Assembly: GCA_902464635.1 (NCBI GenBank) | Contig: CABQKC010000009.1 | Span: forward strand, 4,224 to 68,223 | Length of the DNA: 64,000 bases | Direction of reading: 5' to 3' | Origin: an uncultured Bacillales bacterium | GTDB lineage: Bacteria > Bacillota_I > Bacilli_A > RFN20 > CAG-826 | Shown here: positions 1 to 64,000 of the stretch, one piece after another | How positions within the stretch are numbered: the first letter of the stretch is position 1 | How the letters are laid out: each line of letters begins with the position of its first letter | Notes under the pieces: model-generated | What the model was told of the DNA's origin: nothing | The model's input: only the letters and a program-made list of their open reading frames with translations | Database searches by the model: none | Position numbers and translations under genes: made by a program

Positions 1-84
1 AGTACATCAATAACATTCTGCATAAGCCTAATTATATAGCAAAAATGGTTTTTACTTTAACTAACTTCATCTAAAATAGTGTCT

Positions 85-996
85 ATGAGCGAGCAAACAT
101 TTTCTTACCAAATCGAGGAAACTACATTAAATAGATTAGTAAAGGAATATTCTTATATTTCTAGCAATCCTAAAAATGAATATATTGTTTTCTTTGCATC
201 CAAGCCTAAATTCTCTATTTCTATATTTATTAATAAGAAAAAGGAATATAAAGTCGTTTTCCAAGGGGAGTTAGCTAGAAAAGAAGCGTCAAGAATGGGA
301 TTTAATACTTCTATTCCTAAAAAAATAAGGACTTGCCCACCTAGGCAAAACAAATTAGATATATTTGTTCCCCAGATTGGATCAGATGAAGTTGGGTTTG
401 GGGATCTATTTGGTCCAATAATAGTCGCGAGTAGTTATATTGATTCAGCTTTGCTTGAATACATCACTTCTTTAGGAGTAACGGATTCTAAATTATTGAC
501 TGATGAAAAAATATTAGAAATCGGACCTAAATTAATATCTAAAGTACCTTATTCTGAATTATATTTGCCACAGGAAAAATATAACCAAATAGAGCAAAAT
601 GGCTTCAATATGAATAAAATCAAAGCTAAGATGCATAATCGGGTGCTTCTTAATCTAGCGAAGAAATATCCAACTGCCGAACTTAAGATTGATCAATTTG
701 CTAGCGAGCCTATTTATTATTCTTATTTAAAAGAAGAAAAAGAAATCGCTCGCCCAATCGAATTTTCTACAAAAGGGGAATTAGTTTTCCCTTCCGTTGC
801 AGCCTCTTCCGTAATTGCTAGATATGCATTCTTAAAAAGAATGGAACAATTGGATAAGATTTATGACCTCCATTTCCCATTCGGAGCAAGCGCGAAAGTC
901 GATAAATTTGGGGTTGAGTTTGTTAAGAAATACGGAAAAGAAGAACTAAATAAAGTCGCGAAGATGAATTTTGCCAATATATCTAGGATAATTTAG
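85..996 (+). CDS. rnhC: Ribonuclease HIII
   Basis: GSDEVGFGDLFGPIIVA catalytic block and C-terminal HFPFGAS block; about 300 aa with an N-terminal extra domain typical of RNase HIII. The track starts at GTG 79. ATG 85 is preferred because TAAAAT (72-77) lies 7 nt upstream. Confidence 0.85.
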   Translation: MSEQTFSYQIEETTLNRLVKEYSYISSNPKNEYIVFFASKPKFSISIFINKKKEYKVVFQGELARKEASRMGFNTSIPKKIRTCPPRQNKLDIFVPQIGSDEVGFGDLFGPIIVASSYIDSALLEYITSLGVTDSKLLTDEKILEIGPKLISKVPYSELYLPQEKYNQIEQNGFNMNKIKAKMHNRVLLNLAKKYPTAELKIDQFASEPIYYSYLKEEKEIARPIEFSTKGELVFPSVAASSVIARYAFLKRMEQLDKIYDLHFPFGASAKVDKFGVEFVKKYGKEELNKVAKMNFANISRII

Positions 997-1912
997 ATAA
1001 GGCAGATTTAAAATAATCTGGTAAAGGAGAGATGAAAGTCATCTCCTTTTTTAGATTTGGGTGAAAGAAACTTAATTTATAAGCATGCAATAACTGCCCA
1101 TCATTAAATAAGGTGCGATTGCCTTTGCCATAAACTAAATCCCCAAGCAAAGGATGTCCTATATAATCCATATGGACCCTTATCTGGTGAGTTCTTCCTG
1201 TCTCGAGTTTGCATTCAATGTAAGTAGCATCGCTAGAAAAGAATCTTTCCAATACAACAAAATTAGTAATGGCTTCCTTACCGGACTTGATATCAACCGC
1301 CATTTTGATTCTATTTTGTTTGTCTCTTCCTATAGGAGCAATAATCTTGCCTTCATTTTCATTTATTATCCCTTTTACGATGGCCTTATATTCCCTATGC
1401 ATCGAATGGGTTGATAATTGGAGTTGGAGTTCCCTTAATGTATCTTCTTGCTTTGCTACTACTAACAATCCCGAAGTATCCTTATCGATACGGTGGACTA
1501 TTCCTGGACGGATATAGGAAGAAGTCTCTGCTAATTCTTTTTTCCTAAAAAGCAATCCGTTGACTAAAGTTCCGTCGCTATGGCCATTCCCTGGATGGAC
1601 GATTAATCCTTTTGGCTTATCAATGACCATTAGATAATCATCTTCATAGATGACTTCAAAAGGAACGTCTTCCTCTTTTAATTCTAGTTCGCTCTCTATA
1701 TATGGATAAAAGGAAATCTCATCACCTTCACTTACTAGATAATGGGCTTTCTCGTTTTTAGAATTGACTAAACAGTCCCCATTTTTAATCAAAGTGGCGA
1801 CTTTGGATCTAGAAATAGCGGCCTTATGGAGAAAAAGATATTGATCAAGCCTCACATTGGCTTCATCTTTATTTACTATTAACGTCTTCTTTTCCTTCAT
1901 CTTTAGCTTCAC
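983..1912 (-). CDS. rluD: RluD-type 23S rRNA pseudouridine synthase (RluA family with N-terminal S4 domain)
   Basis: HRIDKDTSGLLVVAK and GRTHQIRVH motifs; S4-like N-terminus (RLDQYL). The exact start is uncertain (MKLKMKEKK) and overlaps the end of lspA. Confidence 0.9.
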   Translation of the reverse strand: MKLKMKEKKTLIVNKDEANVRLDQYLFLHKAAISRSKVATLIKNGDCLVNSKNEKAHYLVSEGDEISFYPYIESELELKEEDVPFEVIYEDDYLMVIDKPKGLIVHPGNGHSDGTLVNGLLFRKKELAETSSYIRPGIVHRIDKDTSGLLVVAKQEDTLRELQLQLSTHSMHREYKAIVKGIINENEGKIIAPIGRDKQNRIKMAVDIKSGKEAITNFVVLERFFSSDATYIECKLETGRTHQIRVHMDYIGHPLLGDLVYGKGNRTLFNDGQLLHAYKLSFFHPNLKKEMTFISPLPDYFKSALSKLS

Positions 1913-2525
1913 TTTCTAGAGGGTTTTTGTTATATGGATCATTCTTGCTAGATTTAACTGAATCGATTATTAGGATTATTACCATCATAATAACCCCGAT
2001 AGTTAGATAAGAATCTGCTAAATTAAATACCGCGAAAGGATTAACAAAGCTATTTGGAGCACCAGGTCCACCGCCTAGATAAAATTGGATAAAGTCAATT
2101 ACCCCATCAAATCCAGTTATATTAGACCAATAGAAGGCGCGGTCAATTAGATTGCCAAATGCCCCAGAAAGAAGCAAGCAAGCTGTAGCCATCTCTAGAT
2201 AATTCATCTTTTTGACATTCTTAATCCAATAAAATGCGATTAAAACCGACATTACGATAGAAATAACTATATTAATAGCCCTTCCAGCTACTCCATCTAT
2301 TCCTAATGAAAATGCAATCTTGGTATTATGGTAAAGAGTAACATATAGGAAATTAGGGATAATGGCCACTTGATCACCAACATTAAGGAATAATTGACAC
2401 ATCCACTTGGAAATTACATCAAGAACAAATAAAGCAAGGAAAAGGGAAAAGAATATGATTATCCCTTTTCTTGTCTTTTTGTCCATGGAAAGGAATTTTT
2501 CCTTTAATTGTCTTAATTTATTCAT
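1869..2525 (-). CDS. lspA: Lipoprotein signal peptidase II
   Basis: Four-TM protein with NLIDR and FNLADS motifs; conserved ileS-lspA-rluD order. Confidence 0.85.
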   Translation of the reverse strand: MNKLRQLKEKFLSMDKKTRKGIIIFFSLFLALFVLDVISKWMCQLFLNVGDQVAIIPNFLYVTLYHNTKIAFSLGIDGVAGRAINIVISIVMSVLIAFYWIKNVKKMNYLEMATACLLLSGAFGNLIDRAFYWSNITGFDGVIDFIQFYLGGGPGAPNSFVNPFAVFNLADSYLTIGVIMMVIILIIDSVKSSKNDPYNKNPLESEAKDEGKEDVNSK

Positions 2526-5241
2526 GTTCTTCTAAAGCCTTTTTACATCTAGAGCAGACCTTAACGTCATTATAATCTTCTAAGGAATGGAAGTGCTTCC
2601 TGCAGCGAGGGCAAAGTTCGTCTTCGTCGATAAATACCTTGCAAGAATCTTTCTCTCCCTTTTCGAATTTGACATCACTTACAATGAAATAAGAAGCAAC
2701 GCATTCACTTGGCTCGCTCTTGAATAAGGAATATAGGAGGTCATCTTTTATTGTTATTTCAATTCTAGCGTCGCTAGAAGAACCTAGATGTCCATCTTTT
2801 CTTTCTTCTTCTAGGGCTTTTAATACTTCATCCCTAAGAGCATTGAAGGCGATAAATCCTTTTTGGACAGATTCATCATAGACGTGGCTAATCTTAGGCA
2901 TATCTTCTTCTTGGCAGCATTCCTTTTTCGAGCCAGTCCAATATGAATGGACTTCTTCCATCGTAAATGGAAGTATTGGATTTAATAATAAAGTCAAGGT
3001 TCTTAGACACTTATCTAAGACAAACTTTATGCTATCTTTTCTAGCAGAACTGCAGCAATCGCAATATAAAACATCTTTAGAAATATCTAGATAGAAGCTA
3101 GATAAAGTAGCGGACATGAAGTTGATGATTGGATTTAAAACAGAAGCAAAATCATAGCTTTCATAACTAGAAATAGCCTTGTTTTTCACTCTTTCTAATT
3201 CAGAAAGGACGAATTTATCAACCGTAGATAAATGTAATCCATTGGATTCGTTAGGAACATAATTATTTAGATTGCCCAACATGAATTTGAAGGTATTTCT
3301 AATCTTTCTATAATTATCCGTAACAGTCTTGATGATAGATTCTCCAATCCTGCAATCGGCCCTATAATCAACTGAAGCAGCCCATAATCTAAGAATATCG
3401 GCCCCATAAGTTGAGGCAATCTTATTAGGATCAACGCCATTCCCGGCAGATTTAGACATCTTTTGCCACTTTTCATCCATGACAAAGCCATGAGTCAAGC
3501 AAGTTGAAAATGGAGCAACATTAGAGAAAGCAGTAGATAATATCAAACTAGAATTGAACCAGCCCCTATATTGGTCATTTCCTTCTAGATACATATCGGC
3601 AGGATATTTAAGATTCCTATCGATTAAGGTTCCATTCCAGCTAGAGCCAGAATCAAACCAGACATCCATGATGTCGCTTTCTTTCTTGAAGTTGCCATTT
3701 GGAGACTTCTTGTTTTTATATCCTTCTGGCAATAATTCTTTCGCAGTCAAGGCAAACCAGGCCGAAGAACCTTTTTCTTTGATTATAGAGATGATATGTT
3801 CAAATACTTCTTCTTCGATAATTGGAGAGCCATCTTCATTATAGATTATCGGGATCGGTACGCCCCAAAGACGTTGCCTAGAGATACACCAATCACCCCT
3901 GTCCTTAATCATATTGACCATCTTTCCTTCACCCCAAGAAGGAACCCAGTTAATATTAGCTACTTCTTCAAGCAACTTCTCCCTAATTGGAGAAATGGAA
4001 CAGAACCATTGAGGGGTAGCCCTGAATATGACTGGCTTTTTAGTCCTCCAGTCATGAGGATAGCTGTGGATTATGTCTTCTTCTTTTAATAGAAGCCCAG
4101 ATTCAGCAAGCATATCCACTACTTTATTATTCGCGTCTTCATAGAATAATCCGGTTAATGGATCATCTTTTCCTAAATTCAAGACACCCTTTTCATCGAC
4201 TGGGCAAAATGGCTTGATGTTATATTTGGCGCAGGCATTGAAGTCGTCAACACCATGGTCAGGGGCTGTATGGACTAAACCAGTCCCGCTATCTTCGGTA
4301 ACGAAAGCGGCACAGATTATTGGAGAAACCCTATCTTTATATAAAGGATGTTCCAAAACTATTCCTTCTAGTTCGCCACCTTTGAAGGTCTTTAGCAAGC
4401 TAATCTTGCCTAATCCTAGTTCTTCTTTTAACTTTTCTTGCAAAGATACTAGGAATAATAAATTACCCTTATCAGTCTTAAATAACCCATATTCGAATTT
4501 AGGATTGACTGTGACGGCTTGGTCGGCGGGAATTGTCCAAGGAGTTGTAGTCCAAATGACGATATAATCGGTATTAGAAAGCTTATTTTTGCCATCTTTT
4601 ACCTTGAATTTGACATACATTGTCCTAGCTTTGACATCATGATATTCAATTTCAGCCTCAGCCAATGCAGATTCGCTTGATGGAGACCAATAGACTGGCT
4701 TTACACCTTTATAGATAAATCCTTTTAAAGCCATGGCAGCAAATACTTCAATTTGCTTGGCTTCATATTCAGGAAGAAGAGTTAAATATGGATGATCATA
4801 ATCACCTAGGCAACCTAGTCTCCTGATTTCTTCTTTTTGTCTAGCAACTTGCTTTAAGGCATATTCTTTGCACTTTTCCCTAAATTCAACAACGGGGGTA
4901 GCTTTTCTATCAACACCAGACTTAGTAACCATTACTTCAATAGGAAGGCCATGCGTATCCCAACCGAAAATAAATGGAGTCCTAAATCCAGCCATATTCT
5001 TATATCTAATGATAAAATCTTTTAAGCACCTATTAAGGGCATGACCGCAATGGATATCGCCATTTGCATAAGGAGGCCCATCATGAAGCATGAAAATAGG
5101 AGCATCGATTCTATTTTGATTCATCTTTTCATATAGATGGTCTTGCTTCCATTTATTAACTAGAATTGGTTCTTTTTCGCCTAAACCAGCCCTCATAGGG
5201 AAATTAGTTTCAGGCATTGATAGTGTTTCTTTTAATTCCAT
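2518..5241 (-). CDS. ileS: Isoleucine--tRNA ligase
   Basis: 907 aa; HIGH-type HCGHALN, KMSKS and a C-terminal Cys-rich zinc finger. Confidence 0.97.
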   Translation of the reverse strand: MELKETLSMPETNFPMRAGLGEKEPILVNKWKQDHLYEKMNQNRIDAPIFMLHDGPPYANGDIHCGHALNRCLKDFIIRYKNMAGFRTPFIFGWDTHGLPIEVMVTKSGVDRKATPVVEFREKCKEYALKQVARQKEEIRRLGCLGDYDHPYLTLLPEYEAKQIEVFAAMALKGFIYKGVKPVYWSPSSESALAEAEIEYHDVKARTMYVKFKVKDGKNKLSNTDYIVIWTTTPWTIPADQAVTVNPKFEYGLFKTDKGNLLFLVSLQEKLKEELGLGKISLLKTFKGGELEGIVLEHPLYKDRVSPIICAAFVTEDSGTGLVHTAPDHGVDDFNACAKYNIKPFCPVDEKGVLNLGKDDPLTGLFYEDANNKVVDMLAESGLLLKEEDIIHSYPHDWRTKKPVIFRATPQWFCSISPIREKLLEEVANINWVPSWGEGKMVNMIKDRGDWCISRQRLWGVPIPIIYNEDGSPIIEEEVFEHIISIIKEKGSSAWFALTAKELLPEGYKNKKSPNGNFKKESDIMDVWFDSGSSWNGTLIDRNLKYPADMYLEGNDQYRGWFNSSLILSTAFSNVAPFSTCLTHGFVMDEKWQKMSKSAGNGVDPNKIASTYGADILRLWAASVDYRADCRIGESIIKTVTDNYRKIRNTFKFMLGNLNNYVPNESNGLHLSTVDKFVLSELERVKNKAISSYESYDFASVLNPIINFMSATLSSFYLDISKDVLYCDCCSSARKDSIKFVLDKCLRTLTLLLNPILPFTMEEVHSYWTGSKKECCQEEDMPKISHVYDESVQKGFIAFNALRDEVLKALEEERKDGHLGSSSDARIEITIKDDLLYSLFKSEPSECVASYFIVSDVKFEKGEKDSCKVFIDEDELCPRCRKHFHSLEDYNDVKVCSRCKKALEEHE

Positions 5242-5251
5242 AAGTCCTCCA

Positions 5252-5495
5252 AGAAGAAATAAAAAGACGCCATATAAGGACGCCTTTAGCGCGGTACCAC
5301 CTTATTTCCTATATATATGATATAGGCGCTATTAATCTATTTAACGGATAGAAACGGAAAGCCTACATTATTCGACTTTCAGGCTCGGAAGTGATGTCTA
5401 GCGGCGTCCCCTTTCTCAACTTCGGCAGGGTTCTCTGTCTTTGCTTTTAGCGCGTCTTCGTCTTAGCCAAGGCAATTTTACACCACTAGGAAAGA
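5252..5495 (-). promoter_or_regulatory. T-box leader of ileS (Ile specifier)
   Basis: On the minus strand, AGGTGGTACCGCG is the T-box consensus (plus-strand 5290-5302). It is followed by a hairpin plus U-run immediately before the ileS SD. A candidate specifier AUC followed by A lies at plus-strand 5393-5395. A stem III-like hairpin CCTATAT/ATATAGG is present. Confidence 0.85.
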
Positions 5496-5542
5496 TAATT
5501 CACTACCCATTTATCAAACAAATTTAGATATTACTTTAACCT

Positions 5543-5575
5543 AAAAAGAAAACACTTGCCCTTTAAAGCAAATGT
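5543..5575 (-). terminator. Rho-independent terminator after ftsZ
   Basis: 8-bp stem (ACAUUUGC/GCAAGUGU, one G-U pair) followed by UUUCUUUUU on the minus strand. Confidence 0.6.
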
Positions 5576-5600
5576 TTAAAGATGGTTTTACTAAAATAGA

Positions 5601-6743
5601 CTAGTTATCGAATTTCCCGGAGAAGAAATTTGGAAGGAATTTATCTTTACTAGATTCTTCATCTTCCCCATTATTCTTTTCTTCTTCTCTTTCCTTTTTA
5701 ACTGCATTGGCCCTAGCTTCATCGACCCCGTTTCCGACGGTTTCCCTTTTTGGACGGGTAAATGTTGGGGCACTAGTAAAATCAAAGTCTTCGGTGAAAT
5801 CACTAGCAATGACGGAAACTAGAATTGTATCTTCTAATTGGTCGTTGATAGAAACACCGAACTTGATATCGACGGCATTCCCGGCTTGCTCAATGATGCG
5901 GTTAACGCATTCATTTGCTTCGTATAAAGTGACGTTGCTACCACAGGTAACTGATACAATAGCCCTTCTTGCCCCAGCAATAGAAGCCTCTAATAATGGG
6001 GAATTAATCGCATTTTCGGCAGCATCTTCAGCCTTATGGTCGCCACTACCCATGCCAAATCCAATAAGAGCGATTCCAGATCCTTTTAATGTTGATTTAA
6101 CATCGGCAAAATCTAGATTGATGACAGCAGGAAGCAATATCAAGTCGGTTACGGTCTTGACTGATTGGGCTAAGACTCTATCAGATTCAGAGAAGGCTTG
6201 GGAGATAGGTACTCCTCCAGAAGCCATCAACAATTTATCATTAGAGACAATGATAATTGAATCGACCGCATCTTTAAGCTCTCCTAGTCCAGAAACCGAA
6301 TTAGCAATACGTGTCTTGCCTTCGAAAGTAAATGGACGGGTAACAATAGCAATTGTAAGGGCGCCTTCTTCCTTGGCAATAGAGGCCACTACCGGAGCGG
6401 CTCCAGTTCCAGTCCCTCCACCCATACCGGCGGCAATAAAGACCATGTTAGCACCTTTTACGATGGCTCTAATTTCTTCGCTAGATTGTTCGGCGGCTGC
6501 TTTTCCAACGGCAGGATTTCCACCAGCCCCAAGTCCTTGGGTAACTTCTTCCCCAATTACGATTCTATTTGGAGCTTTTGAAGTTGCCAAAGCCTGCTTA
6601 TCGGTATTTAGAACATAGAAATCGACATTATCGATATGTTCATCCATCATCCTGTTGACGGCATTATTTCCAGCACCCCCAACACCGATGACTATAATAC
6701 GGGCCACTGGCTCAAAATTATCTAAATCCATTGTATCATTCAT
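5601..6743 (-). CDS. ftsZ: Cell division GTPase FtsZ
   Basis: GVGGAGNNAVNRM and GGGTGTGAAP tubulin signature; 380 aa. Confidence 0.97.
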   Translation of the reverse strand: MNDTMDLDNFEPVARIIVIGVGGAGNNAVNRMMDEHIDNVDFYVLNTDKQALATSKAPNRIVIGEEVTQGLGAGGNPAVGKAAAEQSSEEIRAIVKGANMVFIAAGMGGGTGTGAAPVVASIAKEEGALTIAIVTRPFTFEGKTRIANSVSGLGELKDAVDSIIIVSNDKLLMASGGVPISQAFSESDRVLAQSVKTVTDLILLPAVINLDFADVKSTLKGSGIALIGFGMGSGDHKAEDAAENAINSPLLEASIAGARRAIVSVTCGSNVTLYEANECVNRIIEQAGNAVDIKFGVSINDQLEDTILVSVIASDFTEDFDFTSAPTFTRPKRETVGNGVDEARANAVKKEREEEKNNGEDEESSKDKFLPNFFSGKFDN

Positions 6744-6755
6744 AACTTACCCTCT

Positions 6756-8003
6756 TTATAAGCTATCGTCATCATAGCTTTCCTTGCTTTTCCTTGCTTT
6801 TTCTTTCTTATTTACCCTAGAGACATCAGGCATGCCACGATGGTTGTCTTCTAAGGTTCCTTTATATTGGCTGACAATAAGTATCAATCCCAATAACGAG
6901 ACAAAATTAGGTTCCCTTGCCCCGATTGCATTCGGGCTATATCTAATAATTTCTTTGTTTTGATAATGGTTAGCAAAGAAAGATTCTAGCCCTGCTAATT
7001 TAGAGCCTCCACCGATTAGGATAATAGGAGCATTATCATAATGGCCATTATAGGCGCTTAATAAAGAAGCAATCGCATTATCCAAGGTAACAAAATAATC
7101 CTTCATGAATATTGAAATTAGTTCATTAAGGTCCTTTTGGTAATACTTGACCTTGCTATTTGAAGCATCGATTCCATTAATGAGTGGAAGAGAATAGCTC
7201 TTAGTCCTATTATCGTATCCATATCTATGCTTTAAGTTAATAGCCTCATCTTTGCTGATGCAGAATTCCTTTTGGATATATCTAGTCAAATCATCCCCTC
7301 CTATAAAGAAGGATGCATTTGAATAAGGAGAACCTTCCCCAACAAAGGAAACACTAGTGATGCTGCCACCTATATCGACCAAGATATAGGTCTTTGGCAT
7401 GTTTGCATTAGTAACAATAAGGCTAGATGCGCAGAAGCAGCTTGGTTCAGACTTAATAACCCTGTATCCTGACAAGTTGGCATTTTCTTTATAGAAAGTC
7501 ACCACTCCATTTGGAAGGGCATATATCTTAGCCTTCTCGGTAAGGGAAGAAGATATCTTTCCTAATGGGGGATTAGAATATCTTTCCCCGTTTTCTAAGA
7601 TAAATTCGTCTGGGATAGTATCAACGATTGTATAATTTTCCGGCAACGGCTCTTTTGTAATAAGAGAGGTAAGGTTAGATAAATCAATTCTATTGATCTC
7701 ATTATTTGAATCGACTACATTAGTAGTCTTTTCATTTTGGAATACTTTTAGCCCAGAAGAAGGAAGTACTAAATTAATATGAGAAATAGTGATGTCTAGT
7801 TTTTCCTCGTTATCGCGGATAGAATGAAAATCCGCCAAGGCACTATTAAGTACATCTTTATTTACCGATCTATCTTCATTTAATAGATTCGGTATCTTTT
7901 TTTCCTTTGTATATAAAACTATTGGGGCACCATTTAGGGCATATCCAATGAGTAATCTAATCGAAGAAGAAGTTATTTCTAAGAACGCTTGAGGTTTATC
8001 CAT
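6756..8003 (-). CDS. ftsA: Cell division protein FtsA (actin-like ATPase)
   Basis: Sits immediately upstream of ftsZ. Actin-fold blocks (DIGGSITSV, LIGGGSKLAGL); 415 aa. Confidence 0.88.
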   Translation of the reverse strand: MDKPQAFLEITSSSIRLLIGYALNGAPIVLYTKEKKIPNLLNEDRSVNKDVLNSALADFHSIRDNEEKLDITISHINLVLPSSGLKVFQNEKTTNVVDSNNEINRIDLSNLTSLITKEPLPENYTIVDTIPDEFILENGERYSNPPLGKISSSLTEKAKIYALPNGVVTFYKENANLSGYRVIKSEPSCFCASSLIVTNANMPKTYILVDIGGSITSVSFVGEGSPYSNASFFIGGDDLTRYIQKEFCISKDEAINLKHRYGYDNRTKSYSLPLINGIDASNSKVKYYQKDLNELISIFMKDYFVTLDNAIASLLSAYNGHYDNAPIILIGGGSKLAGLESFFANHYQNKEIIRYSPNAIGAREPNFVSLLGLILIVSQYKGTLEDNHRGMPDVSRVNKKEKARKSKESYDDDSL

Positions 8004-8092
8004 ATTTTTTACCTGATATATATTAATATATCTATTCAGTTAAAAAAAGATTAACCGATAAATTTTTAGTAGTTTTTCTTTACCTTTTTAGC

Positions 8093-8121
8093 AAAAAAAG
8101 AGCCGGTGAAGGGAAACCGGC
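8093..8121 (-). terminator. Hairpin plus U-run between the small ORF and ftsA
   Basis: GCCGGT/ACCGGC stem (8102-8107 / 8116-8121) followed on the minus strand by CTTTTTTT. Confidence 0.55.
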
Positions 8122-8140
8122 CCGAGTAGCAAGCTCTTAT

Positions 8141-8374
8141 TTATTTTTCTTCTTCTATATAGGAAGAAGTTAAGATTTCATCGGATTTATCTTCTTTGGT
8201 CTTTTCAACTTGGGTTGAATTTTCTTTGCCATTAACGGCATAGACGGTATAAGTAATCGCGATTGGGGCGCTAGAAACCACTAGTAAAGACAAAACGAAA
8301 ATCGATGTACGTAAAATAGTCCTGAACCTATAATAATTTTTCTTGTGTCCGGTTTTTACTAATTTGTCTTTCAT
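8141..8374 (-). CDS. Small bitopic membrane protein in the ftsL position of the mraZ-rsmH cluster
   Basis: 77 aa with a basic N-terminus, one TM segment (IFVLSLLVVSSAPIAITYTVYAV) and an acidic tail. A good SD (AAGGTGA) lies 6 nt upstream of the ATG. There is positional analogy only; no sequence motif was recognised. Confidence 0.6.
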   Translation of the reverse strand: MKDKLVKTGHKKNYYRFRTILRTSIFVLSLLVVSSAPIAITYTVYAVNGKENSTQVEKTKEDKSDEILTSSYIEEEK

Positions 8375-8393
8375 AATGATTCACCTTGCCTTT

Positions 8394-9332
8394 TTAATTT
8401 TCGATTCGTTTTATACCTCTTAATTTCGATGAGATTGAACGTCTATTTTCGTTTTCTTCTTCTATAGTTGGAATAATTGGTTTCTTAGTCAAATTAACAA
8501 ATTTTGGCTTTTCGATTTCATCTGGAAGCAAGTTTATTCCGTGCCTATTACCTTCAATGGTAGTTAATTTAGTAAATGCTTTCTTAACCAATCTATCATC
8601 AAGTGACATGAATGTTATGATTGCAAGAACCCCATTTACATTAAGTAATTCCGGGGCATCGATTAACATTTGCTTCAAGGCATCTTCTTCTTTGTTTACT
8701 TCGATTCGAATCGCCTGGAACGTTTGCTTTGCTGGGTGTCCTTTTTCTTTTAATGAGGACTTTCTTTTGCCAGCTTTAATCGCATCTACTAATTCAAATG
8801 TAGTCTTAATCGGAGATAATTCTCTTCTTTTTAATATGGAATAAACGATACCTTTGCTATCTTTGTCTTCTCCATATTCGAACAAAACTCTTTCTAGTTC
8901 CTCTTTTGAGTAGGAATTAACAACATCAAATGCAGTCAATTTAGATTCTTTGTTCATCCTCATATCTAGAGGTGCATCAAATCTATAGGAGAATCCCCTG
9001 CTCGCCTCATCTAATTGAGGGGAAGAGACACCTAAATCTGCAAATATTCCATCGACTTTATCTATCCCTAATTCATTTAGCTTTTCTTTTAGATTGATAA
9101 ATGAAGAATGGATAAAGGTAACTCTAGGGTCATCTTTGAATTTAGCTTTACCATAAGAAATGGCATCTAAATCCATATCGAAGGCGATTAATTTGCCTTG
9201 TTTACCAATTTTTTCCAAGATCAATGAGGAGTGGCCTCCTCTTCCAAATGTCAAGTCGACATAGGTCCCTCCATCTTTTATATCTAGGAGAGAAATAGAT
9301 TCATTAAGCAAGACGGGAATGTGATTATCCAT
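8394..9332 (-). CDS. rsmH: 16S rRNA (cytosine1402-N4)-methyltransferase RsmH
   Basis: HIPVLLNE start, DLTFGRGGHS SAM motif and DLGVSSPQLD block. Confidence 0.95.
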   Translation of the reverse strand: MDNHIPVLLNESISLLDIKDGGTYVDLTFGRGGHSSLILEKIGKQGKLIAFDMDLDAISYGKAKFKDDPRVTFIHSSFINLKEKLNELGIDKVDGIFADLGVSSPQLDEASRGFSYRFDAPLDMRMNKESKLTAFDVVNSYSKEELERVLFEYGEDKDSKGIVYSILKRRELSPIKTTFELVDAIKAGKRKSSLKEKGHPAKQTFQAIRIEVNKEEDALKQMLIDAPELLNVNGVLAIITFMSLDDRLVKKAFTKLTTIEGNRHGINLLPDEIEKPKFVNLTKKPIIPTIEEENENRRSISSKLRGIKRIEN

Positions 9333-9751
9333 TAAAGGCCCTTTCCGAATCCCGCTAACGATGATGAGGCTATATATTTGCTATATAGGGTTGGATTCCA
9401 TATTTCGAAATGGTCAAGAACCCCAATGATAGTGACTTGGGAAGAAAGGGAGAACTGTTCAGCGACATCTTTCCCAATCGATATCCTGCCATGACTATCT
9501 AGGCTTACTGGCAAAGCTGAGCCGCTAGTAAGTCTTATGAATGCCCTTTTCTTATCGTCAAGATAATCAAAATCATTCATCTTCTCGACCAATTTATCAA
9601 AACTAGAACGAGGATAAACGCTTAAGCATCCATCAAGTCCGCAGGAGAGAATGAAGTCATTTTCTCCTTCCTCAACAAGCTTCGGAGGTAGTTGAAGTCT
9701 GAATTTGTTATCGATGGATCTATTATATCTACCAATAAATTGCTTTCCCAC
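9332..9751 (-). CDS. mraZ: Transcriptional regulator MraZ
   Basis: 139 aa with duplicated SpoVT/AbrB-like halves (DNKFRLQLP ... DSHGRISI). GTG start at 9751, directly upstream of rsmH. Confidence 0.9.
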   Translation of the reverse strand: MGKQFIGRYNRSIDNKFRLQLPPKLVEEGENDFILSCGLDGCLSVYPRSSFDKLVEKMNDFDYLDDKKRAFIRLTSGSALPVSLDSHGRISIGKDVAEQFSLSSQVTIIGVLDHFEIWNPTLYSKYIASSSLAGFGKGL

Positions 9752-9773
9752 TTTTTCCCACCTTCGTATTAAT

Positions 9774-9802
9774 ATGATACCTATAGGTAATTATTTATTC
9801 AA
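9774..9802 (-). promoter_or_regulatory. Candidate sigma-70-type promoter of mraZ
   Basis: On the minus strand, TTGAAT (9802-9797), a 17-nt spacer, then TATCAT (9779-9774). This leaves a leader of only about 15 nt before the start codon. Confidence 0.5.
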
Positions 9803-10087
9803 GAAAATATTAAACTTTTTTAGGTTAAAGACTTTATTGGGTAAAATGTCCTATCTATCGATAAAATCTAGCCATTTTGATATACAAAATAAATCGAAAT
9901 AGGCAAAACAAGAGAATTCTTACTTGATATTTTAAAAAATTTGACAGAAGAGAATAAAAATCCACTTTTGACCATTTTTTGATGAAATCCAAAAATATAC
10001 GAATTTTAAATTAGTGTCTATATTTAGGATGTCATCCCTACCTAGATAAAAATTACTTTGCTAGAATAGCTTCGAAAGGGGGAGGCT

Positions 10088-10273
10088 ATGAAAAGAATAG
10101 ATTTGTTTTTTACTTGTTTTGTTTTGATCGGATGTTTCTTGCTTTTAGGTGGTTCAATTATATTCTCAAGTCAAGCTGATGCTGCTATGTCTACTTCAAT
10201 TGGATTCTTTCTTGGTGGCGGAATAAGCTGCCTAATCGGCTTAGCTGGGTTACTATTCTGCAAGAAAGAATAA
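10088..10273 (+). CDS. Small two-TM hydrophobic protein (paralog of 44463..44639)
   Basis: 61 aa with two hydrophobic segments. GGGGGAGG SD upstream, an extended -10 (TGCTAGAAT) and a long terminator hairpin downstream. A second copy elsewhere in the window supports it as a real gene. Confidence 0.65.
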   Translation: MKRIDLFFTCFVLIGCFLLLGGSIIFSSQADAAMSTSIGFFLGGGISCLIGLAGLLFCKKE

Positions 10274-10295
10274 ATTGGGATACATAAAGAAAAGC

Positions 10296-10370
10296 CTCCG
10301 GATTGAAGTGAGACCCAAATGTTGGACAAACAACAGGAGGGTCTCACTTCAGATTAACGGAGACTTTTTT
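10296..10370. terminator. Long bidirectional hairpin terminator
   Basis: Perfect 13-bp stem TGAAGTGAGACCC/GGGTCTCACTTCA (10304-10316 / 10339-10351), extended by CTCCG/CGGAG (10296-10300 / 10358-10362). T-run at 10365-10370, and a T-rich tract on the other strand as well. Confidence 0.75.
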
Positions 10371-10391
10371 GTTTGAATGTTATTTACTTGC

Positions 10392-11351
10392 TTACTTTTC
10401 TTCTTTAAAAGCAGAAGCGAGAACTTCTGAAGTAGAGGCTAGAGCTTGCAAGTTTGAAGGAAGATAGATCTTCGTGGATTTACCATCTGCAATCTTTTCT
10501 AGAGCTTCATATCCTTTGATTGTTAAGACTGAATTGTCCGCCCCTGCCTCTTTAATGGCCTTGATACCATCGGCTTCGGCTTCCCTTACCATCCTTATAC
10601 CTTCGGCTTCGGCTTTCTTTAAGGATAATAATTTCTGGGCTTCACCTTCAGCTTTCTTGATCGTGGATTCCTTTTCGGCTTCTGAAGAAAGAATCATGGA
10701 TTCCTTATTACCTTCAGCGATAAGGATAGCAGATTGCTTTTGCCCTTCTGCAAGAAGGATCTTTTCTCTTTTCTCTCTTTCAGCCCTCATTTGACGTTCC
10801 ATGGCTTCTTGGATGTCTCTAGGTGGAAGGATGTTCTTTACTTCTACCCTAGTGACTTTAATTCCCCAAGGATCAGTAGCTTCATCAAGTGTCTTTCTCA
10901 TCTTTTCATTGATGACATCCCTAGAAGTAAGGGTGGAATCTAAATCTAGTTCACCGATGATATTCCTTAATGTCGTAGAAGAGAGGAATTCAATGGCTTG
11001 TACTGGATTTTCGACTCCATAGGCATATAGCTTTGGATCAGAAACATAATAGAAGACGACTGTATCAATTTGGATAGTGACGTTATCGCTAGTGATGACA
11101 TTTTGAGGAGGGAAGTCTTTTACTTGTTCCCTCATATCGATACGGTGTGCAAGTCTATCAACAAACGGTACCTTGAAATGGACGCCTGTATCCCAGGTAG
11201 CCCTATAAGAACCTAATCTTTCGATAATTCCCTTTTCGGTTTGGGAAATGATCTTGATGTTACAAAGCAAGATAAGCAAGACGAGGACGAAAATCGAAAC
11301 TAGCACAATTAGGGCAATTGCATACCCTGGTAAACCTTCTAAAACTAACAT
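10392..11351 (-). CDS. SPFH/band-7 (stomatin/slipin-like) membrane protein
   Basis: N-terminal TM segment, an SPFH core (IIERLGSYRATWDTGVHFKVPFVDR ...) and an Ala/Glu/Lys-rich coiled-coil tail. Confidence 0.9.
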   Translation of the reverse strand: MLVLEGLPGYAIALIVLVSIFVLVLLILLCNIKIISQTEKGIIERLGSYRATWDTGVHFKVPFVDRLAHRIDMREQVKDFPPQNVITSDNVTIQIDTVVFYYVSDPKLYAYGVENPVQAIEFLSSTTLRNIIGELDLDSTLTSRDVINEKMRKTLDEATDPWGIKVTRVEVKNILPPRDIQEAMERQMRAEREKREKILLAEGQKQSAILIAEGNKESMILSSEAEKESTIKKAEGEAQKLLSLKKAEAEGIRMVREAEADGIKAIKEAGADNSVLTIKGYEALEKIADGKSTKIYLPSNLQALASTSEVLASAFKEEK

Positions 11352-11356
11352 TTTTG

Positions 11357-11803
11357 TTACTCCTTTTTAGATTTATCTATAAACAATTTATTCCCAGCGA
11401 CTGAGACAACTCTTGCAACTTCCCCTTCTTCAAATGTTTCATTTGTAAGAGTCGAGGCAGTCCAAGTCATCCCGTTTACCTCTATTTCCCCTGGTTGAAG
11501 TGAATCTACTTTAGTTAGGACAATTCCTTTCTTTCCAACAAGGTTATCAATATATCCCCTGGTCTTTTCTTTTTTGGCAGTCCATTTCTTTATAAATGGC
11601 CTCATCAAGAAGAAGGAAATCAAGGAAACTCCTACAAAGATAATTATCTCACCCCAATAAGGAACTCCTGGAATAAAGGATACTGCGAATGAGATAAGTG
11701 CTCCAACGCAGAACCAAATAGAGACAATCGCTTCGGTCGAGGCCTCAATAATTAAGGCTGCAACGGCAAATATTAGCCAAACTAGCCACATCCATTCTTC
11801 CAT
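11357..11803 (-). CDS. NfeD-family membrane protein
   Basis: 148 aa with N-terminal TM helices plus a C-terminal OB-like block (GKKGIVLTKV...GEIEVNGMTWTA). The nfeD-SPFH operon order is canonical. Confidence 0.85.
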   Translation of the reverse strand: MEEWMWLVWLIFAVAALIIEASTEAIVSIWFCVGALISFAVSFIPGVPYWGEIIIFVGVSLISFFLMRPFIKKWTAKKEKTRGYIDNLVGKKGIVLTKVDSLQPGEIEVNGMTWTASTLTNETFEEGEVARVVSVAGNKLFIDKSKKE

Positions 11804-11805
11804 AA

Positions 11806-12177
11806 TTAATTGACCTCCTTACCAGTTTTTATTATAAGATATTCATTTTCTTCATCATATATCGACTTATATTTTTTAGGGATGGAAGAGAAATTTATAT
11901 TTAACATCTTCCCTAAAGTCGACATAAGGGATGTCGATGAAATTCGCGAATAGCTTTTCTTGTTTGCTACATCGAAGCAGGAATGGGGATCGATATCTCC
12001 TAGAGAATACCTATCTTTGCTAAGTGGCCTAACAATGACATTTCTATCATCATCTACCCCCACTTGGACTTTATAAGCGTCAATTAAAGAAATAGAGGCA
12101 ATAGAATTAAAAGTCATATTCGTTGAATAGCAAGTTACTATTCCTTCCTTTTCTAGTTCATTTATCCATTTGATCAT
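11806..12177 (-). CDS. Hypothetical protein, first gene of the nfeD-SPFH operon
   Basis: 123-aa ORF that ends 2 nt before nfeD, with an SD-like GGAGGG upstream. No motif recognised. Confidence 0.5.
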   Translation of the reverse strand: MIKWINELEKEGIVTCYSTNMTFNSIASISLIDAYKVQVGVDDDRNVIVRPLSKDRYSLGDIDPHSCFDVANKKSYSRISSTSLMSTLGKMLNINFSSIPKKYKSIYDEENEYLIIKTGKEVN

Positions 12178-12293
12178 AATGCCCTCCTGGTTATATTATC
12201 TAATAATTTCAAATCTTTTCAAGAGTTTTCAAAAAAATATTTTTTTATACAAATGAGATTAAAATGTTATATAATTCACTTGGAGGTAAAAAT

Positions 12294-12881
12294 ATGGACA
12301 ACAAAGACTATATCAATGAATATGAGCAAAAAATGAAGCAAGAGCCTTTCTGGAACAATAAAAATAAAGGTAATTACAGTCTATATAAAAAGATATGTAA
12401 GGACCCAACTGACCTAAAAAAGGCTAAAAAGATAGGTATTATATTTTTTATCGTATTTTCAGTTTTGTTTACTATTTCCATGGTCTTGATGATAATTGGA
12501 ATAGTAAATTCAAGAAATATAGGATTTGAGGTATATTTTCCTGGTTTTATGATTGCTCTTGCAATATCTATCTTCTTCCTCCAATTCGCACTTATTGTTA
12601 TTAGTCAATATAGGAGAATAAATAAATTCCTAAAAGAAAAGAATTCTAATAACAATAATATAGATTCTAATGATGGGCATGTATTTGAAACCGAAAGCAA
12701 TAACCACGGTTTCTATGCCCCAAGTTTTGATTCTAGCGATAGATTTATAAATAAAGGCACGACAAAAGAAGAGAATCTCTCTAAAAGCGAAATCTCAACA
12801 AAAGTATGTTTAAAATGCGGATATATAAATCCTAAAGATGCTAAATTTTGTTCCCAGTGTGGGAATGAATTTAAATCCTAA
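12294..12881 (+). CDS. Membrane protein with C-terminal zinc-ribbon
   Basis: Two TM segments and a C-terminal CLKCGYINPKDAKFCSQCG double-CxxC motif. The start is moved to ATG 12294 because GGAGG (12282-12286) lies 7 nt upstream. Confidence 0.6.
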   Translation: MDNKDYINEYEQKMKQEPFWNNKNKGNYSLYKKICKDPTDLKKAKKIGIIFFIVFSVLFTISMVLMIIGIVNSRNIGFEVYFPGFMIALAISIFFLQFALIVISQYRRINKFLKEKNSNNNNIDSNDGHVFETESNNHGFYAPSFDSSDRFINKGTTKEENLSKSEISTKVCLKCGYINPKDAKFCSQCGNEFKS

Positions 12882-13258
12882 TTATCCTTCAAGGGTTTTA
12901 AAGGAACATAAGTCCTTATTAAACAAAGGCAAAGGTCTTTTAATTCAAAGCTAGAGGAAGGGAAGATATACCCTTCCCCTTCTCCATCTTCTTTATCCAT
13001 AATCTCAAAATCCTCGGCTATATCGAGGGTTTTTTTAAACGGTTCACAGGTAAGTGAATCTGAAAGGATTACATCTGCCTTAACTATTACATTAGCCCTT
13101 AGATAATTATCTTCATCACGGTAAAAATATCCATTGATATTAGAAGAAGTTACTTCTAATAAAGGATAAAGTTTCTTGCATTCTTCTTTTGAGTAGGAAA
13201 AATCTTCATCGAATTCAAGATCTTTATTTATTAAGACACTAGATTTAAAGATAATCAT
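12878..13258 (-). CDS. YceD/DUF177-like acidic protein
   Basis: 126 aa and acidic. SLTCEPF and C-terminal VPLKPL blocks resemble DUF177. Overlaps the pheT stop by 4 nt (ATGA). Confidence 0.55.
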   Translation of the reverse strand: MIIFKSSVLINKDLEFDEDFSYSKEECKKLYPLLEVTSSNINGYFYRDEDNYLRANVIVKADVILSDSLTCEPFKKTLDIAEDFEIMDKEDGEGEGYIFPSSSFELKDLCLCLIRTYVPLKPLKDN

Positions 13259-15642
13259 TTCCTAATCTCGCAATGTAACTTAGCAAGGGCATCAATTGCT
13301 TTAGCAATGGCTAAGTTAGCCTCTTCGTCAGTAAGAGTCTTATTTTGGTCAAGCAAGGTAATCCTTATGGCCATTGATTTTTGTCCCTTTAACAAACTAG
13401 CACCTTCATAAATATCAAAAGCCTCGACATTTTTAATCAAGGAAGATGACTTGCCTACTTCCTTTTTAATCATGGCTAGGCTAGTTTCTTTTGGACAAAG
13501 GAAAGCTAAATCTCTTGTAACGAATGGGAATTTATTTGGAATAATGGCTTTTGGGGAGCTAGATTTGACACTTAATAAGGCAGTTAAATCTAGTTCAAGC
13601 ACAACTGCATTCTTCAAACCATATTCTTTTAATCTATTTGGATGTAATTCGCCTAAGACCCCAACTAATTTATTATCAATCCTAATCGAAGCACTCTTTC
13701 CAGGATGAAGTTCTTCTAAAGCGGATTCATATCTAAGGAAATTGATTCTATTTGGAGTGATATTCAAATAATCTACTATTCCTTCTAATATTCCCTTGGC
13801 ATCATAGAAATCATATGGTTTAGCTTCTAATAATCCCCTATTTAATTTATTCCCGCTTAAAACTATACCCAAGTGGGTTCCTTTATATTTAGGGGTATCG
13901 ATATCAGAAACTTCGAAGACACCTAGATCCTTATTTTGTCTAGAAGCGTTATAGACGATAGTCTCAATTAAAGATAAAGTAAGTCCTTTTCTAACTACAC
14001 TTCTATCTTCACTCATTGGATTAGAAAGAACATAGGCTTCTTCATTATGGAAGAAATTGAATCTATCTTTATTCTTCTTACTAATTAATGTGTAGGTTAA
14101 AACTTCATCCAAACCTAAAGAAGTTAGATAACGTCTTATATGTCTTTTCTTTTCTTGATTTGGAGTCAATCCAGTTAATGATAACTTGGTTGTTGGAAGA
14201 GTAGAAACAACATTTTCATAACCTAATATACGGATGACTTCTTCGCTTAAATCAGCTTTTGTATCAATATCTAGCCTATATAAAGGCACTAAGAAAGTAA
14301 GCTTATTATCCTTATCTTCTTTCAATTTGAAATAATCTCTTTCTAAGGTTTTTATGATTGTATCCTTACCAAAAGAAGTACCTAATCTAGAATCGATATA
14401 ATTTGCATCAAGGCTAATCTCATCTTGTTTAGTCTTAATTGATCCATAATTATTTAAAATAGAAATCGAAGAAGCTTCTCCTAATTCCTTTAGGTAATAT
14501 AAGCAGGCATCGATAGCCTTCTTTTGATAGGAAGAAGATATTCCTTTTACAAAACGCAAACTCGAATCGCTAGAAAGTCCGATTCTAGAAGAAGTATGAC
14601 GGATTGGGGCACCTTTAAAATAGGCAGCTTCGATAACAATATTCTTGCTAGATTCATCTACCATGCATTCTTTTGAAGTCATAATACCAGCTAGACACAT
14701 GACTTCATTTTCATTAGTAACACACAAATCACCCTTTTGGAGTTTATATGTATTGTCATCCATGGCGACAAAATCGCCTTCGATATCATCCTTCACAATC
14801 AATGATTTGGAATGTAATTTATCTAAATCATACATATTGATTGGCTGGCCTGTAATAAGCATGACTAGATTGCCAATATCAACGACATTATTAATCGACC
14901 TAATCCCACATCCATTCAATAAGGATACTAACCAGGTCGGTGATGGTTTTGTCTTGACATTTCTAGCAATGCCACCATAGAAAATCGAGCAATTTGGAGT
15001 CTTTGAGCCCAAAATGAAATCATTATCGATATCCTTGACTTCAGGATATTCATCGATATTGACTTCTTTTTCAAATAAACATCCAACTTCTAGGGCAACA
15101 TTAGACAAAGAATATAAATCTGGACGGTTTGGTAAGATTGAAATATCTAAAATTGCATCATCTAGGCCAAGATAGCCCAAGACATCTTCATTGCCAGGAA
15201 CTGCATCGCTAGGTAATTCTTCAATCCCGCTAGTTTGCTTTTCGCTTAAATATTTGCTATCTACCCCAAGTTCAAGCAAGGAACAGCACATTCCATCGCT
15301 AAAAACACCCCTGATGGTAGATTCTTTTATCTCGATTTGAGGTAATTTGGCCCCTACTCTAGCTACTATTACTTTTAATCCAACTCTAGCATTTGGGGCA
15401 CCGCAAACTATTTGATGGGTCCCATATTTATCGCCTTCATATACTTCTAAAATATGCAAATGGTCGCTATCTGGATGAGGGACACAAGACTTGATCTCGC
15501 CAATAACTAGATTACTCCCGGAGGCAAGATAATCAATCCCTTCTACTTCAGCCCCGGCAAAAGTCAATTTGGAGGCAACTTCATTAACGTCGATATCACC
15601 TAGATCGACATGTTTTCTTAAATATGAAAATGGTACTTTCAT
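13255..15642 (-). CDS. pheT: Phenylalanine--tRNA ligase beta subunit
   Basis: 795 aa, with tRNA-binding N-domain, B3/4, B5 and FDX-ACB-like C-terminus; follows pheS. Confidence 0.97.
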   Translation of the reverse strand: MKVPFSYLRKHVDLGDIDVNEVASKLTFAGAEVEGIDYLASGSNLVIGEIKSCVPHPDSDHLHILEVYEGDKYGTHQIVCGAPNARVGLKVIVARVGAKLPQIEIKESTIRGVFSDGMCCSLLELGVDSKYLSEKQTSGIEELPSDAVPGNEDVLGYLGLDDAILDISILPNRPDLYSLSNVALEVGCLFEKEVNIDEYPEVKDIDNDFILGSKTPNCSIFYGGIARNVKTKPSPTWLVSLLNGCGIRSINNVVDIGNLVMLITGQPINMYDLDKLHSKSLIVKDDIEGDFVAMDDNTYKLQKGDLCVTNENEVMCLAGIMTSKECMVDESSKNIVIEAAYFKGAPIRHTSSRIGLSSDSSLRFVKGISSSYQKKAIDACLYYLKELGEASSISILNNYGSIKTKQDEISLDANYIDSRLGTSFGKDTIIKTLERDYFKLKEDKDNKLTFLVPLYRLDIDTKADLSEEVIRILGYENVVSTLPTTKLSLTGLTPNQEKKRHIRRYLTSLGLDEVLTYTLISKKNKDRFNFFHNEEAYVLSNPMSEDRSVVRKGLTLSLIETIVYNASRQNKDLGVFEVSDIDTPKYKGTHLGIVLSGNKLNRGLLEAKPYDFYDAKGILEGIVDYLNITPNRINFLRYESALEELHPGKSASIRIDNKLVGVLGELHPNRLKEYGLKNAVVLELDLTALLSVKSSSPKAIIPNKFPFVTRDLAFLCPKETSLAMIKKEVGKSSSLIKNVEAFDIYEGASLLKGQKSMAIRITLLDQNKTLTDEEANLAIAKAIDALAKLHCEIRK

Positions 15643-15653
15643 TGTTTTACTCC

Positions 15654-16685
15654 TTATTTACCCTTGAATGGGGAAAGGAAACGGACATCATTTTGATAGA
15701 ATCTTCTGATATCATCGATTCCATATCTTAACATGGCAACACGTTCAACTCCGACCCCGAAAGCAAATCCAGACCAGACTTCAGGGTCATAGCCACACAT
15801 TTCTAGGACTTTTGGATTAACCATCCCAGCGCCTAGAATCTCAATCCATCCAGTATTCTTGCATAAGGCACAGCCTTTGCCATTGCAAGAAAAGCAAGAC
15901 ACATCGACTTCAACACTAGGTTCGGTAAATGGGAAATAAGATGAACGTAATCTTATTTGCCTTTTTTCTCCAAACATCTTCTTCGCGAACAATTCTAATG
16001 TGGCCTTTAAATTGGCTATTGAGATATTTTTATCGACAACTAACCCTTCAATTTGGGCAAATTGATGAGAATGAGTCATGTCATCATCATCTCTTCTATA
16101 GGCTTTTCCTGGGCAAATAATCTTAATTGGGGTCTTTATTGCTTTTTCTTTCATCGTATGAGCCTGGGCTGCGCTTGTCTGGGTCCTAAGCAATAAAGAT
16201 GAATCAAAATAGAAAGTATCTTGCATATCCCTGGCTGGATGATCGGTAGGAACATTTAGCAATTCGAAATTATATTCGTCAGTCTCAACGTCTCTTCCTT
16301 CTTTTACTTCATATCCCATATCTAGGAATATATCGGTAACTTCATCAATAATTAGATAATATGGATTGGTCCTGCCTGGAGTAACCTCTCTTCCTGGAAG
16401 AGAAATATCGATAGTTTCTTCTTGCAATTTCTTATTTAAAGCCAACTTTTCAAAATAGGCCTTCTTTTCTTCATAAGCTGCATTTAACTCATTCTTTATT
16501 GCATTTACTTTCATTCCGAAAGCAGCTTTGTTTTCTTTTGCCATTTCCTTCATATATCCCATCAAAAAGGATACTTTTCCCTTCTTTGATAGGTATTTAG
16601 CAAAAAATGTATCTAGTGTAGATGAATCGGAACAACTATTTAATTCACTTTTGCCGTCACTTAAGACCAAATCCAAATCTTCCAT
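15654..16685 (-). CDS. pheS: Phenylalanine--tRNA ligase alpha subunit
   Basis: Class II motifs (HPARDMQDTFY, GKAYRRD, FAFGVGVERVAMLRYGI). Confidence 0.97.
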   Translation of the reverse strand: MEDLDLVLSDGKSELNSCSDSSTLDTFFAKYLSKKGKVSFLMGYMKEMAKENKAAFGMKVNAIKNELNAAYEEKKAYFEKLALNKKLQEETIDISLPGREVTPGRTNPYYLIIDEVTDIFLDMGYEVKEGRDVETDEYNFELLNVPTDHPARDMQDTFYFDSSLLLRTQTSAAQAHTMKEKAIKTPIKIICPGKAYRRDDDDMTHSHQFAQIEGLVVDKNISIANLKATLELFAKKMFGEKRQIRLRSSYFPFTEPSVEVDVSCFSCNGKGCALCKNTGWIEILGAGMVNPKVLEMCGYDPEVWSGFAFGVGVERVAMLRYGIDDIRRFYQNDVRFLSPFKGK

Positions 16686-16689
16686 TCTT

Positions 16690-16950
16690 TTCTCCTAAAA
16701 ATAAAAAAAGGCATCTATTTAGGAACGATAATTACCGTGGTGCCATCCTTATTCCTATCTATATTAATATATAATATATAGATAAGCTCTATTCCCTTTT
16801 AACGCAAGGATACGGGTTAGTCTCCTAACCGCCTTCAAGGGTGAATTCATAGAAGTTAGTTCAGGGGGTCTCACTATCTCCCTGTCCCTTTAAGCTAGCT
16901 TTGCTCTATTACTACTTCCTATCGCTAGGCTTATAAATTCTATAGCAAAT
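16690..16950 (-). promoter_or_regulatory. T-box leader of pheST (Phe specifier)
   Basis: On the minus strand, GGATGGCACCACGG is a T-box variant (plus-strand 16735-16748). It is followed by a U-rich terminator before the SD. The candidate specifier is GAA-UUC-A (UUC = plus-strand 16843-16845). Confidence 0.8.
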
Positions 16951-17005
16951 CAAACCATAAATAAAGGAAGATAAAGGTTTTATTTGCTTAGTTTCAATTC
17001 ACATT

Positions 17006-17041
17006 AAAAAGGAGTCCCCATTTTTAAGGAAACTCCTTTTG
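17006..17041 (-). terminator. Terminator after lipoprotein gene 17056..17604
   Basis: AAAGGAGT/ACTCCTTT 8-bp stem (17008-17015 / 17032-17039) flanked by A and T runs. Confidence 0.7.
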
Positions 17042-17055
17042 TCAATTATTGGGTA

Positions 17056-17604
17056 TTATTCTAAAATGGTAAAATCATAGACCATTTTCCCTAGGATTAT
17101 TTGGCTACCATTTTCATCTTCTGAACCCATTAAACCTGCAGTCTCGAAATGTAACTCTTTATAATCGGAAGAAAAGTAACGATATTCACATTCAAACAAG
17201 AAACTTGGAGTCTCACTATCCCCTTCTTGTTTTGCTTCTGTAAATGAGATTTGGTCCCAAGCGAAGCTATACAAGATATTTTTATCGAATTCAATTGTAT
17301 AAATCAGGTGAGAAGTTTTATTCAAACTCCCTTCCTTCCACCTAATCGCACAGTCAACAACGCTAGTAAATTCAATGCTGCAATTGCTATATTCTATGCC
17401 ATATTGACTGCTAACTAACGAAAATGTTGAAGGATACTTCAATTTAAATTTCTCGGATGTCGAAGTAGATGTAGATGTTTCGATTGTTGAAATATTAGGT
17501 TCAGTCGAATCATTAGTTTCCATAGAAGATTCGCTAGTCGAGGTTGGCTTAATGTCACAGGAGAAAAGCATAAGCGGCACTAATGCAAACATAATTTTTT
17601 TCAT
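17056..17604 (-). CDS. Lipoprotein (Ser/Thr-rich linker)
   Basis: Signal peptide MKKIMFALVPLMLFSCD with a lipobox Cys; TSTSES-rich linker. Confidence 0.7.
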   Translation of the reverse strand: MKKIMFALVPLMLFSCDIKPTSTSESSMETNDSTEPNISTIETSTSTSTSEKFKLKYPSTFSLVSSQYGIEYSNCSIEFTSVVDCAIRWKEGSLNKTSHLIYTIEFDKNILYSFAWDQISFTEAKQEGDSETPSFLFECEYRYFSSDYKELHFETAGLMGSEDENGSQIILGKMVYDFTILE

Positions 17605-17770
17605 TTATCAGTCTCCTTTTTTATCTTGATGAGGCAATATTCTTCATTATGAATGGATTTAGCCTTATCAAGCTGCAGGGGTCATTTGCTTTTATGCCCC
17701 TTATATTTTGAATTTAACATTGCTCCAATTCGTGTCAACAAAAAATATTTCAGCTAGAAAGACTGAGCAA

Positions 17771-17806
17771 AGAAAAAGCCATCTAGATTATTAGTCCAAA
17801 TGGCTT
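17771..17806 (-). terminator. Terminator after lipoprotein gene 17816..18934
   Basis: AAGCCAT/ATGGCTT stem (17776-17782 / 17800-17806), then TTTCT on the minus strand. Confidence 0.6.
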
Positions 17807-17815
17807 AGTGAGTAA

Positions 17816-18934
17816 TTAATTATTTGTAGCAGGATCTTTTTCCTTGACGACTATTTCTTCATATTTATCTAGGTCAACTGGGAACATCGGGGCAATTCCC
17901 TCATAACTAAATTCAAATTCGCCTGAATAAGAGAATTTGCCAAATGGGAAGGCTTCATCATCAGGATAAGCTGCGACTAATCCATCATGATCGAAACTAG
18001 AGATATTCAACGAAGAAGACATGCTAGAAATGCCCTTATCATCGTATCCAATCGTAGTCACGAAGGAATTAAATGTCGCATATTCCATGTATTTATCATA
18101 TTTTTCCATGACTTCCTTTTTAGCAGAGGAAGCGGAATCCTTAGCAGATGAATCAAGTTCGCTTGAACCGATATCATAAGCTGCTTCTAAATATGATTTG
18201 AATTCTTCTTTGGTTGTTGCCCTTACAGTAATCTTATTGCCTTTAAATTCGAATAAAGAAGGAACATCGTTATGCAATTTACGCAAAACAGTGACATCAA
18301 CATCGAAATTAGACATGACATCATTTACTTTATTTAACCCTTCTTCATCTAGAGTTACCTTTGCCTTATTTGATTTTGGGAAAGTAACATCGTATGGGGA
18401 ATATTGCTTTACGACCAATTTCATTAGGTTTGTTACTAATTTGAGGGAAGGATCAGAATAATCAACATAGACTGTCCCGTCTTTGATATAAGTAGCAACG
18501 GATAAATCCTCGATTCTAGGTGTAAAGGAATCTACAAGCATTCCATTGAATTCCATATCTGTATTGATTTTTAATGTCGCACCTGGAGCGTCCTTTCCAT
18601 CGCCTTTGCTAATTATGCTAGCCTGTAGTTGCTTTGCATCCTTAGTTGCATAATTTGAATATATTAAATCTAGAGGTAGATGCTCTACTTTTGCTTCTAG
18701 GTAATTCCATTTGTTATTATTTTTTACTTCAACACCGAATTGGCCATAAATTGGGCTATCGACGGTCTTAATCCTAGCCTTATCAGCTTCGCTAGTCTTC
18801 TTCGCGGCTTTTTCAGCTGCATCAAAAGCAACTTCTGGAGTGACAGTCTCGACTGAACTGTTTTTAGAAGCGCACGCTCCTAATGTTAAGCTAAGGAACG
18901 TAAGAGGAATTAATTTGTAACAATTCTTTTTCAT
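17816..18934 (-). CDS. Lipoprotein
   Basis: MKKNCYKLIPLTFLSLTLGACAS signal peptide with a lipobox. The track's TTG start (18952) is replaced by ATG 18934, which lies 6 nt downstream of TATAAT. Confidence 0.7.
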   Translation of the reverse strand: MKKNCYKLIPLTFLSLTLGACASKNSSVETVTPEVAFDAAEKAAKKTSEADKARIKTVDSPIYGQFGVEVKNNNKWNYLEAKVEHLPLDLIYSNYATKDAKQLQASIISKGDGKDAPGATLKINTDMEFNGMLVDSFTPRIEDLSVATYIKDGTVYVDYSDPSLKLVTNLMKLVVKQYSPYDVTFPKSNKAKVTLDEEGLNKVNDVMSNFDVDVTVLRKLHNDVPSLFEFKGNKITVRATTKEEFKSYLEAAYDIGSSELDSSAKDSASSAKKEVMEKYDKYMEYATFNSFVTTIGYDDKGISSMSSSLNISSFDHDGLVAAYPDDEAFPFGKFSYSGEFEFSYEGIAPMFPVDLDKYEEIVVKEKDPATNN

Positions 18935-19032
18935 AATTTCATTATAAAGCAAGTATAAAGGTGTTCAATAAAAAATGTTTATCTAATAGATAAGAATGGT
19001 CAAAAATAGGGAATTTGTCTAAACAAAAACTT

Positions 19033-19761
19033 CTATTTCTTATTCATTCCATACATCAATATCGAACCCGCTACACCTACATTAAGCGAATCCATATTGT
19101 CTATATTTATATACAAAGAGGAGGAGCATAGATTGATATTGTCTTTATCCATGCCTATTCCTTCGTTCCCAAGGCAAATGATATATTTTTTTGGTAATTC
19201 CTTTATCAATTCAAAATCAAGCGAATCTTTTAAAGCACTTGCATAGACAACATATCCGTTTTCTTTTAATAAAGGAATTATCTTTTTGCCATCTAATTTA
19301 GAAAATATATTTAGCTTGAATATCGCCCCTTGGCTAGAAGCAATGGTTTTTGGATTATGTATAGAAGCGCATCCATTTAATAAATAGATATCTTTATAGC
19401 CAAAACAAAGTGCACTTCTAAGTAAAGTCCCGACATTCCCGGGGTCTTGCACTCTATCTAAAAGAAGTCCTTTATTTGAAGTAAACATCTTCATTTCTTT
19501 CTTCTTACATATCCCTAAAATTGGTTCAGGGTTAGTAGAAGTCGCCATTCCTTTTAATATAGAAAATGGGATAACATGGGTTTTTATTCCCTTAAAGTCT
19601 TTTTCTTCCGTAAGGAAAACCTCAACTAGGCAAGAAGCAGCTTTTGCCATCTCGATTAGATGGAATCCTTCAACCACAAAATAATTTTCGTCCCCATTTT
19701 TAAGGATAGATTTATAACGCTTTATGGAGCTATTTTCTTTCGAGGAGATATGATCGATCAT
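19033..19761 (-). CDS. TrmH/SpoU-family RNA 2'-O-methyltransferase (YsgA-like)
   Basis: SPOUT blocks DRVQDPGNVGTLLRSA, LGNEGIGM and SLNVGVAGSILMY. The position upstream of pheST matches Bacillus ysgA. Confidence 0.85.
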   Translation of the reverse strand: MIDHISSKENSSIKRYKSILKNGDENYFVVEGFHLIEMAKAASCLVEVFLTEEKDFKGIKTHVIPFSILKGMATSTNPEPILGICKKKEMKMFTSNKGLLLDRVQDPGNVGTLLRSALCFGYKDIYLLNGCASIHNPKTIASSQGAIFKLNIFSKLDGKKIIPLLKENGYVVYASALKDSLDFELIKELPKKYIICLGNEGIGMDKDNINLCSSSLYINIDNMDSLNVGVAGSILMYGMNKK

Positions 19762-20350
19762 ATTTTCTTTTCCTAATTAGATACAAATAATATTTATAAG
19801 TCGGCTCATCCATATATTTATATACTACATCATAGAACTTTTTAGAATGGTTAAACTCAAAATGATGTGCTAATTCATGGATAATTATGGAATCCATCAC
19901 TTCTAATGGGAATCTAAATAAAATATAAGCAAAATCAAGAGAATATGTACGTCTAGAATTGGTACCTAGCCTAGTTTTCATATCCCTAATCTTGACTTTA
20001 TAATTTCTAGAAACCCCCATTAAGGTAGAATAATAAGATACTTTCTTGTTCAGGATATCTAGGCATTCATCTTTTAAAATAGATAAATCCACTACATCAT
20101 CTTTCTTTTCTCCAAGAAAATAATGGGATTCAAGATCATCCATCTCTCCCGTCTTTTTCGCATTATCTACTAGCAAAGGAATACGCTTAATCGTAGATTC
20201 TATTATCTTTTCATTAGATACATAATAAGGTGCGCTAACCCTAACTACATTAGAATTAGGAGACAAGCGAAAATATATGGATCTACATCCTTTTTTCCTT
20301 TTTATCTCGATATTATATGTAATGTTGTTATATGAATATAAGTTGTCCAC
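19730..20350 (-). CDS. YgjP-like (DUF45/M48-type) zinc metallohydrolase
   Basis: HELAHHFEFNHSKKF (HExxH) near the C-terminus and an N-terminal IEIKRKKGCRSIYFRL block typical of DUF45. GTG start. Confidence 0.75.
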   Translation of the reverse strand: MDNLYSYNNITYNIEIKRKKGCRSIYFRLSPNSNVVRVSAPYYVSNEKIIESTIKRIPLLVDNAKKTGEMDDLESHYFLGEKKDDVVDLSILKDECLDILNKKVSYYSTLMGVSRNYKVKIRDMKTRLGTNSRRTYSLDFAYILFRFPLEVMDSIIIHELAHHFEFNHSKKFYDVVYKYMDEPTYKYYLYLIRKRKYDRSYLLERK

Positions 20351-20461
20351 GGGAATTGATTATAAATTTAATTGGTATTTTTATCTATAAATAAGAGAAA
20401 GAGTTAAATTAACCTTTTATTTCTTTATTTATGCAACGTTTTTCTTTATCATTTATGCGCT

Positions 20462-21376
20462 ATGGAAAAAGTATTGATTTCAGCATGTTTGCTTGGTGAT
20501 AAATGCCGTTATGACGGCAAAGATAACTTAATAGAAGAATTAATGGAACTATCTTCTTATTTTGAACTAGTCCCTTTTTGTTCTGAACTAGAAGGAGGAC
20601 TAAAGACTCCTAGACTTCCTAGTGAGATTAAAAAAGGACAAGTAAGGAACAATAAAGGAGAAGATGTTACCTCTAACTTCTATCGTGGTGCAGAGAAAGC
20701 CTTTAATATCTGTTCATTCTTAGGTATTAAGTTAGCTATCCTAAAAGAGAATTCTCCTTCCTGTGGGGTACATAAGATCCATAATGGCAAATTCGATGGA
20801 AACCTAATTGATGGAGAAGGCGTCACTACTTCTTTCTTAAGAAGGAAAGGCATCAAGGTCATTAATGAAACTGAAGCCATTGAATTGCTCCATTCAATAA
20901 AAGAGAATGAGCAAGAAAGGCTTAAGATATCAATTGAAAAACGTAAGCAAGATGAAGAAGGTCCAGTAAAGAGGAAACCTTTCGATAAGAACGAGAATTT
21001 TGCTAAACGCATAACCAAAAAGGATGAAGATTCTTCTACAAAAGAAGAAAAAAAGCCATTCAGGAAATCTTTTGATAAGAAAGAACGCCCATTTAAGAAG
21101 GATGGATATAAGAAACCTGGATTTAAAAAAGATGGATTCAAGAAAGACGGATTCAAGAAACCATATAGAAAGAAAGATGAAGAAGGCTCCGGCAAGCCTG
21201 ATTTCAAGAAGAAATCTTTCTCCAAGAAACCTTATAATACCAAGAAAGAAGGTTTTAAAGGAGAAAGGAAATCCTATTCAAAAGGACCTAGGAAAGATTA
21301 TAAATCCACTTCTAATAGAAACTTCAGAAAGCCTATGAATAGAGATAAAAAGTATGGAAACAAAGACAAAGAATAG
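20462..21376 (+). CDS. DUF523 (TudS-like) domain protein with long Lys-rich C-terminal tail
   Basis: N-terminal VLISACLLGDKCRYDG and ENSPSCG Cys blocks typical of DUF523. The last ~150 aa are K/E/F/G low complexity with KKDGF repeats. Confidence 0.8.
   Translation: MEKVLISACLLGDKCRYDGKDNLIEELMELSSYFELVPFCSELEGGLKTPRLPSEIKKGQVRNNKGEDVTSNFYRGAEKAFNICSFLGIKLAILKENSPSCGVHKIHNGKFDGNLIDGEGVTTSFLRRKGIKVINETEAIELLHSIKENEQERLKISIEKRKQDEEGPVKRKPFDKNENFAKRITKKDEDSSTKEEKKPFRKSFDKKERPFKKDGYKKPGFKKDGFKKDGFKKPYRKKDEEGSGKPDFKKKSFSKKPYNTKKEGFKGERKSYSKGPRKDYKSTSNRNFRKPMNRDKKYGNKDKE
21095..21154 (+). repeat. In-frame 15-nt tandem repeat (KKDGY/KKPGF/KKDGF/KKDGF)
   Basis: Four consecutive 15-nt units read directly in the coding frame of 20462..21376. 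Confidence 0.8.
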
Positions 21377-21890
21377 TTATTTTGATACAAGATCACTTAT
21401 AAGCAGGATTACCATTGTAGGTGTTTTTGCTGCCTTGTGTTTTGTATGTACCTCCTTTCTTCAGATTAGTTATGCCGGGGGGATGGGGTATTTTAATTTC
21501 GGGGACTGCATCTCTTTGTTGGTCGCGATGTTTATCGGGCCTCTTGAAGGAATGCTAGTAGGAATGTTAGGTGGCTCGATGTCAGATTTATTCCTTGGAG
21601 GAGCCAATTTTGTTCCTTTTACAATCGTTGCAAAAGGAAGCATGTGCCTAGTCACCGGAATATTAATGAAAGTATTAAAGAATCATAAATTCCTACGTTT
21701 CATCTCTCCTTTTATTGGGATGATATTTATGGTCCTAACTTATGTAGTTTGCTATTACATCCTTTATAAAGAAGGGTTCTGGCTAAGCTCTCTATTTGAT
21801 TTAGTCCAAGGAATATCTTCTAGCATCATTGCTATATTGCTTCTTCTTCCACTAGAAAAATCAAAGATAAAGAACTTCCTTCATCTATAA
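21354..21890 (+). CDS. ECF-transporter S-component-like membrane protein (substrate unknown)
   Basis: 178 aa with about 5-6 TM segments and Gly-rich helices (GMLVGMLGGSMSDLFLGG). Overlaps the upstream gene by 23 nt. Confidence 0.55.
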   Translation: METKTKNSYFDTRSLISRITIVGVFAALCFVCTSFLQISYAGGMGYFNFGDCISLLVAMFIGPLEGMLVGMLGGSMSDLFLGGANFVPFTIVAKGSMCLVTGILMKVLKNHKFLRFISPFIGMIFMVLTYVVCYYILYKEGFWLSSLFDLVQGISSSIIAILLLLPLEKSKIKNFLHL

Positions 21891-22112
21891 TCCCTCTTCA
21901 TTAGATTCAGATTCCTCCTGATGGGGGAATTTTTCTTCTAGCTCTAGAGAAAATACAAATCCAATGGAAATAGAAAGAAGTCCAAATAAAATCGATAAAG
22001 CTAGATAGAAGAAATCCTTTTTAGCAAAATAGGCATATCCCCCAACTAGAATAAATGCCACCCCAATGATGATAAAAATAATCTTTGTATATTTTTGGTT
22101 GTCGTTATTCAT
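21885..22112 (-). CDS. Small two-TM protein with acidic tail
   Basis: 75-aa ORF with two hydrophobic segments and SD GGAGG upstream. Confidence 0.5.
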   Translation of the reverse strand: MNNDNQKYTKIIFIIIGVAFILVGGYAYFAKKDFFYLALSILFGLLSISIGFVFSLELEEKFPHQEESESNEEGL

Positions 22113-22204
22113 ATTACCTCCTATTTATATAGTTGGAGGTCACTAGTTAAAAAGGGTACAAAAAAAGAGAACCTATTTCTAGATTCTCGATTTATTTTGG
22201 GTTA

Positions 22205-23518
22205 TTAGAATATTCTCTTAGTAGAAGTCAAGTCGAATATATGGGCCTTTTTGGCATCGAATGCCAAGGAAATCTTATCTCCATTATGGATTGGGGTGGA
22301 AAGAGGAATCTTTGCAACCATATCCACTCCACCAAAATCGGTATGGATATAATATTCATGTCCAAGAAGTTCGGCGACATTGACAGTCAATTCAACTGGA
22401 GAAGTAAGTCCTTCCTTATCTTCTTTTACATCGTGGATATCTTCTGGGCGGATACCATATGCAACTTTATGTCTTCCCTTCAAGGCTTCTTCGTAGGAAG
22501 CAATCTCATTCTTGGCATGCTCTACCTTATCGGCAAGAGCTTGATCCCACTTTTCTTTCGCGGATAATTCTTCTTCTAATTTGGCTAATTTAGCATTTGC
22601 AAGCTCGATTTGTCCCTTATAGAAGGTATCATGGGCAGTTTTTGTTCCTCTAGGTAAGGCAATCTCAACCTTGCTTCCATTTAGATAAATCTTGCCATCT
22701 TCATATTCGCCTTCAAGAACGTTCATGGCAGGCGAACCAATGAAAGTTGCAACGAATAGATTCGATGGATGGTCATAAATTTCAATTGGAGTTCCGATTT
22801 GTTGGATATAGCCGCCTTTCATAACAACTATACGGCTAGCCATTGTCATGGCTTCGGTCTGGTCATGGGTAACATAGATTGTAGTCGCACCTAATGATTC
22901 ATGTAATCTAACGATTTCACTTCTCATCTGGACACGAAGTTTAGCATCAAGGTTAGATAGAGGTTCGTCCATTAAGAATACTTTGGCGTTCCTAACGATT
23001 GCCCTACCCAAGGCAACACGCTGCCTTTGTCCACCTGATAAGGCCTTTGGCTTTCTATCTAGGTATTCTTCGATTTGAAGGATCTTAGCAGCTTCGGTTA
23101 CTCTTTCTTTTATCTCTTCTTTTGGAAGATGACGGATCTTAAGCCCGAAAGCCATATTGTTATAGACAGTCATATGAGGATAAAGGGCATAGCTTTGGAA
23201 TACCATGGCTATATCTCTATCCTTTGGAGTCCTGTCATTAGAATATTCCCCGTCGATATAAAGTTCACCTCTAGTTATATCTTCTAGACCCGCAATCATT
23301 CTTAATGTAGTAGATTTACCACATCCAGAAGGACCGACAAAGACGATGAATTCATGTTTTTTGATATCGAGATTGAAATCAAAGACGGCCTGGACATTAT
23401 TGTCATATACTTTATCTATATGACGTAATGAGACATAAGCCCCTTCGTGATCGCCTTCTTCGACTAAAGATGGTTCTTCCTTTTGAAGAACTTCTTCTAA
23501 TTTTTTCTTTTTTGACAT
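22205..23518 (-). CDS. MalK/MsmK/UgpC-type sugar ABC transporter ATP-binding protein
   Basis: Walker [10 protein letters not shown], signature [14 protein letters not shown], Walker [12 protein letters not shown] and a FIGSPAMN regulatory-domain start. No permease gene is adjacent. Confidence 0.9.
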
Positions 23519-23660
23519 ATTTATATCCTTTGCTTGTCAATTAGTTTATTAATAAAAATATAACATATCTAGTGCATCGTGCACAAATCAACTTTTGCTA
23601 ATAAAAAATGCCGATAAAATGGCACTTCTATTATTAAATGATCATCATTTTGAGCAATAA

Positions 23661-24236
23661 TCAAGAATATTTTTGTTTTGATAAGGCAAAATATAGCTCC
23701 AAGAAAGTCGCGTTATGGTAATCACGGATATCTAGATTCGTCAATTCAATGAATTGGTTTAGCCTGTAAGAAAATGTATTTCTATGAATAAACAATATCC
23801 TGCTTGCCTTAATCGCATTACATCCAGAAACTAAATAGGCCTTAGCAGTCAGCATCAATTCATGGGGAATGGAGCTAAATAAAGATAGCATCGGTCCATA
23901 GAAAGAGAAATTTCCATACATCGTCATCTTTAGGATAAGCTCGCTTAGATAGGTCGATTCATTTGGAAATAAAGATAGACAAGTAGGTAATAAAGATTCT
24001 TCAAAAGGCCCAATTTCATGGGATAAAAGAATGCTAAAAAGTACATCCAAATCGTCATGAAGAAGCATTGGGAGGCTATCTAGAGGCAAATCATCTTCTT
24101 CTTCGAAAGAAAAATAACCGATATTAGGGGAAAGGAAGACAATGGTATTTTTATCTACCCCAATTCCGGTCAAGGCGTTAACAAAATATGGATGGGAGAA
24201 ATTGGAGGAAGAAATAAAATAGGCGATACGAAGCAT
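23661..24236 (-). CDS. PucR/CdaR-type C-terminal HTH protein (short)
   Basis: C-terminal ASRILFIHRNTFSYRLNQFIELTNLD helix-turn-helix. Begins 2 nt after the GH13 gene. Confidence 0.6.
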   Translation of the reverse strand: MLRIAYFISSSNFSHPYFVNALTGIGVDKNTIVFLSPNIGYFSFEEEDDLPLDSLPMLLHDDLDVLFSILLSHEIGPFEESLLPTCLSLFPNESTYLSELILKMTMYGNFSFYGPMLSLFSSIPHELMLTAKAYLVSGCNAIKASRILFIHRNTFSYRLNQFIELTNLDIRDYHNATFLELYFALSKQKYS

Positions 24237-24238
24237 CT

Positions 24239-25939
24239 TTATACCTTCAACAAGAAAGTCTCGAATGGGCGTAATTTAAAGACATGGTCTTTTAAGATGA
24301 CGTCTTCATAATTATGTAGCAAGACATCCTTTATTCTCCAATAGAAAGAGAAATAGACATCATGATCACGGAAATTAGAGATTACGATAAGCTTTTCATC
24401 GCCTAGTTCATGCTTATAGGCGAATACATCGGGATGATTTCTATCTAGCAAATCGAATTTGCCATTAGTGATGATGTTATTTATTTCATCGCTTTTCCTT
24501 TTGCCTATCGCATATTGATAAAAATTCAATATGGAATATGGGTCACACATCTCTTCATAGACATTGACCCCCTGCTTATAGTTTTCGTTAACCTTAACTC
24601 TACTTGGCTTAGAAGAAAAACCGGCATTAAAGGAATCGTCCCATTGCATTGGGGTCCTAGCATTAATTCTAGAGGTACGGCACAAATAATGGGCGATATA
24701 TTCATCAGAATACCCATGGCTCCTCATGTTTTTGACTAGGTTCTTGCTGCCTACATCTTCATAGAAATCCTCAACATTAGTAAAACTAACGTTACTCATT
24801 CCTATTTCATCCCCCTGGTAGATAAACGGGGTACCATACATGAATAGTAAGGTAGTCAAAAGACACTTCGCGGATTCGCTTCTATATTTAACCGAACCAT
24901 ATTGAGATAAGACACGTGGATGATCATGATTTGCCCAATATAGAGGCATAGATGCCCTTTCATGGCAAATGTCGTACCATTTCTTGAAATTATCTTTTAA
25001 AGTGATGACATCGGTTTTGATTTCTTCGTCCTTTTTATCAATAGATCCGTAAGCCCCGTTTACCCAGACTGTATCAAAATTAAAGGCCATATTAATCGAA
25101 CCATTATCTTTATCTACTAGTCTAAGACAGTCTTTAGGAGTAATTTCTCCTCCTGCTTCCCCAATTGTAAGGCAATCATATTTAGAAAATACCTTTCTCT
25201 TGAATTCAAGAAGGAAGCCATACATCTCTTCCCTATTCGAGAATTTGCTTGGATCTAATACATATCCTGATAAATCAGCAGGTTTATCCGAAGAAGCAAA
25301 GCTAAGGTCTTTGCCTAGATGTGCAATTGCATCGAGCCTAAATCCGTCGACACCCATATCTAGGTAGTGCCTAGCAATTTCATAATATTCTTCCCTTAGT
25401 TCGGGATTATTCCAATTTACATCAGGCATCTTGGAAGAGAATATATGTAAATAGAAATAAGAAGTTCCTTCTATATTGCTCCAGGCAGACTCCCCAAAAA
25501 ATGAGGCCCAGTTATTTGGAGGGAGTAACTTACCATCCTTTTCTATTCCTTTTTCAAAATAATAATATCCAGCTTCCTTGCTAGATAAATTAGAAACAGC
25601 CTTCTTAAACCAAGGATGCTCGCTAGAAGTATGGTTAATTACCAAATCAATTAATATCTTTATTCCTAACCTATGGGCTTTATCTAATAGATTCTTAAAA
25701 TCTTCGTTAGTTCCAAACAAGGGATTTATATCATAATAAGAAGATACATCATATCCGTTATCATCCATCGGAGAGGCGAATATAGGGCAAATCCAGATAA
25801 GGTTTATCCCTAATTCCGCTAGATAATCTAGCTTTTGATAAATTCCATTCAAATCCCCGATTCCATCACCATTGCTATCTTTAAAAGATTCCGGGTAGAT
25901 GATGTAACCAATCGAAGAATCCCACCATTTCTTGCTCAT
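24239..25939 (-). CDS. GH13 alpha-glucosidase / oligo-1,6-glucosidase family
   Basis: N-terminal WWDSSIGYIIYPESFKDSNGDGIGDLNG, DLVINHTS, GFRLDAIAH, GEAGG and ANHDHPR conserved regions. Confidence 0.9.
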   Translation of the reverse strand: MSKKWWDSSIGYIIYPESFKDSNGDGIGDLNGIYQKLDYLAELGINLIWICPIFASPMDDNGYDVSSYYDINPLFGTNEDFKNLLDKAHRLGIKILIDLVINHTSSEHPWFKKAVSNLSSKEAGYYYFEKGIEKDGKLLPPNNWASFFGESAWSNIEGTSYFYLHIFSSKMPDVNWNNPELREEYYEIARHYLDMGVDGFRLDAIAHLGKDLSFASSDKPADLSGYVLDPSKFSNREEMYGFLLEFKRKVFSKYDCLTIGEAGGEITPKDCLRLVDKDNGSINMAFNFDTVWVNGAYGSIDKKDEEIKTDVITLKDNFKKWYDICHERASMPLYWANHDHPRVLSQYGSVKYRSESAKCLLTTLLFMYGTPFIYQGDEIGMSNVSFTNVEDFYEDVGSKNLVKNMRSHGYSDEYIAHYLCRTSRINARTPMQWDDSFNAGFSSKPSRVKVNENYKQGVNVYEEMCDPYSILNFYQYAIGKRKSDEINNIITNGKFDLLDRNHPDVFAYKHELGDEKLIVISNFRDHDVYFSFYWRIKDVLLHNYEDVILKDHVFKLRPFETFLLKV

Positions 25940-26102
25940 ATAGCTAGATTATAAATTCATTTTTGGAAATAAAAAAGAGAAGCACTCCAACAAATTATCC
26001 TTTTTTAATTAAAAAAGGCATATAAAAGTCAACTTGTTGTCGCAAAAAAATATTCTTCTATTAAAATGTGTTTGCCCTATTTAGAGGTCATTAGTTTTAT
26101 TT

Positions 26103-27890
26103 ATGAAGAATTTGATGTTTGTAGTTAAAAAAGCCTTAAAAGGGACTGGATGGGTTTATTTCCTTTCCTTCGTTGCCCTTTTCTTTATGACTCTTGCTAC
26201 TGTTTTTACTTCCTTTTTGTCAAAGGTTTTAGTAGATGCTTTTAAAAATGAATTATACAAGGCGGAAAATATTGAAAAACTAGTCATAAATATCATTTCT
26301 TTAGGCAAAGGCGAACAATTCATATACGACAATATGTATGTCTTACCTGGAGCTATTATTATCTCTAGTTTAATTTTAGCTGGCATTACTATATTAAGAG
26401 GATATCTAAGGTTTAGATCAAGTGCCTCAATAAACAAAACCATGCAATATAGCCTATTTTGCCATCTGCAAAACCAGCCTTACGAATATTTCCAAAGGGC
26501 TAAATCAGGAGACTTGATACAAACCTGCACGAGGGATGTCGATGTCTTAAGGAAATTCCTCATCATGGAAACTAGCCAAGCCTTCTATACTTTATTTATA
26601 TTTATATTATGTAGTTCCATATTATTTGAGATATCAGTAAAACTAACTTTAGTTTGTCTTTCTTTATTGCCAATCATGTTTATTTATTCTTTCTTTATTA
26701 TTAAAGAAGTAAGGAAAAGATATAGGGCCACCGATGATTCTGAAGCCGATATGGTTGATGACATCTCGGAGGTATTAAATTCAATCAGGGTCATAAAAGC
26801 CTATAATTCCGAGACTTATGAAATAAATAAATTCGAAGGAAAGCTCAAAGATTATGAAGGCAAATTCAAAAGATGGAAAATGGTGTCCTCCTTCTTTTTC
26901 TCTTCTAGCGATATCTTTATCTTCTCTTCTAGCGCCCTTGCCCTTATATATTCTTTATACCTAGTCTATATAGGCGAGATTACTTCAGGCACATTAGTTA
27001 TTTCCTATTCCTTTATCAATATGATGGTTTGGCCACTAAGAAATACTGCGACTTCTTTATCTAACCTAGGACAAGTACAGGCTAGTGCCGATAGAATCAA
27101 GACCTTATTAGACGAAAAGGAAGAAGATATAGTTAGCGGGGATACTTTCCAAATAAACGGGGATATCGAATTCAAGAATGTGTCTTTTAGCTATCCTGAC
27201 GAAAAGGAAGTACAAGTTCTTGATAATGTATCTTTTAAGATTAAGAAAGGCCAATCGGTCGCGATTTTAGGCAAGACCGGTTCAGGTAAATCTACCTTAT
27301 TATTATTGCTAACAAGGCTATATGACCCTACTTTTGGGAATATCTATATCGATGGGAAAGACATCAAATCAATATCAAAAGAATGTATAAGAAAGCAAAT
27401 CGTCCCAGTCTTGCAAGATCCATTTTTATTCTCAAAGACTATTAAAGATAACATCTCCATTTCAAATAAAGATGCTACTGAAGAAGATATAAAGAAGGCA
27501 ACTAGGATTGCTTCCCTTAGCAAGACAATTGAATCTTTTGAAAAAGGATATGAAACTCCAGTTGGAGAAAAAGGAGTTACCTTGTCTGGCGGCCAAAAGC
27601 AAAGAGTCGCCATTGCTAGGACTATCGTATCAAAGGCTAAAGTCATGATATTTGATGATTCTTTATCGGCAGTCGATGCGAAAACCGATTTAGAAATTAG
27701 GCAAAAATTAGCTACATTAGATACTAACCCAGCAAAGATAATCATTACTTCAAGGATTAATTCTGCTAAAACTAGCGATTTTATTATTGTTCTAGATAAA
27801 GGAAAGGTCGAAGAAATCGGGACTCATGATGAACTTATCAAGCAGGATAAGATTTATTCAAGCCTAGTTTCTATTGCATCAAGGAGGTAA
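26103..27890 (+). CDS. ABC exporter, fused permease/ATPase (heterodimer partner 1)
   Basis: Six-TM N-domain; GKTGSGKST, LSGGQKQRVAIAR and IFDDSLSAVD. Confidence 0.9.
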   Translation: MKNLMFVVKKALKGTGWVYFLSFVALFFMTLATVFTSFLSKVLVDAFKNELYKAENIEKLVINIISLGKGEQFIYDNMYVLPGAIIISSLILAGITILRGYLRFRSSASINKTMQYSLFCHLQNQPYEYFQRAKSGDLIQTCTRDVDVLRKFLIMETSQAFYTLFIFILCSSILFEISVKLTLVCLSLLPIMFIYSFFIIKEVRKRYRATDDSEADMVDDISEVLNSIRVIKAYNSETYEINKFEGKLKDYEGKFKRWKMVSSFFFSSSDIFIFSSSALALIYSLYLVYIGEITSGTLVISYSFINMMVWPLRNTATSLSNLGQVQASADRIKTLLDEKEEDIVSGDTFQINGDIEFKNVSFSYPDEKEVQVLDNVSFKIKKGQSVAILGKTGSGKSTLLLLLTRLYDPTFGNIYIDGKDIKSISKECIRKQIVPVLQDPFLFSKTIKDNISISNKDATEEDIKKATRIASLSKTIESFEKGYETPVGEKGVTLSGGQKQRVAIARTIVSKAKVMIFDDSLSAVDAKTDLEIRQKLATLDTNPAKIIITSRINSAKTSDFIIVLDKGKVEEIGTHDELIKQDKIYSSLVSIASRR

Positions 27891-27893
27891 TTT

Positions 27894-29840
27894 ATGGCGG
27901 ATTTTGCATTTAAAGAAGAAAAATTACCTAGCAAGCTTAATTTCAAGGTCTGGCTAAAAATAGGTAAATATGCCTTAAAGCAATATAAGTTGCTTATCTT
28001 ATGTTTGCTAATGACTTTATTTGTCTCTTTTTATGATTCTAGTTTTATCCCCTTGATGAATGCTTCGGCGATTAAAGCTAGCGAATTAATGAATGGGAAT
28101 AACACTGCTTCTATTTTCAATTTGGTAATAGAGACTACATTCATATTTAACATCAAGGCCAGTTTGACTTACTTGCAATACATGATTTTATTCATCGTAA
28201 TGATTTTGGTTAGGTCAGTTGCCATATTCGTCCTTTTCTATTTCCAAAATATTATTTCCATGAGGATAATGGTTGATTTAAGACGCGATTCATTTAGGAA
28301 ACTACAAGAACTGCCGTTCTCTTATTTTGATAAGAATTCATCTGGATGGTTAATTGCTAGGATGCAAAACGATACATCTTCGATTGGGGATTTAATCTCC
28401 TGGGATGTCAATGCGATTATATGGGCACTCTTTGATTTGACGTTTACCTTTATAACAATGTTTTCTATCAATTGGCTTTATTCCTTGGTTGTTTTAGCAT
28501 CATTGCCAATTGTAATTATTGTTGTTCCTTTGTTTGAAAAAGAAGTCTTGCTCCGTCACCGCAAAGCTAGAAATGCCTATTCTTATTATGTAGGTTATCT
28601 AGCAGAGACTATAGACGGGGCGAAGACCATCAAGACTTTATCTAGCATCGATACAGTCAAAAAAGAAGCCGATGAAATAACTACTGACATCAAAAAGAAA
28701 AGGTTCCGCGCCCATATGATAAATGGCTATGTCCAGCCAATCCTATCTACTTTGTCTTCTTTAACAATTGCTCTTATTATCTTCCTAGGATTAAAGAATG
28801 TAGGCTCTTTGGACAAGGCAAGTCTAGTATCTACGATTATCCTTTTTGTCGGATTCGTCTCTTCTATATATAACCCTTTGCAAAACCTCTCCGAAGTATT
28901 TTCTGAAATCATGGCAGGTCAGGCCGGAGCCGAGAAATTAATGCAGTTAATCGAAGAAAAGGTCACGATTGTCGATACTCCTGAGGTAATTGCTAAATAT
29001 GGGACCATATTAAACCCAAAGAAAGAAAATTATATCAATCTAGATGGTGATATCGAATTTAGCCATGTCAGCTTTTCCTATAATGAAGGGGTTGAAATCA
29101 TCCATGATTTAAATCTAAAGATAGATAAAGGAACTTCTTTAGCAATTGTAGGTGAAACTGGTTCAGGAAAGACCACTACAGTAAATCTTCTTTGTAGATT
29201 CTATGAGCCAAGCAAAGGACATGTATATATTAATAATATAGATTATAAGGATATAGGATTAGGATGTCTTCGTTCTTCGATAGGTTATGTACAGCAAAAT
29301 CCATATGTCTTTTCTGGCACTTTCCTTGATAACATCATCTATGGAAGGCTTGATGCAACTTTAGAAGATGCGCGAAATGCCTGCAAAATTGTTGGAATTG
29401 ACGAATATATCATGTCTACTCCTAATGGATATAATACCTACTTGCCAACCGGAGGTGGAAGCTTATCCCAAGGTCAAAAGCAATTAATATCTTTTGCTAG
29501 GGCCATATTGAAAAATCCAGCGATATTAATTCTAGATGAAGCCACTTCTAATATCGATCCATTAACCGAAGTAAAGCTACAAGAAGCTCTTATGAATATA
29601 ACTAAAGGCAGGACTTCCATTGTCATTGCCCATAGGTTATCGACAATAGTTTCTAGCGATAGAATCATCGTATTTGATAAGGGTAAGATTGTTGAGGACG
29701 GCAATCATGAGACTTTATTATCTCGTAATGGCATCTATAAGAAGCTATATAACGATCAATTCGCTTCTTTAAGCATTGACGAACAGTTTGAAGTATCCAA
29801 AAAGGAAGAGCAAATCAAACAAAAACTATCAAAGTGTTAA
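27894..29840 (+). CDS. ABC exporter, fused permease/ATPase (heterodimer partner 2)
   Basis: Six-TM N-domain; GETGSGKTT, LSQGQKQLISFAR and ILDEATSNID. Confidence 0.9.
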   Translation: MADFAFKEEKLPSKLNFKVWLKIGKYALKQYKLLILCLLMTLFVSFYDSSFIPLMNASAIKASELMNGNNTASIFNLVIETTFIFNIKASLTYLQYMILFIVMILVRSVAIFVLFYFQNIISMRIMVDLRRDSFRKLQELPFSYFDKNSSGWLIARMQNDTSSIGDLISWDVNAIIWALFDLTFTFITMFSINWLYSLVVLASLPIVIIVVPLFEKEVLLRHRKARNAYSYYVGYLAETIDGAKTIKTLSSIDTVKKEADEITTDIKKKRFRAHMINGYVQPILSTLSSLTIALIIFLGLKNVGSLDKASLVSTIILFVGFVSSIYNPLQNLSEVFSEIMAGQAGAEKLMQLIEEKVTIVDTPEVIAKYGTILNPKKENYINLDGDIEFSHVSFSYNEGVEIIHDLNLKIDKGTSLAIVGETGSGKTTTVNLLCRFYEPSKGHVYINNIDYKDIGLGCLRSSIGYVQQNPYVFSGTFLDNIIYGRLDATLEDARNACKIVGIDEYIMSTPNGYNTYLPTGGGSLSQGQKQLISFARAILKNPAILILDEATSNIDPLTEVKLQEALMNITKGRTSIVIAHRLSTIVSSDRIIVFDKGKIVEDGNHETLLSRNGIYKKLYNDQFASLSIDEQFEVSKKEEQIKQKLSKC

Positions 29841-29910
29841 TTGTATTCTTTAGTTTGAAACTAGATTAGTTTAAAATAATAGCAACCAAGCTTAGGAGGC
29901 TTGAAATAAT

Positions 29911-30801
29911 ATGTTAGTAAATGCTACAAGAATGCTAAGAATTGCCCACGAGAATCATTATGCCGTCGGACATTTCAACATCAACAACCTCGAATGGACC
30001 AAAGCCATTTTGCTCACCGCCGAAGAGCTTCAATCACCAGTTATCCTTGGTGTTAGCGAAGGTGCAGCCAAATACATGGGTGGATTCAAAGTTGTTGCTG
30101 CAATGGTAAAAGCTTTAGACGAATCCTTAAAGATTACCGTCCCAGTTGCACTTCATCTTGACCACGGAAGCTATGACGGAGTCAAAGCCTGCATCGAAGC
30201 AGGATTCACTTCTGTCATGTTTGATGGATCTCACTTCCCATTGGAAGAAAATATCCAAAAGACCAAAGAGCTAGTTGCCCTTGCCCATGATAAGGGATTA
30301 TCAATCGAAGCCGAAGTCGGTGCGATTGGTGGAACTGAAGATGGTGTCACTGCCGATGGCGAAGTTGCCGATCCAGAAGAATGTGCCAAAATCGTTGCCC
30401 TAGGAGTTGATTTCCTTGCTGCCGGCATTGGAAATATCCATGGTATCTATCCAAAAAACTGGAAAGGGCTACATTTTGATGCCCTTGAAAAGATTTCAAA
30501 GGCTACTGGAGGCATTCCACTTGTCTTACACGGTGGAACCGGTATCCCAGAAGACCAAATCAAGCATGCTATCCATGATGGTATGTCAAAGATTAACGTC
30601 AATACCGATTGCCAATTAGTATTCGCTCAAGCCACAATCGATTATTGCGCCGCTGGCAAGGCTAATCCTACTAGCGAGAACGAATCCAAAGGTTATGACC
30701 CACGTAAATTATTAAAGCCAGGATTCCTAGCCATCCAAGCCAAGGTCAAGGAAAAGATGGAATTATTCGGCTCAGTAGGCAAAGCCAAACTCGAATATTA
30801 A
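29911..30801 (+). CDS. fba: Class II fructose-1,6-bisphosphate aldolase
   Basis: HFNINNLEW, LHLDHGS, GNIHG and LHGGTGIP blocks. Confidence 0.95.
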   Translation: MLVNATRMLRIAHENHYAVGHFNINNLEWTKAILLTAEELQSPVILGVSEGAAKYMGGFKVVAAMVKALDESLKITVPVALHLDHGSYDGVKACIEAGFTSVMFDGSHFPLEENIQKTKELVALAHDKGLSIEAEVGAIGGTEDGVTADGEVADPEECAKIVALGVDFLAAGIGNIHGIYPKNWKGLHFDALEKISKATGGIPLVLHGGTGIPEDQIKHAIHDGMSKINVNTDCQLVFAQATIDYCAAGKANPTSENESKGYDPRKLLKPGFLAIQAKVKEKMELFGSVGKAKLEY

Positions 30802-30820
30802 TCCTGATAAAAAAGCATCT

Positions 30821-30847
30821 AGAGGAGTTAACCACTCCTCTTTTTTT
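30821..30847 (+). terminator. Rho-independent terminator of fba
   Basis: AGAGGAGT/ACTCCTCT perfect 8-bp stem with a 5-nt loop, followed by TTTTTTT. Confidence 0.85.
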
Positions 30848-31009
30848 GACAAAAAAATATCCTATATAAACAAAATCTAAAAATAAAATGTGATTAATTC
30901 GTTCTAGCGATAACAAGAATTGATAATTATTGCTTTTTATCAACCATTGTGTAAGCCCTTACAAAATTCCATAATTCACTTGTATTCATATATAAGTGAG
31001 GGATTTTGT

Positions 31010-34000
31010 ATGAAAAGAAGGAATATATTGCTTTTAGGTTTTTCTCTAGCAGGTTTATTTGGAATTGGGTTATCTTCATTAGGAAGTTTGGCTTCTAATA
31101 AACCATTGATAGGAATGAATGCCTCCGAACAGACTTATAAATTCCTATTTGATAAGTCTAGCAATAAACCAGTCATAGACGGGAACGGTTCGTTAAATGT
31201 CTTATCCTCATTAGGGAATTCATTTAAATTTGATTATTCTTCCTTCTTAGTTAGCGAAGGTAACTGGGGCAAATTAGCTGCTAACGGGACTTTATTAAAT
31301 CCTTACGCTTCTACTGCATATAACAATGCGATAGGAAATATTTCTTCTATAACAGTCGTATTCACTGGAGATTTAACTATTGATTATGGCTGGGGTGGCA
31401 AAGATGGAACAGTTAATTATTTAAGAACCAATCATAAATTAACTAGCGGAGTTGTTTTTGGTTTTGCTGCTGAAATGCCTAACTATGTAAGAATTAAAGC
31501 AACTTCTGAAACCACAATCACATCCATAACCCTCAATTATAGATGCGGAACCAATAACAATTTTAATGAAGCATTCCAAATCAAAGACATACAATCATTA
31601 AAGAACTTTGCGGCATTGGTAAAATCTGGCCAAACAAATCTAAACGCAAGATTAGTAAATGACATCGATTTTAAGGGTGCTACATTTGGAGGGATTGGAA
31701 CCAACACTAATCGATATAAAGGAACATTTGATGGAAACGGAAAAACAATCTCTAATATTAAAGTTGTAAATAAAGCTAAAGGAACTGGCTTATTTAATTA
31801 TGTTGAAGGCGCCACCGTCTCTAACCTAACCATTAAAAATGTAACGGTTAATTCATCAACTTCATATTATGATTGCACTGGAGCATTAATCGGATGCGCT
31901 TATGGAGTGAATTTAAATAATATCAATATCTCATCAGGAACTATTTATGGAAAAATAAACACTGGTTCCATTGTTGGAGCTACATATAAATCAACAGGCA
32001 AAGCCACCATTAATAACGTTCAAAATTCAGCTTCTATAATAGCGACGGGAGGTCTTGGTACCGGGGGATTAATAGGCACAAGTGACACGGGAGTACTAGT
32101 CGATATTTCAAATTCCATTAATTATGGAAGCGTTACTAGTGACAATGAATATGTTGGCGGAATAATAGGTTTACTAAGAACCGGAACAAGTACAGTCAAA
32201 TCTTCAGTTAAGGATTGTATCAATTATGGTGAAGTAAAAGGTACGAAAAATGTCGGTGGCATCGCTGGCGGCAATAGAGGTAGTATCACTAATTGTAAAG
32301 TCAGTTCAACTGCAACAATTAATGATAAAGCACCATCTTCTGTTAAGAATATCAGTGGTACTGGTGGCTATATACTTGGAGCAAACGATACCAAGAATGG
32401 TGCGATTACTAATGATGAAATTGCAAAATATAATTATTCGCCTATTTGGGACCCAACCACCACTAAAACAGCATTTGTCGGAGGCGGAACTCAAACAGAT
32501 CCTTATAAAATTGAATATGCAGAAGATCTAAATTACCTAGCAAACGAAGTTAATAAAGGTACCGATTTAGCAAAGAAATACTTCAGTTTAGTAACAAATA
32601 TCGATCTAGGTAGCTCAAATTGGACAACAATCGGTATATACAAAACTGCCACTACTTGTCCATTTAAGGGTTATTTCGATGGTAAAAACCTAAAAGTAGA
32701 TGGGCTAAAAATTGCAAAAGACTCCGAGGTTACAGGTTTGTTCGGTTATGTAGTCGATGCAAAAATATCTAATATTAATTTGATAAACGCTGATGTTACT
32801 TGCAACAAAGGCATTCAAGAATCTTTCGCAGGTGTCTTAGCAGGTAAGGTTGTAAGAACCACTGCATCAAATGTAACTGCTAATGGAACAATAGTTTCAA
32901 AAGGTGGAACTGTTGGCGGAATAATTGGTGGAGCATTTGGCGGAGGAACTTCTTCTATTTCAAACTGTGAAAGCAATGTAACGGTAACTTCTTCAATGGA
33001 TTATGCTGGCGGAATAATCGGCGGCAACAAAGAAGCCTCAAATCAAATCGTCAATATAACCAATTGTATTAACAAAGGGAATATAAGTAGCAGAGAATAT
33101 GCTGGCGGAATAACTGGCATTTTAAGAAGAGAAAAAAGCACAGCCACCAAATCAGTTATTGATGGGTGCACCAATTACGGAAACATTAAAGTTGATGGAT
33201 CTATAAATAGTAAAGGAGAATCAACTACTTTATGTGCATCTGGCATCGCGGGTTTGAATAGAGGAATAGTGAAAAACGCAAAGATATACGAAGACTGCAC
33301 TTTAACTGCTGGAAAAACATCTAAGTTTGCAAAAGAATGTGAACCATCAGCCGTTAATAAAAACATTCCGTCTTCAGTATGCTGTAATGACACAAATCCA
33401 GCCTTTTTAGGTGAAATCAATGGCTATTCATTAATCAAAGAAGATGGGACTTCTTTTGCTATTTTTAATGCCAAGATGACTACTGGATATGGCAGAATTA
33501 TCAAATTGTCTGATGGTTCCTATTTTTCAACTGTCGATGTTACAAAATTCTCTGGAAAAACATTATCCTCACTAGAAAATGGACAAACAATAGAAAATGA
33601 TTTTAAAGATAAACCTAGAGACAAAAACGGAAATGAAATCGAAAAATCTAAAACCACGATAAAAATGGCTAATGCACAACCTGTTGAATATGCAAAAGGA
33701 AAAATTGCAGTATTCTATAGGTTTAACGATCCTTATTTTAATAACGGGGTAGGCAAATATTCTTCTATTAGAGCAAGAATTTCTACTGATAATGGAAAGA
33801 CTTTCGGAGAACCACAAATTTTACTAGAAAATATTACAAAAACCGCAAATACAACTGAAAGCGAAGGTCTATACGAACCATTTCCCGTGCTTAAAGATGA
33901 TGGAAATATAGAATTATTTATTTCTTGCGATATTACTTCTACAGTAAATGGAAATGACTCATTAGTTGCTACAGGCGGAAAGCAAAATATTATTCGTATG

Positions 34001-34630
34001 CCAATAAGCGTTTCCAATGATACTTTCACCGTAGGAAAGACGACAATCATTAATAATTTAAAAGGTACTAGAGATTATGCCCGCCCAGGTATGACTACAA
34101 TCTCAAAACTAAATGACGGCAGTTATATAATGGCGATGGAACGCACTAACAATTTAGATCCAAATACTACCAAGATTGGATTTACAATCTGCATTTCCTA
34201 TTCAAAAGACTTAATTAATTGGACTTTGCCAAAAGAAATTATTAGGCCAAAAACTACAAACTCAGTAGTAACTGAAAACTATCTTTGCCAATCCCCTTGC
34301 ATTGGAGTCTTAGATAATGGAAAGATTGCAGTTAGCTATATGAGTAATGAGAATTTCCAAGGCGATAACTACATAAATGGAAATTCGTTTTTTAGAAGAT
34401 GCGAAGTTGCTATTTCAGAAAAAGAAGTTAAATATAGTGATTCTCCAACAATGATTAAACAAGATAATTCGTTTGGTTATGCAAATAATATTGGTTGCCA
34501 ATATCCAGGATTATACGTTGAAGGAAACACTGCTTACACAATAGAAAGAACATATACAATCGCTGTTAACGATAGTGGCAACGTTTCACTATCTAACAAG
34601 AAAACAGTTATCAAGCCATTTGCAGCCTAA
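31010..34630 (+). CDS. Large secreted/surface protein: two GLUG-motif modules plus C-terminal BNR/sialidase-like propeller
   Basis: Signal/anchor MKRRNILLLGFSLAGLFGIGLSSLGSLAS. Repeated F-GxFDG-N and GGIIG/GGIAG motifs. Asp-box STDNGKTF (33782-33805) and an Asp-box-like SYSKDLINWT (34196-34225). The track's TTG 30920 start is replaced by ATG 31010, which follows the GTGAGGGA SD. Confidence 0.8.
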   Translation: MKRRNILLLGFSLAGLFGIGLSSLGSLASNKPLIGMNASEQTYKFLFDKSSNKPVIDGNGSLNVLSSLGNSFKFDYSSFLVSEGNWGKLAANGTLLNPYASTAYNNAIGNISSITVVFTGDLTIDYGWGGKDGTVNYLRTNHKLTSGVVFGFAAEMPNYVRIKATSETTITSITLNYRCGTNNNFNEAFQIKDIQSLKNFAALVKSGQTNLNARLVNDIDFKGATFGGIGTNTNRYKGTFDGNGKTISNIKVVNKAKGTGLFNYVEGATVSNLTIKNVTVNSSTSYYDCTGALIGCAYGVNLNNINISSGTIYGKINTGSIVGATYKSTGKATINNVQNSASIIATGGLGTGGLIGTSDTGVLVDISNSINYGSVTSDNEYVGGIIGLLRTGTSTVKSSVKDCINYGEVKGTKNVGGIAGGNRGSITNCKVSSTATINDKAPSSVKNISGTGGYILGANDTKNGAITNDEIAKYNYSPIWDPTTTKTAFVGGGTQTDPYKIEYAEDLNYLANEVNKGTDLAKKYFSLVTNIDLGSSNWTTIGIYKTATTCPFKGYFDGKNLKVDGLKIAKDSEVTGLFGYVVDAKISNINLINADVTCNKGIQESFAGVLAGKVVRTTASNVTANGTIVSKGGTVGGIIGGAFGGGTSSISNCESNVTVTSSMDYAGGIIGGNKEASNQIVNITNCINKGNISSREYAGGITGILRREKSTATKSVIDGCTNYGNIKVDGSINSKGESTTLCASGIAGLNRGIVKNAKIYEDCTLTAGKTSKFAKECEPSAVNKNIPSSVCCNDTNPAFLGEINGYSLIKEDGTSFAIFNAKMTTGYGRIIKLSDGSYFSTVDVTKFSGKTLSSLENGQTIENDFKDKPRDKNGNEIEKSKTTIKMANAQPVEYAKGKIAVFYRFNDPYFNNGVGKYSSIRARISTDNGKTFGEPQILLENITKTANTTESEGLYEPFPVLKDDGNIELFISCDITSTVNGNDSLVATGGKQNIIRMPISVSNDTFTVGKTTIINNLKGTRDYARPGMTTISKLNDGSYIMAMERTNNLDPNTTKIGFTICISYSKDLINWTLPKEIIRPKTTNSVVTENYLCQSPCIGVLDNGKIAVSYMSNENFQGDNYINGNSFFRRCEVAISEKEVKYSDSPTMIKQDNSFGYANNIGCQYPGLYVEGNTAYTIERTYTIAVNDSGNVSLSNKKTVIKPFAA

Positions 34631-34631
34631 T

Positions 34632-35024
34632 TTATTTAGATAGCAAATAATTAATTACAGCTTTTCTTGTAATAATACCAATAAACACTCCCCTATCATC
34701 AACAACAGGGACAAAGTTTTGGTCTACTATTAATTTAACTAAATCATCCATACTAGAATTGATGGATACGGGTTTAACATCCCTATCTCTTTTAATTGAT
34801 TTGAGATGGATTTTTGTTAGGTCTTCGAATCTAAGTTTGTTCTTTGTCATTGTATATAAAATATCCCCTTCCGAAAGGGAATAGAGATACTTTCCATCTT
34901 TGGAGAGAACAGGAACAACTGAATATCTATGGTATTCCATTTTTTCAATTGCTTGGCGAAGTGAGAAATCTTCGAAAAGAAATTCAACTTTGATTTTTGG
35001 AATCAGAAAAAACGTAATATTCAT
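34632..35024 (-). CDS. Stand-alone CBS-pair domain protein
   Basis: 130 aa with two CBS-like repeats (HRYSVVPVLSKDGKYLYSLSEGDIL ... QNFVPVVDDRGVFIGIITRKAVINYL). Confidence 0.8.
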   Translation of the reverse strand: MNITFFLIPKIKVEFLFEDFSLRQAIEKMEYHRYSVVPVLSKDGKYLYSLSEGDILYTMTKNKLRFEDLTKIHLKSIKRDRDVKPVSINSSMDDLVKLIVDQNFVPVVDDRGVFIGIITRKAVINYLLSK

Positions 35025-35087
35025 ACCTTGATTATAGATTAATTAGAGTTAAGGCAAAAGGATAGTTTCTTTGAATTTATACACTTT

Positions 35088-35873
35088 CTACTTATTGACC
35101 AAATTAAATTGAAGAAATGAAGATGCTATCTTATATCTAAGCAAAATAAATATGAAGGTATTCAAAACCAATAAACTGCTTTTAGAATTAACCAAATTCT
35201 TTTCTTCCAAATATATATTTAATTGATCCAGCTCTTCTCCATCAAAAAAAGTTTCATTTAATAATCTGCAATGACGTTTTTGATTATAAACAAGTGTAAG
35301 AGGAATATAACAAGGAGGAAGCGTCTTAAATATTTTTTTATTTCGGCTGTTCCTAAATAATGTTCTTTCGTTTACTTCTTTTTTATATGTCTTGCTCCTT
35401 ATATTTTCAATTGAAACAAAACGTATTCTGTTAAAGTCAATAATATCTTCCTTTGAAATATCAAAAAGAGATTCGAACATAGGATAATTTACAAATAGTA
35501 ATCCATTCCTGGTTTCATCATCGAATGTATTTAACGCCTTTTCAAGCAAGGTTTCGTTATAATCAGGTGATTGGGGGTCAAAATCAAATATCAAATAAAT
35601 GGAAGAAAACACCTCATTCGGTCTATATCCATCTTCAATCAGCAAATTGCCATAAATATCTTGAACTTTTTTATACTTTAAATACGAAGGAAAACTATCT
35701 ATTTCAGAATGAAAAAAGTCTTTTATCAGCGAATGAAAAGTAGTTCCGTAGATTGATATAGAAAAATCATCACCCTCTGCCAAACCAAGAATGTCGTGGA
35801 ACATATGTTCAACATTTTTTCTTTCGGTATCTGCCCCTTCGACAACGAAGAGAATTCTTTTATTCAAATTCAT
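35088..35873 (-). CDS. RloB/AbiLii-like Toprim-type protein (candidate nuclease partner)
   Basis: ILFVVEGADTE (aa 7-17), IYLIFDFD (aa 92-99) and VNYPMFESLF (aa 128-137) match the EGxxTE / DxD / S-N-P-x-F-E blocks I recall for RloB-family proteins. The start overlaps the ATPase gene by 14 nt. Confidence 0.65.
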   Translation of the reverse strand: MNLNKRILFVVEGADTERKNVEHMFHDILGLAEGDDFSISIYGTTFHSLIKDFFHSEIDSFPSYLKYKKVQDIYGNLLIEDGYRPNEVFSSIYLIFDFDPQSPDYNETLLEKALNTFDDETRNGLLFVNYPMFESLFDISKEDIIDFNRIRFVSIENIRSKTYKKEVNERTLFRNSRNKKIFKTLPPCYIPLTLVYNQKRHCRLLNETFFDGEELDQLNIYLEEKNLVNSKSSLLVLNTFIFILLRYKIASSFLQFNLVNK

Positions 35874-36960
35874 TTGATAGAAGCATATTTTCCAAACTAT
35901 TAGCTTCTCTAATAATCTTCTTCGATTTATTCGAGAAAGAATCTATTTTCCCATCATTTAAAATAAAATAACAGTCAGGTCTCATAATAGAATTATCCGC
36001 TAAAAATGGATTATGGGTTGTTAAAACTGATTGGAAATTGCTTTTGGAATTAATGAAATTTAGAATCTTCTTCGATAGTTTGTAATGATAAAAGGAATCA
36101 AATTCATCTAAATAAAGGAATTTTAGATTCTTCTCACACTTTTTTATCCAATAGTAAAACAATGTCAAAGAGCCAGTCCCGGTGGATATAGAAGAAAAGA
36201 ATTCAATCTTTTCGTTATTATAATCAATCAATATTACTGGATTGCCAAAAGTATCGATACCTGCGAGCAGTTTATAACTTAAGCCACAATCGGAAAGGAA
36301 TTTTTGGAAATCATCTATAAGTCCATTATTTACAATGAAAGAAGCGATATTTTCCCCGTTTTCTAATTTTCCCATGAATTCATTTTCCCTAACAGAGCGG
36401 AACCACAACATGTTTTCGGCAAAAGAAACTATGTATTCGATTGGATGATCCTTTTTCAAATCAGAGTTGTTTCTCATGAATTTCAAGGCAGATAATCTCC
36501 CCTGCCTATTCTTGAATACTATGTTTTGAGTCTCAACAAAATTATTAATCAATTTATCGTTAGAATAATTGAATTGAAACATGGTTTTTCCATTTACTTT
36601 TACTTCTTCAAAAAGAAGTTCCATACTCGCATTCTTTGAGTAGTTATATTCGACTTCATCGCCATTTTCCATTAAAAAGAGATATGAAAATTTAGCTTCA
36701 GTAGAAATATTATCCCCATTTAGATAATGCAGATAATGATCCATTCTTTTGGTCTTGTCAGTTAAATGGTTATTGATATCCATCATGGCAAAACCTAAAT
36801 TAGATTTCCCAGAACCGTTATATCCATAAATCAAAGCTTTGTTCACTAAATTGTTTTTAATCAAACCTTTGTTAAATGAATAGTCATTTGTCTTTGAAAA
36901 ATCAAAAACGCAAGTGTCATAGAAATTCTTAAAATTATTGACAGAGAATCTTTTTAACAT
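35860..36960 (-). CDS. ABC-type (AAA_15/AAA_21-like) ATPase, candidate defense ATPase
   Basis: FSVNNFKNF N-terminus, Walker A GYNGSGKS (nt 36802-36825), SISTGTGSL signature-like block, Walker B FLYLDEFD, TTHNP H-loop and a GGAGG SD. Confidence 0.85.
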   Translation of the reverse strand: MLKRFSVNNFKNFYDTCVFDFSKTNDYSFNKGLIKNNLVNKALIYGYNGSGKSNLGFAMMDINNHLTDKTKRMDHYLHYLNGDNISTEAKFSYLFLMENGDEVEYNYSKNASMELLFEEVKVNGKTMFQFNYSNDKLINNFVETQNIVFKNRQGRLSALKFMRNNSDLKKDHPIEYIVSFAENMLWFRSVRENEFMGKLENGENIASFIVNNGLIDDFQKFLSDCGLSYKLLAGIDTFGNPVILIDYNNEKIEFFSSISTGTGSLTLFYYWIKKCEKNLKFLYLDEFDSFYHYKLSKKILNFINSKSNFQSVLTTHNPFLADNSIMRPDCYFILNDGKIDSFSNKSKKIIREANSLENMLLSNEFE

Positions 36961-36976
36961 AACTACCTCCAGTTAA

Positions 36977-37005
36977 ATTATAAGCGTTAATTATCCTAAT
37001 GTAAA
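36977..37005 (-). promoter_or_regulatory. Strong sigma-70-type promoter of the ATPase/RloB-like cassette
   Basis: On the minus strand, TTTACA (37005-37000), a 17-nt spacer, then TATAAT (36982-36977), followed by the GGAGG SD. Confidence 0.6.
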
Positions 37006-37050
37006 TCTTTTGCACCTTTAATGTAATTTTTTTACATCAATATTTATATA

Positions 37051-37077
37051 TAAAGAAAACCCTACACGAGGTAGGGT
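37051..37077 (-). terminator. Terminator of the glgB-glgP-dut operon
   Basis: ACCCTAC/GTAGGGT 7-bp stem (37059-37065 / 37071-37077), then TTTCTTT on the minus strand. Confidence 0.7.
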
Positions 37078-37079
37078 AA

Positions 37080-37580
37080 TCAATATGAATTATGTTGTCT
37101 TTGATGATTTGTATCTAGCTTCTTTTTATAAGCGTTAATAACATCAAAAGAAGAATAATCAAACAAAGGAATGATATCAAGGAAGGCTGCGAATGCCTTG
37201 CAATATGAATCGGCATCGAAGTTATTTACTAACTTACATACTAACTCATATACATTAAGAATGGCATCGCTACAATCTTTTATCTTTACGTTGAAGCGAT
37301 GTGTATACCTACTTACTCCAAGCTCTACTCCTAAAGAGAGGAAGAAATGGAGGGCGTCTGCATATTCATCTAGGATTACTTCTTTTGGGGAAGGGCCCTT
37401 ATTTGACCAATATTTGAAACATCTTGTCTCATTTGCAAATTCCCCTAGTTCTACTAAAAGGGCAAGACATCTCCTATTGTGGGTTGAAGGATAATCAATA
37501 TGGTGAATTGAAGCGATTTCCTTATCTAGATCTTCTTGAAGAGGGAATAATTCATCAAGAGTAATCTTGTCATCACTCAT
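37080..37580 (-). CDS. Dimeric (all-alpha, dUTPase_2/MazG-like) dUTP diphosphatase
   Basis: LALLVELGEFANE, DEYADALHFFLS and C-terminal INAYKKKLDTNHQRQ blocks resemble the dimeric Dut proteins of Firmicute phages and chromosomes, as I recall them. The ATGA start/stop overlaps glgP. Confidence 0.7.
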   Translation of the reverse strand: MSDDKITLDELFPLQEDLDKEIASIHHIDYPSTHNRRCLALLVELGEFANETRCFKYWSNKGPSPKEVILDEYADALHFFLSLGVELGVSRYTHRFNVKIKDCSDAILNVYELVCKLVNNFDADSYCKAFAAFLDIIPLFDYSSFDVINAYKKKLDTNHQRQHNSY

Positions 37581-39988
37581 TTACTTAATTTCTCCAAATG
37601 CCAGATATCCTTGTTGTATTCTTCAATCGTCCTATCGGAAGTGAAGTAGCCACTTGAAGCAATATTTAGAATAGCGCTTCTAGCCCAATTAGATTCATCT
37701 TGATATCTTTGGTCAGCTTCTTGACAAGCCTTGTTATAGGCATTGAAGTCAGCCAAGACGAAGAATTGGTCATTCCTGGCCATTATTTCATCAAATATCA
37801 TCCTGAATTTGTTGTTATCACCTTTGCACCATGGACCAGTGAACAATGAATCCATGATATTTTTGACCCTAATATCGGAATTATATATATCCCAAGGATT
37901 ATAGCTTCCTTCATCTACCATCTTTTGGATTTCATTTTCCTTTAGGCCAAAAATGATTTCGTTTTCATTTCCGGCAAAATCGGCAATTTCGATATTTGCT
38001 CCATCTAATGTCCCTAAAGTAAGAGCGCCATTCATCATTAACTTCATGTTAGAAGTACCAGAAGCTTCTTTGCCAGCAGTAGAGATTTGTTCGGAAATAT
38101 CAGCGGCTGGGATAATCTTTTCAGCTAGGGATACTCCATAATTCTCGACAAAGACAATCTTGATAAATTTAGAAACCCTAGGATCTTCATCCACTACCTT
38201 GGCTACTGCTAGGATAAGCTCAATAATCTTCTTCGCATAGACATAGCTTGGAGCTGCTTTCGCACCGAATATATATGTATGTGGAGTGATACTAAATGTT
38301 GGATCTTCCTTAAGTTTCTGATATAGATACATTATATGGAAAAGGTTAAGGAGTTGTCTCTTGTAGGCATGTAATCTTTTGATTTGGACATCGAATATGG
38401 AATTTGGATCGACTTCGATTCCATAAGTCTTCTTGCAGAAAGAGGCGAAATCAACTTTGTTTTGATGCTTGATATCCATTATTTCCTTTTGGAAATCTTT
38501 GTCATCTGCAAATTTCTTCAACTTGCAAATTTCATGTTCAAAGTCTTTTCTCCAATTAGTCCCAATCTTTCTATCAATAGCAACAGCTAATCTTGGGTTA
38601 GCATACATTAGCCACCTTCTATGGGTGACACCGTTTGTCTTGTTATTGAATTTATTTGGGAATAATTCATAGAAATCCTTGAATGTATATTCTTCAAGAA
38701 TCTTTGTATGGATTTTAGCAACCCCATTAACAGAGAAACCAGTATAGATAGCCATATTCGTCATATGGATTTGGCCATCCTTGATTATCTGCATCTGGTA
38801 TCTAGCCGAATCAGAAACATTCTTTTCGGATAGCAATATATTGAACCTACGATTAATTTCCTCGATTATCATATAAACCCTAGGAACAAGGTGTTGTACA
38901 TATTGTACTGGCCATTTTTCAAGTGCTTCAGGCATGACTGTATGGTTAGTATAGGCAAACATCTTGGTAACAATATTCCAGGCTTCATCCCAACCATATC
39001 CATATTCATCAAGTAAAAGCCTCATGGCTTCAGGAATAGCTAATATTGGGTGAGTATCGTTAAGTTGGAAGACATAGCTAGAAGCAAAATCATCTAGAGA
39101 TCCATATCTTTGCTTATATGAACGCATGGCGCTTTGAAGTCCGGCGGATACTAAGAAATATTGTTGTCTTAACCTAAGCATTCTGCCGTGCTCAGTTGAA
39201 TCATCTGGATAAAGACCATGGCAAAGTTCTTTTAAGGTATTTAGATAATCTTCGAAAGATTGATCAGTCGGAAGGTTATTCTCGCTAGGTTCAGCTGACC
39301 ATAGCCTTAATGTATTAGCAACTCCATTCCTATATCCAGGGATAGATACATCATATGGAACGGCCCTGACGTGAGTTGCATTTACTGTCCTAAGTCCATA
39401 TCCGCCGTCTGGCTTTAGATATGTCTCGGCGTTGCCATAGAAACTAACTTCTACTGCATGCTTTGGCTTTCTTACTTCAAAGACAAAACCATTTGAAAGC
39501 CATTGGTCAGGAAGTTCTACTTGCTGGCCATTAACGAATTTTTGCCTAAAGAAACCATATTCATATCTAATGGTATTCCCGTGTCCTGGATATCCTAAAG
39601 AGGCGATAGAATCAAGGAAACAAGCTGCTAATCTACCTAAGCCTCCATTGCCTAACCCGGCATCTGCTTCGATATCTTCAAGCTCTCCTATATCGATTCC
39701 AAGCTCTTCTAAGCCATCCCTAGCGACATCATAGATGCCAAGGTTTTGCATATTGGAAGTCATAAGTCTTCCCATAAGGAATTCCATGGAGAAATAGATT
39801 AATTGCTTTTTATTATCCCTAAGTATTGATTCCCTAGATTCTCTCCATTCATGACCGGCATAATCCCTAATCATCTCACCGAGAATATCATATCTTTCGG
39901 TAATATGGCTATCATCGACGGCACGTCCATATTTTTCTTCTAGGCGCCTAGAAAACGTCGCCTTAAAATCTTCTTTATTATTGAACAT
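37577..39988 (-). CDS. glgP: Glycogen/maltodextrin phosphorylase
   Basis: 803 aa with the EASGTSNMKLMMNGALTLGTLDGANIE pyridoxal-phosphate site. Confidence 0.95.
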   Translation of the reverse strand: MFNNKEDFKATFSRRLEEKYGRAVDDSHITERYDILGEMIRDYAGHEWRESRESILRDNKKQLIYFSMEFLMGRLMTSNMQNLGIYDVARDGLEELGIDIGELEDIEADAGLGNGGLGRLAACFLDSIASLGYPGHGNTIRYEYGFFRQKFVNGQQVELPDQWLSNGFVFEVRKPKHAVEVSFYGNAETYLKPDGGYGLRTVNATHVRAVPYDVSIPGYRNGVANTLRLWSAEPSENNLPTDQSFEDYLNTLKELCHGLYPDDSTEHGRMLRLRQQYFLVSAGLQSAMRSYKQRYGSLDDFASSYVFQLNDTHPILAIPEAMRLLLDEYGYGWDEAWNIVTKMFAYTNHTVMPEALEKWPVQYVQHLVPRVYMIIEEINRRFNILLSEKNVSDSARYQMQIIKDGQIHMTNMAIYTGFSVNGVAKIHTKILEEYTFKDFYELFPNKFNNKTNGVTHRRWLMYANPRLAVAIDRKIGTNWRKDFEHEICKLKKFADDKDFQKEIMDIKHQNKVDFASFCKKTYGIEVDPNSIFDVQIKRLHAYKRQLLNLFHIMYLYQKLKEDPTFSITPHTYIFGAKAAPSYVYAKKIIELILAVAKVVDEDPRVSKFIKIVFVENYGVSLAEKIIPAADISEQISTAGKEASGTSNMKLMMNGALTLGTLDGANIEIADFAGNENEIIFGLKENEIQKMVDEGSYNPWDIYNSDIRVKNIMDSLFTGPWCKGDNNKFRMIFDEIMARNDQFFVLADFNAYNKACQEADQRYQDESNWARSAILNIASSGYFTSDRTIEEYNKDIWHLEKLSK

Positions 39989-39993
39989 ATTAT

Positions 39994-41952
39994 TTATTTG
40001 CTCCTTTTTGTAGAGGTTTTCTTAGTTTTCTTAATTGTTTTAGTCTTTTTTGATGTCGATTTTGCTTTTTTTGCAACTTTCAACTTACTGATAATAGGGG
40101 AATTATCCTTTTTTGACAACAAAAAGAAGCAAGCCCCGAAAGATGCTAGTTTGATATTTATGTGATAAGGCCTATCTTCTGGACCACCAGGATAGGTATG
40201 TTTTTTATCCCCATTATAGTTATTATATCCACCATATACATCCTTATCGGAATTGAAAATTTCCTCAAATTCACCTTCTTGATAAGTACCTACATCATAA
40301 GAATCATAGTAATTTGGGGTCATATTGAAGACAAATAGCATCACTTCGTCCCCAAAATCACGTTCAAAGGCATAGACACTTTGGGAAGAGTTATCGACCA
40401 TTGTCCATCTAAAATGGGCAGGATTATATTCTTCCTTATGCATCGCGATATGATATTTATATATAAGGTTAAGGTCTCTGCATAATCTTTTGATGGAATC
40501 GTGTTTTGGGAAGGATAAAAGATTCCACGGCAACGATTTATTCTCGTTCCATTCATCAAAAGAAGCGAGTTCGTTGCCCATGAAATTGAGTTTCTTGCCT
40601 GGATGGGCAAATTGATAGGCGTAAAGATTACGTAACAAGGCGAATTTTGTTTCGTAATCACCCCACATCTTGTTAATTATTGTCCCTTTGCCATGGACTA
40701 CTTCATCATGAGACAAAGGAAGCAAGAAATTCTCCGAGAAAAAATATGCCATCGAGAAATTAAGATCATTATGGTGATATTTCTTATATATTGGGTCTAA
40801 TCCATAATATTTAAGGGTGTCATTCATCCAGCCTAGATCCCATTTATAATCAAATCCAAGTCCCCCATATTCGATTGGATGGGTAACTTTGGTAAAGTCG
40901 GTTGAATCTTCTGCGATTGTCATTATTGAATGATGGGCATAATGGAGTTTGCCATTAAGTCTTCTAATGAATTCGGTTGCGCCGGTATTTTCTCCCTTAG
41001 ATTTATCGCCATCCCAATAAACGATATTAGAAACCGCATCGATACGGAGCCCATCGAAATGGAAATATTCTAGGAAATAATTCATCGCAGACATCAAGAA
41101 TGAACGTACCGGATCTTTCCCTAAATCGAATTGGGCACTTCCCCAAGGCGAGATTGTGTGGTTAGGATCGCTATATTCATATAAACAAGTCCCATCAAAT
41201 TCACGCAAAGCATAAGAATCAGTCGCGAAATGAACTGGGGCAAAATCTAGTATTACCCCAAATCCAGCCTTATGGAGTCTATTGACAAATGACATCAATT
41301 GCTTTGGGTTTCCATATCTAGAATCTACTGAATAGAATCCAGTCGCCTGATATCCCCAGGAGCCATCGAATGGATATTGGGTAATAGGCATGATTTCGAC
41401 ATGGGTATAGCCATTTTCTTGCAAATATGGGATTAGATAATCCGCAACTTCTTCATAAGATGGGTAACGTCCATCTATCTTTCCCTTCCAGGAACCTAGA
41501 TGAATTTCATATATCGACATCGCTTCATCAAAATTCCTGTTTCTTTTGGACATGTATTCATTATCATCCCAAGGGAATCCTTCTATTCCATATAATCTAG
41601 AACATGTCTGAGGACGGAACTCGCTATAGAAAGCAAAAGGATCGGCCTTATCTACATATACTCCTTTAGCGTTCTTGAAATGGTATTTATAAGATTGGTA
41701 TTCCCTTAAATCAGGGATAAAAGTCTCGAATACCCCGCAAGGATCAACCTTATCCATCTTGTTGACTCTGACATCCCATCCATTCCATTCTCCAATGACG
41801 GAAACATCCTCTGCCATCGGGGCATATAGACGGAACATAACCCCATTAACTTTCTTTCTTTTTATAGTTTTTGTAACAAAATGGGCACCAAAATATTCAT
41901 AAGCATTAATACATTGGCCCATCAAATAGTCATAAAGCAAACCGTATGCCAT
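39994..41952 (-). CDS. glgB: 1,4-alpha-glucan branching enzyme
   Basis: GH13 blocks (DGLRIDAV, AEDST, LSHDEVVHGK), plus a Lys/Thr-rich C-terminal tail. Confidence 0.95.
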   Translation of the reverse strand: MAYGLLYDYLMGQCINAYEYFGAHFVTKTIKRKKVNGVMFRLYAPMAEDVSVIGEWNGWDVRVNKMDKVDPCGVFETFIPDLREYQSYKYHFKNAKGVYVDKADPFAFYSEFRPQTCSRLYGIEGFPWDDNEYMSKRNRNFDEAMSIYEIHLGSWKGKIDGRYPSYEEVADYLIPYLQENGYTHVEIMPITQYPFDGSWGYQATGFYSVDSRYGNPKQLMSFVNRLHKAGFGVILDFAPVHFATDSYALREFDGTCLYEYSDPNHTISPWGSAQFDLGKDPVRSFLMSAMNYFLEYFHFDGLRIDAVSNIVYWDGDKSKGENTGATEFIRRLNGKLHYAHHSIMTIAEDSTDFTKVTHPIEYGGLGFDYKWDLGWMNDTLKYYGLDPIYKKYHHNDLNFSMAYFFSENFLLPLSHDEVVHGKGTIINKMWGDYETKFALLRNLYAYQFAHPGKKLNFMGNELASFDEWNENKSLPWNLLSFPKHDSIKRLCRDLNLIYKYHIAMHKEEYNPAHFRWTMVDNSSQSVYAFERDFGDEVMLFVFNMTPNYYDSYDVGTYQEGEFEEIFNSDKDVYGGYNNYNGDKKHTYPGGPEDRPYHINIKLASFGACFFLLSKKDNSPIISKLKVAKKAKSTSKKTKTIKKTKKTSTKRSK

Positions 41953-42100
41953 AATTTTCTCCTATGCGGTGATTATAAACCATTGTTTATCAATATTTAA
42001 CGTTACTTTTTTAATTTTGGTCAAAATATGGGTTTTTAGAGTTAAATAAACGAGAAGAAAATGTTATAGTAAGTCGCATTAAAAAAGAGGTTTAGAAACA

Positions 42101-43282
42101 ATGTTTAAAGTTATTTCGGTCAACGCCGGTTCAAGTTCGCTTAAATACAAGCTATTCGAGATGCCAGAAGAAAAAGTACTTTGTTCAGGAATTGCCGATA
42201 GAATTGGCCATGAAGATGGTATTTTTAAGATTAAGTTCAATGGGGAAGAACATAAAGATGTCTTACCTATAATGGACCATGCTAGAGGGGTTGAATTATT
42301 ACTTGAAGCCCTAACTAAGTACAACATCATCTCAAACTTAGATGAGATTAAATGCGTCGGACATAGAGTTGTCCAAGGAGGGAAATATTTCTCCCATTCA
42401 GTCGATTTCGATGATGATTCAGAAGCAAAGATTACCAAGTTAATTCCACTTGACCCACTTCATGCTCCAGCCCACTTAGTCGGCTACCATGCTTTTAAGA
42501 AAGCCTTGCCAAATGTCCCTGAAATCGCAGTATTTGATACAGCCTTCCACCAAACCATGGAAGCAGAGGACTATACATATCCAATTCCATATGAACTAGC
42601 AGAGAAATATGATTGCAGAAGATATGGTGCTCACGGTACTAGCCATGCTTATCTAGCTAGAAAAGGAAAAGAAGACTTTGGTGCAGATAGAATCATCTCT
42701 TGCCATATTGGATCAGGCGCTTCTTTATGCGCTATTAAAGATGGCAAATGCATCGCTACTTCTATGGGATTAACTCCATTAGGTGGAGTAATGATGGGCA
42801 CTAGGACTGGTGATTTAGATCCTTCTGTAATGGATTATCTATGCACCTGCACCGGCAAAAATGTCGATGAAATGTATGATATCTTCAATAAGAAGAGCGG
42901 CTTCCTTGGTATGACTGGTATATCTAATGATACTAGAGATATCGAAGAAGCAATCGAACAAGGTAATCCTAGAGCCAAATTAGCAGGAGATGTCTTCTCT
43001 AGGACTGTTGCTAATTTCATTGGTTCATATTTTGTTAGGTTAGGTGGAGCCGATTTAATAATATTCTCTGCCGGAATTGGCGAGAATGCCCCTTATTTCC
43101 GCAAAGAGATACTACAAAGAGTCGAAGAAGCACTTGGGCTTGATATCGATTATGAACTAAACGAAAAAGTTAGAGGCAAGGAAGTATTGATTTCTAAGCC
43201 TGACTCCAAAATTAAAGTTGCAATCATCCCAACCGATGAAGAAGTCATGATTGCAAGGGACTGCTACGAAAGGATTAAGTAA
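42101..43282 (+). CDS. ackA: Acetate kinase
   Basis: VISVNAGSSSLKYKLF N-terminus, GHRVVQGG and TSMGLTPLGGVMMGTRTGDLDP. Confidence 0.97.
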   Translation: MFKVISVNAGSSSLKYKLFEMPEEKVLCSGIADRIGHEDGIFKIKFNGEEHKDVLPIMDHARGVELLLEALTKYNIISNLDEIKCVGHRVVQGGKYFSHSVDFDDDSEAKITKLIPLDPLHAPAHLVGYHAFKKALPNVPEIAVFDTAFHQTMEAEDYTYPIPYELAEKYDCRRYGAHGTSHAYLARKGKEDFGADRIISCHIGSGASLCAIKDGKCIATSMGLTPLGGVMMGTRTGDLDPSVMDYLCTCTGKNVDEMYDIFNKKSGFLGMTGISNDTRDIEEAIEQGNPRAKLAGDVFSRTVANFIGSYFVRLGGADLIIFSAGIGENAPYFRKEILQRVEEALGLDIDYELNEKVRGKEVLISKPDSKIKVAIIPTDEEVMIARDCYERIK

Positions 43283-44289
43283 TGAAGAATACCCTTAACC
43301 CCGAAATAAAAGAATATTACAAAGCACATAAAAAAATATATAACTCAATATATAGGGCGATAGAAAGATACGATAGAATCGTCATTTTCCGTCATATAAA
43401 ACCTGATTTTGATGCAATGGGAACCCAAATGGGGCTATATACATTCATCAAAGATAATTTCCCAAGCAAGGAAATCCATTTTGTTGGGGATAACCACGTA
43501 ACTTTTACACCAAGATTATTCCCTGAAACCGAAACATTGAATAATGAATGGTTCAAGGGAGGCAATTTCTTAGCCATCATTTGCGATGTCGGCGATCACG
43601 AGCGTATTGCTGACCCTAGATATAAAAGTGCGAAATACAAAATCAAGATTGACCACCACCCATGCAAGAAAGAAATTGCTAGGGCATCTTTATTAGATAC
43701 TAGCTCTGCTAGTGCTTCTGAACTTGCTGCCGATATTTGCCTTAACTGGAAAAACAAAGTAATGAGTAAAGAAGCTGCCAGGTATTTCTATATCGGCATA
43801 GTTGGTGATTCAGGAAGATTTATGTATTCTTCCACTTCTACCCATACTTTTGCAGTCGCAGAAGAACTTATCAAGAAGGGAATTGATATACATTCGATAT
43901 ATCTAGAGATGTATGAAAAGAATATAGATTCGCTTAGATCGCAGGCCTATGTTCTTTCCAATTTCAAAGTCTCCCCTCATGGAGTTGCCTATTATTTGCT
44001 TCCATGCGATGTCCAAAACGACCTCAAGATTACCCCTGAGCAAGGAAAAGAAAACGTCAACATGTTCTCAAATATTGCAGGCATCAATGCCTGGTGTTCA
44101 ATCACTGAAGACCCAAATCCAAAAGATTATTGCTGGAGGATATCGATTAGGTCAAAAGAAAAGGATATTTCTGGACTTGCCAATAAATATGAAGGTGGCG
44201 GACATGCCCAAGCTAGCGGGGCCAAAATAAAAGATCTTACCAAGCTAGATGAATTCATCGCTGATCTAGACGCTTTATTCATTGAATAA
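43282..44289 (+). CDS. nrnA: DHH/DHHA1 phosphoesterase (NrnA-like oligoribonuclease / pAp phosphatase)
   Basis: HIKPDFDAMGT, IDHHP and GGGHAQASGA motifs. Confidence 0.85.
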   Translation: MKNTLNPEIKEYYKAHKKIYNSIYRAIERYDRIVIFRHIKPDFDAMGTQMGLYTFIKDNFPSKEIHFVGDNHVTFTPRLFPETETLNNEWFKGGNFLAIICDVGDHERIADPRYKSAKYKIKIDHHPCKKEIARASLLDTSSASASELAADICLNWKNKVMSKEAARYFYIGIVGDSGRFMYSSTSTHTFAVAEELIKKGIDIHSIYLEMYEKNIDSLRSQAYVLSNFKVSPHGVAYYLLPCDVQNDLKITPEQGKENVNMFSNIAGINAWCSITEDPNPKDYCWRISIRSKEKDISGLANKYEGGGHAQASGAKIKDLTKLDEFIADLDALFIE

Positions 44290-44297
44290 GATAAATT

Positions 44298-44326
44298 ACG
44301 GTTTAGATAATCCTAAGTCGTTTTTT
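44298..44326 (+). terminator. Terminator after nrnA
   Basis: 9-bp stem ACGGTTTAG/CTAAGTCGT (two G-U pairs) followed by TTTTT. Confidence 0.6.
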
Positions 44327-44462
44327 ATTTAGGTTTTGGTTGTAAAATGTAAAAAATTGAAAGTTCCACGCATTACATATTGTGTAAAAAAAAGATTGTG
44401 CTAGCATGTTTTTAGTTAGATTTAAGCCGATATTCTATATTGACATTTAGAAAGGACAATCT

Positions 44463-44639
44463 ATGAAAAAAATTCACCTATTCTTCGTCTCATTAGTAGC
44501 AATTGCCTGCTTTTTGATTTTAAGCGGCGCTATCGTACTTGCCAATGATGCAATGTCAACATCTATTGCATTCTTTGTTTCTGGTGGGGTTGCTGGTTTA
44601 GCAGGATTAATCGGATTACTAGTCAGTCCAAAAGAATAA
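44463..44639 (+). CDS. Small two-TM hydrophobic protein, 58 aa (paralog of 10088..10273; absent from the ORF track)
   Basis: My own translation is MKKIHLFFVSLVAIACFLILSGAIVLANDAMSTSIAFFVSGGVAGLAGLIGLLVSPKE. SD GAAAGGA upstream, terminator downstream, and about 55% identity to the 61-aa ORF at 10088. Confidence 0.65.
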   Translation: MKKIHLFFVSLVAIACFLILSGAIVLANDAMSTSIAFFVSGGVAGLAGLIGLLVSPKE

Positions 44640-44658
44640 ATACAGCATTTAAACAAAG

Positions 44659-44687
44659 ATGGGTATTTGAAAGAGTGCCCATTTTTA
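44659..44687 (+). terminator. Terminator after the 58-aa gene
   Basis: ATGGGT/GCCCAT stem (44659-44664 / 44677-44682) followed by TTTTT. Confidence 0.6.
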
Positions 44688-44821
44688 ATTATTTCCAAAG
44701 GTTTTTACGGCTTTTAATAATTTGCATTCGCAACATCATTCTTTGATAGATTTTTATTTAGGGCTTTATTAGCAAAGTGAGATTTTAATGCACTTAAATT
44801 AAGTCTATAATTTAAGAGGAC

Positions 44822-47800
44822 ATGAATTACTTACCTTTGCATATATATTCAGGATATTCCTATCTAAAAAGTGCTCTTTCGATGGAGAAGCTTTTTGGTA
44901 TGTATATAAAGAAGGGATATAGATATGCTCCAATATGTGATTTTAATTCCATCAGCGGTTTCCCTGAATTAACTAATTATGCAAAGCAATATAACTTAAT
45001 CCCAATATATGGGATGGAAAGTGTCATTTCTTCTTATCACGTCTGCTTTTTTATTAAAAACGAAGTTGGATATAAGAACTTGCTTAGGATTATTTATTTA
45101 TCATCCAAGCAATCTTTAACCGGATTAGATATATCTTCATTAAGTGAAGGCTTAATCCTAGTTATCGATGGATATAAAGGGAAATTAAAAGAAAGCATAT
45201 TAAATAAAGATAGGAATCTATCTATTGATTTAGTTACTAACTTCTCTTCTTTTAAGGAAACTTATATAGGTATTCCTTATTTAAAAGATAATCCTAGTTA
45301 CATCACTTCTTTAAGGGAATTTGCCTCTAAATACACTTATCTAAGCGTGGCTTTCCCTTTTGTTGTATATCAAAAAAGTAACGATGCGATTTCCTTAGAG
45401 ATACTTTCTTCAATCGAAAAGGGAAATAAATTAAAAGATAAAGAACTTCAAGGGGACCTTTACTTCCTAGAAGATGAAATTTTATCGAGTTATTTTAATG
45501 AAGATGAACTATTTAGCTGCAAGAAAATAGCCGAATCCACTTCTTTTTCTTTCTATCAAAAGCGTGGCAAACTTCCTCATTTTGAAAATGACTTGAATCT
45601 AACTTCTAGTGAATACCTAGCTAAATTAGCATATGAAGGCTTATCTTCTAGAATTGGAAATATCTCCGAGCAATATAAATCTAGGCTTGATTATGAATTA
45701 AAAACAATTGATGAGATGGGATATTCTGATTATTTCCTTATCGTTAATGATTATTGCAAGAAGGCTAAAGAAAAAGGAATCCTAGTTGGTCCAGGAAGAG
45801 GATCTAGTGCAGGTTCTTTGGTATCTTTCTCTTTAGGGATAGTAAAAGCCGATCCAATTAAATATGGGTTATTATTCGAAAGATTTTTAAATCCTAGCAG
45901 GGCTAGCATGCCTGATATTGATATGGACTTCGAAGATATTAGAAGGGAAGAAGTAATTTCCTATCTAAAAGAGAAATATGGAAATGATAAAGTTGCCCAT
46001 ATCCAAGTCATACAGACTCTAGGTCCAAAAGCAAGTTTGCATGACATTGGAAGGGTATATGATTTTGAACCTAGGGAAATAGATTTAATCGCAAAGACTA
46101 TCAATAATTCAAAATGGTCATTAAGAGAGAATTATAAAAAGAATAACCAATTTAGGAATCTAGTTGATTCGGATAATTATTACCTATCCATCGTCTCTTT
46201 AGCATCCAAAATCGAAGGTCTTCCCCGTCAAGAAGGAATCCACCCTTCTGGAGTTATCTTAAATGGGGAGCCTTTATATAATGATGTACCTATTAAAGAT
46301 AATGACGGGGATGAACTTATTACTTTTGAAGGAAGCCCATTAGAAAAGCAAGGCTTCCTTAAGATGGATCTATTAGGCATTAGATATTTGACTACAATCC
46401 ATAATTGCCTTGATTTAATCAAGTCTAGAAGAGGGATTTCTATTAATTATGAAGATATCCCTTACGAAGATCCAAACGCGATTAAATTAGTTAGGGAAAA
46501 TAAGACTGTTGGGATATTCCAGCTTGAAGGAAAGGGCATGAATAATGCAATTTCCATATTAGAGCCCACTTCTTTTGATGATATAGTTGCTCTTATCGCC
46601 TTATATAGGCCTGGTCCAATGGGATTTATCTCTACCTATGCAAAAAGAAAGAAAGGGATAGAGAGAACCTATTATATTAATAAGGAAGTAGAAGAGATAT
46701 TATCCCCTACATATGGAATTATTGTCTATCAAGAGCAAATTATGCTTCTTGCGATGAAGATGGCTTCTTTTAGCCTTGGAGAAGCCGATTTGTTTAGGCG
46801 TGCCATCTCCAAAAAAGACCAATTGCAGCTTAAATCACTGCAAGACAAGTTCGTTAACGGGTGCCTAAATTCAGGTTATAGTAAGGAAGTTGCTTTAAAA
46901 ACATTCGAGCAAATATATAAATTCGCTTCCTATGGATTTAATAAATCCCACTCCGTATCCTATGCCATACTTCTACTCCAGATGGCTTATCTAAAATATT
47001 ATTACAAGGAAGAATTCTATAGCGCTTATCTTTCTACTCTTGCATTTAGTGATCCTAAATTCAAATCCGCCTATCTAGAGGCCAAAAGAATGGGGATTAG
47101 TTTCCTTTCTCCAGATATAAACAAGGCGACTAATTATTTCTTACCTCTAGAAGATAATAAGATAATGTTCCCTTTATCTAACCTAGGATTAGTAAGTTCT
47201 ACTTCTTTATCTAGATTAGTAGTAATCGAAAGGGAGCAAAATGGGCCTTATAAGAATCTATTTGATTTCGCCTGCAGGAATAAAGGGCATGGGTTGAAAC
47301 TAGATTCATTCCTAAAATACATCGATGCAGGGTGTTTCGATTCCTTCCCTTTAAATAGGCCTAGCAAGAGGCTAAATGCTCCAAATATCATTAATTATGC
47401 CGATATGATGGTTGCTGAAGATGGAACTAGTTTGCTAGATTTAGATTTCCCTTATCCTGAATTAAAATCAATTAGGGATGACAAAGTAAATGACCTTCTA
47501 TACGAAAAAGAGGCTCTAGGAGTAATTTTATCTTCTTCATTGCTAGAAAATAAAAAAGAGATAATCGAAAAGGAAAAGGCGATTAATCTAGATGATATAG
47601 ATAATAAAAAAGAATTTGTTACAGTCGGGATAGTTTCCTTAGTTAAGGCAATCGTAACTAAAAAAGGTAGCAGGATGGCTTTCTTAAGTGTCTATAACGA
47701 CACGACTTCAGTTGAATTCACCCTTTTCCCAAATGTCTATGATGTTGCTTATCCTATATTAAAAGAAGGCAACACCATATTACTAAAAGGTCATAAAGAT

Positions 47801-47848
47801 ACATATAAAAGGAATAATTTCATCGCGGATGAGATAAGGAAGATATAA
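44822..47848 (+). CDS. dnaE: DNA polymerase III alpha subunit (DnaE-type)
   Basis: 1008 aa with an N-terminal PHP domain, GPGRGSSAGSLV, PDIDMDF and a C-terminal OB fold. Confidence 0.95.
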   Translation: MNYLPLHIYSGYSYLKSALSMEKLFGMYIKKGYRYAPICDFNSISGFPELTNYAKQYNLIPIYGMESVISSYHVCFFIKNEVGYKNLLRIIYLSSKQSLTGLDISSLSEGLILVIDGYKGKLKESILNKDRNLSIDLVTNFSSFKETYIGIPYLKDNPSYITSLREFASKYTYLSVAFPFVVYQKSNDAISLEILSSIEKGNKLKDKELQGDLYFLEDEILSSYFNEDELFSCKKIAESTSFSFYQKRGKLPHFENDLNLTSSEYLAKLAYEGLSSRIGNISEQYKSRLDYELKTIDEMGYSDYFLIVNDYCKKAKEKGILVGPGRGSSAGSLVSFSLGIVKADPIKYGLLFERFLNPSRASMPDIDMDFEDIRREEVISYLKEKYGNDKVAHIQVIQTLGPKASLHDIGRVYDFEPREIDLIAKTINNSKWSLRENYKKNNQFRNLVDSDNYYLSIVSLASKIEGLPRQEGIHPSGVILNGEPLYNDVPIKDNDGDELITFEGSPLEKQGFLKMDLLGIRYLTTIHNCLDLIKSRRGISINYEDIPYEDPNAIKLVRENKTVGIFQLEGKGMNNAISILEPTSFDDIVALIALYRPGPMGFISTYAKRKKGIERTYYINKEVEEILSPTYGIIVYQEQIMLLAMKMASFSLGEADLFRRAISKKDQLQLKSLQDKFVNGCLNSGYSKEVALKTFEQIYKFASYGFNKSHSVSYAILLLQMAYLKYYYKEEFYSAYLSTLAFSDPKFKSAYLEAKRMGISFLSPDINKATNYFLPLEDNKIMFPLSNLGLVSSTSLSRLVVIEREQNGPYKNLFDFACRNKGHGLKLDSFLKYIDAGCFDSFPLNRPSKRLNAPNIINYADMMVAEDGTSLLDLDFPYPELKSIRDDKVNDLLYEKEALGVILSSSLLENKKEIIEKEKAINLDDIDNKKEFVTVGIVSLVKAIVTKKGSRMAFLSVYNDTTSVEFTLFPNVYDVAYPILKEGNTILLKGHKDTYKRNNFIADEIRKI

Positions 47849-47850
47849 AA

Positions 47851-50448
47851 ATGGATAAATTAATTGTAATCGACGGGAATTCTTTGTTGTTCAGGGCTTT
47901 CTATGCGACTAGCTTTGCAGGTCCTGAATCCATAATGAGGACAAGTTTCAACCAACCTACCAATGCTATATTCGCCTTTGGTAACATGATTTTGAAAATA
48001 CTAGCCAAATTAGGTAAAAACGATGGGATATTCGTTGGTTTTGACTGCGATTCCCATACTTTTAGGAAAGAAGAATTCGCCGATTATAAAGCCAATAGGA
48101 AACCTTGTCCGGAGGAATTGAAGACCCAGTTCCCTTTATCTAGGGATTTATTGTCTTCTTTATCTATTACTCATTTTGAATTGCATGGAGTCGAGGCCGA
48201 TGATATTTGTGGCTCGATTGCTAAAGAAGCTTCTAGAAAAGGAATAAAGGTAGAAATATATACTTCCGATAGGGATTATCTTCAATTAATCGATAAAAAT
48301 ATCTCCATTAATCTACCAGTTAAGGGGTTATCCGAATTAAAGAATGTTAATGAAGATAATATATTCTCCGAATTTGGATTCTACCCTTTACAAACCATTA
48401 CTTATAAAGGACTTAGGGGTGATTCTAGCGATAATCTCCCTGGAATTGCAGGAATTGGAGATGTAACTGCTAAAAAATTAATCCAGGAATATCAGGATTT
48501 TGATTCGATTATCCTTGCTGCAAAAGAAGGCAAGATCAAAGGCAAGATGGCCCAAAAGATAATAGATGGCGAGGCAATTGGAAGAGAATGCTTGAAACTA
48601 GCCACTATCAAATTGGATATCGATCTTCCATTTGAACTAGATTCGCTTCTATATAAAGGATATGAATATAGCAAGGCAAAAGCCTTTACTAGCAAATATG
48701 AATTAAAGCAATTAGAAGCCAAATTATCTTCTTCCGATCTTAAAAAAGAAGAAAAGAAAGTCGATGTAACTGTTTTATCTAATTTAGATAATATTACTTT
48801 TAAAGACGGATTCTCTTTCTATTTTGATATCGATGATGGACCATATTATAACCTTACTCCGCATGGGGTTGCCCTTTTTATGGATGATAAATCCTATTAT
48901 GTCCCATTCTCCTTAATTTTAGAAAATCCTAAATTCAAGGAAGCCTTGGAAAATAAAGATATATCTAAGATTACATATGATTATAAGAAAGCAATTGTCA
49001 TATTGAATAAATTTGGCATTGGATTAAATGGGGATATATTCGATGCAATGCTAGCTTCTTATGTATTGGATTCATCTATTTGTTCTAGCGAAGAATCTTG
49101 CTTTGAATATTATGGATTAAGCGTCGATCATGATGAAATTAGCCTTTTATCTAGCTTCAACAAGATGAGGTGCACTTCTATTGCTAGGAATTCCTATCTA
49201 ATAAAAGACAAGGCCTTATCGTTATTAAAAGATAATAACCAACTAGATTTATATAACAACATCGAACTTCCTTTGGCTAGGATTTTAGCCAAGATGGAGA
49301 TAGAAGGTTTCCCTCTTTCTAAAGATGAACTATCCTCTTTAGGAAAAGGATTCAAAGACAAATTAAAGGAAGAAGAAGAGATTTTGTTTAAATTAGCAGG
49401 CCATTCATTTAATCCTGCCTCCCCTAAACAAGTAAGTGCAATTCTATTTGATGAAATGAAACTAGTCTCTCCGAAAGGAAAAGGGACATCTAGCGATATA
49501 TTGAATTCTTTATTAGACAAAAGCGAATTCCCTAAACACCTGCTCGAATATAGGAAATATGCAAAATTATTAGGTACATATGTCGATGGATTTATCCCCC
49601 ATATCCAAGAAGATGGGAAGGTACATACTATTTTTAACCAAGCCCTTACCACAACAGGCAGGTTATCTTCTTCTAACCCAAATTTGCAAAATATATCCGG
49701 GAAAGATGAAGATGGATTAAAAGTAAAAGCATGTTTCCATTATCCATCCAATAAGATTATGGCCTTAGACTATTCGCAAGTCGAACTTAGGGTTTTGGCA
49801 TCTTTAGCTAATTCAAAAGACTACAAAGAAATATTCTCTTCTAGTAGAGATATCCATAGCGAGACTGCTAGAAAAGTATTCGGATTAAGTAAGGACGAAG
49901 AAGTTCCACATGCTTTAAGAAAAAAGGCAAAGGCTGTCAATTTTGCAATTATATATGGGACTACTCCTTATGGATTAAGCGAACAAATTGGTTGTTCCCC
50001 TGCTGAAGCTTCTTCCTTAATAAAAAGCTTCTATACCCATTATCCTGAAATAAGGACTTATCTATCTAGTATCATTGAAAATGCCGAAAAGAGCGGATAT
50101 GTCGAGACAATGTTTGGAAGAAGAAGATACCTTCCAGATTTGACTTCCCCTAATTTTGCAAAGCGCGAAGCAGCGAAGCGAGCTGCCTTAAATGCCCCAG
50201 TCCAAGGAAGCGCGGCCGATTTAATTAAAATCGCCATGATTAAAGTCGATGAATTTTTAACTAAGAACAATTACAAGAGCAAGATGGTTCTGCAGATCCA
50301 CGATGAACTTGATTTCCTTTTGGATAAAGATGAGGAAAGCTTCCTTCCAGATAAGATTAAAGAAATCATGGAAACTTGCGTGAATATGGATGTCAAATTG
50401 GAAGCAAGTTGCTCATTTGGATCTAATTTTGCTTCAACAAAGGATTAA
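47851..50448 (+). CDS. polA: DNA polymerase I
   Basis: 5'-nuclease N-terminus (LIVIDGNSLLFRAFYA); polymerase motifs DYSQVELRVLA, RKKAKAVNFAIIYG and QIHDEL. Confidence 0.97.
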   Translation: MDKLIVIDGNSLLFRAFYATSFAGPESIMRTSFNQPTNAIFAFGNMILKILAKLGKNDGIFVGFDCDSHTFRKEEFADYKANRKPCPEELKTQFPLSRDLLSSLSITHFELHGVEADDICGSIAKEASRKGIKVEIYTSDRDYLQLIDKNISINLPVKGLSELKNVNEDNIFSEFGFYPLQTITYKGLRGDSSDNLPGIAGIGDVTAKKLIQEYQDFDSIILAAKEGKIKGKMAQKIIDGEAIGRECLKLATIKLDIDLPFELDSLLYKGYEYSKAKAFTSKYELKQLEAKLSSSDLKKEEKKVDVTVLSNLDNITFKDGFSFYFDIDDGPYYNLTPHGVALFMDDKSYYVPFSLILENPKFKEALENKDISKITYDYKKAIVILNKFGIGLNGDIFDAMLASYVLDSSICSSEESCFEYYGLSVDHDEISLLSSFNKMRCTSIARNSYLIKDKALSLLKDNNQLDLYNNIELPLARILAKMEIEGFPLSKDELSSLGKGFKDKLKEEEEILFKLAGHSFNPASPKQVSAILFDEMKLVSPKGKGTSSDILNSLLDKSEFPKHLLEYRKYAKLLGTYVDGFIPHIQEDGKVHTIFNQALTTTGRLSSSNPNLQNISGKDEDGLKVKACFHYPSNKIMALDYSQVELRVLASLANSKDYKEIFSSSRDIHSETARKVFGLSKDEEVPHALRKKAKAVNFAIIYGTTPYGLSEQIGCSPAEASSLIKSFYTHYPEIRTYLSSIIENAEKSGYVETMFGRRRYLPDLTSPNFAKREAAKRAALNAPVQGSAADLIKIAMIKVDEFLTKNNYKSKMVLQIHDELDFLLDKDEESFLPDKIKEIMETCVNMDVKLEASCSFGSNFASTKD

Positions 50449-50451
50449 TAT

Positions 50452-51849
50452 ATGCCCGAATTACCAGAAGTAGAGACTTTTAGAAGAGTCTTAGAAAAAG
50501 ATTTGTCATCTAGGAAGATAAACAAGATAAATATTATCTATTCCAAGACAATTCAATCTGATCTAATTGAATTTATAGATAAAGTAACTAGTTCTAGATT
50601 TATTAATATTTCTAGAAAAGGCAAGTTTCTCTTATTCCATCTAGATAATTCTTTTTGTTTGTTGTCTCATCTAAGGATGGAAGGAAAATATTTTATCGAA
50701 CCTCTAGATGAGCCTAGAAAAAAGCATGATTTAGTCGAATTTATTTTAGATAACAACACCAAACTAGTTTATAATGATGTCAGGAAATTTGGCTTTATAT
50801 CCTTATACAAAGAAAAAGATGTTTTAGCCACTCCTCCTTTATCTAATCTAGGCAAAGAGCCTTTTGAAATTAGTGAAGTCGAATTATTTGAAGGATTAAG
50901 CAAAAGAAAAGATGTCATAAAAGAAGCCTTGCTTGATCAGAATTTGATTTCAGGATTAGGGAATATTTATGATGATGAAGTTTTATATGCATCTAAAATT
51001 CATCCAACTACCCCATCTAATAAAATTAGTTTAGAGCAATGTAAAGAAATCATTAAAAATTCAATATCAGTCTTAAACAAGGCGATTAATAATAAAGGCT
51101 CGACGATTAAAAGCTTCCATTTCAAGGAAAATGAATCGGGTTCAATGCAAGATTATTTGCTTTGCTATGGTAAAGAAGGAAAGAAGTGTCCTAGATGCGG
51201 ATCTATTTTCCATAAGATTAGAGTTGGAGGAAGAGGGACTACATATTGTCCAACTTGCCAACAAAATAAATATAAACCTTATGTAATCGGGATAACCGGC
51301 CCAATACATGCAGGCAAATCTAGCGTTTCCGCTTATTTTAAATCCAAGGGCTTTGTTGTTTTCGATGCAGATAAGCAAATTAAGGAAATGTATCTAGAAA
51401 AGCCTATCATTGAAACAATGGTCAAGATGTTTGGCCCTTCAATACTTAAGGATAATAACATCGATAAAAGTGAATTATCTTCATTACTCCTAATTGAATC
51501 TAATAAAAAGAAATTAATGGATTATCTTTATCCTATATTATTTAAAAGAGCCGAGGAATTCATAGATAATGCGAAAAGCAATGTCATTTTAGATGTACCC
51601 ATTCTATATAAATCTAATCTAGATAACCTAACTGATTATGTAATTTATATAGATGCCCCAGTTCAAATTAGGGAAGAAAGGATTCTAAAAGAAAATAGAG
51701 ATGCCTCTACCTTATTAAAAATAAATGCAAGTTATCCTGCTTCTATTTCAAAAAAGAAAGCATCCATATATATAAATAACGATGCCTCCATTGCTGATTT
51801 ATATAATAAATTAGATAAAATCAATATCCCAAGTGGATATAAATATTAA
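50452..51849 (+). CDS. Fusion: formamidopyrimidine-DNA glycosylase (Fpg/MutM) + dephospho-CoA kinase (CoaE)
   Basis: aa 1-270 carry MPELPEVE and the CPRCG...YCPTCQ zinc finger. From aa 277, YVIGITGPIHAGKSSV is a P-loop followed by a CoaE-like body. The frame is continuous, with no stop. Confidence 0.85.
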   Translation: MPELPEVETFRRVLEKDLSSRKINKINIIYSKTIQSDLIEFIDKVTSSRFINISRKGKFLLFHLDNSFCLLSHLRMEGKYFIEPLDEPRKKHDLVEFILDNNTKLVYNDVRKFGFISLYKEKDVLATPPLSNLGKEPFEISEVELFEGLSKRKDVIKEALLDQNLISGLGNIYDDEVLYASKIHPTTPSNKISLEQCKEIIKNSISVLNKAINNKGSTIKSFHFKENESGSMQDYLLCYGKEGKKCPRCGSIFHKIRVGGRGTTYCPTCQQNKYKPYVIGITGPIHAGKSSVSAYFKSKGFVVFDADKQIKEMYLEKPIIETMVKMFGPSILKDNNIDKSELSSLLLIESNKKKLMDYLYPILFKRAEEFIDNAKSNVILDVPILYKSNLDNLTDYVIYIDAPVQIREERILKENRDASTLLKINASYPASISKKKASIYINNDASIADLYNKLDKINIPSGYKY

Positions 51850-52745
51850 TATAGATTCAGGCTTGTAGATATATCAAAGCCATTCCCGCAATTACGGGTC
51901 AATATATCTTTTAGTTGCCTTGCATATATTGGGCCAATCTTATCTTTATATAAAGATTCAATTTCTTTAATTGAAAAACTAGACCCAAAGAAAGTACGTA
52001 ATCCCTGCTTATTTCTATAATCTAATAAAGGCAATAGATAGGTTGAGAAAGTATATTCGGTTTTGTATTCATTTCCAAAATCATCGATGACAAGTAAAGG
52101 AGCATTTTTGATTTTATCGAAATAAATATCGAATTCTTCCTTATTTAAATATGATAGATTCTTGAATTTTTCTAATAAAGACTGGCAAGAAACATAGGCA
52201 CACCCTGGATGAGATTTAGCAAAATAAACGGCAAAAGTAGCTAAAATATATGATTTTCCTGATCTAGTCGAACCATATAGATAAATCCAAGAAGAGCTCT
52301 TTTCTTTTACCGAACTCCCAATCGCTTTATAGGCTTCTCCCCTAACAATGCTCGTGTCAATAGATTTAACTTTATTATCTAAATAGCTATCAGGGAAAGA
52401 ATAAGTAAAGAACATCTTCTTCTTTTCTTCTAATTTAGACACTTCCTTGCAAGGAGAAAAAGAGGGCACGACTAGAGAATCTCTTTTTTCTAGATCCATC
52501 TTTAGATATGGATTATTTTTCTTACATTTATCTAGCCCAGGGCAATTAAGACAATAATTAACATCTTCCTGATAAGTTAACAAAATGGCTAGATTAGCCT
52601 TAACTTCCTTCGCGGTTAAGCCAAGCTTAGAAGAAATCGTCTCATAGACAATAGGATCATTTTTAAGTCCTTCGATTGATTCCTTATATAAAGAATCTAT
52701 GTTGCCAAGTTTAATCGAACTCAAATTTAATTTTTCCATAATCAA
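51846..52745 (-). CDS. dnaI: Helicase loader DnaI
   Basis: N-terminal Cys cluster (CLNCPGLDKC), an AAA+ Walker A GSTRSGKS and a LLVIDDFG Walker B; follows dnaB. Confidence 0.85.
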   Translation of the reverse strand: MIMEKLNLSSIKLGNIDSLYKESIEGLKNDPIVYETISSKLGLTAKEVKANLAILLTYQEDVNYCLNCPGLDKCKKNNPYLKMDLEKRDSLVVPSFSPCKEVSKLEEKKKMFFTYSFPDSYLDNKVKSIDTSIVRGEAYKAIGSSVKEKSSSWIYLYGSTRSGKSYILATFAVYFAKSHPGCAYVSCQSLLEKFKNLSYLNKEEFDIYFDKIKNAPLLVIDDFGNEYKTEYTFSTYLLPLLDYRNKQGLRTFFGSSFSIKEIESLYKDKIGPIYARQLKDILTRNCGNGFDISTSLNLY

Positions 52746-53971
52746 TCATCAAAACTTTCTAGATAATTCTTTATATCTTCTTCTGTCTCTAATTTAGTAG
52801 AATCCTCTTCTTTATTTGCTTCTACCTTAACTTCTTCTTTAACTACAGGGGTTACTTCTTTTTCTATTTTAGTTTTCTTATAACTAACTTTATTACTTGG
52901 CAACGAATTCAATATTTCCATTGCATCTTTAGCATTCTTCGCGCCTTTCCTAGTTAGGATTGCCCCAAGATTTTCGCAGTATGTATAAGAAAGAATCCCA
53001 TCATTTTTAGCCAATGCATAATCAATAATTACATTGATAAGCGGATTAGATAAATTTGCATTGAAGGCAAGAGATTGAATTAATTTTAGATCCTTGACGG
53101 AAGGGCGATGTCCGCTTTGGAGGTTATATAGGAATTCCTTAGGAGTGACTTCATCCATCATCTCTATCTTTTTCTTTAAGGCACTTGGGGCACTTACTTG
53201 GCTTTTTGGGGTTTCGTTTTTACCAATATAATCAAACTTCATGCTGGCCCTACATTGCTTTTCTATAATTAGGAAGTCAATTTTTCCGTTTACTAAGGCT
53301 TGACGGACAATCTCAGCCATAGTATCAGCATCATAGCCATAAAGAATCGCGAATTTAGCAATCTTTTCTTTGTCATCATCGCTAATCGAATTTAGATTAA
53401 TCCCAAAAGAAAGAAGAGAATTATTCAATTTAGAATAATCAAATGAGGTTTCTAATTTGGCTTTCTTTTCTTTAGCTTTAGTCAATACATTTTCATTTGG
53501 TGCCCCAAAATAATCTGAATAGGTTTCAGAGACATCCTTAAATCCTGGTAATTTTATGGATTTAAGATATTTGGATTCAATTATCTTATATTCATCTTTG
53601 CCTATATAAGTCCTTAATAAAGATGAGAATAATGGTTCATTTAGGAAATCTTTCGGGCCTAAAGGAGAACGAATGCAATAGATAAAGCAATTGGCAGTCG
53701 GGCTTTCTTGGAATAAGGTCTTGATTAATCCTACTGCTTCTAATGCCAAGAAAGCGTTATATACTTCATTGACACTCAATTGAAGCCAGCCAAGCATTCT
53801 TTCGTGAGTTACCATGTTATTTGGCTTTTCTGACATCAAGAAGGCATATAAAGAAAAAGCCTTCCCTCCAATCAAAGGAAGATAGAGGTCTCTTACCTTT
53901 AAAATATCATCAGAATCATAAGAATCGTTTTTTCTAGTTTCGTAAAAATCAAGTGCGCCAAAAGAATGCAT
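52742..53971 (-). CDS. dnaB: Replication initiation/membrane attachment protein DnaB (DnaD-domain family)
   Basis: 409 aa, overlaps dnaI by 4 nt, with winged-helix-like and DnaD-like repeats. The call rests mainly on synteny and general resemblance. Confidence 0.7.
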   Translation of the reverse strand: MHSFGALDFYETRKNDSYDSDDILKVRDLYLPLIGGKAFSLYAFLMSEKPNNMVTHERMLGWLQLSVNEVYNAFLALEAVGLIKTLFQESPTANCFIYCIRSPLGPKDFLNEPLFSSLLRTYIGKDEYKIIESKYLKSIKLPGFKDVSETYSDYFGAPNENVLTKAKEKKAKLETSFDYSKLNNSLLSFGINLNSISDDDKEKIAKFAILYGYDADTMAEIVRQALVNGKIDFLIIEKQCRASMKFDYIGKNETPKSQVSAPSALKKKIEMMDEVTPKEFLYNLQSGHRPSVKDLKLIQSLAFNANLSNPLINVIIDYALAKNDGILSYTYCENLGAILTRKGAKNAKDAMEILNSLPSNKVSYKKTKIEKEVTPVVKEEVKVEANKEEDSTKLETEEDIKNYLESFDD

Positions 53972-54181
53972 ATAAATCTCCTCTAAAAGGATAACATTTT
54001 TAGAAGGATATTTTTATAGAAGTTTATATTTTCTCTTCTTTTTAAATAACATTAATTTTAAAAATTACCATTATTACTTATAAAATCAGGAAAATACTAT
54101 CTAAAGTACGAATATTTATATATTCGTGGGTACATTCCAAATAGAAATAGGCTATAATCTATCCGGAAATCGAGGTAGTTT

Positions 54182-55144
54182 ATGATTCAAAAGATTGGTG
54201 TACTTACCTCCGGTGGTGATTCCCCGGGAATGAATTGTGCCATAAGAGCTGTTGTTAGAGCTGGTTTATCTTATGGACTTGAAGTATATGGAATAATGGA
54301 TGGCTATAGAGGATTAGTCGATGATGACATGTTCTTAATGAATAGATCTTCTGTATCTGACATCGTCAATAGAGGCGGTACGATTTTGCAAACTGCACGT
54401 CTTCGTGAATTCAAAGAAGAAAGCGTTAGACAGATTGCTGTCAATAACCTAAGGAAAAGAGGCATTGATGCCCTTGTAGTTATTGGTGGCGATGGCTCCT
54501 ATATGGGTGCTAAAAAGCTTACCGAAATGGGCATCAACTGTGTTGGGCTTCCTGGAACTATCGATAATGATATTGCTTCTACTGACTATACAATCGGATT
54601 CGATACTTGTTTGAATACAATTGTCGAATGCGTAGATAAGATTAGGGATACAACCGAATCACATCAACGTTGTGCTGTTATCGAAGTAATGGGCAACCAC
54701 TGTGGTGATCTTGCCTTATTCTCAGGTTTGGCAGAGGGTGCTGAAATGATTATTACTCCAGATCACCCAATCCCAGAAGACGAAATAATTGATTCCTTGA
54801 AGAAATTGCATGACTCAAAAAAGAAGAGGGCCATTGTTATAGTTTCAGAAAAGATGTATCCAGATATTCATGCCTTTGCTGCTAAAATCGGCGAGAACAC
54901 CGGCTTTGAATGCCGTGCCGAAGTATTAGGCAGAGTCCAAAGAGGCGGCGCCCCTAGCGCTTTTGATAGAATCCTAGCAGCTAGAATGGGTGCATATGCC
55001 GTTGATTGCCTTCTTGATGGAAAAGGTGGCATCTGCGTTGGCTTAATCAATAACAAGATTGTTGATTATGATATCTACGAAGCACTTCAATTGCCACGTG
55101 ATAAGCATGTTTCGATGCTTAGATTGATTGATATCCTAAAATAA
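54182..55144 (+). CDS. pfkA: ATP-dependent 6-phosphofructokinase
   Basis: IGVLTSGGDSPGMN, IGGDGS and PGTIDND motifs. Confidence 0.97.
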   Translation: MIQKIGVLTSGGDSPGMNCAIRAVVRAGLSYGLEVYGIMDGYRGLVDDDMFLMNRSSVSDIVNRGGTILQTARLREFKEESVRQIAVNNLRKRGIDALVVIGGDGSYMGAKKLTEMGINCVGLPGTIDNDIASTDYTIGFDTCLNTIVECVDKIRDTTESHQRCAVIEVMGNHCGDLALFSGLAEGAEMIITPDHPIPEDEIIDSLKKLHDSKKKRAIVIVSEKMYPDIHAFAAKIGENTGFECRAEVLGRVQRGGAPSAFDRILAARMGAYAVDCLLDGKGGICVGLINNKIVDYDIYEALQLPRDKHVSMLRLIDILK

Positions 55145-55154
55145 GAGGGAACCC

Positions 55155-56609
55155 ATGCTTTTTAACATTTCTAAAAAGACAAAAATTGTCTGCACGATCG
55201 GTCCTGCTAGCGATACAAGAGAAAAAATCCTTGAATTATATAAAGCCGGTATGACTGTCATGAGGGTCAATTTTTCCCATGGTACTCATCAAGAACAACT
55301 AGGAAAAATAAAGATTGCACGTGATTTTGAACGCGATGGAATCTATATCCCAGTCGCACTCGATACTAAAGGTCCTGAAATCAGGACTGGCTATATGAAA
55401 GACGGGGCCATTAAAGTCTCAACTGGCCAAAAAATGGTTATCTCCATGGAAGATAGACTTGGAGATGAAAACGGTTTCTCTGTTACCTATAAGGGTTTAT
55501 ATGATGATGTAAAAGTCGGAGACCATATCCTTATTGATGATGGTAATCTTGATTTCTTGATAATTAAGAAGAATGAAGATAATAGAACCTTATTAGTAGA
55601 AGCTAGAAATGCCCATATCTTAAAGGACCAAAAAGGTGTCAATTGCCCATTTTCTAGGCTTAATATGCCCTTTATATCTCCTTCTGATGAAAGCGACCTT
55701 AAGTTTGGATGCGAGCAGCATGTAGATGCAATATTTGCTTCTTTTACTAGACGTAAGGAAGATATTCTTGAAATAAGGAAAGTCTTAACTAAATACGGCG
55801 AACCTGATATCCCAATATTTGCTAAGATTGAAAATCCTGAAGCCATAGAAAAAATAAAAGAAATTGTCGATGAAGCTGATGGAATCATGGTTGCTAGAGG
55901 CGATTTAGGAGTAGAAATACCTCCTGAACAAGTCCCAGTAATCCAAAAAGAAATCATTGAATTATGTAGGAAAAAGGGCAAGCCAGTCATCACTGCTACC
56001 CAAATGCTAGATTCAATGGTAGCTCATCCTCGTCCAACTAGGGCTGAAGTTTCTGACTGCGCCACCGCTATTAATGAATCTAGCGATGCTGTCATGCTTT
56101 CAGCTGAATCTGCTTCAGGACTTTATCCAGTTGAGTCTTGTGCTATGCAAGCTAAGATTGCTGCTACAATGGAAAAATATCTAGATTATGAGAAACTAGC
56201 TAGAGAAGCTTATGAAACTAGTGAGCATTCAAATAACGATGCTATTTCTAATGCAGTTGCCAATACAGCTTTATTAATCGGGGCTAAACTAATTGTCAAT
56301 TTCACCGAAACTGGCAAATCCACTGTAAGAATTTCTAAATCAAGACCATGCTGCCCTATTATTTCTATTACTAATAGAAGAAGCACTGCCATGAAAGGTG
56401 CCTTTATGTGGGGTGTTTATTCGGTATTACTAAAAACTTCCATGCCTGATTTTATCGAGGAAATGGAAGTACTTGCACTTAAGATTGCTAGAGATCAAGG
56501 CATACCTGCTGGAGAGCCAATCATTATTGCTGGCGGCACTCCTACCGGTGCAGGGAAAACTAATTTCATGCGAATTGTAAATGTCAATTCGATTGAAGAT
56601 ATTGATTAG
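55155..56609 (+). CDS. pyk: Pyruvate kinase
   Basis: KIVCTIGPAS, MVARGDLGVEIP and MLDSM blocks; 484 aa with no PEP-utiliser extension. Confidence 0.97.
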   Translation: MLFNISKKTKIVCTIGPASDTREKILELYKAGMTVMRVNFSHGTHQEQLGKIKIARDFERDGIYIPVALDTKGPEIRTGYMKDGAIKVSTGQKMVISMEDRLGDENGFSVTYKGLYDDVKVGDHILIDDGNLDFLIIKKNEDNRTLLVEARNAHILKDQKGVNCPFSRLNMPFISPSDESDLKFGCEQHVDAIFASFTRRKEDILEIRKVLTKYGEPDIPIFAKIENPEAIEKIKEIVDEADGIMVARGDLGVEIPPEQVPVIQKEIIELCRKKGKPVITATQMLDSMVAHPRPTRAEVSDCATAINESSDAVMLSAESASGLYPVESCAMQAKIAATMEKYLDYEKLAREAYETSEHSNNDAISNAVANTALLIGAKLIVNFTETGKSTVRISKSRPCCPIISITNRRSTAMKGAFMWGVYSVLLKTSMPDFIEEMEVLALKIARDQGIPAGEPIIIAGGTPTGAGKTNFMRIVNVNSIEDID

Positions 56610-57538
56610 GCTACTTCGGTAGCCTTTTTATTTGCTAGTCTAGGATAGATATAGGTAAATACTAAATCAAATATCAATATACCTAGGAAATAACCCATGG
56701 TTACATCAGTTGCATTATGTGCACCTCTATATATTCTAGATAATGCAACTAAAGCTCCCCAAATATAGCTAAATATCCTTATTGATAAGCTTCTATATTT
56801 ATTTTCCTTGAAATATGGGAAAGTTGATAAGGCGATTATCCCTAAGGCATTCATCGTATGCCCAGAAGGGAAAGAGAAGCAGTCATCGAATTTGACGTTT
56901 ATTCCTGGATGAGCTGCTATATCATCTTTATATTGGGCAAAACTCCACCACCCCTGAGGCTTATAAAATGGTAGCCAGTGTGCTTGAATATCTTCTCCTT
57001 CATAAAGCTTTACAAGGAAACGGTAACGAGGACGAAACCAGAATACTTTTATTAGGTTCATTACTACCCATATAGATATATATAGGATAATAATAGATAG
57101 GCAAACTCTAAATAGATCGCTTGGATCTTTGCTCCACTTACTAGCAAGTATTGCAAAAGGAAGCGTCAAGGCAACATAAATTAGTCCAAACAAAGGAATA
57201 TATCCATAATTTAGATGCAAGGAGAATATACGGTTGCTATAACTCCTAAGTTGCCCTCCTCCATAGCAATTTGCTACTAATATCGATAAAAAGAACAATA
57301 TTCCATATATAATCGACCTTTTCTTCGTAGATTTATCTCTATTTATAAAGCAATAGAACGAAGCAAAACAAAATAATAGCTGGAATAATGCTTCTCCAAT
57401 CATTTCAAAAGTCTGTCCAAATAGATTACTTGGATTAAATAATGTTGATGAGATATTAAAATCAAAGAAGGCAACAATAATAAATGTAATTAAACAAAGT
57501 GGGTAAATAATATATCTTTCAATTCTTTTCATGTCCAA
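56606..57538 (-). CDS. PAP2-family membrane phosphatase
   Basis: Polytopic membrane protein with SFPSGHT and SRIYRGAHNATDV motifs. Confidence 0.8.
   Translation of the reverse strand: MDMKRIERYIIYPLCLITFIIVAFFDFNISSTLFNPSNLFGQTFEMIGEALFQLLFCFASFYCFINRDKSTKKRSIIYGILFFLSILVANCYGGGQLRSYSNRIFSLHLNYGYIPLFGLIYVALTLPFAILASKWSKDPSDLFRVCLSIIILYISIWVVMNLIKVFWFRPRYRFLVKLYEGEDIQAHWLPFYKPQGWWSFAQYKDDIAAHPGINVKFDDCFSFPSGHTMNALGIIALSTFPYFKENKYRSLSIRIFSYIWGALVALSRIYRGAHNATDVTMGYFLGILIFDLVFTYIYPRLANKKATEVA
56608..56629 (+). terminator. pyk terminator (UUCG-loop hairpin) embedded in the convergent PAP2 gene's 3' end
   Basis: AGGCTAC-TTCG-GTAGCCT (56608-56625) followed by TTTT. Confidence 0.7.
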
Positions 57539-57647
57539 ATTGTATTAGATAAAGAGGGGGAACGCTAGAAGAAAAGCAATAACCTAAAAGATATTCTTAT
57601 ATCAATTACCTACCTCTATAATTATTTTAACTAACAAGGATAAACTT

Positions 57648-57803
57648 ATGGATTTTGATGTCGAAGAATATATAAATACCCATCATGATGAGATCGTTAA
57701 AAAGGTCATTGAGTCAGTTGAAGCCACTAAAAAAGGCGAGAAGTCCTATACTCTAGAAGAATCAAAACAATTAATAGATAAATTAATTAATGAAAGCAAA
57801 TGA
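57648..57803 (+). CDS. Possible 51-aa acidic/helical ORF
   Basis: My own translation is MDFDVEEYINTHHDEIVKKVIESVEATKKGEKSYTLEESKQLIDKLINESK. SD AAGGA, TATAAT upstream and a hairpin downstream. No homology recognised. Confidence 0.35.
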   Translation: MDFDVEEYINTHHDEIVKKVIESVEATKKGEKSYTLEESKQLIDKLINESK

Positions 57804-57849
57804 AAAGGGCTACCAATAAAGGCAACCCTTCTTTAGTTTTGTTTAATAA

Positions 57850-59232
<1,383 letters not shown>

Positions 59233-59278
59233 CTAATTACCGAGATAGCGAAACACTGCTAATGTATTTGTAGAAATA

Positions 59279-60322
59279 TCAAAAATTTAATAGAGTTTCT
59301 TTTACTTCATCTTGATCTAATGTTGCAAAGTTAAATTCAATAACGTTCCCAACTGATTCAATTTCTATAGATGTCCGATAATAAGAGGCATATTTTGATA
59401 ATATCTTCTTGAATTCTACATAAGGAATACTATAGCCATATTCAGATGTAGCAGTCGAAGAACTATCTAATTCAGGAATAGAATAATCTTTTTTCTTACA
59501 ATAAAAAGCCGCGTCATATAGGAAATTTTCATCATTTACATTCCCAATAATTTGATAATTATAATTATAGAAATGCCCATTAAATTTAGGTAAATTCTCT
59601 TCTTTGCTGAAATCTATTTTAGAAACATAAATATCTTCTCTAGAACTAGAGCTTCCTCTTTCAATGACTTTATCCCCATCATAATAAGAATAAATATAAG
59701 AGAAGTATGTCCCACTTAGATTTATTTCTTTATCGGATAATAAATCTTCTTCTATTGTAAATTTAGACTCCCCATATAGCCCTACTAGTTCAAGTCCATT
59801 TTTGATAAATGGGATAGATTCTTTTTTGCTAAATTCAAAAGTCCTTATGTATTTAATGTAATCTAAAGCGGAATAATAATAAGTTATACCGTTAAAAGCA
59901 GATGAATTTAATAAACTAGATATTTCGCACCTATTTTCAGCTTCTCTTGCTTTATCTTTAGGTAAGTATAATCCAACTTTTTTCCCTTCATCATCAATAT
60001 CATAACTACGTTTTATTCGATAAAATGAATTCATTTCATCTTCAAGTTCCCTTTTAAAATCTGGATAAGGAACCGCGCATTGGCTACTGCTAGTAATGTT
60101 AGAAAGAATGGAATTGTAATAAGGGGACTTAGTCACATCATATTGATTAAGCAAGATGCAAGTAGGAATAATTATTAAAGCTAAAGCAGCCGGGACTAAT
60201 ATTGATAAACATATTTTCCATTTGTTGCTTTTAACTTTTTTGTCGATTTTTATTGCTTCGATTTCAGGAAGCTCGCTTTCTAATTTAGAAAGAAATTGTT
60301 TCTTGATTTGCCTCTTATTCAT
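59279..60322 (-). CDS. Single-pass membrane protein, anti-sigma-like by position
   Basis: About 35 aa of cytoplasmic N-terminus, one TM segment (ICLSILVPAALALIIIPTCILL) and about 290 aa outside. Overlaps the sigma gene by 4 nt. No zinc anti-sigma motif. Confidence 0.5.
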   Translation of the reverse strand: MNKRQIKKQFLSKLESELPEIEAIKIDKKVKSNKWKICLSILVPAALALIIIPTCILLNQYDVTKSPYYNSILSNITSSSQCAVPYPDFKRELEDEMNSFYRIKRSYDIDDEGKKVGLYLPKDKAREAENRCEISSLLNSSAFNGITYYYSALDYIKYIRTFEFSKKESIPFIKNGLELVGLYGESKFTIEEDLLSDKEINLSGTYFSYIYSYYDGDKVIERGSSSSREDIYVSKIDFSKEENLPKFNGHFYNYNYQIIGNVNDENFLYDAAFYCKKKDYSIPELDSSSTATSEYGYSIPYVEFKKILSKYASYYRTSIEIESVGNVIEFNFATLDQDEVKETLLNF

Positions 60323-60813
60323 TTTAATGCACCTCTAGTTTTCTTTATGGCGCGAGCATATCTAATCTTTAACGTAATTACAGGAACTTGCGTCAATTCC
60401 GAAATTTCCTTGAAGGAAAATCCAAAACAAAGCCTATAACCAATTACAACTCTTTCATCATGAGTTAAGTCGAAAGAAAGCAGTTCTTCCAATCTAGTAT
60501 GGTCTTTTTCTCCAACTAGATTTTCATCAAGAAGTTCATTGCTGCTTCTATTCTTGGCTTTTGCATAATTAATCGCCTTGTTCTTCGCACTTATGCAAAG
60601 ATAAGAATGAAGCTTAGAAGGGTCTTTGATTTGATTTCTATTCTCTAATACAGAAACGAATAAATCTTGATAGACATCCTCGCAATCTTCCTTGCTATTA
60701 ACATAGGTAGAAATAATGAAATATAGCAAACTACGGTATTTTAGATATACCTCGTTAGTTGCTTTTTCATCTCCTTGGATAAATTTTGTTGCCGTTAATT
60801 TAGATACGTTCAT
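60319..60813 (-). CDS. Sigma-70 family (ECF-like, regions 2 and 4) RNA polymerase sigma factor
   Basis: 164 aa with a region 2-like EDCEDVYQDLFVSVL...LHSYLCISAKNKAINY and a region 4 HTH FSFKEISELTQVPVITLKIRYARAIKK. Confidence 0.8.
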   Translation of the reverse strand: MNVSKLTATKFIQGDEKATNEVYLKYRSLLYFIISTYVNSKEDCEDVYQDLFVSVLENRNQIKDPSKLHSYLCISAKNKAINYAKAKNRSSNELLDENLVGEKDHTRLEELLSFDLTHDERVVIGYRLCFGFSFKEISELTQVPVITLKIRYARAIKKTRGALK

Positions 60814-60983
60814 ACGTTACTTTGAAAGATTCTTTCACTAGTTAAGACAATCCTAAATCAAGAAAAGTATATTTCTAATCAAGAAAAGTTTGAAATTAAA
60901 GAAAAATAATTGCAATCTTTCTTTATGTTTTTTTATAAAACTTGGGTTTATCTTCTATATTAATATAGAAATACAAATCTCTA

Positions 60984-61011
60984 TTGACTTATAAAACTTC
61001 TATCCTAAAAT
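60984..61011 (+). promoter_or_regulatory. Candidate thrS promoter
   Basis: TTGACT (60984-60989), a 16-nt spacer, then TAAAAT (61006-61011), directly before the T-box leader. Confidence 0.55.
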
Positions 61012-61014
61012 AAT

Positions 61015-61206
61015 GTCGGCGTTGAAGGAGACACGCTTCTTACTTATAGGTAAGAGGTACCACTCCGGAGCTCCTAATGATGAATTAGGCGGATTCTTCC
61101 GTTATCAAGAACTTGAGAGCGTATCTACTTATTATAGATATAGATACGAATTAAGGTGGTACCGCGTTATTTCTAGCGTCCTTATTTACTAGGGACGCTT
61201 TTTTAT
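61015..61206 (+). promoter_or_regulatory. T-box leader of thrS (Thr specifier)
   Basis: AAGGTGGTACCGCG at 61153-61166. Terminator AGCGTCC/GGACGCT (61175-61199) plus TTTTTT. Candidate specifier ACC followed by A at 61059-61062. Confidence 0.85.
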
Positions 61207-61219
61207 TGGAGGAAGAGAA

Positions 61220-63121
61220 ATGATAATTAAATATCAAGGGAAATCATTTGAAGTCGAAGATAACATCAATGGTTTCGGGTTTGCTAAGATTGCAGATCCA
61301 GAAAAGAAGAATAAGGCTATCGCATATAAGGTAAATGAAACTGAATACGATATGAATCATACCCTTTCTAATGGGGATGAAGTTAGTTTCATAATGAGCG
61401 AAGATAAGGATGGTTTTGAAATTCTTAACCACTCCTGCTCACACTTAATGGCACAGGCCATCATGCATCTATATCCAAATGCAAAACTAGGATTTGGTCC
61501 AGCCATTGAAGAAGGATTCTATTACGATATCGATTTCGGTGATGAAAAGATTTCTGATGCCGATTTTAAGAAAATCGAAGACGAGATGAAGAAGCTTTCT
61601 AAGGAGAATATTCCTTTCAAAAGAGAAGATGTCTCTAAAGAAGAAGCCCTAGAAATATTTAAAGATAACCCATATAAAGTCGAACATATCAACGAATTAG
61701 AAGGAGAAATCTCCATCTATAGACAAGGTGATTTTGTCGATTTATGTAGAGGTCCTCATGTCCCATCCACTTCCTACTTAAAGCATTTCAAACTTCTTTC
61801 TTTAGCAGGAGCTTATTGGAGAGGGGATAGCAAGAATAAGCAACTTACTAGAATCTATGCAACTTGCTGGAGTAGCAAAGAAGAATTAGACAATTACCTA
61901 GAAGTACTAGAAAAAAGAAAAGCCAATGACCATAGAAAACTAGGCAAGGAATTAGGATTATTCATGATTTCTGATTATGGTCCTGGATTCCCATTCTTCC
62001 TTCCAAAAGGAATGATATTGAAGAATGAATTAATCTCCTATTGGAGAGAAGTCCATACTAGAAGAGGCTATCAAGAAATTGAGACCCCAACCATGTTATC
62101 TCGTGAATTATGGGAAACTTCCGGACACTGGGATCATTATAAGGAAAACATGTACACCACTAAGATTGATGACAAGGATTTTGCCATCAAGCCAATGAAT
62201 TGCCCTGGTGCCATGCTTGTTTATAACAATTCACTCCACTCCTATAAAGATTTACCAGTGAGAATTGGTGAATTAGGACATGTCCACCGCCATGAAGCTA
62301 GCGGAGCCCTAAATGGATTATTTAGAGTCAGGGCCTTTACCCAAGATGATGCACATATATTATGCAGATTCGACCAACTTGAAGATGAAATCAAGGGAGT
62401 CATGGACCTATTTGATGAAGTCTATAACGTATTTGGATTAACCTATAGAATCGTCTTATCTACTAGACCAGATGACTATATCGGCGAGAAGAAGTTCTGG
62501 GATGAAAGTGAACGTATACTTTCTGAAGCCTGCAAGCATTCTGGACATGAATATACGATTAATCCTGGAGATGGGGCTTTCTATGGTCCAAAGCTTGACT
62601 TCAAATTAAAGGATTCCATGGGTAGGACTTGGCAATGCGGAACTATCCAGCTAGATGTCAACTTACCTCATAGATTTGGCTGCTACTATATCGATGAAAA
62701 CGGCAACAAAGTCGAACCAGTCATGTTACATAGAGTCGTATTTGGTTCCATCGAAAGATTTATCGGTATCTTAATCGAAAACTATGGAGGAGCCTTCCCA
62801 ACTTGGCTTAGCCCAGTTCAAGTAAAGCTTCTTCCGGTAAATCCGTCTATCCAAGGCGAATATGCTAAGAAAGTTGAAGAAGTATTAAAGCAAAGCGGAG
62901 TTAGGGTTGAATTAGATGATTCTAATGAAAAACTTGGCTATAGGTTAAGGAATGCCCAAGTCGAGAAAGTTCCATTTACCCTAGTTCTTGGTGATAAGGA
63001 AGTCGAAGATAATTCTGTTACCTATCGTGTATTTGGCGAGCAAAAGCAAGTCACTGTATCATTAGATAAATTTGTTGAATTGATACTTGATTCAATAAAG
63101 AACAAAAAAAGATATCTATAA
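61220..63121 (+). CDS. thrS: Threonine--tRNA ligase
   Basis: 633 aa with a TGS N-domain, HSCSHLMA editing-domain motif and class II core (HRHEASGAL, FYGPKLDF). Confidence 0.97.
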   Translation: MIIKYQGKSFEVEDNINGFGFAKIADPEKKNKAIAYKVNETEYDMNHTLSNGDEVSFIMSEDKDGFEILNHSCSHLMAQAIMHLYPNAKLGFGPAIEEGFYYDIDFGDEKISDADFKKIEDEMKKLSKENIPFKREDVSKEEALEIFKDNPYKVEHINELEGEISIYRQGDFVDLCRGPHVPSTSYLKHFKLLSLAGAYWRGDSKNKQLTRIYATCWSSKEELDNYLEVLEKRKANDHRKLGKELGLFMISDYGPGFPFFLPKGMILKNELISYWREVHTRRGYQEIETPTMLSRELWETSGHWDHYKENMYTTKIDDKDFAIKPMNCPGAMLVYNNSLHSYKDLPVRIGELGHVHRHEASGALNGLFRVRAFTQDDAHILCRFDQLEDEIKGVMDLFDEVYNVFGLTYRIVLSTRPDDYIGEKKFWDESERILSEACKHSGHEYTINPGDGAFYGPKLDFKLKDSMGRTWQCGTIQLDVNLPHRFGCYYIDENGNKVEPVMLHRVVFGSIERFIGILIENYGGAFPTWLSPVQVKLLPVNPSIQGEYAKKVEEVLKQSGVRVELDDSNEKLGYRLRNAQVEKVPFTLVLGDKEVEDNSVTYRVFGEQKQVTVSLDKFVELILDSIKNKKRYL

Positions 63122-63135
63122 TTAATTTATGGATT

Positions 63136-63167
63136 AGGGATCTAGAAAAAATTCTAGGTCCTTTTTT
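63136..63167 (+). terminator. Terminator of thrS
   Basis: AGGGATCTAGAA/TTCTAGGTCCT stem (one G-U pair) followed by TTTTTT. Confidence 0.75.
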
Positions 63168-63244
63168 ATTGCCTAATAAAGATATAGAAGAAAATATATA
63201 ACTTCTCTCTTTTATTTGTTTGAATCAGCATTTAAAATATCGTT

Positions 63245-64000
63245 ATGGAAAAAGCAATACCTCTATACAAATGTATATATACCGTTAATAAAAACATCCT
63301 CGACCTTATTTGTTCAATTGCCTATAAATGTGGCAAATTAACTACTTTGAATATGTCTTATCCTAAAGCAACCTTAGATGCGAATGAGACTAGTTATCTT
63401 TTAGAATTAACTGGAATAAAAATTAACCAAAGCAAGATAAGGGCTCTTTCTAGAGGAGAAAAGGTAAACGAGCCAAAACAAGCTGATGCGATTTATAAGT
63501 TATTATCTAGATTATCTAGTTTTGATCCAAACGATATTTCTTCAATAGAAAAATTCGAGAAGACTTATTTTGTTGATGGAGTGCCAAATAGGATGGCTAA
63601 GAAATTAGATGACTTCCCATTCCAAATCCCTCCTCATAACAAGATTGACCAATTATTAAAGGGACTCCATAAATTCTTTGAAAGTAAAGACGGGGCATCT
63701 TCCCCACTTATATTTGCCGCACTTTCTTTCTTTGAAATTATTTCTATTGCCCCATATTCAAATTCAAATATCATTCTAGCCTATTTATATTCAAAGGCAT
63801 TCCTTGGTAAATATTGTGGGGTATTAAGGCAAATTCCTCTTGCTAAATTATTATCTAGAAGCAAAGAAAAACTTAATGAATCTCTAGAGGAGAGTGCTTC
63901 TAGAGGCGACTGCACTTCTTTCTTTAGCTATTTCTTTGAATTAGTTGATTCTTCCTCAGATGAACTTTCCCATAAAGGAGTAAAGAAAGCCATCACGGTT
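63245..64000 (+). CDS. Fic-fold protein with degenerate active-site motif (3' end outside the window)
   Basis: My own translation is open from ATG 63245 to the window end (252 codons). SPLIFAALSFFEIISIAPYSNSNIILAYLY aligns to the Fic helix-motif region, with APYSNSN in place of HPFxxGNGR. Confidence 0.6.
   Translation, partial: MEKAIPLYKCIYTVNKNILDLICSIAYKCGKLTTLNMSYPKATLDANETSYLLELTGIKINQSKIRALSRGEKVNEPKQADAIYKLLSRLSSFDPNDISSIEKFEKTYFVDGVPNRMAKKLDDFPFQIPPHNKIDQLLKGLHKFFESKDGASSPLIFAALSFFEIISIAPYSNSNIILAYLYSKAFLGKYCGVLRQIPLAKLLSRSKEKLNESLEESASRGDCTSFFSYFFELVDSSSDELSHKGVKKAITV

Follow-up and report, generated by a model that had tools for sequence, protein, structure and literature searches.

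[quoted passage not shown]

Two compact, overlapping genes located between dut and the gene for a CBS-pair protein raised the question of whether the pair belongs to an established class of anti-phage systems, whether it was acquired horizontally, and how the encoded proteins, an ATPase (A) and a putative Toprim effector (B), might act together. A preliminary description of the window, the whole 64,000-nucleotide stretch of DNA that was analysed, had proposed a candidate anti-phage system, AbiL-like or split-OLD-like and possibly a new subtype. The coordinates and lengths of the open reading frames, and all of the motifs listed in that description, were found at the residues and nucleotides it gave. 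The neighbours of the cassette are glgP, a type-2 dUTPase and the CBS-pair protein, and the features of the locus are:

35860..36960 (-), gene A (PDC-M12A), 366 aa, ABC ATPase of the SMC/Rad50/RecF type
35088..35873 (-), gene B (PDC-M12B), 261 aa, Toprim-like putative nuclease
35860..35873 (-), A/B overlap, 14 nt, ATGAATTTGAATAA
35025..37079 (-), inserted segment, 2,055 nt, between the stop codon of dut and the start codon of CBS
37059..37077 (-), intrinsic terminator after dut, 7-bp stem with 4 G-C pairs and a T-run (terminator scan and sequence)
36997..37036 (-), two 18-nt direct repeats that overlap and extend upstream of the -35 box
36977..37005 (-), sigma-70-type promoter TTTACA-17-TATAAT, 11/12 positions match
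36966..36970 (-), Shine-Dalgarno sequence GGAGG, 5 nt ahead of the gene A ATG
35025..35087 (-), B-to-CBS spacer, 63 nt, unusually conserved

Both proteins matched a candidate family in PADLOC. Residues 1-365 of A aligned with positions 1-367 of the 369 in the PDC-M12A model (PDLC04426; E 8.2e-110, 366 bits), while the product of the adjoining gene on the same strand matched PDC-M12B (PDLC04430; E 4.3e-30, 103 bits) over residues 3-253 on profile positions 6-243 of 251, as well as four more PDC-M12B models. By these matches the cassette is a member of PDC-M12, in agreement with its proposed identity as a candidate anti-phage module. Because this family is already in PADLOC, the cassette is not a new kind of system, and the suggestion of a new subtype gave way to full-length matches of both proteins to an existing family. 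Payne et al. 2024 listed PDC-M12 among 145 untested candidates identified by "guilt-by-embedding", starting from genes that lie inside BREX, DISARM or type I RM loci; in that study it is cassette CAS_00072, FAM_01143>>FAM_01648 (PADLOC-DB v2; bioRxiv 10.1101/2024.01.29.577857). No experiment on PDC-M12 was found in the published literature, and it was not one of the candidates taken up in later experimental work; the name was absent from the paper texts and was found only in a supplementary table.

The sequence of A contained FSVNNFKNF (residues 5-13), the Walker A motif GYNGSGKS (residues 46-53, nt 36802-36825), SISTGTGSL (residues 257-265), FLYLDEFD (residues 281-288) and TTHNP (residues 314-318). 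The key residues, Walker A K52, signature S259-T-G-T262, Walker B D285-E286, D-loop D288 and H-loop H316, were invariant across 73 homologues. The Pfam matches (AAA_21, 1.3e-17; SMC_N, 3e-9) agreed with the Foldseek results, in which PtuA, SMC heads, Rad50 and RecF were on top (E 4e-12 to 1e-9), with a probability of 1.00 for the SMC/Rad50/RecF heads. The solved structure closest to the AF2 model (pLDDT 93, pTM 0.91) was PtuA 9kk2_E (E 4e-12, TM 0.51); a search of A against PDB sequences gave no match. Since A carries the Walker A, signature, Walker B, D-loop and H-loop motifs in that order and has an ABC head fold, it belongs to the SMC/Rad50/RecF-type ABC ATPases, as the AAA_21/SMC-type assignment had anticipated. 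The longest helix in the model has 19 residues and there is no coiled coil, confirming the lack of a long coiled-coil insert. The nearest non-self relative of A is 60% identical and the dN/dS of 0.02 (dS of the pair 0.55-0.72) indicated purifying selection.

At every locus where it could be tested, genes A and B occurred together and overlapped, making the pair an obligate one. The reading frames overlapped in 59/59 testable homologous loci, and an overlapping B gene was present for 59 of the 62 A homologues; of the other three, two lay at the ends of contigs and the third was a frameshifted A gene that still had B after it. Annotated overlaps were 8-11 nt in L086, L094, L098, L099, L100 and L151. 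In the window, the 14-nt overlap and the lack of a GGAGG-type Shine-Dalgarno sequence upstream of gene B were both confirmed, and translation of the two genes is probably coupled through the overlap. The B family comprised 1,463 representative clusters with a uniform length of about 250 aa, and each of the 112 B relatives matched all five M12B models.

Protein B carried the motifs ILFVVEGADTE (residues 7-17), IYLIFDFD (residues 92-99), VNYPMFESLF (residues 128-137) and LLVLNTFIFILL (residues 234-245). In the AF2 model (pLDDT 90, pTM 0.88), the N-terminal ~140 residues formed a Toprim-like alpha/beta domain containing a beta-alpha-beta-alpha-beta-alpha-beta unit whose strands 1, 3 and 4 each end at acidic residues: E12 followed strand 1 (residues 5-11), D97-x-D99 ended strand 3 (residues 91-97) and N129-Y-P-M-x-E134 followed strand 4. 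This is the Toprim layout, in which the first strand of a four-stranded unit is followed by a conserved glutamate and the third by DxD. E12, D97, D99, P100, N129, Y130 and E134 were invariant or at least 90% conserved among the 112 homologues, so that the motifs first noticed in the two proteins are not due to chance. The C-terminal part was a family-specific helical domain, with K164, Q224 and N238-T239. The last 120 residues had been considered unrecognisable; they proved to be a family-wide, confidently folded domain that has a conserved VLNT motif and includes LLVLNTFIFILL, and no counterpart was detectable among solved structures. A membrane anchor was rejected as the role of LLVLNTFIFILL, which forms a strand and a short helix in the well-folded, conserved core. 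Positive selection on B, whose nearest non-self relative is 40% identical, was also rejected (dN/dS 0.08).

The sequence and structure searches placed B only remotely among known families. B itself had no match in Pfam (E<=1) or NCBIfam. Thirty-two of its 112 relatives matched Pfam RloB at E<=0.01, all below the gathering score (best scores 27.5-28.3 bits, threshold 31.5), and these matches were colinear with profile positions 1-150, the C-terminal ~100 aa lying outside. AbiLii was matched weakly by 56/112 relatives (best 1.8e-7), and remote matches to OLD-like TOPRIM and HEC-01B also occurred among the relatives. Neither phmmer nor the 112-sequence profile found anything relevant among PDB sequences. 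Foldseek against the PDB gave no match at E<=0.001 (best E 0.024), and the Toprim entries came lower, topoisomerase II at rank 13 (E 0.09) and OLD (6njv) at rank 20 (E 0.15), so B had no significant match to a solved Toprim domain. The one supporting structural match was the best hit in BFVD, a phage 'RloB-like protein' (E 1.4e-3, probability 1.0, TM 0.41/0.48). Of the profile searches that had been suggested, those with A hit Pfam and those with both proteins hit PDC-M12, while B had no Pfam hit; its proposed assignment as an RloB/AbiLii Toprim-like protein held as a remote likeness with a Toprim layout and not as a Pfam RloB or Toprim hit.

The absence of a Pfam hit and of a significant PDB fold match, together with a negative hhalign result against the OLD Toprim, could mean that B is not a nuclease, that the Toprim motif is a coincidence and that the ABC ATPase has a non-catalytic or other enzymatic partner, for example in a RecF/RecR-like pair for DNA transactions or maintenance of mobile elements. 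RecR is a Toprim protein and the partner of RecF, and RecF was among the structural neighbours of A. Several observations make this reading improbable, 1) the invariant acidic residues are exactly at the Toprim catalytic positions, 2) the remote hits of the relatives to RloB and AbiLii are consistent and colinear, 3) only one structural hit stands out, and it is to an RloB-like protein, and 4) a housekeeping role in repair is disfavoured by the patchy, mobile distribution of the pair and its absence from the nearest relative. The evidence supports B as a distant relative of RloB and AbiLii whose motifs are arranged as in Toprim proteins, with a putative nuclease role.

The empty site was found in the closest reference genome (L010), whose glgP is 85% identical. 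There, the dut stop codon is 13 nt from the CBS start codon with nothing between them, and the site has no terminator-bearing spacer. In the other reference loci with downstream flank, neither A nor B was found within 10 kb of glgP. This comparison showed that the cassette is a horizontal insertion between dut and the CBS gene, as had been proposed, and the check for presence or absence at the glg/CBS junction in relatives came out in favour of acquisition. The insertion, with its own terminator, promoter and Shine-Dalgarno sequence, is in a single lineage of 'Candidatus Enteromonas', an RF39-type member of the Bacilli; another Enteromonas genome carries a pair that is 48% identical, at a different locus adjoining an IS3 transposase. 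Within the species, the contigs encoding an identical B or CBS protein all had the cassette, so that an empty allele was not seen; in a short 2.3-kb contig (L103), a partial upstream ORF was consistent with B. There were no convincing target-site duplications or terminal inverted repeats flanking the insert. One 14-nt exact repeat was found in the insert-scar search.

The base composition had also been cited in favour of transfer. The GC content of the cassette is 29.6%, compared with 35.4% for the window, and falls in the lowest 0.1% of same-size windows; that of the inserted segment is 29.3%. The low GC content was thus confirmed, but the size of the contrast had been overstated, since individual 60-nt lines within the cassette range from 22 to 38% and the GC3 values (A 0.32, B 0.26) are no lower than those of dut (0.29) or CBS (0.26). 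Consequently, the dip mostly reflects amino acid composition, and the host-like GC3 downgraded GC content as evidence of transfer.

The promoter and Shine-Dalgarno sequence of the cassette were confirmed to follow the dut terminator, which is located within the inserted segment, directly 3' of dut. TTTACA-17-TATAAT was the top-scoring of 17 promoter-like sites in the 3.2 kb scanned. Each 18-nt direct repeat is an imperfect palindrome (repeat family D6), and the pair is possibly an operator or UP-like element. The 47-nt stretch holding the repeats had one mismatch between the window and locus L005, compared with a dS of 0.3-0.7 in the flanking genes. In L005 the -35 box was kept and the -10 box was TATACT, while the GGAGG sequence was invariant in L001 and L005. 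Similarly, the spacer between B and the CBS gene had 2 mismatches in 63 nt relative to L005, where an identity of ~64% would be expected at a dS of ~0.5 (our own calculation). A terminator scan of this spacer found none, and the CBS gene may be transcribed by read-through from the cassette or from a promoter of its own. No recognisable defence island surrounded the pair in the window or in most of the chromosomal contexts examined, which weighs against a defence role.

The PDC-M12 pair also occurs on a variety of mobile elements. It is nearly the sole cargo of Escherichia Rop-type plasmids of 4.0-4.4 kb, and the E. coli copies were all on plasmids, pEcFELIX705.3 (NZ_CP101918.1) among them, none being chromosomal or embedded in RM loci. 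The pair is accessory cargo in Vibrio filamentous phages, where defence genes are enriched in the variable locus (PMC11630473), and was found on 46 IMG/VR contigs; PHROG families exist for both A and B. On an Acinetobacter plasmid, the pair is among RelE and HicAB modules.

This distribution prompts the alternative that the pair is a toxin-antitoxin-like addiction module that stabilises mobile elements, with B as the toxin, A as the antitoxin or keeper, and phage protection secondary or absent. The near-exclusive cargo of the ~4-kb plasmids, the RelE/HTH and HicAB modules beside the Acinetobacter pair, a SocA_Panacea/MqsA-type gene 5 kb from the pair in L098, the overlapping genes and the tight stoichiometry are all in keeping with this idea, and PARIS itself acts as a toxin-antitoxin pair (PMC10802264, PMC13064643). 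Nevertheless, the copy in the window is chromosomal, stably maintained under purifying selection and among housekeeping genes, where addiction would have no obvious role, and both the defence-enriched locus of the filamentous phages and the reported embedding in RM, BREX or DISARM loci are more typical of defence. Addiction as the principal function is thus rather unlikely, and toxin-antitoxin behaviour and defence are compatible, not mutually exclusive.

The interpretation that we favour, and consider somewhat probable, is that PDC-M12 is a mobile two-gene abortive infection module composed of a sensor ATPase and an effector nuclease. In the mechanism envisaged, translational coupling would produce A and B in a fixed ratio and an A oligomer would keep B inactive. 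On sensing a cue from the phage, and with the binding or hydrolysis of ATP, A would then free or activate B, which as a metal-dependent Toprim nuclease would cut nucleic acid, so that phage growth would stop and the infected cell would be sacrificed. The target of B may be tRNA, by analogy with PARIS AriB, P2 OLD and Septu/retron PtuAB. Related ATPase and nuclease systems are described as having sensor-sequestered effectors that cut tRNA (PMC11464382, PMC12409363, PMC12673091; also PMC13096335 and bioRxiv 10.64898/2026.07.10.737580).

The RefSeq-based description of PDC-M12 greatly understates both the size and the mobility of the family, which ranges over uncultured gut Bacilli, ~4-kb plasmids, filamentous phages and IMG/VR contigs. 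Its strengths as a module are the obligate pairing, the purifying selection on both genes and the clean empty-site comparison. There is also an annotation gap, in that B escapes Pfam altogether, while DefenseFinder-based tools annotate the ATPase alone, calling it an orphan PARIS AAA_21. The natural copy of the pair on a 4-kb E. coli plasmid offers an easy entry for direct testing, which would provide a data point on the control of Toprim effectors by ABC ATPases that have no coiled coil. A more speculative proposal, which we regard as doubtful, is that PDC-M12 works by a mechanism of its own and is more than a reduced form of PARIS or AbiL; with 1,463 representative clusters, it may be a major, so far unrecognised defence in gut Firmicutes and RF39 bacteria, and could have a new trigger or target. 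That proposal rests on an A protein that has no coiled-coil sensor and is structurally nearest to PtuA, and on a B protein that combines an RloB-like Toprim core with a conserved C-terminal domain.

Several known systems combine an ABC ATPase with a nuclease. AbiL of Lactococcus lactis, which has been validated as an abortive-infection system (PMC13064643), is likewise a two-gene ABC ATPase and predicted Toprim/OLD-like protein, and both genes showed remote profile similarity to the cassette. However, the matches were much weaker than those to PDC-M12. A matched one AbiLi model (PDLC02335) at 1.1e-30 with 105 bits, far below the 366 bits for PDC-M12A, and a second at 1e-6, so that A is related to AbiLi although PDC-M12A is the better-fitting family; the match of B to AbiLii (E 1.3e-3, 17 bits) covered only profile positions 29-62 of 170. 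The length of AbiLi is ~453 aa, with residues 250-323 forming an extension (PMC13064643), whereas A has 366 aa and no long helical insert. RloA/RloB of Campylobacter type I RM loci also pairs an ATPase with an RloB-type partner (PF13707), but B of the window had no match to that family and none of its relatives reached the gathering score.

PARIS resembles the cassette in having an ABC ATPase that acts as sensor and keeper, a separate Toprim nuclease, toxin-antitoxin-like behaviour and a frequent location on mobile elements. The AriA model, a generic AAA_21-type profile of 304 positions, matched A at 2e-17, while neither B nor its 112 relatives had a hit to AriB (PADLOC) or DUF4435 (Pfam) at the thresholds used. 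The coiled coil of AriA forms the trigger-binding site and senses Ocr (PMC10802264). No helix in A exceeds 19 residues, and because A has no such coiled coil a PARIS-like trigger mode is not simply transferable. AriA and AriB are 53-55 kDa and 35 kDa, compared with ~43 kDa for A and ~31 kDa for B.

The hits of A to AbiLi and AriA, the contact of half of the B family with AbiLii, and a homologue of A annotated as 'Paris_II__AAA_21' in a Vibrio phage record might suggest that the pair is a divergent, unrecognised member of a named and validated system, such as Lactococcus AbiL, PARIS or a split OLD. This is highly improbable given that the PDC-M12 matches were far higher and full length (A, 366 versus 105 bits; B, 103 versus 17 bits), the AbiLii match was short, similarity to AriB or DUF4435 was not found at the thresholds used, nor to the Old Toprim by hhalign, and A has no coiled coil. 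Moreover, AbiL and RloAB are themselves regarded as structurally distinct from PARIS (Deep et al., PMC10802264).

The split-OLD proposal was rejected at the sequence level, hhalign against P2 Old giving a probability of 1.5% for B and 30% for A, the latter confined to the Walker B/H-loop region. [quoted passage not shown] The GajA models (3.4e-4) and the HEC-01A/B models were marginal. A point against the defence reading is that HEC-01, the nearest ATPase and TOPRIM candidate, failed to protect in the experiments of Payne et al. (bioRxiv 10.1101/2024.01.29.577857), although it was protective in another study. In Septu and retron PtuA-PtuB, a sensor ATPase is again paired with a nuclease, PtuA is structurally nearest to A, and cleavage of tRNA is reported. 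However, PtuB is an HNH nuclease rather than a Toprim protein, PtuA exceeds A in length by 100-170 aa, the PADLOC PtuA models matched A weakly (1e-4 to 3e-5) and B had no HNH hit in Pfam or PADLOC.

The closest likeness is to PDC-M12 itself, which has the same gene order, overlap and sizes (about 369 and 250 aa), with both proteins matched over their full length. Since the PDC-M12 models have lengths of 369 and about 250 aa, the compact size that had been considered distinctive is the norm for the family. The copy in the window differs in being a divergent Bacilli/RF39 branch, its B protein scoring 103 bits against M12B, whereas the copies on proteobacterial plasmids and phages score 265-397 bits.

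The cassette consists of two overlapping genes, A (an ABC ATPase) and B (a Toprim-like partner), flanked by the genes for a type-2 dUTPase (dut) and a CBS-pair protein (CBS), with glgP farther out (Pfam). The ORF positions, quoted motifs, overlap, promoter, SD of A and dut terminator in the preliminary description were all confirmed, as was the missing SD of B, no GGAGG-type element being found before that gene in the sequence.

Features of the cassette (window coordinates)
35025..37079, 2,055 nt: inserted segment, comprising terminator, promoter, SD, A and B
37077..37059, minus strand: terminator at the end of dut, stem-loop plus T-run (terminator scan and sequence)
36997..37036: pair of 18-nt imperfect palindromes repeated in direct orientation, TGTAAAAAAATTACA and TGCAAAAGATTTACA (minus strand), overlapping and preceding the -35 box
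37005..36977, minus strand: promoter TTTACA-17-TATAAT, 11/12 matches, the region's best promoter-like site
5 nt 5' of the ATG of A, minus strand: SD GGAGG of A (sequence)
35860..36960, minus strand: gene A, ORF of 366 aa
36802-36825, minus strand: Walker A motif GYNGSGKS of A (sequence)
ATG of B 14 nt before the stop codon of A, minus strand: A/B overlap ATGAATTTGAATAA (sequence)
35088..35873, minus strand: gene B, ORF of 261 aa
35025..35087, 63 nt: B-CBS spacer, containing TTGCCT-15-TATAAT and no terminator

The defence-model search that had been proposed gave full-length matches of both proteins to PADLOC PDC-M12 (A, 8e-110; B, 4e-30). Judged by sequence, the cassette, put forward earlier as a defence candidate, is PDC-M12, an already catalogued candidate in which an ABC ATPase is paired with a RloB/Toprim-like partner, here horizontally acquired. 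The PDC systems are 145 candidates identified by their location inside BREX, DISARM and type I RM loci; PDC-M12 corresponds to cassette CAS_00072, for which a count of 272 is given (Payne et al. 2024, bioRxiv 10.1101/2024.01.29.577857). No experimental test of PDC-M12 was found in the literature; other PDCs and HEC-01, not PDC-M12, were assayed in a later study. The PDC-M12 models are 369 and about 250 long, the sizes of A and B, so the supposed new compact subtype is the family's usual form. Far lower scores were obtained with the AbiLi (1e-30), AriA (2e-17) and AbiLii (1.3e-3) models, and it is very improbable that a pair matching PDC-M12 from end to end is a hidden member of AbiL, PARIS or OLD.

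The locus was compared with 80 reference genomes retrieved via glgP (L006-L085), the nearest of which were uncultured Bacilli, Enteromonas and "Mollicutes" MAGs. In the closest, L010 (glgP 85% identical), 13 nt separate the dut stop from the CBS start, and neither A nor B was found in the flanks of the 80 loci (up to 10 kb, some contigs being shorter). These observations indicate that the window lineage gained the 2,055-nt segment, in agreement with the horizontal acquisition first suggested. Same-species contigs (proteins 98-100% identical) have the cassette at the same site; the NCBI copies, in "Candidatus Enteromonas sp." MAGs, are named merely "AAA family ATPase" and "hypothetical protein". 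In another Enteromonas genome, a pair 48% identical to this one stands at a different locus, next to an IS3 transposase. The low GC noted earlier was real (29.6% vs 35.4% for the window, which puts the cassette in the bottom 0.1% of windows of its size), but the contrast of 22-25% with 32-50% was overstated, and third-position GC was host-like, so the dip comes mostly from amino-acid content.

Relative to the diverged strain L005, which carries the cassette (dS 0.3-0.7), dN/dS was 0.02 for A and 0.08 for B, showing that both genes are maintained. The 18-nt repeats, almost unchanged between diverged strains and conserved far above neutral sites, may be an operator. The B-CBS spacer was also far more conserved than neutral sites, with 2 mismatches vs L005 at a dS of 0.5-0.7 in the flanking genes. 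The terminator scan found no terminator after B; since the insert places one between dut and CBS, expression of CBS probably relies now on signals brought by the cassette.

Several other features of the region were noted. An exact 14-nt direct repeat, TTATAAGCGTTAAT, at 36978..36991 (cassette -10 region) and 37126..37139 (inside the dut 3' end) may have arisen by chance or may reflect how the insert came about. A plus-strand gene at 30920..34630 encodes a 1,236-aa surface-type protein whose sole match, a faint one, is to Peptidase_M26_N; its identity to L005 is 68% (neighbour genes, 95-98%), and it is missing from the closest reference genome, where fba directly follows CBS. It is a second variable gene of the dut-fba interval. 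The sole other patch of equally low GC, 59279..60813 (minus strand), is unrelated to the cassette and holds a 164-aa ECF-type sigma factor; an overlapping upstream 347-aa ORF, without Pfam or PADLOC match, is possibly its anti-sigma factor.

Protein A is an ABC ATPase with intact motifs, as originally assigned. It matched Pfam AAA_21 (1.3e-17) and SMC_N (3e-9), and its Walker A, signature, Walker B, D-loop and H-loop residues were invariant in 73 homologues. The AlphaFold model was confident and compact (pLDDT 93, pTM 0.91), with a longest helix of 19 residues and thus no coiled coil. Its Foldseek neighbours were ABC heads: PtuA from retron/Septu complexes ranked first (E 4e-12, TM about 0.5), with SMC, Rad50 and RecF next. 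The first ~360 positions of a 1,071-position phage family, phrog_5836, matched A (E 2.6e-20); this family may represent a long version of the ATPase or a fusion of it.

Protein B had no match in Pfam or NCBIfam and no relative among PDB sequences. A single-sequence search gave 9 homologues, while a profile recovered 324 proteins from a word-indexed database and, when the search was exhaustive, 1,463 representative clusters. Nearly all matches listed were 235-265 aa and aligned end to end, so the C-terminal half, previously thought to match nothing, is a conserved part of the family. Within it, LLVLNTFIFILL contains a conserved VLNT motif and, in the model, belongs to a strand-helix element predicted with confidence rather than to a membrane segment.

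The conserved residues of B are E12-G13, D97-x-D99-P100, N129-Y-P-M-x-E134 and K164. In the model (pLDDT 90, pTM 0.88), E12 follows strand 1 of a beta-alpha repeat, strand 3 ends with the DxD, and the NYPM-E block comes after strand 4, a predicted arrangement that is the Toprim layout. The acidic site of B, the partner of A, is Toprim-like. Among 112 relatives, 32 matched Pfam RloB (colinear, every one below the gathering score), 56 PADLOC AbiLii, 3 HEC-01B and 2 OLD-like TOPRIM. A viral structure library gave one outstanding match, "RloB-like protein" (E 1.4e-3, probability 1.0, TM 0.41/0.48); Foldseek against the PDB gave nothing significant and hhalign no match to P2 Old. The RloB/Toprim assignment thus stood as to motif layout and below-threshold matches but gained no Pfam match or significant PDB fold, and independent support for the kinship is real but weak. 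A non-nuclease or RecF/RecR-like pair, to which the RecF match of A might point, is distinctly unlikely given the acidic site of B.

A and B are co-inherited and moved by mobile elements. An overlapping B accompanied 59 of 62 A homologues, the remaining three being two cases at contig ends and a frameshifted A that B still follows. In the IMG/VR contig L147 (5901..7957), A is split over two reading frames upstream of an intact B, by either a frameshift or a sequencing error. The pair is almost the sole cargo of Rop-type Escherichia plasmids of 4.0-4.4 kb; 9 of 5,426 complete E. coli genomes have it, none on the chromosome. Filamentous phages of Vibrio, 10 kb in size, carry it as accessory genes; their variable locus is reportedly enriched in defence genes (PMC11630473). 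It also occurs in 46 IMG/VR contigs and, as full-length families for A and for B, in PHROGs. On an Acinetobacter plasmid it lies amid TA modules, a setting that would suit a TA-like addiction module, an unlikely reading of the pair. PADLOC recognises the pairs on mobile elements as genuine PDC-M12 (E 1e-64 to 1e-176).

Chromosomal pairs are mostly solitary amid housekeeping genes. An AAA_14/DUF4143 ATPase gene adjoins the pair in two unrelated genomes (L098 10381..11706; L151 9360..10574; L152 5394..6632), and in L151 genes for an IS3-type transposase and for a DEAD/ResIII helicase lie nearby. In a very common gut lineage (L086-L093, about 3000..8711), whose B protein, P0158, is listed for 344 blocks of the collection, genes for an HTH repressor and a GH25 lysozyme form, with unknown genes, a block that precedes the pair. 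Upstream of this block the flank varies by contig, while the rplK operon downstream is constant, a pattern suggesting that the pair sits in a small island that is mobile or left over from a prophage.

The cassette is of interest because PDC-M12 is unexpectedly broad and is carried by filamentous phages and by plasmids of ~4 kb, because the C-terminal domain of B is uncharacterised, and because a first experimental test would be easy. In the proposed mechanism, synthesis of A and B would be coupled by translation, an oligomer of A would keep B inactive, and a phage cue acting on A would release or activate B as a metal-dependent nuclease, leading to abortive infection. The target of B may be tRNA, by analogy with PARIS AriB, P2 OLD and PtuAB. 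In PARIS, AriA binds Ocr via a coiled-coil (PMC10802264), whereas A has none, so that the analogy is imperfect.
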